Below, one piece after another: positions 1 to 64,000 of a stretch of 64,000 nucleotides of DNA. Source of the DNA: Oculina patagonica (Eukaryota); assembly GCF_052425735.1 (NCBI RefSeq), contig NC_135759.1, positions 16,182,001-16,246,000 of the forward strand, read 5' to 3'. Numbering within the stretch: the first letter of the stretch is position 1; the number at the start of each line of letters is the position of its first letter. The translations under genes and the position numbers were made by a program. A model generated the notes under the pieces. That model worked only from the letters and a program-made list of their open reading frames with translations, did not search any database and had not been told where the DNA came from.

Positions 1-2574
1 CTGGAAGAAAGATGATTAAAACCAACTTCACAAAAGTGTCGAAGAAACATGTACACAGGTATGTTTAAAGTTTTGCTGCTAAAACCTTCCGTTGCTGAAA
101 AGTATTTTCGTGACGCTTTAGTAGGTAGTAGTTTTTGTTATATGTCCGGTACTGTTCAGTGCTATCGAGCCATTTTCAACGTTTCAACATATAAACACAT
201 AAATAGCTTAATGGCTGCCAAAACTATTTTTAAAAATCAATCCTCTCTTGAGTTTATCCAATGTTTGTAAACTATGAACGTAAAAGCTCGGAAAAAAGAA
301 CTGAACATGTCAATAAAATTTCCTTTTTCAAGCAAAATGTTCATTCAACCAGCGTTTTTGTCCTTGAAACTCGGACCCACTAAGAATTGTGCAAGTTTTC
401 CATACTGTATCGCTATTTTGACCGGACGTGCAAACATGGCGCAAAAGTGGTTTGCGTGGGTTTTCGGCGTCGAATAATCTCCGTAAAATTGCATTTCCGA
501 AATATTCTCATGAAAACTGTAAATCAGGGGACTTAAATGTATTTATCACGATTTTGAGTAGTAAACCTTTTGGGAAGCTGGTAGCCGTGTTTTCTATTTA
601 TTTGACTTCAAAGTTAGTGGAAACATAAGCAGAAATGTCACAAATTAAAAGCGAAACAAAAAGCACGCCGCACACTCATTTGCGGTCGCAATAGCTAGTG
701 TACGTGGCAAAGGCACAAGATTAAATCATTATTGTAGAAGCACTAAAAAGCTTTAGAAGCGTGAATGGAATGCCAGTCAATATAGTGATCTCCACTAAAA
801 GGACAGTTATGACAAATGTTTAAATATTGTACTGCACGTATTGCTGATTTCTAGCCAAAATACGAAAAGAAGAATTTGCAGACGGCTTCGTTACAATCTT
901 CGGCAGTATTCACTTTGTGCAATTTACACGGTTGTTAGTAATACTACGAGGGTTTTTTCAAATTAGTTCAATATCCCACATCCTTTAAGATTAGCCCTGA
1001 TTGGGCGAGTGTAACAAATTTTGCAAATATTAACTCTGCATTGAGATCACCAATATATTTTTCGAATACAATTTGCATTTTTAATGATAACTGTACACGT
1101 TTTACCACTCTGATCCAATTCAATTTCACACTTTACAAGTGGATGCACCAAGTCAAGGTTGTCAAGTTGATTGTCACACTAGTTGTTCGTTTCGTTCAGC
1201 TAAGGAGTTCAGTTTGTATTCCCTATCTGCAGGTAAGTGTAAATCAGTTTTTCTAATGTTATTGTTAATTTTAAAACAAATTTTAATAACTGTAAAGTTT
1301 TTCCTTTTAGTTAAGTGTGAAAATGTAACGGACTAGAGTTGTTACTTGTTTAACCTCGCATTACTTGCTTAAATCGCAATTCGGTAGTTCCGAAGTGAAA
1401 ACAGATTCACAAATTCGACATTTGTTGATTCCGTGCTACTCGAGACTCATACAGCTCGCTTTAATACAGCCGAGGCCGATCTGATTTAACATCTCCCAAA
1501 TAGTTGGTCGTTTCAAGAATGCGTGAATAATGAAACGCGTCAGTGATTGAGAACAAATGACGTCACAACACTTACAAACGCTTGCCGACAACCGGAGAAG
1601 GCAACTTTTGGCGGCGAGGAAATGTAACAGATTATGATCTTTTTATCCCACACCCAATCGTGGAAACAACACAAAAAAAGTATTCACATTTGTTCAAACA
1701 ACTTAACAATTCAAGTTAGCTTTCTTTTATGACCTTATATAAGAGCAGGAGTATAAGCCATGACGTAAGCAGATGCCGGATTCTTACATATATGGACAAG
1801 GTTAAGAACCTTAACCCTTCTGAATAGGTGATCAGCTTAACTTTGCCAACTCTTATCCTGTCAGCCTCACGCTGCCACCCATAGTTGAATGAACTCACGC
1901 GATAGTTAACAACTATTTACCGAAGTTGCTCGCGCCACTTTGCGGCAAGGTAAATATCCACCACTAGCCACCGACACTGAGGTGAATAGTTTAAGTATAT
2001 ACTATAACAGTGAGATGATATAACCTGAAAGGATGATTTTTGACTAGTTTATTTCTGTCAACGATTACAATTTTCTCGCGCGCGTTGCTCGGAGGTGAAT
2101 AGCAAAGGATATCCGGAGTTTTAGTAGCCAATCAGCGCGCACCAAAAACGCTATCCACTGTTTTAGTATCATGATACTAATAATGAATAACTTTTGCGAG
2201 CAAAAGCAAAATCAGTAGTACAAATTAACGAAATAACACGAGCTACTGGGTGACAAATCGCCAATTGAGTGGCAATAAAAGTGCCAATAGTATGCGAAAA
2301 ACTGAAGTACAAACATCACGAACACTACGAACGGCGAGTGAGTAAAAAAAAAAAACAGACAAACGAGCCACGACAGGCAAAATATGAAACTTGATAAATT
2401 GAAGTTACTACTAGATCAACAGAATCCTGACTAGCTAAAATATGTGTTTTCGGCTGTAATGCAATTCAGAAGATTTAGGCACGTTCCTGAACCTCAGTGG
2501 AGTTTTCCGAGAGTTTTGTGCTTTGACACTATATATCACGAGGGCCAAAACTTACCTGTAGTTTAAAAGATTAG

Positions 2575-2900
2575 AAGTAAAAGGATGATTTCTTCTGTAA
2601 TTTCTTTTTGTTTTAGGAATTTCCTCACAGAAAAATGAAGGATGATTCTTTCAGTTTTATTTCGTTAAATTGTGCCACTTCATAGTATGAGGATTTCCTC
2701 AGAGTCATGAAGGACGATTCTCTTCGTGTTATATTGTTAGGCAATTTTTTTGAAATAGTACTTTATAAATAAATAAATAAGTATAAATCAATCATTCAAT
2801 CAATATTTTTTGTGCCACTTAGCACAAGGATTTGCCTGACAGCCGTCATAAAGGATGATTCTTTTTGTGTTATATCGTCGAGCAATTTTTGGAAATACTG
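2575..2900 (+). repeat. Imperfect tandem repeat (AAGGATGATTCT.. units)
   Basis: Motif recurs near 2581, 2638, 2711 and 2851, sharing TGTGCCACTT and GCAATTTTT segments. Confidence 0.6.
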
Positions 2901-5900
2901 AGCGCTATATAAATGCGCGAGAAACTCCTGCTCTGTGTACTTAGTTCAAAGTCACGTCGTTTTTTATCGGTCGAGAAATTAAAACAACATTAACTTCTCT
3001 TTAAAAATACTGGAGAGACTCCTGCTCTGTGTACCTAAGTTAGTCGCGAAATTTCATCCGGCCATCCCAATTGCAACATGAAAAGCTTTAAAATTCAAAA
3101 TTGGGATTGAGGAAAGGGATCTCTCGGATTATCGAGCGCCACGACTGACACCGACTGGCCTAGGTTCCTCTCTTAGGTTAATATGATTTTTCCTTCTTTT
3201 TTTTTTCATTACATTCATTTTTGGATTCGCCTTTGGCCACCAGAAACCAAATGATTCAAGCCACTTCTTATCTTGCAAGTTATCTCAAGGGCTATTTATT
3301 GTCATGAGCGATGTCCCCTTCAAAATCAAAATCCAGAATCTACATGCTGCCTCGAATTTTTTTTACGTCATTGGTCATTCAAGGAACATGTGGCTCTGGC
3401 CGAGGACACATTATTTGATTGGCTAGAATTTAAATCAAGCCAATCAAATCAACCGTTCAAAATTCCTTACAACAAAGCGAGTTTACGGTTGATTTGATTT
3501 GCTTAATTTAAATTTCCTTTGTAAACGATCTAGCCAATCAAATCATGTGTCCCAGAGCCACTTGTTCCTCGTGCCCCAGGCTCAGCCGGCTAAGATGGAC
3601 AAGCGGCTCTGGGGACGAGAATGGTCATTGGTTGCAATGTTCCTTTCTTTAAACTCGTTCCCAGGGTTTCTCTTCTTACTGCCCCAAGAGCGAGAGAGAT
3701 TTCTGTGTGTATTTGCAACACGCAGGTTGCAGGTCTGCACGGAGACATCAACATTCCTTTCCCGATTAGGGCGACAAATCTTCTTTAAGTCAATCATACA
3801 ATGCATGCATTTTTTATTGTTTTCAGTTTGCTACGTGCACTGAAATTAATTTACAATTCATTTCACACCAACATTAAGCAATACATTTCTCTGTTTGTGA
3901 ATTCAACTGTTTCGGCTAGCAAGCATAGTCTCAGCATACATTTCAAGTCATTTAGTCCTCGTGGAAGAAGTAAAGTGTCATTATATTTCTAGTTTGTTAG
4001 GCTCGGAAGTCAATCACTAGAACTGAAATAGCTTCGAGAAAGTGCGAAGCTTAGTCCAGAATTGCCCTGCCAAGGGGAGATTTTTCGCTTTGCTCGTGCG
4101 AACTTAAGTGTCATCCATCGTGTACAGTTGAGTTAAAAAACCACTTGTATCCTCAACAAGTGTTTGATTAAAAAAAAGTACATCATAGAATTTGCCCAGC
4201 CAAAGGAAGATATTTCCCTTTGCTCGTGCAAACACAAGAGCAGTTAAGTATCAATGATCATATGCATGCACAATTGATTAGTGAGCATGGTGTCACGAAA
4301 ACCACCTGTTTTCGTGCAGCCGATCGAGCCCAGCCGGTAACACTTTATTCGGCACTTGTCCTAAATTAATCGTGTGCAAAATGTAAGCTAAGGAGAGTGC
4401 CTTTAAGCACAACGGCCACTTTACTTACTGTGTGGCAAGGCACGACTTCATTGAAATCTAAAACGTTTTAATAACGGTCTACTCTTGGGGGTTAACTATG
4501 CGTATAAGCCCTATCGGCATAACTTGTCGTATCTCGATACCGCCCGCACGTACACCCATATCAATTGCTCATCACGCGACTCGGAATGGACACCTTACTC
4601 AATAGAGTTATGTTTGGTCTAGCTGTGTGGTAAGTTATATATATCAAACCGGCGAGAGAGAGTGTTTTATCATATTTCCAGAGGCCGAAATACGACGCGC
4701 AGCGGAATATTGTTGACGAACTTCGAGCTGTTTGGAAACGTGATGAAACACTGTCTTGAGTGGTCTTGAGTGTTTGATATTTCTTCTCAGTCGAAAATAA
4801 AACTAAAAAGTGAACAAGAAATAAAATCGTAAAAATCTATGCAAATTAAGATCGTATATGGTTCAATTTTATCCTTGGTTCAAATTTTATTTCTGTTTGT
4901 TTTCTGGCATGGTTATGCATGATAATGAGTTTAAAATAAAAAAAAATAAAATTTTAACCAAGAATAAAATTGAACCACAACATATCCAAAACAACGTCAA
5001 GGTTGTGATATTTTGATTTTTCCTTGAGGAATTATTCATGAGCTTGAGAGAGTTATTTACAATATTTTAGACAACTTTTAATATCTTTTGCAACTGTAAA
5101 ATGATTTAAGTTCAAAAAGGACGCCATTCCATCAATAGCGTGAGCTTATGATAGGTATGTAGGTTCTTAAGAGCACCGAGGACACAGGGCACTTCAGTCA
5201 TTCAATCGAATACTCATAAAACACCTGCATTAGGAGATACACACTATTCTTTGTTTGTAAACAAATATTTGTAACTGTCGCGTGGTCAGTTCAGCAGTCC
5301 CGAAAAGCACGTGCTTTCCGAAATACGCACTATCTTTGTTTGTAAACAAAGCTGCGTAGACTGTCGCGTGATCAGTTTGGTGGCTCGGAAGTCTTTAATA
5401 GTATTTCGTTGTGGTAAACACAACAAACCTTATTTTTGGACTTTGCATCGCAGTGGCCCGTAAAGTTGTAGGAACAACAAACGCGTGTGGCCTTCAATGT
5501 GGTCCGATCAACAAGGCTATACGATTTCGCCAGCAAGGAAATAACTTTCGTACCAGCGGGAATCAAGTAAGGGATTATCTACCACTGATAATCCTGTGGC
5601 ATTTTCAGCCGGAAGCCGCTAAACGACCCTGATAGTTTAGTATCGATTTAGCATGAGCATAGCGTGCACATCTCATTCCCGCCAAAACATTGCGCAATGC
5701 TAATTAGCATTACGCAGCTTTTTGGCGGGAATGACTCTTTTACAATATGGTACATAGCTCTAGGCTGAATTGTCTGAGGACGCTGTTGTGTGCAGATTCC
5801 TGAAAAATTTGCTCTATGTCGTTCAACAAATGTAGAAGACTCAATAACGAGAAGGATTAGAAAGTAAAAGAGTCAAAATCGTGTTATGACTGATATGTGA

Positions 5901-8278
5901 CTGACTGATATGCTAGATGTTAAAGGAGATGTATTCAACAACAATCACAGTTAAGATTCCAAAGATCAAACAACTGTTTTTAGAATGCAGTCTAAATCGC
6001 TCTCGAAAAGTGCTTCTTTGCACAAACCCCTCGGTTTCTATTTTAAGTGATTAAGTATAGAAATCACCGGCAACTCAAAATACTCATCCAGTCGCCATTG
6101 ACGGGAGCGATCTGTCTAGACTAGATTGAATGTCAACGCATATGTAAGAAAGCACACCGCGGTGACTATACTGCATTGTCGCTCCGGTTAAAGTCCTTTT
6201 ATATATTTTGATAACTTTGTCAGTTCAAAGTCTACTCAAAGTCCATTCAAAACTCAGGATAGCGCCATAAATAAATACGCAGGTTGTGTAGCGTTTGGCC
6301 GGACTTCGTACGGCAGTTCACAGGTCGGGCCTGGCTTATCAGAAGTTTACTTCTATGTGAGAATATCTTCACTAGATAGTTGCTTTTTGGCGGACTTCGC
6401 CAAAACCTGTTAGTTTCTTACAATAAAACAGTAAGAAAAAGTATCGTAAATCATACTCGTGATGTTTTAAGTTTATCCCAGAGCTGAACTGTATACAGAC
6501 AGAATCACCCTATTGACACATACCCGTGCACATACGTAGATCCCCCAAGTTGTACTCTAGATACTTCCTTTGTATCTGTTACAGTAAACCTCTATAGGTA
6601 CTAAGTACATTTATTTACAATTAACTGAACATTGTTACAGGAAACTTCAATTAAGCCCAGTACGTTTGTGGGAGGTGATTTATGCGGGGAATGTTGTTTA
6701 ACAACATTAGTTTAACTTCCTTAGTTATGCCAGCTTAATTTTGTCTCATTCGTTCTATTAATCATATCTTTCTGAAACATTTTATCTCGTTTTTTGTTAC
6801 ATTTCAATTCATTTCGGATTGAATTTGTTTTTCTTTGATACCAATATTTCAAGCTGCACTCGTGTAAATTACGAAACATAACGTACACAGCTACTGAACG
6901 GAGCACTCAGTTTATCACCAAAAAAAATAAATAGGAAGAAAGTGAAACTGGTTACTGATGAAAATATCTCTCCATAGTAGCCGAGCTCGAGCCCACAGGC
7001 ATTTTTCCGCCTGTATCAACTTTTCGTTTGTTGTTATTTCGTAATCTTGGTAGGGCACGAGCTCTTCGGGCCTGTTTGTGCACTATGTAGGGGAGATCAA
7101 TGAAGCTGACTGTAAAAGACGTTGTATAGAAATGTGTCTTTTCGGCTTATATGTTGCTGTTGCATGCATTTGTGCTTCTCGTTATCGATAGAGTCGTATA
7201 CTAAATGACCTTCCATCTACAGTAATCCATTTTACGTTATCAGAAATACCATACAACACAGTACTGTATTGACTTTCGGCATAGTTTGCGAGTCTCTGTA
7301 ACTCCGGCTATAACTCTGCTATAACCAAATAAACCTAAGGGCTAGTTTCATAGGAAGCATATATTTGGAATGTTTCTACTCCAAGACATTTATGTAACGT
7401 ACAAGGTGGAAAAAGCCGGAATTTTAATATTTATCATCCTTTTCATTCCTTTCAGTGAACTGAAAGGAATGAAAAGCCGACGAAAAAGCTTAACCTACGG
7501 AGTGTTTAATACAAAACAAACTTAGAATTTTGCCACTTAAATTTTAAATTACTTAAATAATCTTCTGCTGATTGATCTTTAGTTCCGCTGTGTCACTGTT
7601 TTTATTTTCATTTCTCAATTATTGTGGTTTTATCCCGGAGTTTTATGAAGCTTTTAATACCGCAAAACCGACCAAAATGTAAATATTTTTATGTTATCAT
7701 GTATCATAAACAGTTCCGGTAAAAGGCCCCCTCTTCTGCTCAACGTCAGTTTACATTCTCATCACGAATGACTGACCCGGTTAACCGACGTACAAACAAT
7801 TTTTACACGTAAACAAAAGGTATCCCTAATATTTTACTTGGACTGTGATCGTGTAAATGGGGTTAAATTGTCCTGAAAGAAGTCTTTAACTGGCGAAAAC
7901 AGCGACTTTGAGAAAGTCTAGGCTTTTATAAATTTCAGTTCACGCCTAGAACGACCGCGTGTCTCAAATCAGTGTTTACATGGACGGTTCTCCGCTGATA
8001 AGCGGCCACACACATGCAGGCGCATACAACGAATTATGCAATAAATCCCCGGCCGTTCATTCATCGAACCACGAGGAGAACATTAACAGGAAACGGAAGG
8101 ATCACAATTCCTACCAGCCAATAGGAATGGTGAAAAGTGTAATCGAATACACCGTAAACAGAGCTAGCATGCAGCAACACTAATATATTGACGGCGATTT
8201 GTTAGACTTGCAGAAACGATGCACAACAACGACACTGGAAGACACGAAGTGTAATAAACCAAACGACAACACTGAAAC

Positions 8279-11200
8279 ATGGAGTTACAAATATATCAAG
8301 TGGCAATTTTATTGACGACGCTGTTTAGCGGATCCGACACAAGGCCTGACGCCTCAAGACAAATTTCAATGAATGGACTGCAATCTGCCGTAAGTCATGA
8401 AGTTGTAAATATTGAAGTTTAACAGGGTCATAGCATAACTGTCTCAGTAGTAAAAGCTGAATGACATGGGTCATGATCGCCTGACATCACGTTAATATAA
8501 TGCTTATAAATTTCTTTAAATCCGATTTAGGAAAATCAGCTACAGGAATACACATCGCCTAGACAAGGAGCGCTCATAAAGCGCCCGCTAGTGGAAAATG
8601 TCCTCAAATCGACGATCGAGAGAAGAGCAGTCCTACAAAGGCTTGAAAGGAGCGGAAAATTACGCAAAGAATTTTTCTTTCCTTCCAAAAAAGGGCCCAT
8701 TGTACAGAAGGGGGAGACAATCATACAGAAGAAATTGGACTATTTGGCCAAGTTCAGTCAGAAAAAAGTACTGAGGCGTCTTCGTCGTTATGCGGCACAA
8801 GGTTCCAAGTGGTCTTCAAGAGACATTACCTGGAATATTGTCGATTGGAGCGTGAAACTGTCTAATAATGACGTTAAGAACACTTTAACAAAAGCATTCA
8901 GGATCTGGGCAGAAGTATCTCCGCTGACATTCCGTTGGGTTGATCCGCCAACCGTTGCTGACATAACCATCAAGTTTGTCACAGGTAAGGAACTTTCCGT
9001 GTGATTCCTGTCCTTATAATACAACCACGTGCAGCGCGCAAATTATTGTGTTGTTGTGAATCCGTGCCGCTTGCCGCCTATTTTCACCTAACCTTAACTG
9101 GAATAGTGATTAGCGGTTTTACCATTTTTCGTAAACCCTTGTCATAGAGCACGTAACAGGACGAAAGGCCAAAAATTCAAAACAGTCAAGTGAACTTTTA
9201 TAATTGTTACATACAAACCGGCTTACGCCTTTTTATTATCATTCATCTTTTGGCACTTTGATATCAACACCTTTGATCGAGAAACACTTAAAACGACGAA
9301 ACGAATATAAACGTTTATGTTCGCTAACTGGAATTTTTTTCAATGGAACGTTAAGTTTTGTTTAATATAAAGCAAAAATATGTTGCTTCTTACAAATCTT
9401 TGTTTGTTGTGGTTTGCCTCGGAGATATCACGAACATGACACAATTTCCGTTCCCAGTGAGACAGCATTCATAACGTTCCCGCCACTAATGAAGGAATAT
9501 CCCGGTTCTGTTTTGAAACCCTAGATTTCCGTTTTATAGCTCCGCCAGAAGCACAAAGCATTCAGTTTCCACGGCTTCTTTTTCAATCATAACATATTCT
9601 CGAGGGTTGCAATACTTTTCTCGTGTTTTCTTTTCAGCTACGCCCCTTTAACAGACCATGCTGTCCCTGCAAATTCTTTCACAGTCGAACACTTTCACGT
9701 TCTCTAATTAAATTTGCCCGCTGAATATTTAATGCAATGATGGCTTCCTGAATACAAGGGTTCTTCTTCCTGAATAGTAATGTATTACACATAAGCGACT
9801 TTATTAGCAGCTAAATCACGAGTACCCCAATGATGTGACCTTGCGCAGCGTATCGTGCTCAAAGCCGGTGTGTTCTCGTCTCCGCCCACTGACTATTTGT
9901 TCAGTTTACGCAACAACACTTCCCTGCGTTGTCTCTGTATAGAATTTGTTTCTTTTTTTGTTTCTCCACGGGAAGTTAACACGGAAACCAGCTCGAGAAA
10001 CCCTTTATAAACACTTATCGACCCAAATAGAATTGGAACGTTTACCAATCCTAGTATATATTTCGTTGGTTAATACTATAAAACCGGAAAGTTTATTTCA
10101 ACAATTTGCCTTGCATGTCTTGTTTCTTTTTCCAAGTCCCACATTGACGTCATCAGCAGGGCTCTAAACTATTCAGTGCTTGGCACTAACTTTGGTTAAA
10201 GAGAGAAAAACACCCAGTATTCATGAGTATTCGAGTCGGCGAAAGTAATTCACGCTACGGTTTACTTAATTAAGTGTTCCGGTATTCGGTAAAGAAAAAA
10301 TCCGCCACTCTATGACGTGCAAACATTCATCCTCTTTTCTCACCCAAAGTAACCTGTAAAATCTCTTCTGGACTGTATGTTGATACTGCCTCATGCCCTC
10401 ATCCCTCGCATTCCCTCACGATTGATTTCATAAGGACCAAGGGTGGCTTGCGTAGACTATAGCGCTACCTGACGTAATAGGGGGGAAGGGGGAGGGGTGG
10501 AAAACGGGACGAAACTAAACCCTCTTTCCGCGGTATTTCACTTGCCTCTGACTCATCTAACTGATCTAACACCTGTAAGTTCAAGTTACAATATTCTACA
10601 CACTGGAAGCTAGATGCAAATTTTACAAGTACAAGGCTCCACTGACAAGATGTTATTTTTCCGAACAAATCTCTTTGTCAAGTCTTAACTTCCACACACT
10701 TAACATCCTTGAGGTATCTGACTCAAATAATGCAACACTATTGCGATTGTAACATTTCCAATTATGTGAAACAGGCGGCGAACTGGCCTGGCCATTTTAT
10801 TTACTATTTTTAGCTAAAGTTTTCCAATTCCTGGCGCCATATAACACGATTGCACACAGACACAGTTCTTATATCGCGACCACATTTTCCGGCTTTGGCT
10901 AAGATTTACTCAAAACTGGCAAATGGTTACTTATTCATTTAGCGATTTTACTCAGACTGAGCCAGTCAATGCTGGATAGGATTCAGGATTGTCAGTTCCT
11001 ATCTCTCTTTTGCACCGAGATGTTTTGCCAAAATCATCCTGGCCCAGCTCCACTTTCTGTTTGTTTCTAAATCCGGTCTATGTAGACGGAAGCAAACATT
11101 TACTATATATAATTAATCGTACAAGTAGCGGAAGCCTAAAGTCTTGGCATGGCCCAACTTAAAACCGCTCCGTCTATAATCAGTGCCTGAGATTCCGTAA

Positions 11201-13584
11201 CAAGTGTTGAATAATGGCGTTTTGCCATCGAATTATTCATTCTTAATCTTGATGTCGAAATTCCTTTCCTTTTTAATTTATTAAAATTCCAATATACAAA
11301 AGACATCTAACCAGGTCCATTGAAGTACTTTACATCCAATTCCGAACAACGAGTTTAGAAAGGTCGAAAAATGGTTGATACTGTTTTTATCGGAACTTAG
11401 ACATTGTTATACAGTGGAACCCCGATATAACGATCTTCGATATAACGATATTCCCGATATAACGATGAATATGTTAGGTCCCGGCAATAGTAAAATGTAT
11501 GGGACGGACCCCCGATATAACGATTCCTCGATATAACGATATAATTTTACTGCCCCCTTGGCATATCGTTATATCGGGGTTCCACTGTATTGCCATTTTG
11601 AAGACGGAAGGACTCACTAAATTCACAAAGAGTATGAGTGATAAACCCACATAAATTGTCAAGCATTGTGACAATATTGACGACGCAAACCTCTTATTTT
11701 TTGTTAGGCAATCCAGTTTGTTCACGGATGAACGTATGGCGGAGTCGATCCTCGTAAAAGTACTGTACCCCAGTAAAAATAACACTTACAAATTGCGAAC
11801 GCTTGTTGCCATCAGCATGATTTCGAGTTTCGGTTGTCTTTTTGCAAGCCGCTATGTCACAAAGAGATTAATAATTGTTGATAAAAAGTAAAGTGTTTTG
11901 ATAAAGGAAAACCAAATAGTTTTCATTCAGCCATAAAAATGTTTCTGGGTTTGTCTTAACTGGCGAGGAATGATTTGAAAGGCGGGCGGCCCCAAGAGGT
12001 TAGAGATATAAGGGGGCTCCCTATATCCCAGTTCATTAAAACCCCGTGTTGGTTGCATTATGTTACCTTCCCATAGGTGGTTCTTCCACTGAGCTATAAT
12101 GGAGACTCAGAGATTGGGCCACAATAAAATTGTTAGCACGACCTTCGTAAAAGCAAAATGAATCGCTCATACTCTATATCTCAAATCTCTCGTTCAATTT
12201 TTTCTGTTAGGAAATCACGGGGACGTGAAGGCTTTTGACGGCCCAGGGAATGCTGTAGCTCACGCTTTCTACCCTGATAACGGAGGAGACATTCACTTTG
12301 ATGACGACGAGAGTTGGACTGAAGACTCTTTACTGCCGGTTGCAGTACATGAGATAGGCCATAGCGTGGGACTGCGCCACTCTAATGTGCCAGGTTCTGT
12401 CATGACTTCATTTACAACCAACTTAAACAGCAAAGTCGTACTATCTGATGACGACGTCAACGGAATCCGCTCAATTTATGGTATGTAACACTTTTGGTTC
12501 CAGCATTATGAAACTAATTACTCGCCGATGTGGAGGCGATTACCTATGTTATTTATCGAGACGTATGGTGAGAACTTCAGAATTAAACTCCTGAGAACTA
12601 ATGAAAATGAAAAGCTCCTTTCACATAAAAGAAAGATACACCCACAATGACCCAGAATTAAAAGAAAAAACAAGCGGTAACCGGTTAATTATTGCTAAAT
12701 TAAAACACGAAAGAAGCACCGAGGAAATTAGAAGAATAAATTTATTGGGTACCTTTGTTGGACCATGAGCTACTGTATGAAACATCTTTTAATACTGAAA
12801 TGGATATCTTTAGAGCGAGACGCCTTATACGATTTCCGAACCTTCGTTTCTTATCAAATCCCTTTCTTGCAGCATCTAAAGGTTGACAAACCATTTTTCT
12901 TTCCGCCAAAGAAATAGTCCTACTATTTTGTCAGGCCATATTTACTGAAAAGTGGTTTTCTGTACTCTCTCTGAAGGTTACTGTAGGCCTACAGTGACTG
13001 CCATTGAATCCTGGATGGGCGATGGAAGAACTTACATTTTCAACGGGGCTAGTTTCTGGCGTCTAAACGATCCAAAAGACGAGAGCGAACGTGGCTACCC
13101 AAAAACAGTCACTCGGTCATGGAAAAATGTTCCAGATGACATCGATGAAGTTTTTCTTTGGGGTCACAACTGGGGTACCTATTTTTTCAAAGGACATGAG
13201 TATTACAAGTATAACGATAGACTCAATGAAGTGGAAACGAGCTTATATCCTAGAAACATCTCGCAAGGATGGCCTGGACTGCCGGCAGATGGAATTGATG
13301 CTGGGTTTACTTGGAGTAATCACGAAAGCTACTTTTTTAAAGATGACCAAGTGTACTTATATGATAACCGCAATGACCAAGTCGACTATAGATACCCCAA
13401 ACCGATTAGTGAGGTATGGCCCGGTCTCCCTAATAACATCGATAGCGCTTTCCGGTGGTATTATGACGGTGTCTCCTACTTCTTCAAAGGTCATTATTAC
13501 TATTGGTGGGATGATCGTAACAAGGTCGCAAAGGGTCCCTTTTTTATCGGCAAAACCGAATGGAAGAACGTATGTAAAGTTTAG
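8279..13584 (+). CDS. Secreted matrix metalloproteinase (M10A matrixin) with hemopexin domain, ~480 aa; exons 8279-8389, 8531-8984, 12211-12480, 12977-13584
   Basis: Signal-peptide-like start [16 protein letters not shown]; furin-type site RRLRR|YAAQGSKW; catalytic motifs HGD..FDGPG..AHAF and HFDDDESWT; zinc motif [11 protein letters not shown]; Met-turn SVMT; hemopexin repeats (GYPK, IDAGF, YFFK, IDSAF) bracketed by Cys. All introns GT-AG with consistent phases 0/1/1. Confidence 0.95.
11412..11587. mobile_element. Tc1/mariner (pogo-type) MITE, TA TSD
   Basis: TA|CAGTGGAACCCCGATATAACG...CGTTATATCGGGGTTCCACTG|TA; internal CGATATAACGA repeats. Confidence 0.9.
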
Positions 13585-13625
13585 GTGAGGTTCTATCTCA
13601 TTTTTAGCCTTTTTTAGGTACCCTG

Positions 13626-14011
13626 AAGGGCTCGAGACTAACGGTAGCCAAATAGCCACAGGCTAGTAGAAATGCAGTTTTGGCTAGTAGGTTCTGGGCT
13701 TTCACTAGCCAAAATGGCTGGTTAAAATTTCAGGAATCTGATTGGAAGTAAACCATGCATCACATCAACTCCGAGAGAACTGAACTCACAAGTACACTGT
13801 CATCACATATAAAATTATGTGGACAAGCTGAAATTACTAAAAAGTAACCTAAAATTAATGATAACAGAGCCAGTTAAGACGGCAAAGTGTCTCTGCCCAA
13901 ACCTAAATTAGCTTGAGAATTCTGGCTAGTAGAAAATTGGTTTTGACTAGTGAAATCAAAGCTGTCACTAACCAATGAGCTAGCTAGCAAGAAAGTTAGT
14001 CTCGAGCCCTG
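13626..14011. mobile_element. hAT-like MITE, 5-bp TSD CCCTG, in the MMP 3' UTR; TIR related to 24905-25654
   Basis: CCCTG|AAGGGCTCGAGACTAAC...GTTAGTCTCGAGCCCTG|CCCTG. Confidence 0.85.
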
Positions 14012-14092
14012 CCCTGTCAAAATCGCCAGCTATGTGGCGTGCTGATGTAGCTCAAGAGGGTCGACAGAGATCCCCTTGGCTGCTATTCAGTA

Positions 14093-14197
14093 CTCTCAAT
14101 GCCTCTCTCAACTCAGGAGTACAAATGGATACCGGGAAGTTCTTCCGGCATCCTGACAAAATGCTAGGGTAACCTAGTATGGCTTATCATCCCATCT
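14093..14197 (+). mobile_element. Decayed SINE with Nin/Deu-type conserved core
   Basis: GCCTCTCTCAACTCAGGAGTACAAATGGATACCGG...TGCTAGGGTAACCT..ATGG..CATCCCATC resembles the Nin/Deu-domain consensus as recalled. Confidence 0.55.
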
Positions 14198-14282
14198 TTT
14201 TCCTTTTTGATCATAGTTTTTCAGATCACCCACCAAACTTCCTTTAATTAACTTTTAGATTTTTTTGCACGATAATCCTAAT

Positions 14283-14660
14283 AGGGAAATCCTTGTTTAC
14301 AAGATTTGCTTCATCATAGCATAAGCGCTACAGTTTCTGATCGAGCTACAAAAATATCAATTCTGAATATATTGAAAGAACATGGCACGATAAGAATTCG
14401 CTATAAATTTGAGCCCGATGTACAGTATTTAATACTTTTCTGTGATGCGAGTTTGAGAACTCAAAATTTTAAAAAGAATATATGGGCTCATTAGTGCTTT
14501 TCCCACTCAGAAATTTTGCAACTTTTTAACGCTCATATTCCCTTCAATGTTACACTCAAAGAACTGAAACTTTCGCTTATAATGAAGTTTCACAAGCTCT
14601 ACGCAAAATCGTATGCTAATGAAGCAAAATGTAAATAATAACGTCAGCAAGGAGTCCCCT
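14283..14660. mobile_element. Degenerate Harbinger-like MITE
   Basis: AGGGAAATCCTTGTTTAC / GTCAGCAAGGAGTCCCCT imperfect TIRs. Confidence 0.5.
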
Positions 14661-14667
14661 ACACCAA

Positions 14668-14979
14668 TTTATACCATGCCATAGAAAATACAGCCAATCA
14701 GAATACAGGAAAGCCGTTGTATATTCGACGGTATTCAACCCAACCTTCCCATCATGCGCTGCGAATTGTATTCTCGACGAAATTTAGTAAGCGTATTTTC
14801 TATGGCATGGTATAAAATAGTTATACAACACTTTCTCGTGGTATACTATGGAATATCCCACTTGTCACTTGTATTTTCTTGGTATACACACTCGCCTAAA
14901 GGCTCGTGTGTATACCGATAAAATACAAGTGACTCGTGGGATATTCCATAGTATACCACTCGAAAGCGTTGCATAACTA
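14668..14979. repeat. Double-hairpin interspersed repeat (two adjacent inverted repeats)
   Basis: TATACCATGCCATAGAAAATAC/GTATTTTCTATGGCATGGTATA, followed by a ~75-bp-arm hairpin around CTCGCCTAAAGGCTCG. Confidence 0.75.
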
Positions 14980-16542
14980 GTATTTATTTTATTTCGCAAC
15001 CTCAAAAAATATTCTACATGGAAACTATTGTATTATATTATCCACGAAAGGTTGATCATATGTAAAAAGACGACGCAACAGTTTTGTTGCAAGTTGACGC
15101 TGTTTCTAAAAGTGACCGATTCACTTTTAGAAACACAGCTATTATGAAGCTAACATTGACTTCTAGGCATTCAAAGATATACAGCTTAATATTCAGGAAA
15201 ATGCCTCTCAGTCATTCAATTTAATATGCTGAATGCATTATTTATCTATCTAAATAACCGACATTCGCACATTTTGCGAACAAGTAAGAATTTAAACTTT
15301 GGGTATAATGGAATACTCAGGATAACGAATATTCGTGTACAGTTTGAAATAACGAGCACAATCACGCGGGAATTGTGCGACGCAAATTATTGACATACCG
15401 TATGTACTTAAAGTTAAAATCGTATCAGTAACAAAGTTCGAGGAAAACAAAACTCTAGGGCTAACTCTTTGGGGTTTTATATGTTCTTCAAAACGATAAA
15501 TCCATTAAAAAAAATGACGCATTACAATCGGGTTCACTATTGTATACTCCAAGAACCAATTCCGAAAAATTGTCATTGACATGTGTAAACTGGAATGAAT
15601 ATGCACACTTATAAAACTGCAATGTCATTTTTTCTAGTTTCTATCTTAGCTCTTTTATACCAAGACTGATTTCTACAAACAGTTCAAATGTTTTTCTTCA
15701 AGCAACAGTCTAAAGATGGCCTTATAATGTTTACAGAGAATATCGAAAGCTCGTATAGTCTTAGCTTGTAGGAAAAATGTCAAACTGTTCGTAGACCAGG
15801 AACGACAATTGGAGTACACGCCCTCTTTAGGAGGTCGTGTCTTCGAGCTACTTTGTACATATTATATATATAACTGCTATTTAAACACGTTAAACCTTTT
15901 GCTTTGGAAAATTAATTTTTTTTATCCCTGTAATTATTTGTAAAGTTCGACTGGACTTGTCTTGTACAGTTATGTTTTATATTTGAGCCATTATCTTGTG
16001 AACTATGGATACTATGAGGCACGAAATTTCCATATACAGTTACTTTCGTTAGTAATCTGTTTATACTGTAAATAACTTATTTATATTCCTATACTCACTT
16101 ATTGTAAATACACGTGAATTCAAACAATTGTGCATATAATTACAACTTATACTATACAAGCGTTGCTTTATATATCTGCGTAAGAGATAAATCCGAAAAC
16201 TGTTGAATATATTAGGGGGGTGGGTCTTTTTTTTTCACATTATAGATGCATTAGTATGTAGATATCGACGTTTTCTGAACGATATCGAAATGACGTAAGT
16301 TTTGTTATAGTCTATACGACAATATGTAACCTCAATACTGTATCAGTAAAATCAGCGTAACTTTAAATTAAGTCCAATGTTGTATGATTAATATATTTAT
16401 GATATTACAAATGGAATGATCATGTAATTGCAAGCTAATTTTATTTGATAGCATTCTTATGCTAAAATATTTAAAGGAACATTTACCCATGTCAGTTCTG
16501 TACATATCAATATATCCAGTTACTGTTCAGATGTTTATCTAG

Positions 16543-16548
16543 AATAAA
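16543..16548 (+). terminator. Candidate polyadenylation signal for the MMP (~3-kb 3' UTR)
   Basis: AATAAA followed ~25-50 nt later by a GT-rich tract, at the end of an AU-rich region. Confidence 0.45.
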
Positions 16549-17504
16549 TTCAAAACGAAAAAGTTCAAACGTTGTCTAGTGTGATTGTTGATTGTAGCTG
16601 CACGTTTCTTGAGGTTTTCTTTCTTTTTACAATATACAAGTGCAAAAAATCTCCAAATAGCTTACTATTGTAGTCTCTTTTGCAGTCGGTCGGTCTTTGG
16701 GTTGTCATGCAACTTGGCATTATTCAGAAGCGGCGGAGCGTTTTGAAAAAAAGGGGCGGGGGAGAGGCATCGTACTCCAAGACAAGCACATGTCTTGGAG
16801 TTGTTCTTTATACGTCAAATGACAGAAAATGTACGCTCTGGTGTCGCCGATGCCTGTCAAATACAATATTAACAGGCTGCGGACCTCTCCCAGTAGCGGT
16901 TTTGGGAAAGGAGTTTTGTTGAAAGTTCTACACCATATTTTCCCGCAAGTACGATCCTGATAAAACAATTGTGTCTTGACAAACCAATTTTATGCTGCAC
17001 TGGCGATACTTTCGGCACTGAAATGTGGGGGGTTGGGGGGCTGAGCCTCTTCACATTTTTGTTTGGGAGGGGGGCTAGAGCCCCTTTGCTCCCCGCCCCC
17101 TGCTCCGCCGCCTATGATTATGTAGCGCGACAAAGAAGAGACGCACTTCCAGATCAAACTGCCTTACTCTTTACACTCAAATCAAACAAAAAGGGATAAA
17201 ATATTAAGGCGAAAAACGTATAAACTACCACGCCCCTTTTACGTCAGAGATGAACGTCCTCTCCCTTTTTCCCTTGAGTGCCCCCATTCAATATTTTGTC
17301 ACCTTGACGATTTCACAAAACTTTTCACTTACTAAAAAGGTGGTCGATAACGGTTTTCAGCATTTTCCAGTCCTTATACTTTGAAGGGTCAGTACTACAA
17401 CTCTTTATCATTTGCTATTACAGTAATTGTATGAAACAAATGCCCAAGGTCGACAAGTTGTGATAACTTTCTTGACATTAGTGGTTACCATAGCAACAAC
17501 ATTT

Positions 17505-17541
17505 AACAATTAGACTACGAGCCCAAGTTTTCTATGAGCAA

Positions 17542-17577
<36 letters not shown>

Positions 17578-17797
17578 ATAGAAAACGAGGGCGAGTAGTA
17601 TAATTGTTTTAGTAGAAACTCTAAAGGATTGCAGCCCAAAACCTACAATATTGTGCACTTTAAAGACGAAAATAAAGAAAATCTACCGCTTAAAGAGCTA
17701 CGCGCGCGCGACTGTTTTCTATCGGCGAATAGAAAACAGTGGGAGAACCAATCAGATTTGCGGATTTCCAATAGAACACAGCTGAGTTTCTACTAAT
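17505..17797. repeat. Double-hairpin interspersed repeat of similar architecture, opposite order
   Basis: Hairpin around GAGGCGCAGCCGAG, then AGTAGAAACTC...GAGTTTCTACT with an internal CCAATCAG. Confidence 0.65.
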
Positions 17798-18464
17798 ACC
17801 TGTTAGAAAACACCCTTAAGTTTAGCTTTCAGTGTTAAAAACGCACAAATGAGCTTTGTAACCCCCATTTTTGTTATCGAGTTATGATCAGCATGTCATG
17901 ATACAACTTTTGTATCAGAAGGGTTCTGAGCCATCTTTATATTTTGTAATCTGTTTATTAGCAGAGCAACGGTCTTTTATTGGCAAAATCACCGCCACAT
18001 AACAAACAAGGATGATTTCTCCGAGCATTATAAATGACACTTGCATACAAATTGAGGCTAGCGTCCGTGTTGCTCGCGCGTTTCCTCCCTCGCGAACGTT
18101 CTATATACATGTAGGCTAAGCTCTGGGTAAAGTTTAAGAAAGTCTCAACCTGAAGATTTACGACAAGAAAGATGCAGATTCTCTTTAAATTATAATAGGT
18201 ACCGGGTAGTAACGCTATAGACCAACTGAAAGATATCTACTGACCTAAACTTATTTTTTCCTGATCAAAGCGGATGGGAGTAAGATTAATATTACTGTTG
18301 GTATTGGAGAGTGTACAATGTCTGGATATGCTGATGTTCGATTGAAAATTACTGCATGCATTTCAAAAAGTTGGTCTTGACATTATCCATAAGGAACAGA
18401 ATAAGTCGAACGCGAAAAATACATTAAGTGTAGAGGAAAGTCGTCCGCAGTAGCATTATTAAGT

Positions 18465-21400
18465 TCACATCGTCCTTTCGTCTTTCTGACGCTCTGATTT
18501 GTAATTGATCGTTTTACATGCCGGGTTATTAATACAAAGCAGAGCGCAATGAATCAGAGATGGCGTCATCTTTGTGTAGATCACGTGATTGACGAGGGCT
18601 TTCTGCTCGTAACTAATGAAGGACTGCTCTTTGCTCATCGCACTGCTGTCTATAGAGGACAAAAAAGGAGGAGCGGTTAAAATTTTGCGTGAAGGGTATA
18701 TACCAAAAGTGAGACTAAGCGGGGGAGTATTTGAAAATGTCCTTGGAATGGAGGAAAGTTGCTCACTTGAATGCCAAAAAGATGCTAAAAAAATTGCCAA
18801 AAAACCAAAAGGGTAAAAATTTAATTTCTAGAGTTTTTCTAAATTAACGTTTCTTACAATCTGATTGCTATCACGGTCAGATAAAATAGCTTAGTTAAGA
18901 GCTGCTCACAAACACGAGTGAAATTTAAGGATACTAAGAAACGAAAAAAGGAAAGTGACAGGTTACGTGTTTAGAAAGGTTGATAAACATTCAAGAAATT
19001 CGCATAAATTGAAGTTTCCTCTATGCAATCGTTGACTTTTTCGTACTCTTGTTCGTACTTGATACAGAACCCCGATATAACGATCTTCGATATAACGATA
19101 TTCCCGACTATAACGATGAATATGTTATGTCCCGGAATAGTCAAATGTATGGGACGGGACCCCGATAGAACGATTCCTCGGTATAACGATATAGTTTTAC
19201 TGCCCCCTTGCTCTATATCGTTATTATCGGGGTTCCTCCGTATTTGTTCTAAACCTACATTTGCTCAGAAGGGCAAAACTTGCTCGAGTTTGCTAGAATC
19301 GATCAAGTTGCTCAAAGGTTGCCGAGCTACAACCGGGACAAGCCTTGATGTAGAAGGGATATTAGGGAAAATGGGATCTCGTGGGATAGGGATAGGATTT
19401 GTGCACTTGGTGTCGCTTTGATTAAGGAGTGAATTAACATTAAATTACCTTTCCCCTGCGAGGGCTGCGCGTTTGTGAATTTACACACGTACTTGTACCA
19501 CATGATACACGGCGTGTCATTCCACTTGCCAGTCGATCCTAAAAGAATCACACAGTCACCTATGCCAAAGTCATCATTCGGTTCGCCAGCTTCCCAGTTC
19601 ACATAGGTAGCAGTGCTACTATCGACCCACACGAACATTCCCTCGACATCACTGTCGGTAAGGCCGACGAAAACATCTTTGCCTCCGGTCAGAGTTCGGA
19701 CAAATTCGTTTTCTTGGGCGCTGTGGATTGACACTAGGTTCGCGCTGTCGTTTTTACAAGAAGCTAAAGCAACCGAGAACTCTTTTAGCTCGTCGAAAAA
19801 TTTGTAGCAGGCTTCATTCCATTCTTGCCATCCTGCTTTACACTGTATTGAATTGCAGCCCCAAGAGAATCCAAGAACTGAAAAAGAAAGGAAACTAAAG
19901 GAAAGAATGGACCTCCAAGATGGACGCTACTGAAGATACTTTCGCTAAATTGCTTTCTTCAAATCATTGTACATATAGAAGGAAAACATCTAGCTGTAAA
20001 AAAGTAGAAAGTATTTTCTCTTCATGTCTGGAAAACAATATCTGTTACCTTTCACGAAAGCGGCGCAAGAAAAGCAAGATTATGTTGTAATTTGGCGCAC
20101 GCGTTTTTCCGAGATTAGAGACATTAATTTATCAGAGAAAAAAGTTATTTAATAAATACTTTCTTGAACTATCTCGTTTCACATTATTGCGTAAAGTTCA
20201 CGTTGAGGTTATTTGTTTCAAGTGTACTGACCGAGCAGGCTCTTTCAATAAACTTGCAAAAAAATAAAAAAATAAAAGCTCATATAAGCCTCTATCACCC
20301 CCCCCCCTCCCACCCCACGCTAGTTCAAAATTAAAATTGTCCACGATTTTTCCATCTCTGAAAATCTTACCTCTTCGACATACCCAGCTATTTGTTTTCC
20401 TGGTGAACAGCCTTACGTTACGAATAGCTGCTAAAGACCCCGGGCTAAAGGCCTATTGTAGTAAACATATTGTGGAAAACGGAGCGGCTAGACTCTAAAA
20501 TGGCATTGATCGCATGATGTGCACTAAGCCTGCGCTTTAAATTAAGCAATGTCAGTTTGAACGGGCCGACTCTGTCAATTCCTGTATTCGAGTAAAAAAC
20601 TAAAAATCGTTTTAAATTCTTGTCGGCGATCACGTTTTATTTGACTTCCTGAAATCTTATTAAGGCGAGGAGAAAATAATAACAATGACAATAACTTCAA
20701 CACGGGTAAATCATTATCAGTCAAATTTAAATATTTTCAAGGTTTACCTAGTCGGCTAGACCAATATGTTTTTGGCGATACATCACTGATCCCAATTCAA
20801 GCGGGAAAAAAAATCAAAAGTTTAATCTTTCACATCGTAGAAAACTTGAACTCAATTTAAACTGCGTTTTCACGCGTCACTGAAATATTGTAAAAAATTA
20901 AGCAAAATGTCATAAGAGTGTTTGATGAAAATCAGAATTTGTTTTTCGGTAACAGGTGAAAGCTGTTTTTAGAAACCATTTAAAATGTCTCCGGGCAAAT
21001 TAAGAAAACCATTTCAAGGCAAAGACTTTGTCACTTTGTGGGATCATTTAACACTGAAAACGATCAAGCATTTTTTAAATGTTGTGCAATTTTAGTGCCC
21101 TGGTGCTACAAAAATCAGTCGCAGATTTTTTGTGTAAAACAATTAATGCCATTTCTCCCTTAACGACACAGATTATTCCAAATCACTCACATTGCGCTCG
21201 AGTATTGAGATAAGTACTCAAAATCGTTTTGTGAAGAAACGACCTCTCTTTGTTATAATTCATTCATGAGAAGATTCACGCACTTCAAAAGTGCGCAATA
21301 CAATTGAATCTGAACTCAGTCACAATATTTAACATCCTTGGCTGTGAATGATGTCTTTTTATTTTGGAGTTATCTTTATTTTATCTTTAAGCTAGAAAAT

Positions 21401-22173
21401 CGCCTTGCCGTGAGAATAATTAAAAAGTTAAAATGCACAAATAACAAAAATGTCTAATTATTTTCAGAGCAGGAGATTATTTTCCGGAAGAAGTAAGTCA
21501 AACGTTTACCGAGATGAAAAGAAACCCTCGAGAAGTTTTGCTACAGTGTAGCAAATGATATCGTCTGAATATACCTAGAAAATGGGAAATGAGTTGAGTT
21601 TGATTTAAAGAAGATTTTGGTAACAGTAGTGAACGTTTCTCCTTGCTTATGGCCGAGAAAAATCTTTTGAACAACTTCGTTTGGCGTCGATTTAAGCAGG
21701 TGTTTGTTTAAGAAAGAAATTGGTTTCCGCAATTTTACTGCGCTTCTCATCAAAGGAGACAAAATGTTGTTCAATTTTTCTCTCGAGTACACTATTCCTT
21801 TAGTCTAAGATAAATCTAGCATGTAGCTTCGAATATTATTTGTATTATCTTAACTTAATTGCTTCTTACGAAACTAGTTACCACATTGTTGTTGTAGTCG
21901 TAACAAATCATTTCTTAAGAAATAGCATTAAACTCCGGCAATCCCTTCTAAACTTTTCTATGGTGTTTAGCCGCCTTGTCTAAAACGCAAGTTATATTTT
22001 TACAGCAGACATTTTAAATGATACTATTCTTAAGTAGGGAGAACATATAATTTCAAACAATCGAAAATGGAGGATGTTTAAAAGCCAGAATGCAATGATA
22101 AAAGGCAATAACAAAAATTCTTACTTGCAATGGCAAGACGAACCACTAAAATTGACCATGACCGCCCAGTCAT
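18465..22173 (-). CDS. Secreted C-type lectin (EPN/WND) + PAN/Apple-like domain protein; exons 22173-22125, 19877-19449, 18649-18465 (frameshift near 18477; the shifted frame ends at 18383)
   Basis: Signal peptide MTGRSWSILVVRLAIAILGFSWG; CTLD CKAGW..CYKF..C..NLVSIHS..VGLTD..EG.F.W..NW..GEPND..DCV..GKWNDTPC..YVCK; last exon ALVNHVI..IHCALLCINNPACKTINY, then CELNNAT in the +1 frame. Phase-1 GT-AG introns fit. Confidence 0.85.
19065..19240. mobile_element. Second copy of the 11412-11587 MITE family
   Basis: Near-identical internal sequence, slightly degraded TIRs, TA flanks. Confidence 0.85.
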
Positions 22174-23039
22174 CCTTCCTCAAGGAATGACCTTCGCCCC
22201 AAATTGACCAACTCTGATCATTTCAAACTGAAAAAAAAAATCGTCCAGCTTAATCTGCAGGCTGAATTAAATTTACAAAGGCGCCGCGTACATTTGAAAC
22301 TGAAATGTCAAATATATTTTTCAAGTACCCGCTGTCGGAACATATTACAACGTTACTATTAACACAACACTTGAAAGAGCTGACGTCAATGACTTGTAAT
22401 TGTAATCTCTTCTTCTTTTTTTTCATTTTCCCGAATCCCATTTCCCGAATCACAATTTGCTTGAATTACTGAAGACAGATCTTGAAATTTAAAGAGTTAG
22501 TATTGGGATTTTGAACTCTAAAGACGATTTGTCGTGAACTTCTTCTACACGTGTAAGTAAAGTAATAAGTGCTAGGCAATTAAGCGGAGAATTCCAATAT
22601 CTTGTAATAAAAATATAACGCTATTAAAGAGGAGATTAGATAAATGTCCTAAGCATATTAAGGAAGGAGAGAGAGAGAAGCGATGTGGAGCGTACTGCTG
22701 AAAACTATACTATTAAAGTAAAGTCAGGTGCCCATTCACTCCTAGTCAAAGTATAATAAAAAAAGATTATAGGTTCCTACCTTCGAACCATATATTTGCC
22801 ATTTCTGTATGGCTTCAAAATTAAAATTTTCATTCTTGATCTTCTTTTAAAACAAAATGTTTACTATTTAACTTATAATCCAGTAATCGCAACAGGCAAA
22901 AGGAAATGCGGAGGAATGGTTCATTGTTTGGGGAGCTTATGTTCAGCGGCCGCTTCAGCCACGCCCAGTACAGCGGAACCGCATCTTATGAAGTACCGCG
23001 GCCTGCTAATGAAAAGAGGGATAAACAATGTCCGTTTTT

Positions 23040-23225
23040 ATACTATAGACGTGTTACCCGTCTAGACGAGCTTCTTTTCGTCTTGAAAGACAGATAACGA
23101 AAGGAAGCTCGTCTAGACGCGTAACGCGTCTTGTGCCCCGGCGTCTTTATACTAGAGACGCGTAACCAGACGAACAACGATTTTTTTTGCGAAGCTCGTC
23201 CAGACGGGTAACACGTCTTTAGTAT
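23040..23225. repeat. Foldback repeat upstream of TTC33
   Basis: ATACTATAGACGTGTTACCCGTCTAGACGAGCTTC / GAAGCTCGTCCAGACGGGTAACACGTCTTTAGTAT, plus an internal third arm. Confidence 0.75.
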
Positions 23226-23618
23226 AAAAACGGCCAATTTGTGAAATGACGTCGCCTTTATAAATTTTTTGTTCATATAACGAGCGTTCCGATTGGCCTT
23301 GTAGTCGGTTCGCGTGAGGATAGGCTATATAAATACGGCTGGGCCGGGCGTACCTTTTATTTTGCACTTGTTGTCTTTATTGAGTTTTAGAAAAGAAAAA
23401 GAAAATGGCGCACCTGTTTTAAAAAGCTTGCTGCAAACACTCGAGAAAGTTTGGGAGAATTTGATGGTAATAACTTGAGTAAATCCGGAAAAAATGAAAC
23501 CTCGAAACTGTTTTCGTTAGGAGAACGGCGGCAAATTTTTGCGATGGACAACATGACGTATAAATCCGGTTGCGTTTGGATACGCTGGCCAGCTGATACT
23601 GCTTTCTCATAAATAAAG

Positions 23619-26600
23619 ATGGCGACCAGTTTTGGCTGGAAGAGAAAATTACCTCAAAATGTAGCTCGCAAAAGGGCTGCTGTATTTGATGAAAGCAATC
23701 AGAAACCCGATGAAAGTGAAGATGAACCGTTTGAATTGGACTGGCGAGTTCTTTTAGTTAAAAGAGGAGCCCTGAGCATCGAAGACAAGGTTGTTAAAAG
23801 CAAGAGACTTGAGGACGAAGGAGTTTCTCTCGCTGAACAACAAAGGTAGAATTCCTTTGAAATCTTTTGTTAGTTGAACAGTAAAAGTTCTCTATTAAGT
23901 CCCCTTCTCTTTTAAGCCCCCCTCTCTACCAGGTACCCCTGGTCAGAAAGTTTAATACCCCCCGGCTAATTTATTAAGCCCCTCCACCCTTCCCTAGATG
24001 GTAAATCATGGCAATTTATAGCAAGGAAACAAGGCAAATTTACTTTATTTATCGACTGCATTTACTTGTCATTGTTGCTATTTTTTGAAAATGTGTTATC
24101 AAACAGCAATAAAACATGAAAAAGTCTGATTTATTTCTTTAAAGTGCAGCCTGACTGACATTAAATATAATATATAAAGCCCCCTTAAAACTACCCCCTT
24201 CAAAAGGCCACAAAGAATATTTTTTGGGGCGGAGGGAAGGGGGGGGGGTACTTAATAGGGCTTTTATTGTATTCTCTGTATTTCCCATCTGCCTGTACAA
24301 CTAAAGAATTTAAATCTCTTTGTAATGCCTACAGGTACTGGGAGGCAATCACAAGGTGGAATGAGGCAATATCTTTGACACCAAATAATGAGAAGCTTTA
24401 TGAAATGAAATCACAGGTATACAAAAAAATTAATAATACCTGCACCTCAGGTCACATATTTTGGTCCCTTGTTCCCCCCTGGGGTGGGGGGACACTCCCC
24501 CAAAATCCCTATATGTCATTTTGTGCCACTCGATGGGGTTGTGATTTTGGGACTCTTGGTCTAGAACAAAGTACCGTAGAATTCCGGTTATAAGCCCTGG
24601 GCTTATACAACTTCGTAAGAGGTTTTGGGTGGGCTTATAAGTGGAGGGGCTTATATTCGGGAGGGCTTATAAGTGGAATGAAAAAATCGTTTCGAAAAGA
24701 GCCACGGGAGTGTTGATCGAAATACCTTTTTTAAGTTAAAAATGCATAATAAAGCAACATTTAGCCCTGTTCAGTGCTGTCATCCGGTAGAGGGGGGCTT
24801 ATATCCGGGGGGGCTTATAATCAGATGTATTTTTTTGTTTCGAGATAGATGGGCCTATAACCGGGGGGGGGGGGGGGCTTATAACCGGAATTTTACGGTA
24901 TCTACAGTGCTCGACACTAACGCTAGTACACTAGCCCAGGACAAGTAAAATTTCATGCTTGGCTAGTAAAAGTACTTTCCTACTAGCCCATAGACTAGTA
25001 AATTCGTGGAAAAATAAATCAACTACAACTCTATAACTTGGGAAGTTTTTCTCCCAGAAACCTTCATCAGGATCTAGTTTCCATAGCTTGAGTAATTTAA
25101 ACCAGAGCGCTTGCGACCCACATCGCATACGGATTTATATCGTACGATCAACTCGCAAACCTGACGCCATCTTGGAAAAGACCCTCTGTCCTCGCTTCCA
25201 TGACACCCAAAAGGGACCTGGGAGAGAGCCATAATAAGTCGGCCATCTTGGGGTTTTCGCGCGAGCGACCGCGCGAGCATGATTTCAAGCTTTTGTAACA
25301 CTTTACCTACAAGAAAACCGCCTTCAAGGGCCGATAATCGTGAGCCAGATTTACATTGTTCACCAGAGGACCACACACAGCATGAAGAGAAAAAGAAGTG
25401 TGATCCACGGTCAAGAAATTCTTAACCGAGTTGGATGATAGCATCGTTGCTGCGTCTCAGTGAAGGAAAGATGTACTTGTGTGGACTCAAACAAATATAG
25501 TGCTAAGAGATTAGCTGATTCAAAGTTGGCTGTTTTTATTTTTTTTTTTAGAGGGGGGGGGGGGTGGGGCTAGTGACTTGTCCTTGTGGGCTAGTGATTA
25601 TTTGTACCTACTAGCCAATTGCCTAGTATCCAAAAAAGTTAGTCTCGAGCACTGATCTATTTTAGGGATTTTTCCTAGAAATAGGGTATAATATTTCGAA
25701 TGCATGAAAGTTTCAAATTTTCAGCAGCCATTTGAAATAATTATTATTCATAGAGAGTTTGCTTAACAAAATATGTTAACAAACAAACTGTTGCACCCCG
25801 TTTTGTAGGCAGTAGCCTACCGTTTAATAGATTGACCTATTTCTTATGCCCTTGATTTAATTACAAATTAGATAATTTAGGATAAAAAAGTAAACTTAAC
25901 AAAGGAGAGGAAAAAGTATGAATTAGTTAGTACTGAGCAAAATAAAACTGGTAAAGCGCTTTTTTAAAATGTTTTCCAGTGGGCATGTTAAATATAGATA
26001 GAGGAAGGTCATTCCAATAGTAGCATCCAATAACAGTGTGGCAAAATTTCCTTATATTTATTCTGCCAAAACCGGGATTTTTACTGTTGTAAGGTGCACG
26101 TTGAGTAACATAGTTCTTCTTAAAAAATTAATAATGTCGATGTGACATCTGTAAAAGGACATCCTTGGGTTGTCTTGGTGTTAAGGATTACAGTATCTTA
26201 AGAAAAAAGGTACATAGTATAGACTGAGGTGTCAAGTTATCAACAGATCGTCCATTATAATAATTTCTTTAACTGCATTATTTTATCATCTAGACACTAC
26301 TGGAGCTACATGAGTTATTTCCTGCTATACAAGCAGCAGAACAAGCTGTTTCACTGAATCCCCGTTGGTATGTTGCTCATCAAACCCTTGGACGTGCACA
26401 GATGGGGTATGGTGATGTTGAAATGGCAAGTATTTCTTCTTAGTTTTTGTTTTAAACACAAAAACAGAGAATTGACACAAAAGTAAATACCTAGCCTGTG
26501 TACATTGAGGGGAGGGGTGGATGTACATGAAACAAAAGAGATTTAAATGATCAATAAACAGTTAATGCTTAATATATCTGTACACTATACAGTCCTTAAA

Positions 26601-29600
26601 AATGCAATGTATCAAAGTTACATTAAAATTTAATTTAACCATACTTATCCATTATTACTAGAAAGAACAGGATCTAACAACTCTTACATCCCAACAGAGT
26701 GGAAACTTTAATTCAACCTTAACCCCCCGCACCTCTGTTTTAACTCAAATTGTCTCGACTGATACATCCTACTCTCCTATTTTTCTGCTATTTTGTTTAG
26801 TTATTTAATTTTGATTTTTGTTTTTGCCTTGTGGCGGACGTGACTGCTTTGCAGTCTATTGGTCCCTTATGCTTACAACACACCCCTTTCCCAATACCTA
26901 CACACATTTTCCATCCCCTTTATATGTACCCGCTGATCTCAGTGGTGGCTTGGGAACCCATTCATTTGTGGATCCCATACTATAACACCTTTAAAGCCAC
27001 AAAGGTTGCTAGTGAATCTACTGTTTTTATCATTTTTTTTTTACACAGCAAAAGTGATTACATCATTAGCCTGTGTACATTGAGGGGAGGGGTGGATGTA
27101 CATGGGCTAAAACTAATAGTGATAGGTTCAAGGGATTCACCTTCCAGTAACGGTTGTTTGTCAACTGGAAGTCAGTAGAGAAAAATAATCCACCACAGCA
27201 AATTGTGAATTTGTCCATGCATGCAGCTGTAAATTGAAATGGAATGTACTCATACAAACTATTACTAAAGAAAGGTCAAATTAGCTTCCTGCCCACATTT
27301 TTAGGGCTGTACCTTATGAGAGGGGGGGGGGGGAGGGGAAAACTAAAAACTAAAAATCTAAGAAAACTGAAGAAAAAAAAGAAAAACTAAACTAAAAAAA
27401 CCCAGTTGCCTTGGCCAGGAAAACTTGCCCCCGCAGACAAAAAATGTAGTGACCTCCTAATACGCGCGGGGATGACCAGCTTGTATAACAAACGATTGCA
27501 AGAGATCGCAATTTTCATGTTTAAAGTGAAACATAGATTACTGCCTAGCAACGTAGTAGAGCTTTTTCCTAGATCACCCTCGAGCTATTGCTTAAGGAAC
27601 TCAGACTTTTACGTACCAAGAGTAAGAACTGTCAAGTACAGGAAACATTCCCTTCGTTTCCTTGGGCCATTGATGTGGTCGAAATTAGACAATAGGGACA
27701 AAAACGAAACGTCCTTGCAGCGATTCAAGGCGAACATCAGGGGAAGGGACCTCAGTGGACTTGTCGGAGGAGACACATGCACACGAGCAATGAGCCGAAA
27801 GCACCCTATTAGTATTAACTATAGGTTCGATATTCGGTATTTTAAAGTAGTATTGTAGGAATTAGATGTAAATACAAAAGGTGTTGGAAAATGTAGTATA
27901 ATTTAATGTAAATAAACCAGAATCGTTTTTTATACATAATATTATATTTTAATTTAAACAGTGTCCCCGATTAGTAAGCTTAAGGCTAGCTAGAAGACCA
28001 GACACTTAAATAAAGTTCTTCTTCTTATTATTATTATTATTATTATTGGTCCCTTATGCTTACAACACACCCCTTTCCCAATACCTACACACATTTTCCA
28101 TCCTCTTTATATGTACCCGCTGATCTCAGTGGTGGCTTGGGAACCCATTCATTTGTGGATCCCATACTATAACACCTTTAAAGCCACAAAGGTTGCTAGT
28201 GAATCTACTGTTTTTATCATTTTTTTTTACACAACAAAAGTGATTAGCCTGTGTACATTGAGAGGAGGGGGTGGATGTACATGGGCTAAAATTAATAGTG
28301 ATAGGTTCAAGGGATTCACCTTCCAGTAACAGTTGTTTGTCAACTGGAAGTCAGTAGAGGTAAATAAACCGCCACAGCAAATTGTGAATTTGTCCATGCA
28401 TGCAGCTGTAAATGAAATGGAAAGTACTCATACAAACTATCACTAAAGAAAGGTCAAATTAGCTTCCTGCCCACATTTTTAGGGCGGTACCTTACGAGGG
28501 GGGGGGGGGGGCAGTTGCCCATGCCAGGAAAACTAAAAACTAAAAATCTAAGAAAACTGAAGAAAAAAAAGAAAAACTAAACTAAAAAAACCCAGTTGCC
28601 TCGGCCAGGAAAACTTGCCCCCGCAGACAAAAAATTCTACGTACAGCCATGATTTTACTTTTCTTATGTTGGTGAGTAGTTAGTTGGACAATCAAAAATT
28701 ATTATTTTGATCTCCTTTCATCATTTTCTGTTTTGTTAGGGTGTGAAAAGTTTCTCAAGAGCTGTCCTGTTACAACCTGATGATTTGGAGGTAAGAAAAT
28801 TTCGATGAGTGAAAAAGGAGTTTGTCATATGGTGAAACACGACTCTTTTGTGGTGAACACAGTGAAATAATTTTGTACTCGTGATGTTGGTTTACAAGGT
28901 GTGATGTGAGAGGCATGTGGAAAGCTAGTAAATCCAGAAACAGAACCTGAAGTTTTAGTATTGTTACTCACTCTATCTTAGAAAACACTATTGTCTCCAA
29001 TTGCCACTTTATTCCAAGCCTACATAGCCGTACCCACCCTCCAGAGGAAAAACGTTTTCCTGGGGGGCTGGGTATGGCTACGCTAGGCTACTTTAATTTA
29101 TTCCCAAATAATGAATTGAAGGGACAAATTATTCCAGTCTAAGGCCCGGGGGGGGGGGGGGACTCCCATATTAAATGGACGGGGATGCTCGTCGGAAATT
29201 TTGAAATGAACCCCTAAAAGAGACCAATCTGGGCGTGTCTCAAGCTATTTTAGACCCCTAAAAGATACCAACATTCTGAAAAAAGAACTTGTGTTTGTAA
29301 TTTTTTATCGTGTGTAACCCTAAACGAGACCCTGAAGGCTAACAATATTGCCATTTTCCCCCAAACACCCTAAATGAGACCCTAAGTCCGAAATTTACAC
29401 CCTAAGCGAGACGACGAGCATCCCCGTTCCTTTCATATGGGAGTCCCCCCCTGGGTCTAAGGATACAAAGTGACATCGCTCAGCACTTCTTTGGGCATAG
29501 CTGAAGCAGGAACTTAAAAGCTCGATTTTGCAGCGAAAGAGGTGAAATTTTAGAATGCTTGTTTCTGCATGATAGAGACGTGAAACCCACAAAAACCCAG

Positions 29601-30192
29601 TATCCCAAATAAACACTATAAACTTGGTTTAGGAAGGTAATAAAAGCTAATAGCAAATTATTTTTGCCATTAGAATGATGTTGCAGTTGCACTGGCAAAA
29701 ATGATTTTGCTCCGTGAGTGAAAATGATTTTGCTTGAATAAAAATAATGATTTGTTTTGAGTAAAAATGATTTGTTTTGAGTAAAAAACGGTTGACTGTT
29801 GTGGGCCACTGAGCTCACGACTCTGGAGTCTGCAGGTGTTGTTTGGGTGTCACAGAATGCTTTTCTGTTTGTCAAATTCAAAAAACAGCTACACATAGAA
29901 AAGATACTTTTTGGTGGCCTGATGGTAAATCTTAACCCCATTTTAAACTTTATATTACAATAAATATTAATTTTTGTAAATTTTACTACAGATGTGGACT
30001 GAAGACTTGAAGTGGGCGTGGAAACTGAGAGACCAAAAACGGAAACAGGATAAAGAAGATCAGAACTGCCAGTCTGCCCAAGAAAGCAGGGAACTACTGG
30101 AATTATATGCTGCTGATCTAGAACATGAAAATGATATAGAAGCACCAATTCTCAAAAACAATAAGAATGAGCCTGCAAAAGATGTCACATGA
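23619..30192 (+). CDS. TTC33: Tetratricopeptide repeat protein 33, 230 aa; exons 23619-23845, 24335-24416, 26294-26425, 28740-28790, 29992-30192
   Basis: MATSFGWKRK start, EGVSLAE..RYWEAI.RW.EA..LTPN..LYEMKSQ, QTLGRAQ and WTEDLKWA match vertebrate TTC33 as recalled. Exon phases are consistent if intron 3 uses a GC donor at 26426. Confidence 0.93.
23879..24269. mobile_element. Degenerate pogo-type MITE in TTC33 intron 1
   Basis: CAGTAAAAG..CTATTAAGTCCCC / GGGGTACTTAATAGGGCTTTTATTG|TA. Confidence 0.55.
24574..24898. mobile_element. pogo/Tigger-type MITE, TA TSD
   Basis: TA|CCGTAGAATTCCGGTTATAAGCC...GGCTTATAACCGGAATTTTACGG|TA; internal GGGCTTATA repeats. Confidence 0.9.
24905..25654. mobile_element. 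hAT-like non-autonomous element, 5-bp TSD ATCTA
   Basis: ATCTA|CAGTGCTCGACACTAAC...GTTAGTCTCGAGCACTG|ATCTA. Confidence 0.85.
26857..28635 (+). repeat. ~590-bp direct duplication (26857-27445 and 28044-28635) flanking the LINE fragment
   Basis: Both copies run from TATTGGTCCCTTATGCTTAC to CCCCGCAGACAAAAAAT with few differences. Confidence 0.92.
27446..28043 (+). mobile_element. 5'-truncated non-LTR retrotransposon (CR1/L2-clade ORF2 C-terminus, 3' UTR and (ATT)n tail)
   Basis: Peptide SLYNKRLQEIAIFMFKVKH..LP..LF...YCLRNSDF.VPR.RT.KY.KHSLRFLGP.MWSKL...SL..FK; AATAAA near 28008 followed by (CTT)(ATT)n. Confidence 0.85.
28480..28651. mobile_element. hAT-like MITE, 5-bp TSD ATTTT (truncated twin at ~27301-27445)
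   Basis: ATTTT|TAGGGCGGTAC...GTACAGCCATG|ATTTT. Confidence 0.6.
29145..29455. mobile_element. CCC..GGG-ended MITE with poly-G/C TIRs, 7-8-bp TSD (G)TCTAAGG; related degenerate copy at 60847-61165
   Basis: GACTCCCATAT..GGGGATGCTCGTCG / CGACGAGCATCCCC..ATATGGGAGTC inverted repeats. Confidence 0.8.
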
Positions 30193-31443
30193 TGACAATG
30201 ATAATGATGCAATAATTTTTTTCCTGGAGTAATAGTTACTGATTACAAGTACATTTTGTGTACTGCAAGTTGCAAGCTGTCTTGTGGGCAGTTATAATCA
30301 GGTCACAAAGACCTGTCTCACTTATAATCAGGTCACAAGCTTGGTGTAGGATCTGACATCGTCACAATTTGAAATCAGGAAACAAGCTTAGCGCACAACC
30401 TTTCATCAGTCACTAGGAAGCTTGTCACATGTTATCTGGTCTTGAGCTTGGTACAAGACTTGTTGCACTTGTTATTGGGTCACTAGCCTGCATGGAAGTC
30501 AGAATGGGAAGGAGAAGCCATGTAATTTCAGCAGAAGCACAAGGAGAGAGAGAAAGTGCAAGTCCCCTAATAAAGCACCCTCAATAAAAATTAATTACCA
30601 ATACCCCTTACATCTGTGGCATGGTTGCCAGATATCGGTTCTCAAAATTTCCTGACGTTTCCCCAATAAAAATAAAACTTTCCTGACCAAATAAAAAAGT
30701 CAGATATAGTACTGGCCTCATGCCTCCCCTTCAAAAAAAGCATTGCTGACATCACAGTAACCCAAGCCTACAATGGTTCTAAATCAGCAGCATTATAACA
30801 ATTTTCCCTGACTTTTCTTCAAAATGTCAATTTTCCCTGGCTCAAAATAAATTCCCCGACTTTTTCCAGACCTTCAAGATTTTTTTCCTGACCATTTCAT
30901 GACCTGTAGCAGCCCTCTGTAGGTAATAAATTTTTTGTTACTTGGTACAGAATCAGCCATGTTTGGACTGGAAGGAGAGGTTGTTCAGTCTGCCAAAGTA
31001 ATTTCACTTGCACCACCTACAGTAGTATTATATAACCAGAATGGGCAAAAGGGCAATATTGCCAGGGCCATCATTCTTGGGCAATCAACAGTAACTTGCA
31101 TTGGAAGCTCTAGTCCTAAATCGTTCAGCAAAGAAGCCAGAAACCCTCTGACTTTCAGCCTGTTCATTTTCTGCAAAGAGAAGCAATTGAATGCTAATCA
31201 ACAGGCAGCTCGAAGCTATGAGGCCTTCCAAGAGGGTTTCTGATGTCGCTTTCTTGCTCGTTTGCAACCCACTTCTTGCCTATTTGGCGAGGGAAACATT
31301 GTTGCTGTTGCAACAGTGCTAGTTTCTATCAGCTGTCAGTGCTCTGGAACAAGATTGTCGCTCCATTTTTAGCTATTTTGGAGCAATGTCGCCTGTCGCC
31401 AAAACCCCTTAGAAGGCCTTGGCTAAAATGGTAACATGAACTC

Positions 31444-31488
31444 AATAAAATAATAACAAAAATGACCTTTTATGACATTCTTTTTATT
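31444..31488. terminator. Convergent polyadenylation signals (+ AATAAA 31444-31449; - AATAAA 31488-31483)
   Basis: Opposed hexamers 33 nt apart between convergent TTC33 and adducin. Confidence 0.45.
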
Positions 31489-32583
31489 CATTGAGTAAAA
31501 CCATTACATTATTTAATTTTATTTTCATAGTCTCTGCGCCGACATAAAATAAAATTCCTAGGCTAAAATCTGCAGTAAAAAGTGTGTCGTACTTACTCTC
31601 AAACAGATGTTGAATACACAAGTCTTGTTTTCGAGAGCAAATCAGTAAAATAATAGAGCTAACTACATGCTAAGATACACTTCTTGGTGTTGCTTCGGTG
31701 TTTCAAGATTAATTGAAATAATATTTGTATAACTATTAATAATTTGCTAAAGGGGGGCTACTAAAATTCACATTTTCGACTGATAACAATGCTATTTGGT
31801 GGTAGTGCTATATTGACTTTTTAGCAAATGTTGCCAATAAGGACAACACAAACACGAAAAAAAAATCAATTAATCTTGCACTGAAGCTGTTCTGCATTTA
31901 TACACAACACACTGTGAAAACAAGTACATACTAACAGTAAAAATCAGATACTTTCCTTTGCTCAAAAGAAATACACATATTGCATTTCTTGTACTGGTAG
32001 TTGTTGATCATGCAAAAAAATATAGAAAAAAAAAAACACTATTTGAACTCAGGTAAAGAAAAAAATAGTCATTAACTACATGTAGAATGCCCTCTTGGTA
32101 TCATGGTGTTAACCTTTGAGTACCTGCGCAAAATGAGTGTGGCAATTAAACTTAAAACTTATAAGTGTGACAACTGAAAATAGAACTTAACACTTCATGC
32201 CAAGCTGTTTGATTTTTTAATTTTTTTCAAAATGGAAATTTCAAACAATTGTCACACTTGCAAACAGTAAGGTCAAAATAATGTAAGCTTGATCTAACCA
32301 AGTTTTAATAATCAAATGAAATAAATGGAATAGTTAGCTATCGTAACAACCAATTATTTGTCCTGAGGATTAAGGCTCTTTTCAGCAAGCAAGAAAATGG
32401 CAAATTTTCATGTTACGTTTATTAACCCAATTTTTGGTGCAAATAGCGTTACAAGTTATACATTATACCCTTGTTAAGGTCTTGCTTAGAGCACTAACTG
32501 GATTTCAGTACCAGCCTGTTTCCTCATTAACTTAAAAACCCACTAACAATGAGCTCAATGTTAGGCATGTTACATACCAATAA

Positions 32584-32794
32584 CCCTTTCAGTCCCAAAG
32601 TTCAAATATCAAATTCTCCTTACACATCACCACACATTTCTCTTGGTGAACGTTTTGAGAATTAGATGGTGTATCAAGATAATAATCTCTTTGCTGTCAT
32701 AATAATTTTCTTTGTTTTCATCACTTGTCACTTTGACAGTGTATTTGTATCGTAAGGATAGAATAGTTTTGGATCACATTTGGGATTTTAAGGG
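32584..32794. mobile_element. piggyBac-like MITE remnant in the adducin 3' UTR
   Basis: TAA|CCCTTTCAGTCCCAAA...TTTGGGATTTTAAGGG|TT. Confidence 0.5.
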
Positions 32795-33352
32795 TTCAGA
32801 ATTTTCGTTTTGTTTGCTCATGCAACTTTAAGGATAAAAATCATTCAAGACAAAAATAACTTACACTAAAATAAAGTTCAATAATGTTAAAAACTCTAAA
32901 TCACATTTAACGCCTACAGACAAACAATTGTAATTAACACAAAATATCACTTTAACTGACGAGACACTTAGATCGAGAAAGGTTTTTGGTTCACACAAAT
33001 AAAGTTTAATTGGCTACTACAGTCTGTATGATTACATCTAAACCATGCATTCTTAAAGAGAAAATAAAATTTGCGTGGTTTCTTTTTCTTTCCTTTCTGC
33101 TTTTCATGTAACATTTTTGTTTACTAACTCTCTTTTTAGGCGCACATCACTAACACATAAAGCTAGGCTTTTAATTTTCATCCCATGTCAGGGGTTAACA
33201 ACCCCTTAATAAGATTTTCAACTTTTATACATTTCAAAACAAGCAGATTTGTTTGTTAGGGTTACGTAATATTCCAACTGGTTGATTTGCACTGTAAGTC
33301 AATGCCAAATAAAACTTGACCCTCACCATGCCTGGATCACTCAGAAGGGGCA

Positions 33353-36300
33353 CTACTCTGCCTTTTCTGCACTAGCCTTTTCTCCCTCGTTCTGGTACTT
33401 AGTAGGTCGTTCACCCTTCTTGCTGAACTTCTTCACCAAAGCATCTTTAAAGCTCTTCTTCTTCTTCACTTTAGTACCCTTCTTCTTTGTCGGGCTCTCT
33501 GGCTCTGGAGAATCAGCATTGGGAGCCAACAGCTCCCCATCTGCACCATCCTCGTCAACATCCTCTGTGCTCTTTTCGTCGCCTGCCTCACCATTCACTT
33601 CTGTTGTGACCACAACTCTCTTCTCTTTTGTCTCATCACCATTGATCCCTTTCTCAACATGAACTGTTTCAGTGATCACCACTTTAGATGACTTGACGAT
33701 CACCTCTTTGTTCTCAGGCATCTGATGAAAGAGAAGAATCCAATTACATTATGAATCTCAGAATGACTGCAGGGTGCAGGGTTCTCATTAGAAGACGGGA
33801 CCAGGGTCACAGAACCAGGATACACAAGAGTCAGTACTTGGCTACTTTCAAATGGAACATAAAGAAATTTGCTGCATCGTGTTCCTTTTTGCCCAACTAC
33901 TTTCCTTTTGGTGCCTTCCTACTTTAAAACTTAATGAAACCCCTGAGGGTGCCCGAAGGCACTCATAAAAGAATCTTGGGTGCCCAACTCTTAAAAGCCT
34001 TCATGATAGCAAAGTTATACAAGTTGATTAAAAAGACAAAAGTAAGTCGCCTGTGACACCCTGGCTCTACTAAGGCACAGCTCTGAGTGCAGTGTTCTCC
34101 CAAGGTATTTAAGGCCAGGCGGGCCGCCTAGCTTGATTCACAGGAAAATTTTTGCCGCCTGGCTTAAAATTGAAGATTAAATACAACGTAACCTTAAATT
34201 GAAATCTGAATCTGAGGATTCCTATTAAGAAAATAAGAGATCGCTTAATGAAGTTGATGAAACTGAATGGTTTTTATTTTTACTGAGTTTTCTCGCCATT
34301 AATACGATTATAAAAGTGATTCACCCTCGCATTAATATGTTCAAACCTGTGATGCATTTTGTTGGATGGCAGCTATCTTTATTAAATTGTCACAGGAACA
34401 CAACAAAACTTCAAAGTGTCATACCCAGGAAACTAAACGAAATTCCCGTGTTTGTGGAAAGAATGGTGAACTCAGTTGACTTGGGTTGCTCGGAACAGAA
34501 ACAAAAAGCTTCTCAAAGCCTGACGGAAAGAAAATAAGTTCATTTCTTACTCTGGAAAAGAGACAGAAAAGTAATAGTAACGTGGGGGAACAAGTTCCGC
34601 AAATCAGGTTTTGACATTTGAAAATCACAGTCAGAATACCACCTGGCCTTCCCAAAATCCTAGGGAGAAGACTGGAGTGATACTACACACTAAAATGTCT
34701 AATAAGGATGTATTATCCCACATTTTGGTCTTTACCTGTTCCAAGTCTTTGTCGACCCTCTCCGGTACAAGATCCTTTATCGTAACAGGTTCATCACTTT
34801 CCAACTCAACTTTCTCCTTGTCCTTCTTGTATTCTGTTGACTTGACTGGGGTGTTCAGCCATTTCACACGGTTTCTGTATGTGTTTGCACGGCCTGTGGA
34901 ATGTGCTCTTCTGACGGGTGTTCGTTCAATCTCTGGTGTGTAGAACATCTTTGCACGAGTGGATGACACTGTTGAAGGAGTCGTGACTTCCCTCTCGGGA
35001 GGCTTTTCACCATGGAACACTTCTGGATTTCTGTATACGTAACCTGTCTTGTAGCCCTGTAAATAACAAACCAGACCAACAGCCAACAATTTAATTATTA
35101 AAGTGACGGCATCACTAGTACTCTTATCCATGCACATTCTCCTTGGCTTTAAGTCACATTTCTCTACACCTGCGCTTGAATTTACCCCAAACACTCATCG
35201 CACCTCAAAGTTTTCAACAACATGAGTGCCTGACACTGTTTATATGCATGGATGGAAACTCTGAAGCTTGTAGTGCAAATTTGGTCCTCTGTTAACTTGT
35301 ACATGAACTGAATGTCACAGTCTCATATTTTGTCAAGCTTTTGGCAAAACAAAGTGTTCAATGCATACAGTCACTTACTTTATTTATGAAACCATTACTT
35401 GAATGTGCATGCCATGTGGTAAACTAGACTTAACATGTTTGGGTCACTGATGAAAAGGTTCCTTGTGGAAAGCAGAGCGCACACATAATCCACAAGATAT
35501 AGTGTACAAGTCTATCTTATCAGCCAAATAGGAGGGCCCTGCTGGAAGAATAATGCCACCCTATGTCTTGACAGTAAGAGCCTCACTGCACTTGATCCAT
35601 ACAGAAAAGACCAAGGGCCTGTATTCTTTATGTATGGTCCCAGGCAAGTCCATGAAAAATAGCTGTTGAAATTTTACCCAGCCCAAGTGCCCTGATTGGT
35701 TGATTTTAGTGGTTTGTCCTTGTGACTGTCTTAGTCATGTAATAATGTACTGTACTGTCAATACAGGTTTCACTGTACAACAAAAACAAGATAAACGTGT
35801 GACCTTTGAACTTACCATAGAATCCAGTAAACGCATCCATGCTTCAAACTCCATCTCCCCTCTCTTCCATTTCATTTCACCGGAATTCACCCCGCCACCA
35901 CCTTCTTGAACTGTCTCATTGACTTGATCTCTTGCAAAATCTTCACACTTAATCAGATTGTCAACTCCAGCACCAACAGCCTTCACCTGTCGATACAGCA
36001 ATTTATTATATTTTTATAAAACAATTGAGCGTCAGTTTATGTTATGATTGGTCAATTCATGGTCTTTACAGTTCTGTCTGAAAGTACTGGTGTTAGTTGC
36101 CATAGGCGTACTGTGACACATGTAACACATAGGGGTGTAACGATACATCGAACTATAGATGCATCGCGATTGGGAGTGTTCCGATAGCGATGCATTGATC
36201 GCAAATTCAACTATCAATAACAATCGCGATAGACTTGTTAATTATCGATAGTTACGATAGTTTTTCAAATGGTGTTCTGTAGTACTTTTCCTTGAATGAA

Positions 36301-39300
36301 AAATGCCTCTCTTGTTCTCTGCCATCCTTTCTTGGCTTTCTGTTCATTGTTTCAGAATCCGTACTGTTTTACAAGCCATAAAAGCAAACTTCATGGACGT
36401 CGCTCGTCTCTGGGACCTTATCTGCGTTCAAAATGGTGGTTCGAATATTAACTCCACCCCCCTCTTAGAGAAAGAAATGATTACAATGCTACAAAGTCAC
36501 TAATTAAAATACTATCGCAATAGTGTCACTACTATCACAATAGTATTGCAATAGTAATTTGACTATCGTAATACTATTGCAATAGGCAAAATGACCCCAA
36601 TAGTCACCCCTAGTAACACACAAGTAAATATTGTATGTGACCTCACACGGGAAAACGTACACTAGCGCTTATTCGTTAAACGGCAGAAAACGGACGGATA
36701 AAAAACGTACAGTAAACGCTTTTTTAAAGCGTTAAACGGCGACATGAAGCATTACAAACGGTAAACGAAACGCTAAGAACGGAAAGCTAAAAGCGTTTAA
36801 CGATGAGGTTAAACTTGCGAACGCTTAACTCGAAGCGTTTAACGATAAAGTAAAATTTGCGAACGATTAGCTCGTAGCGTTTAACGATGAAGCAAAATTT
36901 GCGAACGGCAGACAAAAACGGTTAAATAAACAGAAAAACTTAAACAATGAAGCTAATAGAACCACAACAACAACAAACTTCAAAATTAAATGGTGATGTT
37001 TAATAGGCCATAAAACTTATGGTAAGCTTATGTTTTATCAACTCCGAGCCCTTTAATACAAGCATTCGCGAAAATCACTCATTGTCGTAAAACTAAACTA
37101 AGAAATACTTACCCAACGGTAAGCTTCATCTGGACTCAGTCTGGGAAACTAAACAACTGAATGCAGACATGCATCTTCGTCTAAAAAAGTTTTCTAGCGG
37201 CAACAACTCCAACTTTTTTATCCTTTCCAGAACAAATCCAGCTACATTCACATTTCCGTCTCTCAAATTATTAAATGTAAATGAGGAAACATGAACATCC
37301 TTCTAAAAAGAAGATTTATAACTGTAGAAGAAAGAAGTTAGAGAGAAATATACGGCCGCTTCCCTGACAAAACATGTCTCGAGCGAACGACTGTCACGTG
37401 GAATTTGTCGGCGTATATATACCGTAAAGTTCCATGTATAAGCCGCACCTTTTTCCTTAAAATCTTAGTCAAAAATCGGGGGTGCGGCTTATCTACGGAA
37501 ACATCTATGGTTGGAGTTCCCAAAGGCCTAATTAATATTCATAAAAAATTTTTCAAGACACCACTGAATAAACATATAACAACCTGAAAACTTTGTTGTC
37601 GTTCACTGCCTTTTCTTTCCTCTGCAAAGTGTTTGCAGTGACGCCTGCCGGTCACTTCAACGCTTGCCTTTCCGCCGCGTCCGAGAATTACCAACATAAT
37701 CGCAAGTACTCACGAGGCAAAAAATGCCTGACTGCTTCGCTTTTTTATTGACCTTCACAGCAATTGAATCTTTTCGATTATCAAACTCCTATTCTGCATG
37801 AAGTTTTTATACTGTTGCGGGTAGCAGTCTCCAAGAATCTTGAAAACGTGGTTTCTTTATACGAGAGTCTACGAGGGCCAAACCAAAGGAAAATGCCGCC
37901 ATGTTTGTTTTGTGATGCCCAGACTCCTCTCCACATTTCAAGCTTGGTTACTAAGCATTCATTCGCGTACGAATTTCACAGCTGATTTCATCGAGTGTTT
38001 AGACGTGAATTTCTTGAAAAAATGACATAAAGAGAGCATCTCAAGTTTAAGATATTGTGAATTCAAACTAAAAAGAAGGTATGACAAGTGAAATTTTGCT
38101 TTCATAAGACTTAATTCATATTGAACATTGCAACAACTGCCGTGTCAGTGTTTTGAAACCGTGCTTGTTTGTCCTTGTTTGTTTACCAATAGAACTTCAC
38201 TTGAACTTCAAACTTTTTTGTCTGTATTTTTTTTTCTCGAAATTTGAGCTTCCAAATCGGGGGTGCGGCTTATCTACGGGTGCGGCTTATACACGGAACT
38301 TTACGGTAGTCGTCCTTTGTACCGTCGAGAACATTCGAAGTCCTGCTTGTCTTGAACGATTTTCTCACAATCTCTTCCATAATTTCTGCCCAAGACTATT
38401 TCTGCTGCCTCACCTTAATCTTTTGCAGAATCAACGCTTTCGTGACTCAATCAACGCTTTCAGTGAGCTGACTAGACTTTCGTTTCACTTGTTTTGGCGA
38501 CGTCAGAAACTGACCAATCAGAAGCGATTGTTCCCACGACTCAGAGTAAACATTGCAACACGATCTGCTGATAGAAATCGGCTGCGTGAAATTTTAGTTC
38601 AAAACCAGTTCAAAAACCGAAAACTTATAATACAGTTGTCTTCTAAAAAACACACAGGAGCGTTTGATCGGATTCAGGATACGTTTTTCGTTTTGATGAC
38701 ATTTTAAGCTCACCACAGTTCAAGTGGGTCGCTTGATTTGTTCGCTGGCGGCTTCATCCGGAATTCACCGATTCCGTATTCTGTTGTTCTGAACTTGAAG
38801 ATTTTTAGTTGTTTGAAAAAACGACTAGATTTTGATGATGATCGATTACCGCTTAATTCTACGGAAGAACGTGTGATTGTTTGAGATAGGATTCTGAACT
38901 CAGGTAAATATTTATTCGTAAGTATCGTTTTGACTACAATAATATAATATGCTTCCAGCATGTAAACGCCGATCCATTAAATTCGTATTCTATTTGTGAT
39001 TTGTTGTTGTTTTCAATGAGAGAAATGCGATGTAATAAAGATTTGCTGCGCTTGGATAAAGTTTGAACAGAATATTGGGTCTCGACTTGTACTTGTAGCC
39101 GAGTATGTAGGGTATTTTTCGTTAGACTCTACAGGGTTTGATAGCCAAAAGTTTAGCGTTTGGGCCTATAGCCTAATAAATACGGACAGTGCTTGCCGTT
39201 TTAAGGTTTAAAAAAACGTTGCTAAAAAATTTTGAACGGAAATGACTTGCCGTTTAACGAAAAGGTCTTGCCGAGGGAACGGATGCTAAAATTTTCGAAC

Positions 39301-42300
39301 GGTTGAAGTTTGCCGTTTAGCGGATAGAAAACTTTTCTGAACGGTTTCGTTAACCGCTCGAACGGTCTTACTTTACCGTTAAACTCTTTGGCATACGCTT
39401 AAAACGGTTTTCATGAAGCATTTAAACGGATAAAAAACAGAGAACGAACGGTTTGTTCCGCTTAACGTTTGAGGCTTAGTGTACGTTTTCCCGTGTGAGG
39501 TCACGTATGTGTCTTTAGTTGATTTGAAGTAGAACTTTGTTAAATGACAGTATTTCCTTCATAGGGGTATTACTTTTAGAAATTTACAGACCTGAAGTGC
39601 CCTAAATTTAATCTTAACTTTGAAAATTGATGCAGCGCACTTGTGGTGGAATGTTATTTTTAGAATTTCATGATAGCTGTTGCTGTGGGAAGCCCACCTC
39701 AAACTGGGGATTGCAAATGCCCAGCATAGCACCTCCTGTCAAATCAGCAAACACCATTTACAAGAAGTACCTTCTTGCAATAACTTATTAGCCTTCAAGC
39801 AGGCTCTCCGCTGGGAAGGAAAGAAGGAAAGCCGAAAAGGGAAGGAGAGCCTGCCTATAACGCTTCACTTGATGCTGCATCCAAATTTTTTACTCAAATG
39901 CTGATTGTTGGAGATTTATTAACTCACTGTATGACCTGTTCTTAGCAAACACAACACCTAAACCATGCCTAGTGTTAACAAGCCATGTACTGACTCATTA
40001 CAGTTTGTGTTGATTGCCCAAAATTTGACAACTCAGACAGCTCGAAGGGGCGTGGGAGCATCTGTGCAAGCTCTCCTTCCTTTCATCCAGTATCCCCGGT
40101 CCCTGCTAATAACTTATAAATGGAAACATATATTTTACCTGGAATGAACAAGCCTTTACAGCACTGTGTGCCAAAGCCAATGCTTCTTCTATGGTCTCTC
40201 CACAAATGACAATACCATGATTCCTCAGGATCATAACCTAAGAGAAAGAGAGTTTTTTTAAAAAGAAAAATTGTAGCGCCTGTTTGAAATATAAACAAAA
40301 CAATTTAAGATGGCTTTTAATTGCATACAAGTAAACATTTTTGAACGTGTGCGAAGTGCCTTAATCTGTAAAACAGAAATGCTGTGTTCCTAAACCAGGT
40401 TGTTTACCATTTAATCATAAAACCAGGAAATTTCAGTTGGAAAGTAAATGTATCAGTAATTTCCTGAAAATCCATTCAGAAATTACGTTTTACGTTCATT
40501 ATGGTTGGTACAAGCCACTGGAAAATGTACCATTTGTTCATTTCTCTGATAATTTTCTAGTCTCCCATCAAGGGTGAAGAAAAAACAGAAACTAATTTAA
40601 CTTATAAATGGTAAGCACCATCTCTTTTGGTCAATTTGCTGTTTTTTGGAAAACCACTCATCAACCAATCTATTCTGCCAAATCGCAAACACCTTAGTTA
40701 AGCACAAAGCCCAAGAATTTTTCAGTAGCTAATAAGCGACAATTATTCAGGCATACCTTGCTTTCTTCACCCAAATCCTTCACTATTGACTCTTTTTCTT
40801 CTTCATTAGTGAAAATGCCTCTAAAATCATGGTAGGATATTTCACCCAACTATAAACAAGACAATGGTCATGAAACAGCAAATACACTGAAGCAACAACA
40901 ACTTCAAATTTGACAATGACTACAACTATTTAAATTCTAGCAAAACAATGTTACTACTTGGAATTGAGTTGAAATTTCCAATTCTGACAGGCAACATGTG
41001 ATTAATTTTCAGTGCCCTAGTAGTGAAAGTAATTGCACTGGTCTAGGGTTCGTGTTGTACTGTTCCTTCGAGACGATCCGGATCAGGATCAGTGATCCGA
41101 GATCACTTGGATCACGATGCACAAAAGGAACAGGCGAATCCTTACCCAAAGCGGAATGGCCGGTTACTCTTAATGCACCATGATCTGAGTGATATTGGAT
41201 CACTGATTCTGAATCAGATCATCTCAAAGAAACGCACGCTTAGTATATTCCATCTAGGGGAAGTTGCTACCTAAGCTAACTAAATCATCACACAACTGTC
41301 AGTGGAATAAAACACAACAAAGACTTACAGCAAGTGCTTCAATAGATATTGGTAGAAGTCCACACTTCATTGCTGATACCTGGAAACAACATTAAAGAAC
41401 AAAACATTTAAAACCTACTGGAACACTTCTGCAACAATGTCAAACATGTCAATTCATTTTACAGGTTCACATAGGCATTGGGAAAGCAAGTATTCAAATC
41501 CTCTGCCCTCTGGAAATTTCAGTTAAGTTTTATTAAAACATTTATTTTTGGCTTTAAGAACTCCACCCTGTAGGGATTTCCAATGACCTTCTGTGGTGGT
41601 GGGTACTGTTCTTTTCTGGAACCGCACATTATGATCCAAGTTAGATATATGCAATTTCAAATTGTTGTCCTAGCGACTTGCTTACTATGGCCTAAATATT
41701 TTATTAATGACTTTACACTTTCACTAGCCTTAGGCTAAGGAGTGCCTTATTTTGTTACAGTTGTCACAAATTGGCTGTACAGAAATTGGAGCTTATAAAT
41801 TGGCCTTCAGAAATTGTGGCTATAAGAAATACATGTATTGAATACAGCTGGGGTATTAAGAAAATTATGCAAAACGCATAATTCAAGACCAGTGACAAGG
41901 AATGGAATACAACACGTGAACGGTGACATTTTAATAGGGGAAGAGAGCATAACAATTTCTTCGAGATCCAACAAGTCTTACATTTAGAAATAAGGGTATA
42001 TACTATTTACTTATGACACTAAATATATTCAAACTGATCAAATTGTTTTCACGCTCTACTTTAAAAACGCTCTACTTTAAAAACAGATGATTCTCATTTC
42101 TAAAAGTATACAGTTGACATGACCTACTTTTTCAGAAGTAAAACTTCTAAAAAATAATAATTAAAACATAAATATACATGCATGTTTGCAGGCATATGGT
42201 ACAAAACAATTGTCAGTATAAAAACAAACAGGAAGTAATTTCCACTGGAACTAACTTACTCAAGTTAAATTACTACACTGTTACTAGTTTAATCAAACAA

Positions 42301-44712
42301 ATGTGTGCTTTTCTTGCAACCTACACAAGAAGTTTGAAGACTTAGCAAGTAAACAAACCTCTGAAAATGAGGCCTGCTTTGTACATAGACAATTTGTCAA
42401 CTAAAACAACCAGGCATAATAACTTTCAATTTAAAATCATTTACACCAAAACAAGTGTCAAATTAAAGGATGAAAAAGCACTTTGGGAAAGTTCCAGAAT
42501 ATTAACCATCTGACCACCTTACAAATGAGAGAAAACTCTAGAAATAACGCCAAATTTCTTCAACAGCAACAAAAGAGCTTCTAGTTAACTAAATGTTACA
42601 TTTTTACAAGCACAGAATTGAGAAAACAAGCGTGTGTTTGAATGTCCGGGCTTTGCCCACCCTGCGATCAATGTGGATGTTTAATTTATAGTATTTTCCA
42701 AAACCATTCATGAATAGAAGATTTATTCAAATCGAGAAACCCAGGTCTAGTCTGAGCAGGTGCTAAACGGTAAACAAGAGGGATTAAGCTAAAAAGAATA
42801 CTCGAAACTTGACCATCCATAGACTGTGCTTTACCCATTACGGGGCATACCGTGAAATATCACATAAAGAATTCGGAACGGTAACGAGCAAGTTTTCGTG
42901 TTACATTTCGTTATCAATATAATCAACCACAGAATGCCTTCGACAAGGCCTCGATTCAACTGCATTCTTTGTGATCATTAAAATTTCATTTTTATTAAGC
43001 TAACTCAACATTTGATTCCTCACTTTTCGTTCTGCCGGACACGAGAGATATCGTTCCGACAGAGAATTTTTCGTATGTTTTTTGTTGTTTTCGAACCGAC
43101 GAAATCCAACCCAAAATGCGACCGTAATATGATGACAACGAAATGTACTATGTTCGTGCGTCCGTTTGCCAAGCTTCCAAACCATCACTGTTTTGGGTTT
43201 TGCCACACAGCATCGTCCATATAAAACGATTGAGAAAACCATAATATGCTGGTAAATTGTTTTCGATGAGAGACCATTTGATTTGGGCGGTCATAAGGTT
43301 TTCTTGAATACGGGAATTACAGTAATGCTGATAAACTTAGACTATATAACACCAGCAAATTTGCGACGCGCGTTCGAATAAAAAACGCGGTCGTCGCCAT
43401 TTTCGAACCTGTACAAATAGTAGACCCCTGCCGCTGAAATGACAAAAAGTCACGCGAAATAGAAAGCTAACTTTGCTTTAGTCTTTTACGGAAACTTCAA
43501 CACGACTGACAAAATGAACAACGCTAATTTTACTCACGAGGATATCATCAAAGTCGAGAGCAAAAATATGCAGCGCATACCTACATGACGTATCAAAATC
43601 AAGACTAGTTTGTCGAAAAATATAAACGCACATCAAACAATGCAAACGCCACAAAGGCTGCAGGTAGCAAAACTGGTTTTCTACAGTGTAGTTTAAGACT
43701 TACAGCCACTATTTCATCTTGGTGTAGATGGATAATAGCTCTGGCATCTTTCCTAGCTCCGTGGATCGCAGAATGGAGCAGAATACCAGCTCTGTTCACG
43801 CCGAGATTGGTACTGCCTTGATCAACGACGCTTCCATCAGGATTAATTTTTAGCAGACTAGAGGCGGTCACTTCGCTGTACAACAGTCCAAAGGGATGAA
43901 TCAAGAAGCTTTCTTGGTCCGTCGACGGGCGAATCTAGCAAAAATGAAATCGACATTGATTGTCAGTTACAATTAATTTTAGTAGTAGCGCGACTGCTCT
44001 GCACGACAAAACAACCTCGATCTACAACTGCAAAAATGACTTTACTACGTACGTATCAGCAACAGAACAAATTCATCATATTCCACAGCGTTGGAAGACT
44101 TCCGAAATTTTAAGTATAAGGAATTAAAGGGTTTATTCAAGGTAGTCACGTACGCTTTTCCAGCCATTGAAAACAAACTATTGTGACAGAGCATTCGCGC
44201 GCGAGACAAATAACACACAAAATAAATATTCGAGTTCGGTTACACTGAAACAGAGAAATCTTACTAGTACTCACAGTTATGAAACTGTAAAGGCCACTAT
44301 TCCATCCAAAGAGATCAACAAGGCGGTATGTGGCGGCTAATTTACAGCGCAATAACCTCTCTTGCTTGGAATAATTCAAGGTATCGGATCCTCTGATGTC
44401 TGCTATTGGAGAAACAGCGGCAGACATACCACCTCCATAGTACGTACTGGAGGGAATCAGAAAATCTTGATACGTACGAACGCCTTCTCCGCTGGTTTTA
44501 GGACCATTCTGAACGTAGTTCTGGACAAGATCTTCCAGTTCATCGCGAAGAACTTTGTCATTCAGAACAAGAGAGACACGCTGTCGAAGCTTCAGACCAC
44601 GGACGTCGCGAACAACATCTTCTGGCCTTCGCACCGCTCTGCCTCTCGTAGGGGCGCTAAATCTTCTCGCTTTGCCCTCGATGAGCGGTTTGTTAGCCTT
44701 CCCTGTCGACAT
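33353..44712 (-). CDS. ADD1: Adducin (alpha-adducin/Hts-like), ~590 aa; exons 44712-44275, 43934-43704, 41379-41329, 40849-40757, 40237-40139, 35986-35816, 35056-34736, 33721-33353
   Basis: RQRVSLVL..LRDELE, PIADIRG..YSKQERLLRCKLAATYRLVDLFGW, FLIHPFGLLYSEVTASSLLK, VSAMKCGLLPIS, LRNHG, EFEAWMRLLDSMGYKTGY and a C-terminal MARCKS-like basic tract SPTKKKGTKVKKKKSF. All introns phase 0 GT-AG. Invertebrate single-copy adducin, so the ADD1 label is approximate. Confidence 0.95.
33777..33945. mobile_element. hAT-like MITE, 6-bp TSD AGGGTG, nested in an older CAGGGTG..CACCCTG element (33770-34063)
   Basis: AGGGTG|CAGGGTTCTCATTA...TAATGAAACCCCTG|AGGGTG. Confidence 0.75.
34090..34674. mobile_element. 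hAT-like MITE, 5-bp TSD GAGTG
   Basis: GAGTG|CAGTGTTCTCCC...GGGAGAAGACTG|GAGTG. Confidence 0.8.
36130..36612. mobile_element. Classical hAT MITE, 8-bp TSD GTAACACA
   Basis: GTAACACA|TAGGGGTG...CACCCCTA|GTAACACA; subterminal CGATA/ACTATC repeats. Confidence 0.88.
37422..38306. mobile_element. pogo/Tigger-type MITE nested in the 2.9-kb element, TA TSD
   Basis: TA|CCGTAAAGTTCCATGTATAAGCCGCACC...GGTGCGGCTTATACACGGAACTTTACGG|TA. Confidence 0.9.
38307..38395 (-). pseudogene. pogo-family transposase C-terminal remnant
   Basis: SWAEIMEEIVRKSFKTSRTSNVLDGTKDDY resembles the pogo motif W..I.EE.V.KSF..CGISN.LDG.EDD; preceded by a stop codon. Confidence 0.6.
39789..40108. mobile_element. TAG..CTA MITE, 9-bp TSD ATAACTTAT (AcademH-like, tentative)
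   Basis: ATAACTTAT|TAGCC...TGCTA|ATAACTTAT. Confidence 0.7.
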
Positions 44713-47700
44713 GTTGGCAAATTCGGCTTAGGTTGTCAGGCCAAACCGAGAAAGAAGCGTTTTCTGAATGGCGATCACACCTTCGTAAAACGCCCAAAGC
44801 ACGCGCAGAAAAGTCGGGAATATTCACTGCTCATGCGTTACGCTCGAAAAGGAGAAAGTAAACTTGTTTTCATTGGCTAGAAAAAGGTCACGTGGCCATG
44901 ATCATTGATCGCGCGCAAGGAAAATTTCAAAACGCGCACGAAAATTGTGATATTTTGAATTGATGTTTGCCGAAAAAAATGCGCTTGTGGGTATAATGCG
45001 ATCAGGTACTCAATATATTTCAAACTGACTCGAAGGAGCTTGTAAACTTCAAAGCAATTTAATGTCATCAAATACTACAAACGTGGAAAAAAATTTGGAA
45101 CGAAAGTAGAGCTACAAATTGCAAGATTTTATCCAGATGTGTGCGCTAGGGTCAAAACATGAGAATTACTTTCTGAATTTTACCTATGCAGCAAAATTGA
45201 GACTGGTAATTGTTTTTCGTGCCAGAAATAGGCTTATCTCCTTGTTTTATATTTCGTGCGTCTTCTAAACCAAGGCGGACGTTCACATTTCCGAAAAAAA
45301 GAAATTATTAACCATTTATCAGTCACGAAAAGTCGAGAAAAGAAATTTCTATCTCGAATTTTCAGGTTTTATTAATTCGGCAGATATTGATCTATTAAAA
45401 CCGAGCATTGTCCCTTTTTAACACGTAAATAAAGTGATTCTTAAATAAAAGTACCCAGGAAGTTACTTGTGCGGCAGTCAAAAATATCAAAGGTTGAAGG
45501 ATCTGTCATCTTATTGTCCCGCCCATTTGTGTGTCTCTCGACTTCACTTTTTATCGGATGGCAATCAATATCTTATTTCTGACCTATATTTCGTTTACTG
45601 CATTCCATGATCTAATTTAGTTGTCAGATCCTGGAAAAAGTCCTATTTTTCGATGTGAAGACTGAATTCCAGTGCATGAATGGTATATTCCAGTTTGTTT
45701 ACTCAGCGCTGGGGAAAAAATAAACTTCGACAACCACTTCTTTCATATGTTTTGTTCAGTTGTGTACGATTTGTTTATTTATTCAATTTAGATATTTCTT
45801 ACATCAACGTGAGCGCGTTATCTCAAACTATAGTATTACAAGCCTCAGAAGATTGGATAAATTTATTTTTTTCGCGAAAGATCGCGAAAAATGAAAAGGT
45901 CGACAACTGTTCACCTTTTGACCACGCGCGCGCGCGCGAGTCGCGTTTGTCACGCAAGTCGTTCGTGAATCCGCCGCATATCATTATCTACCCTTCACAG
46001 TTTCTGTTACTCGCGGGTGTATAATTCCAAGGATTGTTCAGGGAGTGCACGCAAGTAGATTTTCATCACGAAATTGAGGTATTCAAACACAAACCCGCAA
46101 GACAAAAACTGCATACATTGCTTATGAACGTTGCTGGCATTTTTGAAACAATTTTCTCGGCATGAGGCCTGGTCGATCGCTGCGCTCAATATACATCACA
46201 GATGGTCGAATGTTTACAAAAAAACCGCTACATCGGGTGAATTCTCTTGCTTGAAAATTTGAAAGAGCTAGGCACCTTCTTAAGTGCAGTTTTCCCCCAG
46301 ATAAACTCATCCCTTTTAGCATGTTTATAAGTTGCTATAAAAGCATGCTGAAAAAACAAAGGTTAAATAAAGAGTGCAATCAAGCACGGATAAATATTCG
46401 AACCCTGTGGTCAAACTAATGACAGGGTAAATGGTTCTTAATTTTATTTTCTGCTAGGGATGAGTCCCTGGGGATCAATTTGTCAGTCAGACAAGGGGAG
46501 GACGCGGTGACTCGAAGCATGAACAATTAATTGGAATGACCACTACTCTATTAAAATTTATTGTTTTAGCACGCAAAAAGCAGATGCGTTCCGTTACTAA
46601 GCTCACAGAGAGAGTATGTATTTTGTATTTTTCTGTGGTCCACTTCCACTCGGTTTCGCCTCAGCAACTATCTTGATGAAAGAAACAGACTTTTTAGGGT
46701 GTTATGTTTGTAGGGCCTAAAAAGACAAAATAAAAGGCTTGCAAACACGATATGTTTAGAAAAAAGTTTGCATTTCGAAAAAATGTTTGCAGAGGTGCAC
46801 AAATTAAAAAAAAAGTTTGCAGAGGAATTTTTTTTTTTCAGACAAAATTCACTTGTATATACAGCAATAGGACATATAGGCCCGGTCCGCAGGTGAAACC
46901 GAGTGAAATAGAAAGAAGGGCCGGGGTGGGGGGGCAGCTTCAAAGGCGAGACTCCCGGCTAGGGCGGGGAGCTCCCCAACTGAAATTTGAAATTTCATGA
47001 GACCGTCAGAAATGGCTGGAAACACGAGAAATGCATATAGAAATGGTTATCGTCCTCAAAGTATCAAATCTGATCAAATAAAAGATTATGATTAGATAAG
47101 TTTAACTTTGACGTACTTATGTAATTTATCCCGTACTTATCTCATGCCGAGGTCAGTAGCCGTTATCCGTATAATTATTTCAGCATGCAGTTCAGTGTTG
47201 TTTATCCCATGTTCCTAAAAGTCCCCAACAAGGCCCATAATCTCAGAATTCTCTGAAAATTGCGAACATTATTTTATATTTCAAAAAGGTAGTTCTAAGC
47301 AAAAAAAGGAAGAAGACAGTTGAACAGCCAGAAACAACGAATCAAACTTGAAAAATCGTTTGGGCCTTTTTTTATTTTTGAGGTTGCGCAAATTATATAG
47401 ATCACAACAAGACCTGGTGCTGTTTATTTATTTACTTATTTATTTATTTTATTTATTTATCCGTTTCACCCATTCGACTCTCGACACATTAGGTCTGGCC
47501 AAATAAGATAACAGTTCGTGAACCTCCCCAGTTTTCCTCGGCATTGCATTGCACAGTAATTTATTAAATTTCACCTTTTGTGATAAGACTGGGCAACACT
47601 TGAAATTTGATTGAGATGATTGAAGTGAATAGATCGCTATCTCAATAAATAACAGGGAAAAAATAAAGAGAGCTAAAGCGAATCTCCTTGGACTGCAGTA

Positions 47701-48483
47701 CTAGTGCATGCGCGCAGATATTGTGACTTGTAAACGCGTAAACCACATAAAATATATTGTGTGCGGCATGCTGACTCTTGTGGGTTTTAATATTTGCCAT
47801 TTTCTCACGAAGGGCAAAACAATGATCCCGCAACAAATATAATTCATCCAAACTGATATCAGTTTCCGCGAAAAGGCGGTGAAAAGTAGTGAAATACTAT
47901 TAAATGTAGGGTGCCGATCGGTACAGGTCAATAATGACCATGGTTTTATCAGTGTTTTTTTGTGTGCGTGTTTTCTCCCAAAAAGGTGGGTATGGTTACA
48001 AAACAACAGCAACAACAAAACTATTGACTTTCAAACGTCATAACTTATTTTTAAGTGCTTCAGCGATACTGCGTTTCCGCCATCAATCCTAAATCTGGCA
48101 GTAACCTATAGGCTTTGATTCATGGCACTTTGGGGGGTCAATACAGCCCTTTCGAGTCGTTTTTTCCCAAAATCTACACCAGTTCTCCTGGAAGTAGGCC
48201 AACATGGCTAGTGCTAATGCTTAGATCATAATCAGTTGCTGTAACTATGACAGAAGAAAAAAAAATGGGCTAAAAGGTTAATCATAAAAACTACACTTCA
48301 AAAGACTTGAGTTGCCATGGAAACGTGATTGATATGGTTTTAGTGGAAGTACTTGGTGCTCAGTGACTGTGCTACCAACTAGTCGTGACTGCATGAAATT
48401 TTTTCAAACCGCAAACTCAAATGTGACTACCTGATTTTATTACCATTTTCTTCTCATTAGTCTACGGTACCTTTCACTTAATA

Positions 48484-48632
48484 CAGTGGAACGTCCATAT
48501 AACTATAAAGTGCCAAGGGACTGGCAAAATATGTTCGCTATAAAGAAGTTTCGAATTCGTTATGGCGAAGAATATCGCTTGCTATACCGAGGACTTCGCT
48601 ATCTAGAGGTTCGTTAAATCGAGGTTCCACTG
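48484..48632. mobile_element. Degenerate pogo-type MITE, TA TSD
   Basis: TA|CAGTGGAAC...GGTTCCACTG|TA. Confidence 0.75.
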
Positions 48633-51223
48633 TAGTCCAACCGGGACGGTTTAAGTCAGCTGGCAGCGTTTGAAAGGATCTCAAGAGGTGACAGCGCAAA
48701 ATGTAATTGAACTACGTGATTCAATAACTGGTGAGCAAACAGTAAAGTAAACTCATAACACATGTGGAGTGGAAATATCATATTTTTTTACTAACATTCA
48801 ATGTCTTGTACTCCGATTAGCGCCGGCTGAGTTTGATTATTGGATGTAAATAAAGTTTACTTACACATTCATTCTGAGGTTGAATTTCACTCCTCTTCTC
48901 TGTAAAAGGTTATAAAAGAAGGGATAAAAAAAGGATAGCACTGTAGGATAGGATGTGAGAAAAAAGTGAAACAAAAGAATAAGTAAAATTGAGTCAGAGA
49001 AACTGCCTAAACTTTTGGCAGAAAAAAAAAATACCGTTGAGAGAGAGAGAGTAGAGTGATAATTCAGGATTGGGAAATAAAAAGAAAAAGTCAGGCGAAA
49101 GATCAAGAACAAGAAAAAACAAAGAAACAAACATTGCAAGCAAACAAAATTAAACAGCACTTTCTGAAAAAAAAAAAAAATTAATGGCAAGTCTTTTTCC
49201 AAAAGCTCAGAAATAAAAATCTTTTGCAAATCAGTGGACTTTTTCAATTCAGGCAAATTTGGCAATATCTATGACTATGGAAAAGGCGCCATTTTTCTAC
49301 GATTGTTTTAAAAATAACTCGACACTAACAGTGATAAGGTTAAACGCCACCGGGCCTGGCGCTAGGTTTGTAGCCTCAGGGCTACCAGGACCGCGTGGAG
49401 TGACCACGTGGTTATTGAATTGTTTATCTAAGAAAGCAAGAAAGCAAGCGACAAGGGGACTCAATGGTGAGAGCTGATAATTTGTACAATGTTTTTGTTT
49501 GGTATAAGTATACCGTGAAATTATTCGCCGGTACGATTAAATCCGAGATCATGCCCAAGCTATACAATGGCATTTCTTCTTGTTCTTCTTTCTGATTGGC
49601 TGTTAATATCTAATGGGAAAAGTGAAATGAAGTTTTGAAGTCTAGGGCCTTTAAACCAAACAAATTGAGATCCATGAGATCTTTTCCATCCTCGTTAAAA
49701 TTCTAATTGTAATTGATCTGAATTCCAAAACAATCAAATTGCAAATTCCCTCAACGGGAGTCGAACCCTGAGGCAAGAAAAATAATCCACCCTCCCTCGC
49801 GCGGAGATCGCGAAGCGCGCTTAAAACGCGCGCGTTCCCAGAAATTGCCTGCCCCTTCCTGATCGTAAAAGCTACAGTAGATTATCTATCTTTTGTTTTT
49901 CTCAGCCAGTGACCCGCCGAGATAAGTCAAACTGATCACGTGTTCTGCCGCAAAAACGAAAGTTGTGAAATTTTCTTTTACAGTTAATCGTTTTTGCACG
50001 CGAGGGTTGATAATCCCTTCTATTCATCTAAATTATTCTTCTTTCTTTCCACCGTACAACACCACTCATATAATAGTTAGTGGCGAGATTTTCATAATTA
50101 TATGCCCGGTTCTGAATAAAAATAATTCAAAGAGCCGCTTTATGATTTTCTCACAGTTGGTGCTATGATGTTATGTCTGGGAAGTGAATTAATCCAAAGG
50201 ATTACCTCTGTTGGCAGATTGTGAACCTTCAATACTATACTCTACAGCTATATTCTTCGATAAAACTAAACAACTCAAGGCATAGAATCAATTTGTAGTA
50301 CTGTAACTTCGCTTAAAGCTCGCACAATTTAGTGCCTCCTAAAAAAAATATACCATCTGTTGGCATCGCGCAGGATTGAAATTGATTTGGCTTCCCTTCC
50401 CATTTAATTTGTTGCGAATGAGCTGAATAATTGTTTTAATTGTAATGGAAAGAAGATTCTAATATTTATTCTGGCTCATTTGCAACTGACAGTTAAAATA
50501 AACTGACTCCAGCGCAAAAATTGATCAAAAATAACTCCAGTATAAACCCGGTATAGCTAATTAACGATTCTCCAAATGTTTAGAACTCGATCAAACGGCT
50601 AACATGTTCCTGCGTGTCCGTAAAACATGGTAAAAATGTTGGCTATTTTCCACATTTTTCGGTATTTTATATTAAAAGTCTTACTTCGTAGGAACATCTG
50701 GTTTTTAATCATTGTTTGCTGTCACTCTTGTATTTTTATCGCGGCGCCAAAATGACGCTGAAAACAAGTGTTTGATGTTTACCCTGAAGGCGGGGGGAAA
50801 AGTAAATTTGAGTGAAATTTTAAGAGGTTTTAAGAAGGGATGAAAAAAAATTGGACCACCACCAGACATGTACAGTTGACCCCCACGCAAGAGCACCCCA
50901 CGTTGTCAGGGGGCTATTTGGTGTCCGTCTACTAATTTTTAACTTCAAATTCTAATTTTAACATCAAATTAAATCTTCAATATTTTTTATTTCTCTTAAT
51001 ATTACTAATCCTTTGAGAAAAACTATCTCCTCCCAAACATCCCCCTAAATCACCAAAAAAATTACAAACCACCACAATACATAGGTTCGTGTAATGGGCA
51101 GAGAGTTTTGAACTGCTTAAAACGCCAACTGAAACAACTGAGTGAGGAGTTCGAGAAACTGGGACTTCAGTGACTGTATTTTATATACACCGGTACGCTT
51201 TTTGACGGAGACTAGGGGGTAGG

Positions 51224-51353
51224 TAGGCTCGATTTCCGCCGCCTCCTCGAGTCCGGTCTTTGTTCCTCCCCGAGAGAGGAGGGGAGGAACAAATGCTTTC
51301 GGGGGGAGAAGCGCGGGCTCATTTTCCCGAAAAGCGGCTGGAAATCGAGCCTA
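51224..51353. mobile_element. TAG..CTA MITE, 9-bp TSD GGGGGTAGG (AcademH-like, tentative)
   Basis: GGGGGTAGG|TAGGCTCGATTTCC...GGAAATCGAGCCTA|GGGGGTAGG. Confidence 0.8.
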
Positions 51354-52019
51354 GGGGGTAGGGGAATGGAAGAAAACGGCAGTTTTTGCCTTCATTTCGT
51401 CAGCCAGTCACATTTTCTTTCAATACCGACGTATTACCGGGTAGAGCCCAAAGTTGCATCTATTTCGTGTTGGGGTGGTACGAACTCATGTGCACTGAAC
51501 ATGAGATAGATGATCTGCGGTTCAAGCAAGGCATAGCGCTGCTGGAATACACAACTGTTTCCTAACTCGTTTATTTGTCTCTTTCTCGCCTTTATTTTGC
51601 CTATTCCATTACAATCTGCGAGACTGGAACTAGCCTGCAGGCGAATTTTAGCGAGCGCATTTTGATCGGGCGAGCGCCATCTTGAATTAAAACTCGTTAG
51701 ATGCTTGGGGAGAGAGGGAAAAAGGGCTGGAGGGGGGGGGAGGGGGGGGGAGAGAAAGGATTTCACTCTCCCCCCCCCTGGCCCCTCGCCACCTTCGTTT
51801 TCTCGTTTCGACCCTCTACGTTTGCGACCTCAAGGCTACATGTTAAAAACAGCCAGCTATCAAAAAAGGCATAATTTCAAACAATTTATTTACCGCAGAA
51901 GGAAAGAAATCCTGCGCTCACCTACAGCTGTAACTTAACAAAAAAAAAAAATCCATTCTATAATTTCTGTAATTGTTACTCCTGGCACGAAAATAACGTA
52001 TTTACAACGAAACGTCTTG

Positions 52020-55000
52020 TTATTTCTTGTCTTTTTTCTTGTCCTTGCTGGACTCCTCATCCAAAGGCTCATCCTCGTCCTTGCCTTCCTCACTGTCCTG
52101 CTGAGCGAGGGACGTCATGACCTTTTGAATGGCCTCGCTGCTGGGGTCCACGCCAGGTAACGTGCTTAGCACGTTCTTGATGAAGTCCGGATCGGACATG
52201 ACCCCTGTGATGTCTTGTGCGTCATCCCCCTGCAAGTAACAACAGTGAAAATAAAGATTGCGTGAGACGAGCTCAATAACCACGGACAATGTTGAGAAAC
52301 GTTGTAGATAAATACTGCATTGTAATTAGTGTACATGTATGTATTGTAAATAAAAAAAGAGAAGCGTTGTGCGATGACCCAAATTACGGCGGCGTTTGCT
52401 GAGCTCTGTGATAACTGATTGGTTAATAAAACGCGTACAACACCCTCTAACCAATCTGAATCAGAGCGACGAAATTGCCTTTTTGACCAATCGGCGAATG
52501 GCACTTTTCCCGCGCTCACCACCGGTTACAAGATGACTTATTGAGTCGTGATTGGTTAATTACGCCTCTTGTCGCCCCAGTGAATGGCCTCGTGATAGAT
52601 TACAGTACAATTTGCAGTAAACTTGACCATTTTTAAAACAGGGAAAACAAGGCGAGAAAGAAATGTTTGTATGGAATTAGATTTTTGATTTTTTAAAAAA
52701 GAGTAGCTGTGTCGGGAAGGTCCAAACATTTGGGCCGATCTGTACATTTGTGATTCGGTCTTACAGGTACATTGGAAAGGAGCTTTATCGATCCAACACA
52801 CTATCTTTGATCCATTCTAATAACAAACTTGTCACTGATAGAGAGAAATGAACAAAGTGCCTACTTTACCATTTTACCAGACCTTACCAAGATGGTCATT
52901 TTGAATGTCATACCTGTGTATCTGTTTCCATTGCACTTGCTCCAGCCTGTCCTTCCTTCTCGTCCTGTTTCCCTGCTGTCTCCTTATCACTGCCCCTATC
53001 AGCCACACTCTCTGCCTCTAGATTCTGCAGTGACAGCCTCATGGCATACTCAATCTGCTGCTCCTCTGTCATGGCATTGAAGTCAAACACTGGAGTCTGC
53101 GGAGTGGACATGGATAGAGCCTGCTGGAGCATTGCCTCCTCACTGTCAGCGATAGGTGCTTCAGGGGTGGGAGCCTCCTCCCCGCTTGCTGCCGTGACTC
53201 TGCGTGCTTCTTCCTCTTGCCGCTGTCGCTGTTCTTCCATAGATACACGGAGGGCCTGGAACAGAAAAAGACATCACACGTCATGCCCAGGTCAGTTTGG
53301 AGAACTCTCCCGCCTGATTTCATACATTTCATCTCATATTACTCAAGAGAATTTGCTTGTAATCAAGGCAGTTGATTCTTGAGAAAATTTGCTTATTTGA
53401 ATCGGCTCGTGAAATCTCAGATACAAGCAGATTTGTTTTCTATATAAAACATTACCTGGAAGTCACCACAAAAGAGTCATCAGTTTACAAGGTTGTTGTT
53501 ACATGACACTGTTTCTAATAAAAGAACTGTGTACTACTATAATTATTGAAGTTGCATTCATGTTTTCAGAATGCTACATGTAAACCGTGTATTACTATAT
53601 GTCAACACAAGCTCGCATTTTGTTTCTTTATTTCGAGTAAAGAAACCTAAAGGAACGATTATGGTGACAAAAGAACCTGACATGATTATTTTCATAACAG
53701 CGTTATTGAGACACATGCAAACTGAAACTAACTTGAAAGTATCTGGTCTGGTGTAAAGAGCCCAGTGCATATCCAGTTTATTTGTAAATTCATTATGTTG
53801 TCATACACCTGATCAGAGTATGTTTCATGTAACCACAATTTCAAAAACCCTTCAACGGCCACCGATAGGCAACTAGCCTGCAAACAGGCTCCCAAGTGGG
53901 GCAGGGCGAAAAAATATCAGCGAGCAAAGCAAGCCTAGAAGGAGAGCCTGTTCACAGGCTAATAGCCAACCAATCCAAGAACTGTGGTAGCCCCCTGTCT
54001 AAAATCCATGTAGCAGGTTACATGACTACTCACCAGTGCAAGCTCTGGATCAGAGTTAGGATCAAAGCCGTATTCTGAAGCATACTCCATTCCAGGAGCA
54101 GCACCATCCTCTCCCTGCAGTAGGGGTGATGAAATCAGCGCATCAGACAGCAGTGGACCTGGCGGCACTGTCACAAGGTGACACAAGTTCCCATCCTTTC
54201 CATTCAGAGTGTTGATGAATGATGTAAGCTTGTCTGAATTTGCCGTCTAAAGAAAAATAAATAAATTTACATTTAGTTTTTCGTTGTCAGAGGTATCCAC
54301 TAACACAGATTGAGATGGATGTAAGCAAGGTCTGATATTGTCAGAGAAGTACAATTCCTGTTCATTAACAGCTATTTAATATGGGACTTTAAGCAGCAAA
54401 ATTTTCTCATCAACAAAGAGTAGTGTAAAAGCTTACAAGAGGCTTCATTTTTCACTTGAAGTTACAGGTAGCAGAGGAGCCAAATTCAACCCTTGTAAAT
54501 ATTAAGTGGCAGTTTCTCTTAAAGCGGTCTATCGCATTTCGGGTCGGAAAATAGTTTTCCCTCAAACTTTGCCCAGTGAACTATCTTAGGTTGTAAGTAA
54601 ATGCAACGACTTTAGTTTTTGGAAATACGTTAAGATATATTTTTTAGAGCTCTCAACAGTGAAGGCTGCAAAAGGCCTAATTTTGAGCTTGGCCAGAACG
54701 AGAAATTTCATAAGTTGACGAGCTCGCTGCTCGAAAATAACCAAACGCACCAAATTATTATTATTATTCCCAAGTTAAGTGGTTCTTCAAAGGTTGGGAA
54801 CGCATGATAATTTTGATATATTTTGATTTACGGGTCCGTAAAAATTTAAATATCAGCAACCTTTAGATCGCTTTTTGTAAACATGCAAAAGTATGGTGTC
54901 TTCGCCGGCCTTTATTTCACGAGTCCAGACCAGACCATTCTTAATTTCAACTGAATCCTACTAAACAGATGTTAGGAAGCTTAGAAATGCAAAAATACCT

Positions 55001-58000
55001 TGCACTTTTTATCTTTCTTTGCCACAGCGACTTCGAACATTTCGTGCTTATGCGAGTATTTCATACACATTATGCAAATGAGCTTACTTTATGCGACGGT
55101 TAAGCCAGTGGGAAACTCCTTCAATAGTCTGTTGCATAATTGCAGCGAACAGGATTCCCGCTGGTTTAACCGTCACTTAAACAAAAAGAACAGATAACCT
55201 ATGACAAGTGCTACGAAATAAATTGAACAAAGGTCGAATTTGGCTCCTCTGCTCCCTGTGATGAAGTCATCTACAAGAGATTTTGCTGAGAGGTCCAACT
55301 GCAGTTTTAAACCTTTTCTTGAGCACGTGCCCTATTAAATGATATGGACGCCTTATCAAAGTATGCATACATACCAAAATTTACTTGTATATAATCTCTT
55401 ACATGCACTCAAGCCTGTCCCTTTTATGTATAGATACAGTAGAACCCCGGTAACTCGCACTCGGATAAGTTTCAAACAACCCTGCTAACTCGAACTAACA
55501 TCTATTTCCCTTGGACCTACTTTTCAGTTATTTTTACTTGGTTAACTCGAAAACCCCGCTAACTCGAAATGTTTTTCGTTTCCCTTCAGAGTTTGAGTTA
55601 CCAGGGTTCAACAGTATGTTGTGGTTCAGTTATACACTCTGTACAATGACATATTTTTGTTTGTTCTGGTGTAAAATAAATACAAAACAAAGGAAAATAC
55701 AAGATTGTACTGAGGGTAAAATTGAACCACAACTGAATGAACAGATATATATTGTATTTGATTATCAGAACACAATGTATCATACAGTTTCTCAAGCTGT
55801 CACCATAGTCAAACAGAATTAAAGAAACTACAACTTCTGGTGTGACAGACTCCAATATAGGATAATATCACTAGCATTTACCTCTTCACCAAAGTTAACA
55901 ATATCAAGGTTAACTTTTTCCTTTTTCAGTTTCTTGGCTAGTTTGACAAGCTAAATGAAGAAAAAAACAAGGGTCACTGACACACAAAATGATTACAACT
56001 ATTCAAATATTGGCTAATAATATAACAATCATAGCTGTAATAATGTCAAAATGCTGCACAATACAAGACCAACACAACATACATGCTTCACTTTTTTAAT
56101 TTTATTAATAAAACTAGTAATAATCATAAATTAGTGGAGAGCATTCGAGTCAATTTTGTATGCCTTAAATCTGCCCATTTTACGCAATTGACCCAGGGAT
56201 GTCGCTAATTTCACCGGCTGAAAGAGAACTTAAATCCGGCTGAAATTTCACATGAAAACAGAGACCAAGGTAAACTTTTAGATCTGCCTAGGCCAAAAAA
56301 GCCAGCTGGGTTTGTTGATCAGCCGGCTTAGTGTTTTCTAATAGCTACATCCCTGTTGACCTCCACAATTCACTTGGCATGTGTCAATATCACACATGAT
56401 GGAATGATGCAATAACCGCCGAGACTGAATTAAGCAATTTGATAGATTTACACTGTGGCAATATGATGCCGAGCTAAGCAACTCAGTAAATTTCTTTTGT
56501 GGCGCAATTGCTGCCGAGATAAACAACTCGCTAGATTTTATTATTATAACAATATATACAGTAGTATGTGTTCTCCTTCGTTGAACGCAATTAATCAATA
56601 TTTAAATTGCTTTGTTACTTTGTACAAGATCACAAGCTTGTAGCTTGGAATTTTTATAATGTATAACAACAACAACAGAAATAACAACAACTTACTTCTT
56701 TTTCATCAGCTTCAATAGGACTTCCCACAAACACAACAATCCTCATTTTGTGATTTTTCCCTTGTCTGTGTTTTAACACCAACTAAAGGGAAGGAATTTC
56801 AATCAAAGATGAACTTACATGTCCCAGGGGGGGTACTCTGGCTTTTAAATGACAGGGATGATCGAAGGATTTTTTTGGGTTTAAAATTTTCGATTCCGGG
56901 ATTTTTTTGGGTTGGAAGATTTGGCAAGTATTTTTTTGGGTGACTTGATTCAAATAGAGGATTTTTGGGGTATTAAAAACGAACTAAAGTGCCTTGGCAC
57001 TGCCTTGGCGTATTTATGGTATGATGAATAATCAAACTCGAGCGTTATTGCCCCTCCTGGCAATTTAGGGGTAATTTGACAAGGGATTTTTTGGGGGGTT
57101 AGTTTTTAGTCCAGGGATTTTTTTGGGTAGTGTCGGAAGCTTAGGGAATTTTTTGGGTCCTGATTTTTGCCTTCATTCGATCATCCCCGTCATTTACAAG
57201 TCGGAGTACCCCCCCTGGGTTACATGTACTCAATAGTTGCTCTGTATTATGTGTTGATAATATCTGAAGTGAACACAATTTTAAGTGACCTTGTAATTTA
57301 ACCAGTTTATCGACAAAGATAAAAAATTACAGAGGGACTACTTGGAAGAATGTTGACCAATCAAAACATTATTTGAGAATGGATGGATATCTTTTTCATA
57401 AACAGACCAATGATGTTAAAGCATCGAGACAACAGCTCTATAACATTTTGTTATGTGTTTGTAACCAAGTGAAGGCAATTGTAAGTCTGTCTACCCTTGT
57501 TAAATAAAGTTTGATTGATTGATTGATTTTTTCTATTTTGTGGACACTCTACATCATGATTGTCCCATTTTTAGAAGCAAAATATCATAATTATTACATT
57601 TTACTCCAAAAATTTAGCTTCAAAACTTGTTTTGTGACAGTAAACTGCTCCAATAAAAATTTTCAAAGTTTCCCGAGAGGTGTGCATTGTCCGCAACTTT
57701 ATTGAGTTTTCAAATTTTGTTTTTGAATTTTTTTTTGTATTCTTCAACATTTGATTGGTCAACTTTCTTCCAAGTAGCCCAGTTCGAGAAGTCGCACTAT
57801 ATATGTCCAAAGTAAATAAATATTAAAGATACTCACATGAGCTATTTTAACTGCTGTGAGGAATTTAATTTCTCCTTTGGATTGGACTTTGTGCAGGGAA
57901 GACAGGATTTTACCAACATCTGTTGTTAAAGTGGCTAGAACCTCAAGACTGGGAATTGAAACAGTACATTTATTTATTTCACTTTGAAAAACAACATCAG

Positions 58001-59395
58001 CACATGAAAGAACTGCTCAATAGCTGTCAATTCAATGGTCAAACACTAGAGTTTCATCCAAAGATTTAAAGATTATGTGTAGAGCCATCTTAAACATATA
58101 AAGCTACCTTCAATAATTGTCCCAAAAAATCCATAGTTCATAGTCTATAGCAGCTGTTACAGTGAAACTGGGATACAACATAAGGAAGATGTGTTTACGA
58201 CAGGCGTTCTGGGTTCTGTTTCCATACATTTTACCCATAGTATCAGTAACTTTGGCTAGGCTGAAGAATATCATCCATTATAATTCATCAAATATTTTTG
58301 CTCGCGCACGATAGGTTAAAAAGCGTCACATGACACAATATGCCCCAACTACGAACTTTGGTATTTATGCTCGCATGTTCAGTTTTCATCCTGAGTAAAT
58401 TGTTGTAGAACTAAACATTTTAAACAAAACAATATTTTGAGCGGTTACGGAAAAGTTTTTTACTTAAAAGCTTTGAGAGAAGGTTTTTTCGAAGTAAGCG
58501 GTCTTGTGTAACAATATTTGAAGGATAATAAAAACAATAGCCTCAATTTGGCTTCAAAAAAATTGTTGGATATGTTTTATGGACATTGATCCGTTCCTCG
58601 AACCTCACAGTTTTTCGGAAATCTGTTCAAATGTCTGAACAGACAATGTCCATGGACAAATATTCATGCATATTTTCGCGCCAAATGGAGGCTATTGTTT
58701 TTTTTATACCAAGGACTTTGTTACAGGGTTCTAAGATTACTTTCAGATCAACACTGAGAAAAAGTGATAATAATAAGAGATGCGGACCTGTACCATTGAT
58801 TGTTGACTGATATATAACATAAAATTGTGACTCTCATTGGCAGCTGTTAATAGATTTATTGCATTGATCTTATGAAGTTTATGCCAGAAAAGGTTACTTG
58901 AAAAATTATGATGTGATAACTGATAGAAAACAATATCAATTGATAACAATTAATTGATAATGGACATCAACAAAGAATCATTTGTGAATATTTCTGTGCA
59001 TTTAACTTCACCCTTAGATGAGCAACCAAGTGTAGAAGAAAGCTTGTCTGCTTTTATCAAAACCTTTTAGATATAGAGTGGCTTTTATAACTGTTATTTT
59101 GCTTGTGATCAGTCTGAAAACAATGTGTCACACACTCACCTAGCTAAAGTCATTAGACCAACATTATTTTCTGGGTTTTGTCTGGTTTTTGAGTGACAAA
59201 CTAAGCTTACAGCATCTTGTTGTGCCTGTAATCTCGTGGGAAGGAAATCGCCATTTCTCATCCATTCGCTGTTATCAACGCTACGAAAAACACCAAGTAT
59301 TAAATTTCAATGTAAAACCAACATTTTTGAAGTATCTACGATCACAATGAAAAACAGGTAGAATCTTACCATACAACTGTAGATTCCAGCACCAT
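52020..59395 (-). CDS. PSMD4: 26S proteasome non-ATPase regulatory subunit 4 (Rpn10/S5a), 399 aa; exons 59395-59370, 59280-59140, 57948-57837, 56782-56696, 55950-55882, 54246-54034, 53255-52914, 52229-52020
   Basis: [33 protein letters not shown] vWA domain, [20 protein letters not shown], UIMs [14 protein letters not shown] and [15 protein letters not shown], and C-terminal [17 protein letters not shown] (RAZUL-like). Exons sum to 1200 nt in frame. Confidence 0.97.
53874..53961. mobile_element. Short TAG..CTA MITE, 9-bp TSD with 1 mismatch
   Basis: ATAGGCAAC|TAGCCTGCAAACAGGCTC...GAGCCTGTTCACAGGCTA|ATAGCCAAC. Confidence 0.7.
54463..55260. mobile_element. Non-autonomous TIR element (EnSpm/CACTA-like ends) in PSMD4 intron 5
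   Basis: ACAGGTAGCAGAGGAGCCAAATTC / GAATTTGGCTCCTCTGCTCCCTGTG inverted termini. Confidence 0.7.
55437..55614. mobile_element. pogo-type MITE, TA TSD
   Basis: TA|CAGTAGAACCCCGGTAACTC...GAGTTACCAGGGTTCAACAG|TA; internal TAACTCGAA repeats. Confidence 0.7.
56194..56355. mobile_element. hAT-like MITE, 6-bp TSD TTGACC
   Basis: TTGACC|CAGGGATGTCGCTA...TAGCTACATCCCTG|TTGACC. Confidence 0.8.
56823..57219. mobile_element. CCC..GGG-ended MITE, 8-bp TSD TTACATGT
   Basis: TTACATGT|CCCAGGGGGGGTACTC...GAGTACCCCCCCTGGG|TTACATGT. Confidence 0.85.
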
Positions 59396-59642
59396 AATGA
59401 CTCACAAAAGTTCTACAAAATTTTTACTTTTTTCAATAGTGACTCAACGGATTTCTGCTCATGCTCTGCTTGCGTAGCCGCTGACATGCAGCATCCCGAA
59501 ATTAACTGGTCAGCGGTGTGCGCTTTTTGTTTATTATTTGTTTTAAAAATTTTACAAAGGCGTCTATGTTAGATTTTAGATTTTTCTGGCCAAAAATAGT
59601 TGATGCTTAGCGTTGAATGTTAAGAAAACGAGGTTTGTGATC
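59396..59642. promoter_or_regulatory. Putative bidirectional promoter between PSMD4 and the BTB gene
   Basis: Divergent start codons only 247 bp apart. Confidence 0.7.
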
Positions 59643-62368
59643 ATGGAAAAGCTTTTCGATAAAATCGGGGATCATTTTAACAATCCTGAAATGTCTGACC
59701 GCATTTTGGTCGTCAAGATTCGAAAAGATGGCTGGGAGAAATTGGAAGCCGCCTGGCGAGTTCGAAGCATCACCAAAACTAACTCGCAGGGTGGAAACGA
59801 TGATAGTCTCTCAACAACAAACAGCAATCAACAAGAAAAACCGCAGAATTCAGTGGAAAATGAATCCGTTGTGAGTACAGTTGAGCAAAACTTTAACGAC
59901 GAATCACCACCAACTACTGCCGACGACTCGAGTTCGTTGAGCTTGCCTTCGATTTCAGATTCGAGAACTGTCAGTAGCTTAAGCTGTGATTCAGGGATAG
60001 GCGATGCTTTATCTTCTGAGACAAAAAGAACTGTTAAGAGTAAAAAGAGAGAAGAATCTTGGATCGTAGTCGAGGATCAAGAACAAGAGTCTGGGACAAC
60101 GATGAATTCGGATACTTGCAAGCTTCAGGCGGCAGGCACCTCATCAGATGTAGACTTAGATGTGACTTTCAGCAAGTTGCTTATAGCAGACATTCGCTAT
60201 GCGCATAAAGCTGGGGAAATAGGCCTTACTGCTTCAAATTCCGCGGAGGATGGGGCCTCAGCCGTTTTCTTCTCCCAATCGACAGAAAATAGTATAAAAA
60301 CAAGTGAAGAAGATTTGACACTGGCTGACACAGTTATCAGGGAACATCAGCTGTATGTACACAGCTTTTGGCTGGCTTTGAATAGTTCTTATTTCAGAAG
60401 CCTATTTTTTAGTTCTGGGATGAAAGAAACTAAAGTAAAAAAGGTATGATTGATTTGTAATGAGCAGATCAAATTAGTGATTACAACACCTTACTAGCTC
60501 TCCCTCTCCTGAAAAGGAATCTAGCTACATCCCCCACGTAGATGATACCTCCCAGGGGTATAAAATAGTCCCTGAAAATTCTGACTCCAATCTTTTTGCG
60601 GAGCGGACCCAGGGGGCTTGGGGGGCTTAGCCCCCACAATATTTCCGAAAAAAATAAAGACTTACTAAAAGAAGAGTCCCTACAGCCCCCCACTTCAAGT
60701 GACTATTTAGCCCCCCCTGCCCCCCCCCCCCAATTGGAAAAATGCTCTGTGGTCCCTGACACTGAAATCGAGAAGCTTTTTGTAGGTGCAGCAATTTACA
60801 TAGTAAAGTTCTCCTTTGCTCAAGAACACAGCACAAGGTCCCTTTTCCGGGGGGGGGGGGGTATGAAAGGGGCGGGGATGCTTGTCGTCTCACTGAGGGT
60901 GTAAATTTCAGATTTCTGGTCTCACTTCTAAAGGGTGTTTGGGGCAGAATGCATTATTTTAGCCATAATGGTCTTGTTTACACTGTAGGGTTGCACACGA
61001 AGAAATATACAAATGTAAACTCTATTCATAGTTTTTTGGTATGTTTTAGGGGTCAAGAAAAGCTTGAACCACACCCAAATTGGTCTCTATTAGGGGTTCT
61101 TTTCACAATTTCCAAAGAGCGTCCCCACCCCTTTCATATACATGTAGGAGTCTCCCCCATCCGGGTCACTACTGGCCAGGCTTGGACACAGAACTCTTAA
61201 TCTGGAAGTCATCCAACAAACTTTAAAATTTATACCACACCACTTTGCATTCTGATCGTATGCCAGATACATTTTGAATATATGCAGATCATCAGTAGTT
61301 ATAGTAATTTATTGGTCTTGAAAATGCTTGCCTTTATAACTTGGATATTAGCAGCTTTTAATTTTTGCTTGTCTGGGGAAGTTGCATGCTTGTCATACTT
61401 GCAGTATACTTTTGATGATTTGGTTAGCAGACAACTTTCCAGGGGGGGGGGGGCCTTGCCCAACAGGGCCCTTGATGTATGGACACTTTTTTGAGCCCTC
61501 TATATAGTTACCTTTGAGGCTCAAAACCTAAATATAACATTTAATGTTTGTAATGAACTGAGATCACACTATAACTTTATTGAAACAGGTTGAAATGAAC
61601 ATCAGTGAATCCTTGTCATCAATGTTCTTGCTGTTGATTGAGTCGCTTTATAAGCCTGAAGTTGTCATGACAGAGAGTGTGGAGAATCTTCTTATTCTTA
61701 TGAGGCTTGCTCATGTTTATGATGCAGAGAGCACCCTTAAGACTTGTCAAAAGTAGGATATTATTTTTACCTTCAGATTACCAATGTTGATACATTTTTA
61801 ATACATTGTCACATAATGTATACAAAAGTATGTCATGCAGTCTGACAAGTAATCAGGATAAAAAAAAGTCATCAAATAGGGGATATTGTCTTGGTATATA
61901 CTGTAAATGTACATCTGCACCTTCAAATTCTCAGAACTATGTTGTTTGTATGCCAAGTTTTCAAGAAGTTATTTTTTATTGCTTGTTTTTGGGACAATTC
62001 TGCCAACATACTGTACATGTAACAATGAGGACCGATCAAAGTGATCTGAACTTCTTTAGTGTCCACGATCTGAACTTCCTAACATGAAGAGTCCAGAAAA
62101 TCTGTTATGTAGAAAGAAATTATTTGTTGGCCCACGCGAAATAATTTATATCATCCCTGATGATGCCGTAGAACGGCGAAAGCTAGGAATTTTAAAATAA
62201 GATTAGAATTTTTACAGCAGTATTAGGCCACATTTGTATTTTTATAGTTTAAATAACTCAACAAGCAACTTAGCTAATTGTTGTGGTAAATTTTTCTAGA
62301 CTTCTGGGGTCAGCTGAACTGACAGTAGAGATCTGTGACAAATCGCTGAATATGCAAGAACATGAAAG
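59643..62368 (+). CDS. BTB/POZ protein with split BTB domain (POB1/LRB-like), 3'-incomplete; exons 59643-60443, 61589-61752, 62300-62368, continuing beyond the window
   Basis: FNNPEMSDRILVVKI, then a ~210-aa low-complexity insert, then LYVHSFWLALNSSYFRSLF..GMKE and FLLLIESLY..LMRLAHVYDAE..C. GT-AG junctions are in frame (phases 0, 2, 2). Confidence 0.85.
62020..62267 (+). mobile_element. Probable Penelope-like pseudo-LTR remnant (boundaries approximate)
   Basis: Minimal hammerhead followed by an AT-rich tract ending TTGTATTTTTATAGTTTAAA; no RT or GIY-YIG ORF nearby. Confidence 0.45.
62154..62188 (+). ncRNA. Minimal type I hammerhead ribozyme (Penelope-like element type)
   Basis: TCC-CTGATGA-T-GCCGT-AGA-ACGGC-GAAA-GC-TA-GGA: conserved core, perfect 5-bp stem II, palindromic AGCT mini-stem III, 3-bp stem I TCC/GGA. 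Confidence 0.75.
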
Positions 62369-62472
62369 GTAAGTGATCAGCTACTTATCGTTGCGATCCT
62401 CCGCAAGTAATAGAAATTTTATTACCGGTACTGCTGTCAGCAGTTTTCAAATGTAGTGACCCTCCATAACTA

Positions 62473-63857
62473 ATGCATCAGTCAATTCCAGCAGTGCCAA
62501 TGCCCCCCCCCCCCCCCGGGCTAACCCCCAGGCATTAGCATTTCTTTAAAAAAAAATTGGAAAATTCCCCGGGGTGGGGATGAAGGAACAGGGCAAATGC
62601 CCCGCTCCCGGGTTAATTGTTTTCAATCTCTCGATAGGTGATATAAGAATATAAAACAAGTTGTTGCTTCTTAGCAATGAAGAAATACTTGGCGTGATCA
62701 ATCGATCAAAATCGATGATCGGAAATCAATCAATCAAATTATTCGATATCAATCGATGATGGTTAGTTAATTGATATCGATTGGCATCGGCCAATCGATG
62801 ACCAATCGATAGTCACAAATAAAATTTCCTTAATTACATCGATTGTCATCGATTGCTATCGATTTTCATTGATTGTCACCGATTGTTATCGATATCTTGG
62901 GCGGACTTGGGCATCCCGAGGACAAATCCCCAGGATAACCGGAAAAAGATTTTCGCAATCCTAAAACGACATGTCTAAAGCGGATAAAGCAATCCCGGGA
63001 GCAGTGGACGTTACACTTGTTATTAAGTGTGTGGTCAAAGGCTGCCATGCCTGCGACTTCACCGTTGAAGTTGGTGAGGAGTTTGTGGCAAAGAGAAAAC
63101 GGGGAGAGCGCGGGAACGCGTTTAAAGTAATTAATCAGCGTGGACAATTAGGCCACCTACAAGCTGAGCTGGTTTCTCCTCTCTGGCCTTTTTCTGTTAT
63201 ATTTGTCAAGTAATCTATACGCTAGTGTAAACCTTGCCTCATTTCTTAATAACGTTGTTTTTTATGCATAAGATGACAGTGTATCGCAAAAAATAATGAA
63301 TAAATGAGGTATTGATCACTTTTAAGAGCCATTGAGTTGATGTAATAACACCCATATTGAATCAAACCAAATAAAAAACGATCAATGAAAATCGATGGTA
63401 ATCGATGAAAATCGATGTAGATCGATGACAGTTGATGAAAATCGATGAAATTAAAAGTCAAAATTTTCCGTCATCGATTTCCAATATCAATCGATTAATT
63501 GGCATCGATTATAATCGATTGGTATCGATTATCGTCGATTATCGGTTTCATCGATTGATCACGCCGGGAGAAATATCAAAAATTGAGAAAATATACCTTT
63601 AAAAACATCCACGAACAGCCAAGAGCTTCTATAGTCCTTCATGAACTAGTTAATCTGCAACGTAGTCCACGTCTTGGCCTATAAACGCCTCTATCATGAA
63701 TACGCGACTCACTCCACGGTTTTGAAAGCACGTGTCAAATACCCGGGGGTCAACTCGAGGTACACAAATGCCCCACCCTGGGGACGGGCAACATTAGGAA
63801 ATGCCCTGCGGTTGCCCAGGGGGGGGGGATGGGCACTGCTGGAATTGACTGATGCAT
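62473..63857. mobile_element. TIR element in BTB intron 3 hosting a nested element
   Basis: ATGCATCAGTCAATTCCAGCAGTGCC / GGCACTGCTGGAATTGACTGATGCAT, perfect 26-bp TIR. Confidence 0.85.
62688..63568. mobile_element. Nested non-autonomous element with ATCGAT subterminal arrays and 7-bp TSD AGAAATA, carrying a HIRAN-like ORF (62971-63213)
   Basis: AGAAATA|CTTGGCGTGATCAATCGAT...ATCGATTGATCACGCCGGG|AGAAATA. Confidence 0.85.
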
Positions 63858-64000
63858 AACCTTACGATCTAAAAAAAGCGACCTCAAACAATCTTGACTT
63901 GTTAGTAAGAAATAATAGAAATATAAGCTTACCCTACAAGACGGAATGACACTTCAGCCCTCCAAATCCCAGGCTTGGGATTCATGGAATACATGCAAAT

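Follow-up and report, generated by a model that had tools for sequence, protein, structure and literature searches.

The gene at 8279-13584 on the + strand of the window (the whole 64-kb stretch of Oculina patagonica DNA that was analysed) encodes a matrix metalloproteinase (MMP) whose propeptide has neither a cysteine switch nor any cysteine at all. By the textbook account it is this switch that keeps MMPs latent. Comparison with related proteins indicates that the missing switch is a trait of a coral lineage and not a sign of decay. The likeliest route of control, to which we give a probability of about 0.62, would be convertase cleavage at an RRxRR site, with the propeptide serving as a chaperone and/or as a cysteine-independent blocker.

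Gene structure and domain layout

The four exons were defined from spliced transcript contigs of three RNA runs, and all introns have GT..AG borders. Exon 1 (8279..8389) carries the start codon, a signal-peptide-like hydrophobic N-terminus and the first 18 residues of the propeptide. Intron 1 (8390..8530) is 141 bp long and is followed by exon 2 (8531..8984), which contains the remainder of the propeptide (8531..8788, residues 38-123) and the N-terminal third of the catalytic domain (8789..8984; Pfam PF00413 positions 1-57, E 2.4e-10). Intron 2, placed by a spliced-contig joint, spans 8985..12210 (3226 bp) and holds a MITE-like element with inverted repeats at 11396-11603. The rest of the catalytic domain is in exon 3 (12211..12480; PF00413 positions 60-158, E 2.3e-30), and beyond intron 3 (12481..12976, 496 bp) exon 4 (12977..13584) encodes a four-blade hemopexin domain running from Cys281 to Cys478 and ends in a TAG stop. 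A 1916-nt contig matches the genome with no mismatches and has the joints 8389/8531, 8984/12211 and 12480/12977, the first of which was recovered in all three runs. The gene model of the preliminary description, with its short first intron and an exon 2 that runs into the catalytic domain, is borne out by these contigs.

The transcribed 5' leader occupies 7878..8278, the longest RNA contig beginning at 7878. Contigs from two further runs start at 8216 and 8206, and the actual transcription start could be closer to 8200 than to 7878. Six ATGs precede the start codon in this leader, which also has a stop in frame, the TGA at 8273. As the 1916-nt contig is continuous from 7878 into exon 1 and this stop is in frame, room for an upstream coding exon is excluded. 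In a poly-A RNA run of one relative no reads fell on the MMP exons, so expression may be restricted.

The predicted product has 480 residues: a signal peptide, a 104-residue propeptide ending in RRLRR|Y, a matrixin catalytic domain and the hemopexin domain. By this layout it is a complete MMP of the secreted type. No positively charged n-region is seen in the signal peptide, whose cleavage site was placed by inference; the N-terminus encoded by exon 1 is 69-82% identical in three orthologous loci (L009, L071 and L072). Peptidase_M10 (PF00413) scores 41 bits in the exon 2 part and 106 bits in the exon 3 part, both above the curated cut-off of 24, and four stretches match Hemopexin (PF00045) above its cut-off (E 1.1e-32). 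Direct reading confirmed the intact catalytic motifs that had been described previously. The HExxHxxGxxH motif, followed by Ser, lies at 12348-12380 in exon 3 and is the single HExGHxxGxxH in the whole window. The structural zinc and calcium ligands (NHGD, AHAF and IHFDDDESW), also encoded by exon 3, are all present, and the DDD..G..SIYG stretch and the Met-turn (GSVMT) are intact. The hinge is close to zero, with two residues (G-Y) between ...SIY and the first Cys, and the disulfide pair that closes the hemopexin domain, Cys281 and Cys478, are the sole cysteines of the protein.

For fold predictions we used a paralog, P0161, as a proxy (89% identical to the window protein). In its AlphaFold2 model, pLDDT is above 90 for most of the catalytic domain and of the hemopexin domain. 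In Foldseek comparisons with human MMP catalytic domains the model gave TM scores of 0.87-0.90 (rmsd 1.5-1.9 A, 41-44% identity), and its hemopexin domain matched that of MMP-14 with a TM score of 0.86. An ESM Atlas lookup of exon 2 returned generic matrixin clusters only.

The propeptide

Residues 1-123, up to and including RRLRR, contain no cysteine and no PRCGxPD, in agreement with the preliminary description, and a six-frame scan of the window turned up neither PRCG nor RCGxPD. About 100 residues free of cysteine are not rare by chance, and the signal is therefore the contrast with relatives: of the 75 other MMP rows that include a propeptide, 73 have the switch, written as [RPK]C[GT], and the 13 rows of the switch-less clade all lack it. 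The Lys/Arg richness noted earlier is equally clear, with 25 K+R against 10 D+E, a net charge of +14.8 and a pI of 11.0, while the catalytic domain has a net charge of -7.7. Propeptides of the clade range from +15 to +26 and canonical prodomains from 0 to +10. Several internal dibasic sites can also be read directly in the propeptide.

We found no recognizable prodomain in this region. A Pfam scan gave no PG_binding_1 (PF01471) match in the propeptide at E <= 1, and the only match above cut-off within exon 2 was Peptidase_M10 in the catalytic residues. When the clade propeptides were compared with canonical ones by hhalign, the match was insignificant (probability 0.85%, 11 columns), and proMMP-3 aligns to the paralog model over the catalytic domain only. 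An amphipathic-helix test of the propeptide gave a maximum hydrophobic moment of 0.50, matched by 65% of shuffles.

The best-conserved propeptide motif is a 12-residue segment at 8660..8695 (residues 81-92). In alignment A3, with 13 clade members, its F and K are invariant and R, E, F and F nearly so; no Asp or His is invariant anywhere in the propeptide. This segment is a candidate contact or blocking segment. It is possibly also the former PRCG site, a suggestion made by eye and without statistical support, and equating PSKKG with the former PRCG is likewise a visual guess. Locating the lost motif by alignment gave QKKLDY in A1 and KKGP in A2, neither of which is reliable.

The furin-type R-X-[K/R]-R site RRLRR (8774..8788), which the earlier reading had also recognized, stands directly before Tyr124, so assigned by motif. 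Three Arg of the RRxRR site (R109, R112 and R113 in P0161:20-132 numbering) are invariant in A3, and the site sits at an equal position in switch-bearing relatives. The predicted mature N-terminus, starting with Tyr124, is YAAQGSKW.

The structural models say less about this region than about the enzyme. In the AlphaFold2 model of the paralog the propeptide has a pLDDT of 33-53, so that the occupant of the cleft is not readable. A control fold of a switch-bearing relative from Rhopilema gave 87-95 for the prodomain and switch, a contrast that is merely suggestive, as the Rhopilema alignment is far deeper than that of the clade (~13 sequences). Complex prediction of the propeptide with the catalytic domain and zinc scored 0.31 against a mark of 0.34 and counts neither way on binding. 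The predictions thus speak neither for nor against the two mechanisms suggested in the preliminary description, a basic prodomain that masks the acidic active-site region and a constitutively active enzyme.

Relatives and the loss of the switch

The paralog lies on the same chromosome, 7 Mb away, and also lacks the switch; in exon 2 the identity is 79% by BLASTP and 87% by HMMER. Full-length switch-less orthologs are P0163, P0164, P0165 and P0292 (Orbicella faveolata XP_020623825.1, named 'matrix metalloproteinase-16-like' by NCBI), and intact four-exon orthologs are present in three other assemblies. P0343, with a single Cys in RKMCPTERSD, and P0349 may represent intermediate states. The hyper-basic, switch-less propeptide is common to the paralog, the Orbicella protein and about a dozen further relatives, and NCBI has models for the paralog and the Orbicella ortholog that begin with the same N-terminus as the window gene. 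Between genomic copies the propeptide dN/dS is 0.20-0.56, below 1 in every pair, which places the propeptide under purifying selection. Thirteen other MMP genes read in the same genome have PRCGxPD. In the C13 MMP array, which is outside this count, the propeptide is encoded by a separate exon, and the genome as a whole has at least 40 MMP catalytic exons.

In the phylogeny the switch-less proteins form one clade (support 96/88) inside a cnidarian clade (99/100) that includes switch-bearing scyphozoan proteins. Switch-bearing members of this cnidarian clade are Rhopilema esculentum XP_065071686.1, a Sanderia malayensis protein and the Nematostella vectensis locus DS469640.1. All three have a furin-type site ahead of the catalytic domain, and, unlike the coral clade, they keep LPRCGVED, KPRCGVKD or SPRCGVTE, the general form being PRCGV(E/K)D in the jellyfish and PRCGVTE in Nematostella. 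The two scyphozoan proteins resemble the coral protein in their near-absent hinge (YGQC) and C-terminal WKN(L/V)C(K/F)V ending, and they retain the YLxxYGYL and FQxF...L prodomain motifs. At the Nematostella locus, where the exon structure is readable, SPRCGVTE is in the same exon as the catalytic start, an arrangement of the propeptide that is also that of Oculina; the two propeptides show no significant similarity (BLASTP E = 17). Since the coral clade is nested among cnidarian MMPs bearing PRCG, the switch was lost in the coral lineage, where the propeptide sequence was also reshaped so far that it is no longer recognizable. The suggestion that an MMP subfamily is involved is thus backed by the paralog and the coral orthologs, which share the trait, form one clade and are under purifying selection.

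The protein shares the order signal peptide, propeptide, R-X-[K/R]-R, catalytic domain and four-blade hemopexin domain with furin-activated MMPs (MMP-11, MMP-28 and MT1-MMP/MMP-14), together with a mature N-terminus of the form Y-A-x-Q-G-x-K-W. It differs from them in that its propeptide has no PRCGxPD, no Cys and no detectable PG_binding_1-like prodomain and is far more basic, and in being almost hinge-less and without a transmembrane or GPI tail. Other metzincin zymogens, namely karilysin, fragilysin and the astacins, are latent without a cysteine, a conserved Asp ligating the zinc; the coral propeptide, in contrast, has no invariant Asp but just a nearly invariant Glu (A3).

MMPs without the switch are already known, among them MMP-23 and some echinoderm MMPs (PMC7290392, PMC8467561), and the novelty of the coral protein is toned down correspondingly. 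Vertebrate MMP-23 (CA-MMP) is described as having no cysteine-switch motif, no signal sequence and a short pro-domain, and as carrying a cysteine-rich and an Ig-like domain instead of hemopexin (PMC7290392); it is classed as a type II transmembrane MMP (PMC8467561). Like the coral protein, it combines a missing switch motif with a basic convertase site ahead of the catalytic domain. The coral protein, however, starts with what looks like a cleavable signal peptide, and it has ~100 residues of propeptide as well as a hemopexin domain. As the coral protein groups with cnidarian MMPs, its loss of the switch was independent of MMP-23. The echinoderm MMPs are likewise invertebrate, mostly furin-activatable and members of expanded families, and some of them are reported to be switch-less (PMC8467561); they belong to a different phylum from the coral clade.

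Control of the enzyme

The zymogen would be synthesized with its propeptide, and a furin-type proprotein convertase would cut after the invariant RRxRR, exposing Tyr124, as in MT-MMPs and MMP-11. Cleavage at RRLRR is inferred from the motif alone. Activation would then take place mostly in the secretory pathway, with the enzyme released in active form, and the propeptide would have been retained as a folding chaperone and/or as a cysteine-independent blocker, steric or electrostatic. Electrostatics may contribute, the propeptide being at +15 and the catalytic domain at -8, and the residues 81-92 segment would be the likeliest contact. Ligation of the zinc through a thiol is impossible, as the propeptide has none.

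An alternative that we consider unlikely, if still worth weighing, is that the enzyme has constitutive activity, its propeptide being non-inhibitory and kept for folding, for sorting, for binding sulfated glycans of matrix or mucus, or as a released cationic peptide. The absent thiol ligand, the high net charge of the clade propeptides relative to canonical ones, the internal dibasic sites and the modelling of the propeptide as loose helices of low confidence, where the prodomain of the switch-bearing relative is confident, are all consistent with it. However, purifying selection on the 81-92 motif and on length fits a defined intramolecular contact equally well, the propeptide shows no amphipathic helix stronger than in shuffled sequences, and the low AlphaFold2 confidence may reflect only the shallow alignment. 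It is improbable, in our estimate, that the hyper-basic, cysteine-free propeptide with its invariant core represents a new mode of MMP latency in metazoans (an electrostatic or steric clamp, or a Glu/Lys replacement ligand, freed only by the convertase), or else that the cationic propeptide, once released, has a bioactivity of its own, for instance in binding the matrix or as an antimicrobial peptide. Still more doubtful is the specific proposal that the switch has been replaced by a side chain of the propeptide that caps the zinc in the manner of the Asp-switch zymogens. Its candidates, nearly invariant Glu84 and invariant Lys90 (E62 and K68 in A3 numbering), lie within the best-conserved motif, and that motif is where the third prodomain helix and PRCG are expected when counted from a weak LxxTGxL-like match. 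But neither the fold nor the complex prediction supports it, the profile-profile match to canonical prodomains stays below 1% over its 11 columns, the propeptide offers no invariant Asp or His, and lysine at neutral pH is a poor zinc ligand.

It is very improbable that this copy is decaying and has been drifting since the switch was lost. Direct reading did reveal somewhat shortened catalytic loops and the absence of the usual Tyr after the Met-turn, but these features are common across the clade. The reading frame is uninterrupted in every copy and species, every zinc and calcium ligand is intact, dN/dS stays under 1 throughout and the gene is expressed; moreover, the closest orthologs are also switch-less, and only remoter cnidarian relatives retain the switch. 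Another explanation, an artefact of the gene model in which a missed exon or another 5' end encodes a normal PRCG propeptide, is close to refuted. The RNA evidence consists of assembled contigs and not of full-length reads, and assembly drops rare isoforms. Nevertheless, the joints are identical in three independent runs, one contig covers 7878 to beyond the ATG without a break, PRCG is absent from all six frames of the 64 kb, and the paralog and the Orbicella ortholog share the N-terminus in their NCBI models. An alternative exon encoding PRCG was also sought in the transcripts, and none carried one.

In practical terms the gain is modest, since MMPs without the switch have been described before and the mechanism here is only proposed. 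MMPs of other invertebrates have been linked to regeneration and immunity (PMC3566077, PMC3675644). Given these links and the large number of MMP catalytic exons in this genome, secretion of one clade in an already active form would matter for the reading of expression data. Natural exceptions to the cysteine switch reveal other possible controls of MMPs. Here the exception goes beyond one isolated gene to a clade that reef-building corals conserve and express, and its switch-bearing jellyfish and sea anemone sisters would provide a clean evolutionary before-and-after pair for experiments.

Structure and transcription of the gene

Positions 7000-15000 of the window were read directly and all six frames of the window were scanned for motifs. 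The matrixin zinc motif occurs once, at 12348, and neither PRCG nor RCGxPD is present in any of the six frames of the 64-kb window. The derived model has four exons on the + strand, at 8279-8389, 8531-8984, 12211-12480 and 12977-13584, each represented in RNA contigs from three public runs, which we aligned to 7800-13750. A 1916-nt contig equals the window sequence exactly and omits precisely 8390-8530, 8985-12210 and 12481-12976, three introns that are all GT..AG, and identical joints were found in the other two runs. Exon 2 has only two copies in the genome, each within an intron-containing gene; the MMP contigs lack the introns and must therefore derive from RNA. The longest contig runs continuously from 7878 into the ATG and an in-frame TGA lies at 8273, so that no additional coding exon fits upstream. 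The gene model of the preliminary description, 5' exons included, is thus confirmed by RNA.

Other contigs begin near 8206-8216, and the true transcription start site is uncertain. If transcription begins at or above 7878, the 5' leader contains six upstream ATGs (7980-8219) and short uORFs, the longest of 67 codons. Intron 2 carries a MITE-like element (11396-11603) bounded by terminal inverted repeats of 39 nt that are 85% complementary, and CGATATAACGAT is repeated in its interior. Among the RNA contigs the word depth of this element reaches into the thousands, indicating a very abundant, transcribed repeat family. Just 3' of the stop codon, at 13571-13750, a second high-copy repeat (contig depth about 600-1250) overlaps the MMP gene's 3' UTR or flank. 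An adjacent gene probably accounts for the 278-aa open frame at 59613-60446 (+) as one of its exons; the match of this frame to BTB/POZ is weak (E 3.8e-4, with 21.1 bits where the cut-off is 20.5).

Domains and the basic propeptide

The 480-residue product has only two cysteines, Cys281 and Cys478, one at each end of the hemopexin domain, and none in residues 1-123. Pfam identifies four hemopexin repeats and Peptidase_M10, the latter scoring 41 and 106 bits against a cut-off of 24; no Pfam family, PG_binding_1 included, matches the propeptide. By its catalytic and hemopexin domains the protein is a matrixin, and it lacks both the cysteine switch and the PG-binding-like prodomain of a classical zymogen. 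The propeptide (residues 20-123) has a net charge of +14.8 and a pI of 11.0, compared with a net charge of -7.7 for the catalytic domain. Every element of the original sequence observation, namely a Cys-free, switch-less and very basic propeptide ahead of an intact catalytic domain, proved correct. The invariant RXRR site immediately precedes a Y-A-x-Q-G-S-K-W N-terminus, which resembles those of mature MT-MMPs and MMP-11, and in alignments it coincides with the furin-type site of switch-bearing MMPs. At the exon 3/4 junction (12470-12990) the hinge is nearly absent (...IRSIYG-Y-Cys281), with two residues between the catalytic domain and the first hemopexin Cys; scyphozoan sisters are also near-hingeless (YGQC), making the short hinge a cnidarian clade trait.

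Homology of the propeptide sequence to canonical prodomains cannot be shown by Pfam, by profile-profile comparison (probability 0.85%, with 11 columns aligned and LxxTGxL the sole match) or by BLASTP against the Nematostella propeptide (E = 17). Its equivalence is one of position only: it occupies the same exon, follows the signal peptide, precedes the convertase site and is of comparable length. The best-conserved propeptide stretch in the clade is a 10-residue motif in which F and K are invariant and R, E, F and F nearly so, and in the RRxRR site three Arg are invariant as well. No amphipathic helix was detected in the propeptide beyond shuffles. AlphaFold2 was run on the paralog, P0161, instead of the window protein; its catalytic and hemopexin domains are mostly above pLDDT 90 and its propeptide is at 33-53, and in Foldseek proMMP-1 and proMMP-3 match this model over the mature domains only. 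In a control run the prodomain and switch of a switch-bearing Rhopilema relative reached 87-95, a contrast that is suggestive only, as the Rhopilema alignment was much deeper.

Distribution and loss of the switch

Oculina patagonica is a scleractinian coral, and a search of its genome found a second copy of the gene on the same contig at C2:8.80 Mb, 7 Mb from the first. Exon 2 of this paralog is an open frame, also Cys-free and 79% (BLASTP) or 87% (HMMER) identical; its protein, P0161, is "hypothetical protein ACROYT_G005033 [Oculina patagonica]". Switch-less relatives include P0163, P0164 and P0165, all of them full-length, derived from transcripts and sharing 65-67% identity with P0161; P0292 (XP_020623825.1, "matrix metalloproteinase-16-like [Orbicella faveolata]"); and about ten exon-level fragments (46-86% identity), two of which have a single Cys each, at positions that do not correspond. 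Three other assemblies contain genomic orthologs (L009, L071, L072) whose exons are arranged in the same way, whose signal-peptide exon is conserved and whose catalytic motifs are intact. All four exons were recovered from L009 and L071, and the first three from L072, where exon 4 is outside the fetched stretch.

Just before the convertase site, 12 residues (TSKFNAVRSRKV) found in the paralog and in most orthologs are missing from the window copy. This linker (window 8758-8765; L002/L069 in the paralog) is indel-prone, and one RNA contig with another organism label (X7) has an in-frame 12-nt insertion at 8760-8763.

In an alignment of 94 MMPs, the switch is present in 73 of 75 propeptide-bearing rows outside the clade and in 0 of 13 clade rows. 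Within the Oculina genome, PRCG[VMLDN]PD and a convertase site are found in 13/13 MMP genes of contigs C6 and C4, these being the loci with a readable switch region (L055 on C6, whose open frame starts too near the convertase site, was left out). A maximum-likelihood tree built from catalytic and hemopexin columns alone, propeptide excluded, places the switch-less proteins in one clade (support 96/88), with the window protein and paralog as sisters (100/98). This clade is nested within a cnidarian group (99/100) that includes jellyfish MMPs (Rhopilema, Sanderia) with LPRCGVED or KPRCGVKD and the Nematostella protein P0015, whose locus encodes SPRCGVTE 32 residues ahead of RVRR|F, both within one exon. 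These switch-bearing members indicate that the ancestral gene had the switch and that it was lost after the split from sea anemones. The proposal of an MMP subfamily is supported by this single clade and by the switch-less paralog and orthologs.

The NCBI model of P0015 ("predicted protein, partial"; L083 5677-6012, Nematostella vectensis DS469640.1) is missing its 5' end; the open frame extends 108 codons further upstream, through the switch. The Oculina MMP family is strongly expanded: Peptidase_M10 gives 70 matches at exon level, and the catalytic site is encoded by at least 40 exons, most of them in tandem arrays (C13:34.25-34.37 Mb, C6:29.18-29.54 Mb, C4:0.64-0.68 Mb). Canonical PRCGxPD is carried by the copies on C6 and C4; in the C13 array the exons are organised differently and the propeptide has an exon of its own. 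The MEL(x)IYQVA signal peptide is found in two long-branch proteins, P0349 and P0343; P0349 has zero Cys after the signal peptide and P0343 has one, within RKMCPTERSD, and Oculina lacks a closer copy of either. Repeated independent switch losses are suggested by other full-length public MMPs that lack a switch-like Cys motif (P0081/P0099/P0111, P0186/P0354 and P0355); with the cut point set 80 residues before the zinc motif, each has 60 residues or more upstream of it.

Possible latency without a thiol ligand

Pairwise Nei-Gojobori dN/dS is 0.20-0.56 in the propeptide versus 0.12-0.56 in the adjoining catalytic part, so the propeptide is under selection and not drifting, and net charge is +15 to +26 in all clade propeptides examined versus 0 to +10 in canonical relatives. 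The window gene is an intact, expressed MMP under selection; that it is decaying is highly improbable, and an artefact of the gene model, set against identical splice joints in three runs, is even more so. Judging from its sequence, the propeptide would be cleaved at RXRR in the secretory pathway. The enzyme would then leave the cell largely active and latency would matter during transit only, plausibly relaxing selection on the thiol ligand, with the propeptide plausibly still required for folding and/or for thiol-free blocking of the cleft. It is unlikely that there is no inhibition whatever and that the conserved propeptide has another role; a replacement ligand, for example Glu84 or Lys90, seems more doubtful still.

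Switch-less MMPs are already known: MMP-23 is without the motif but differs in architecture from the coral protein (PMC7290392), and the switch is missing from some echinoderm MMPs (PMC8467561). In the literature searched on cnidarian and coral MMPs and the cysteine switch we found no description of the coral clade, whose members are labelled in databases merely "MMP-16-like" or "hypothetical". What is added here is a conserved clade of coral MMPs that lost the switch independently and has an unusually basic propeptide. Though not surprising in kind, this natural switch-less system with its switch-bearing sisters would be useful to MMP biochemists.
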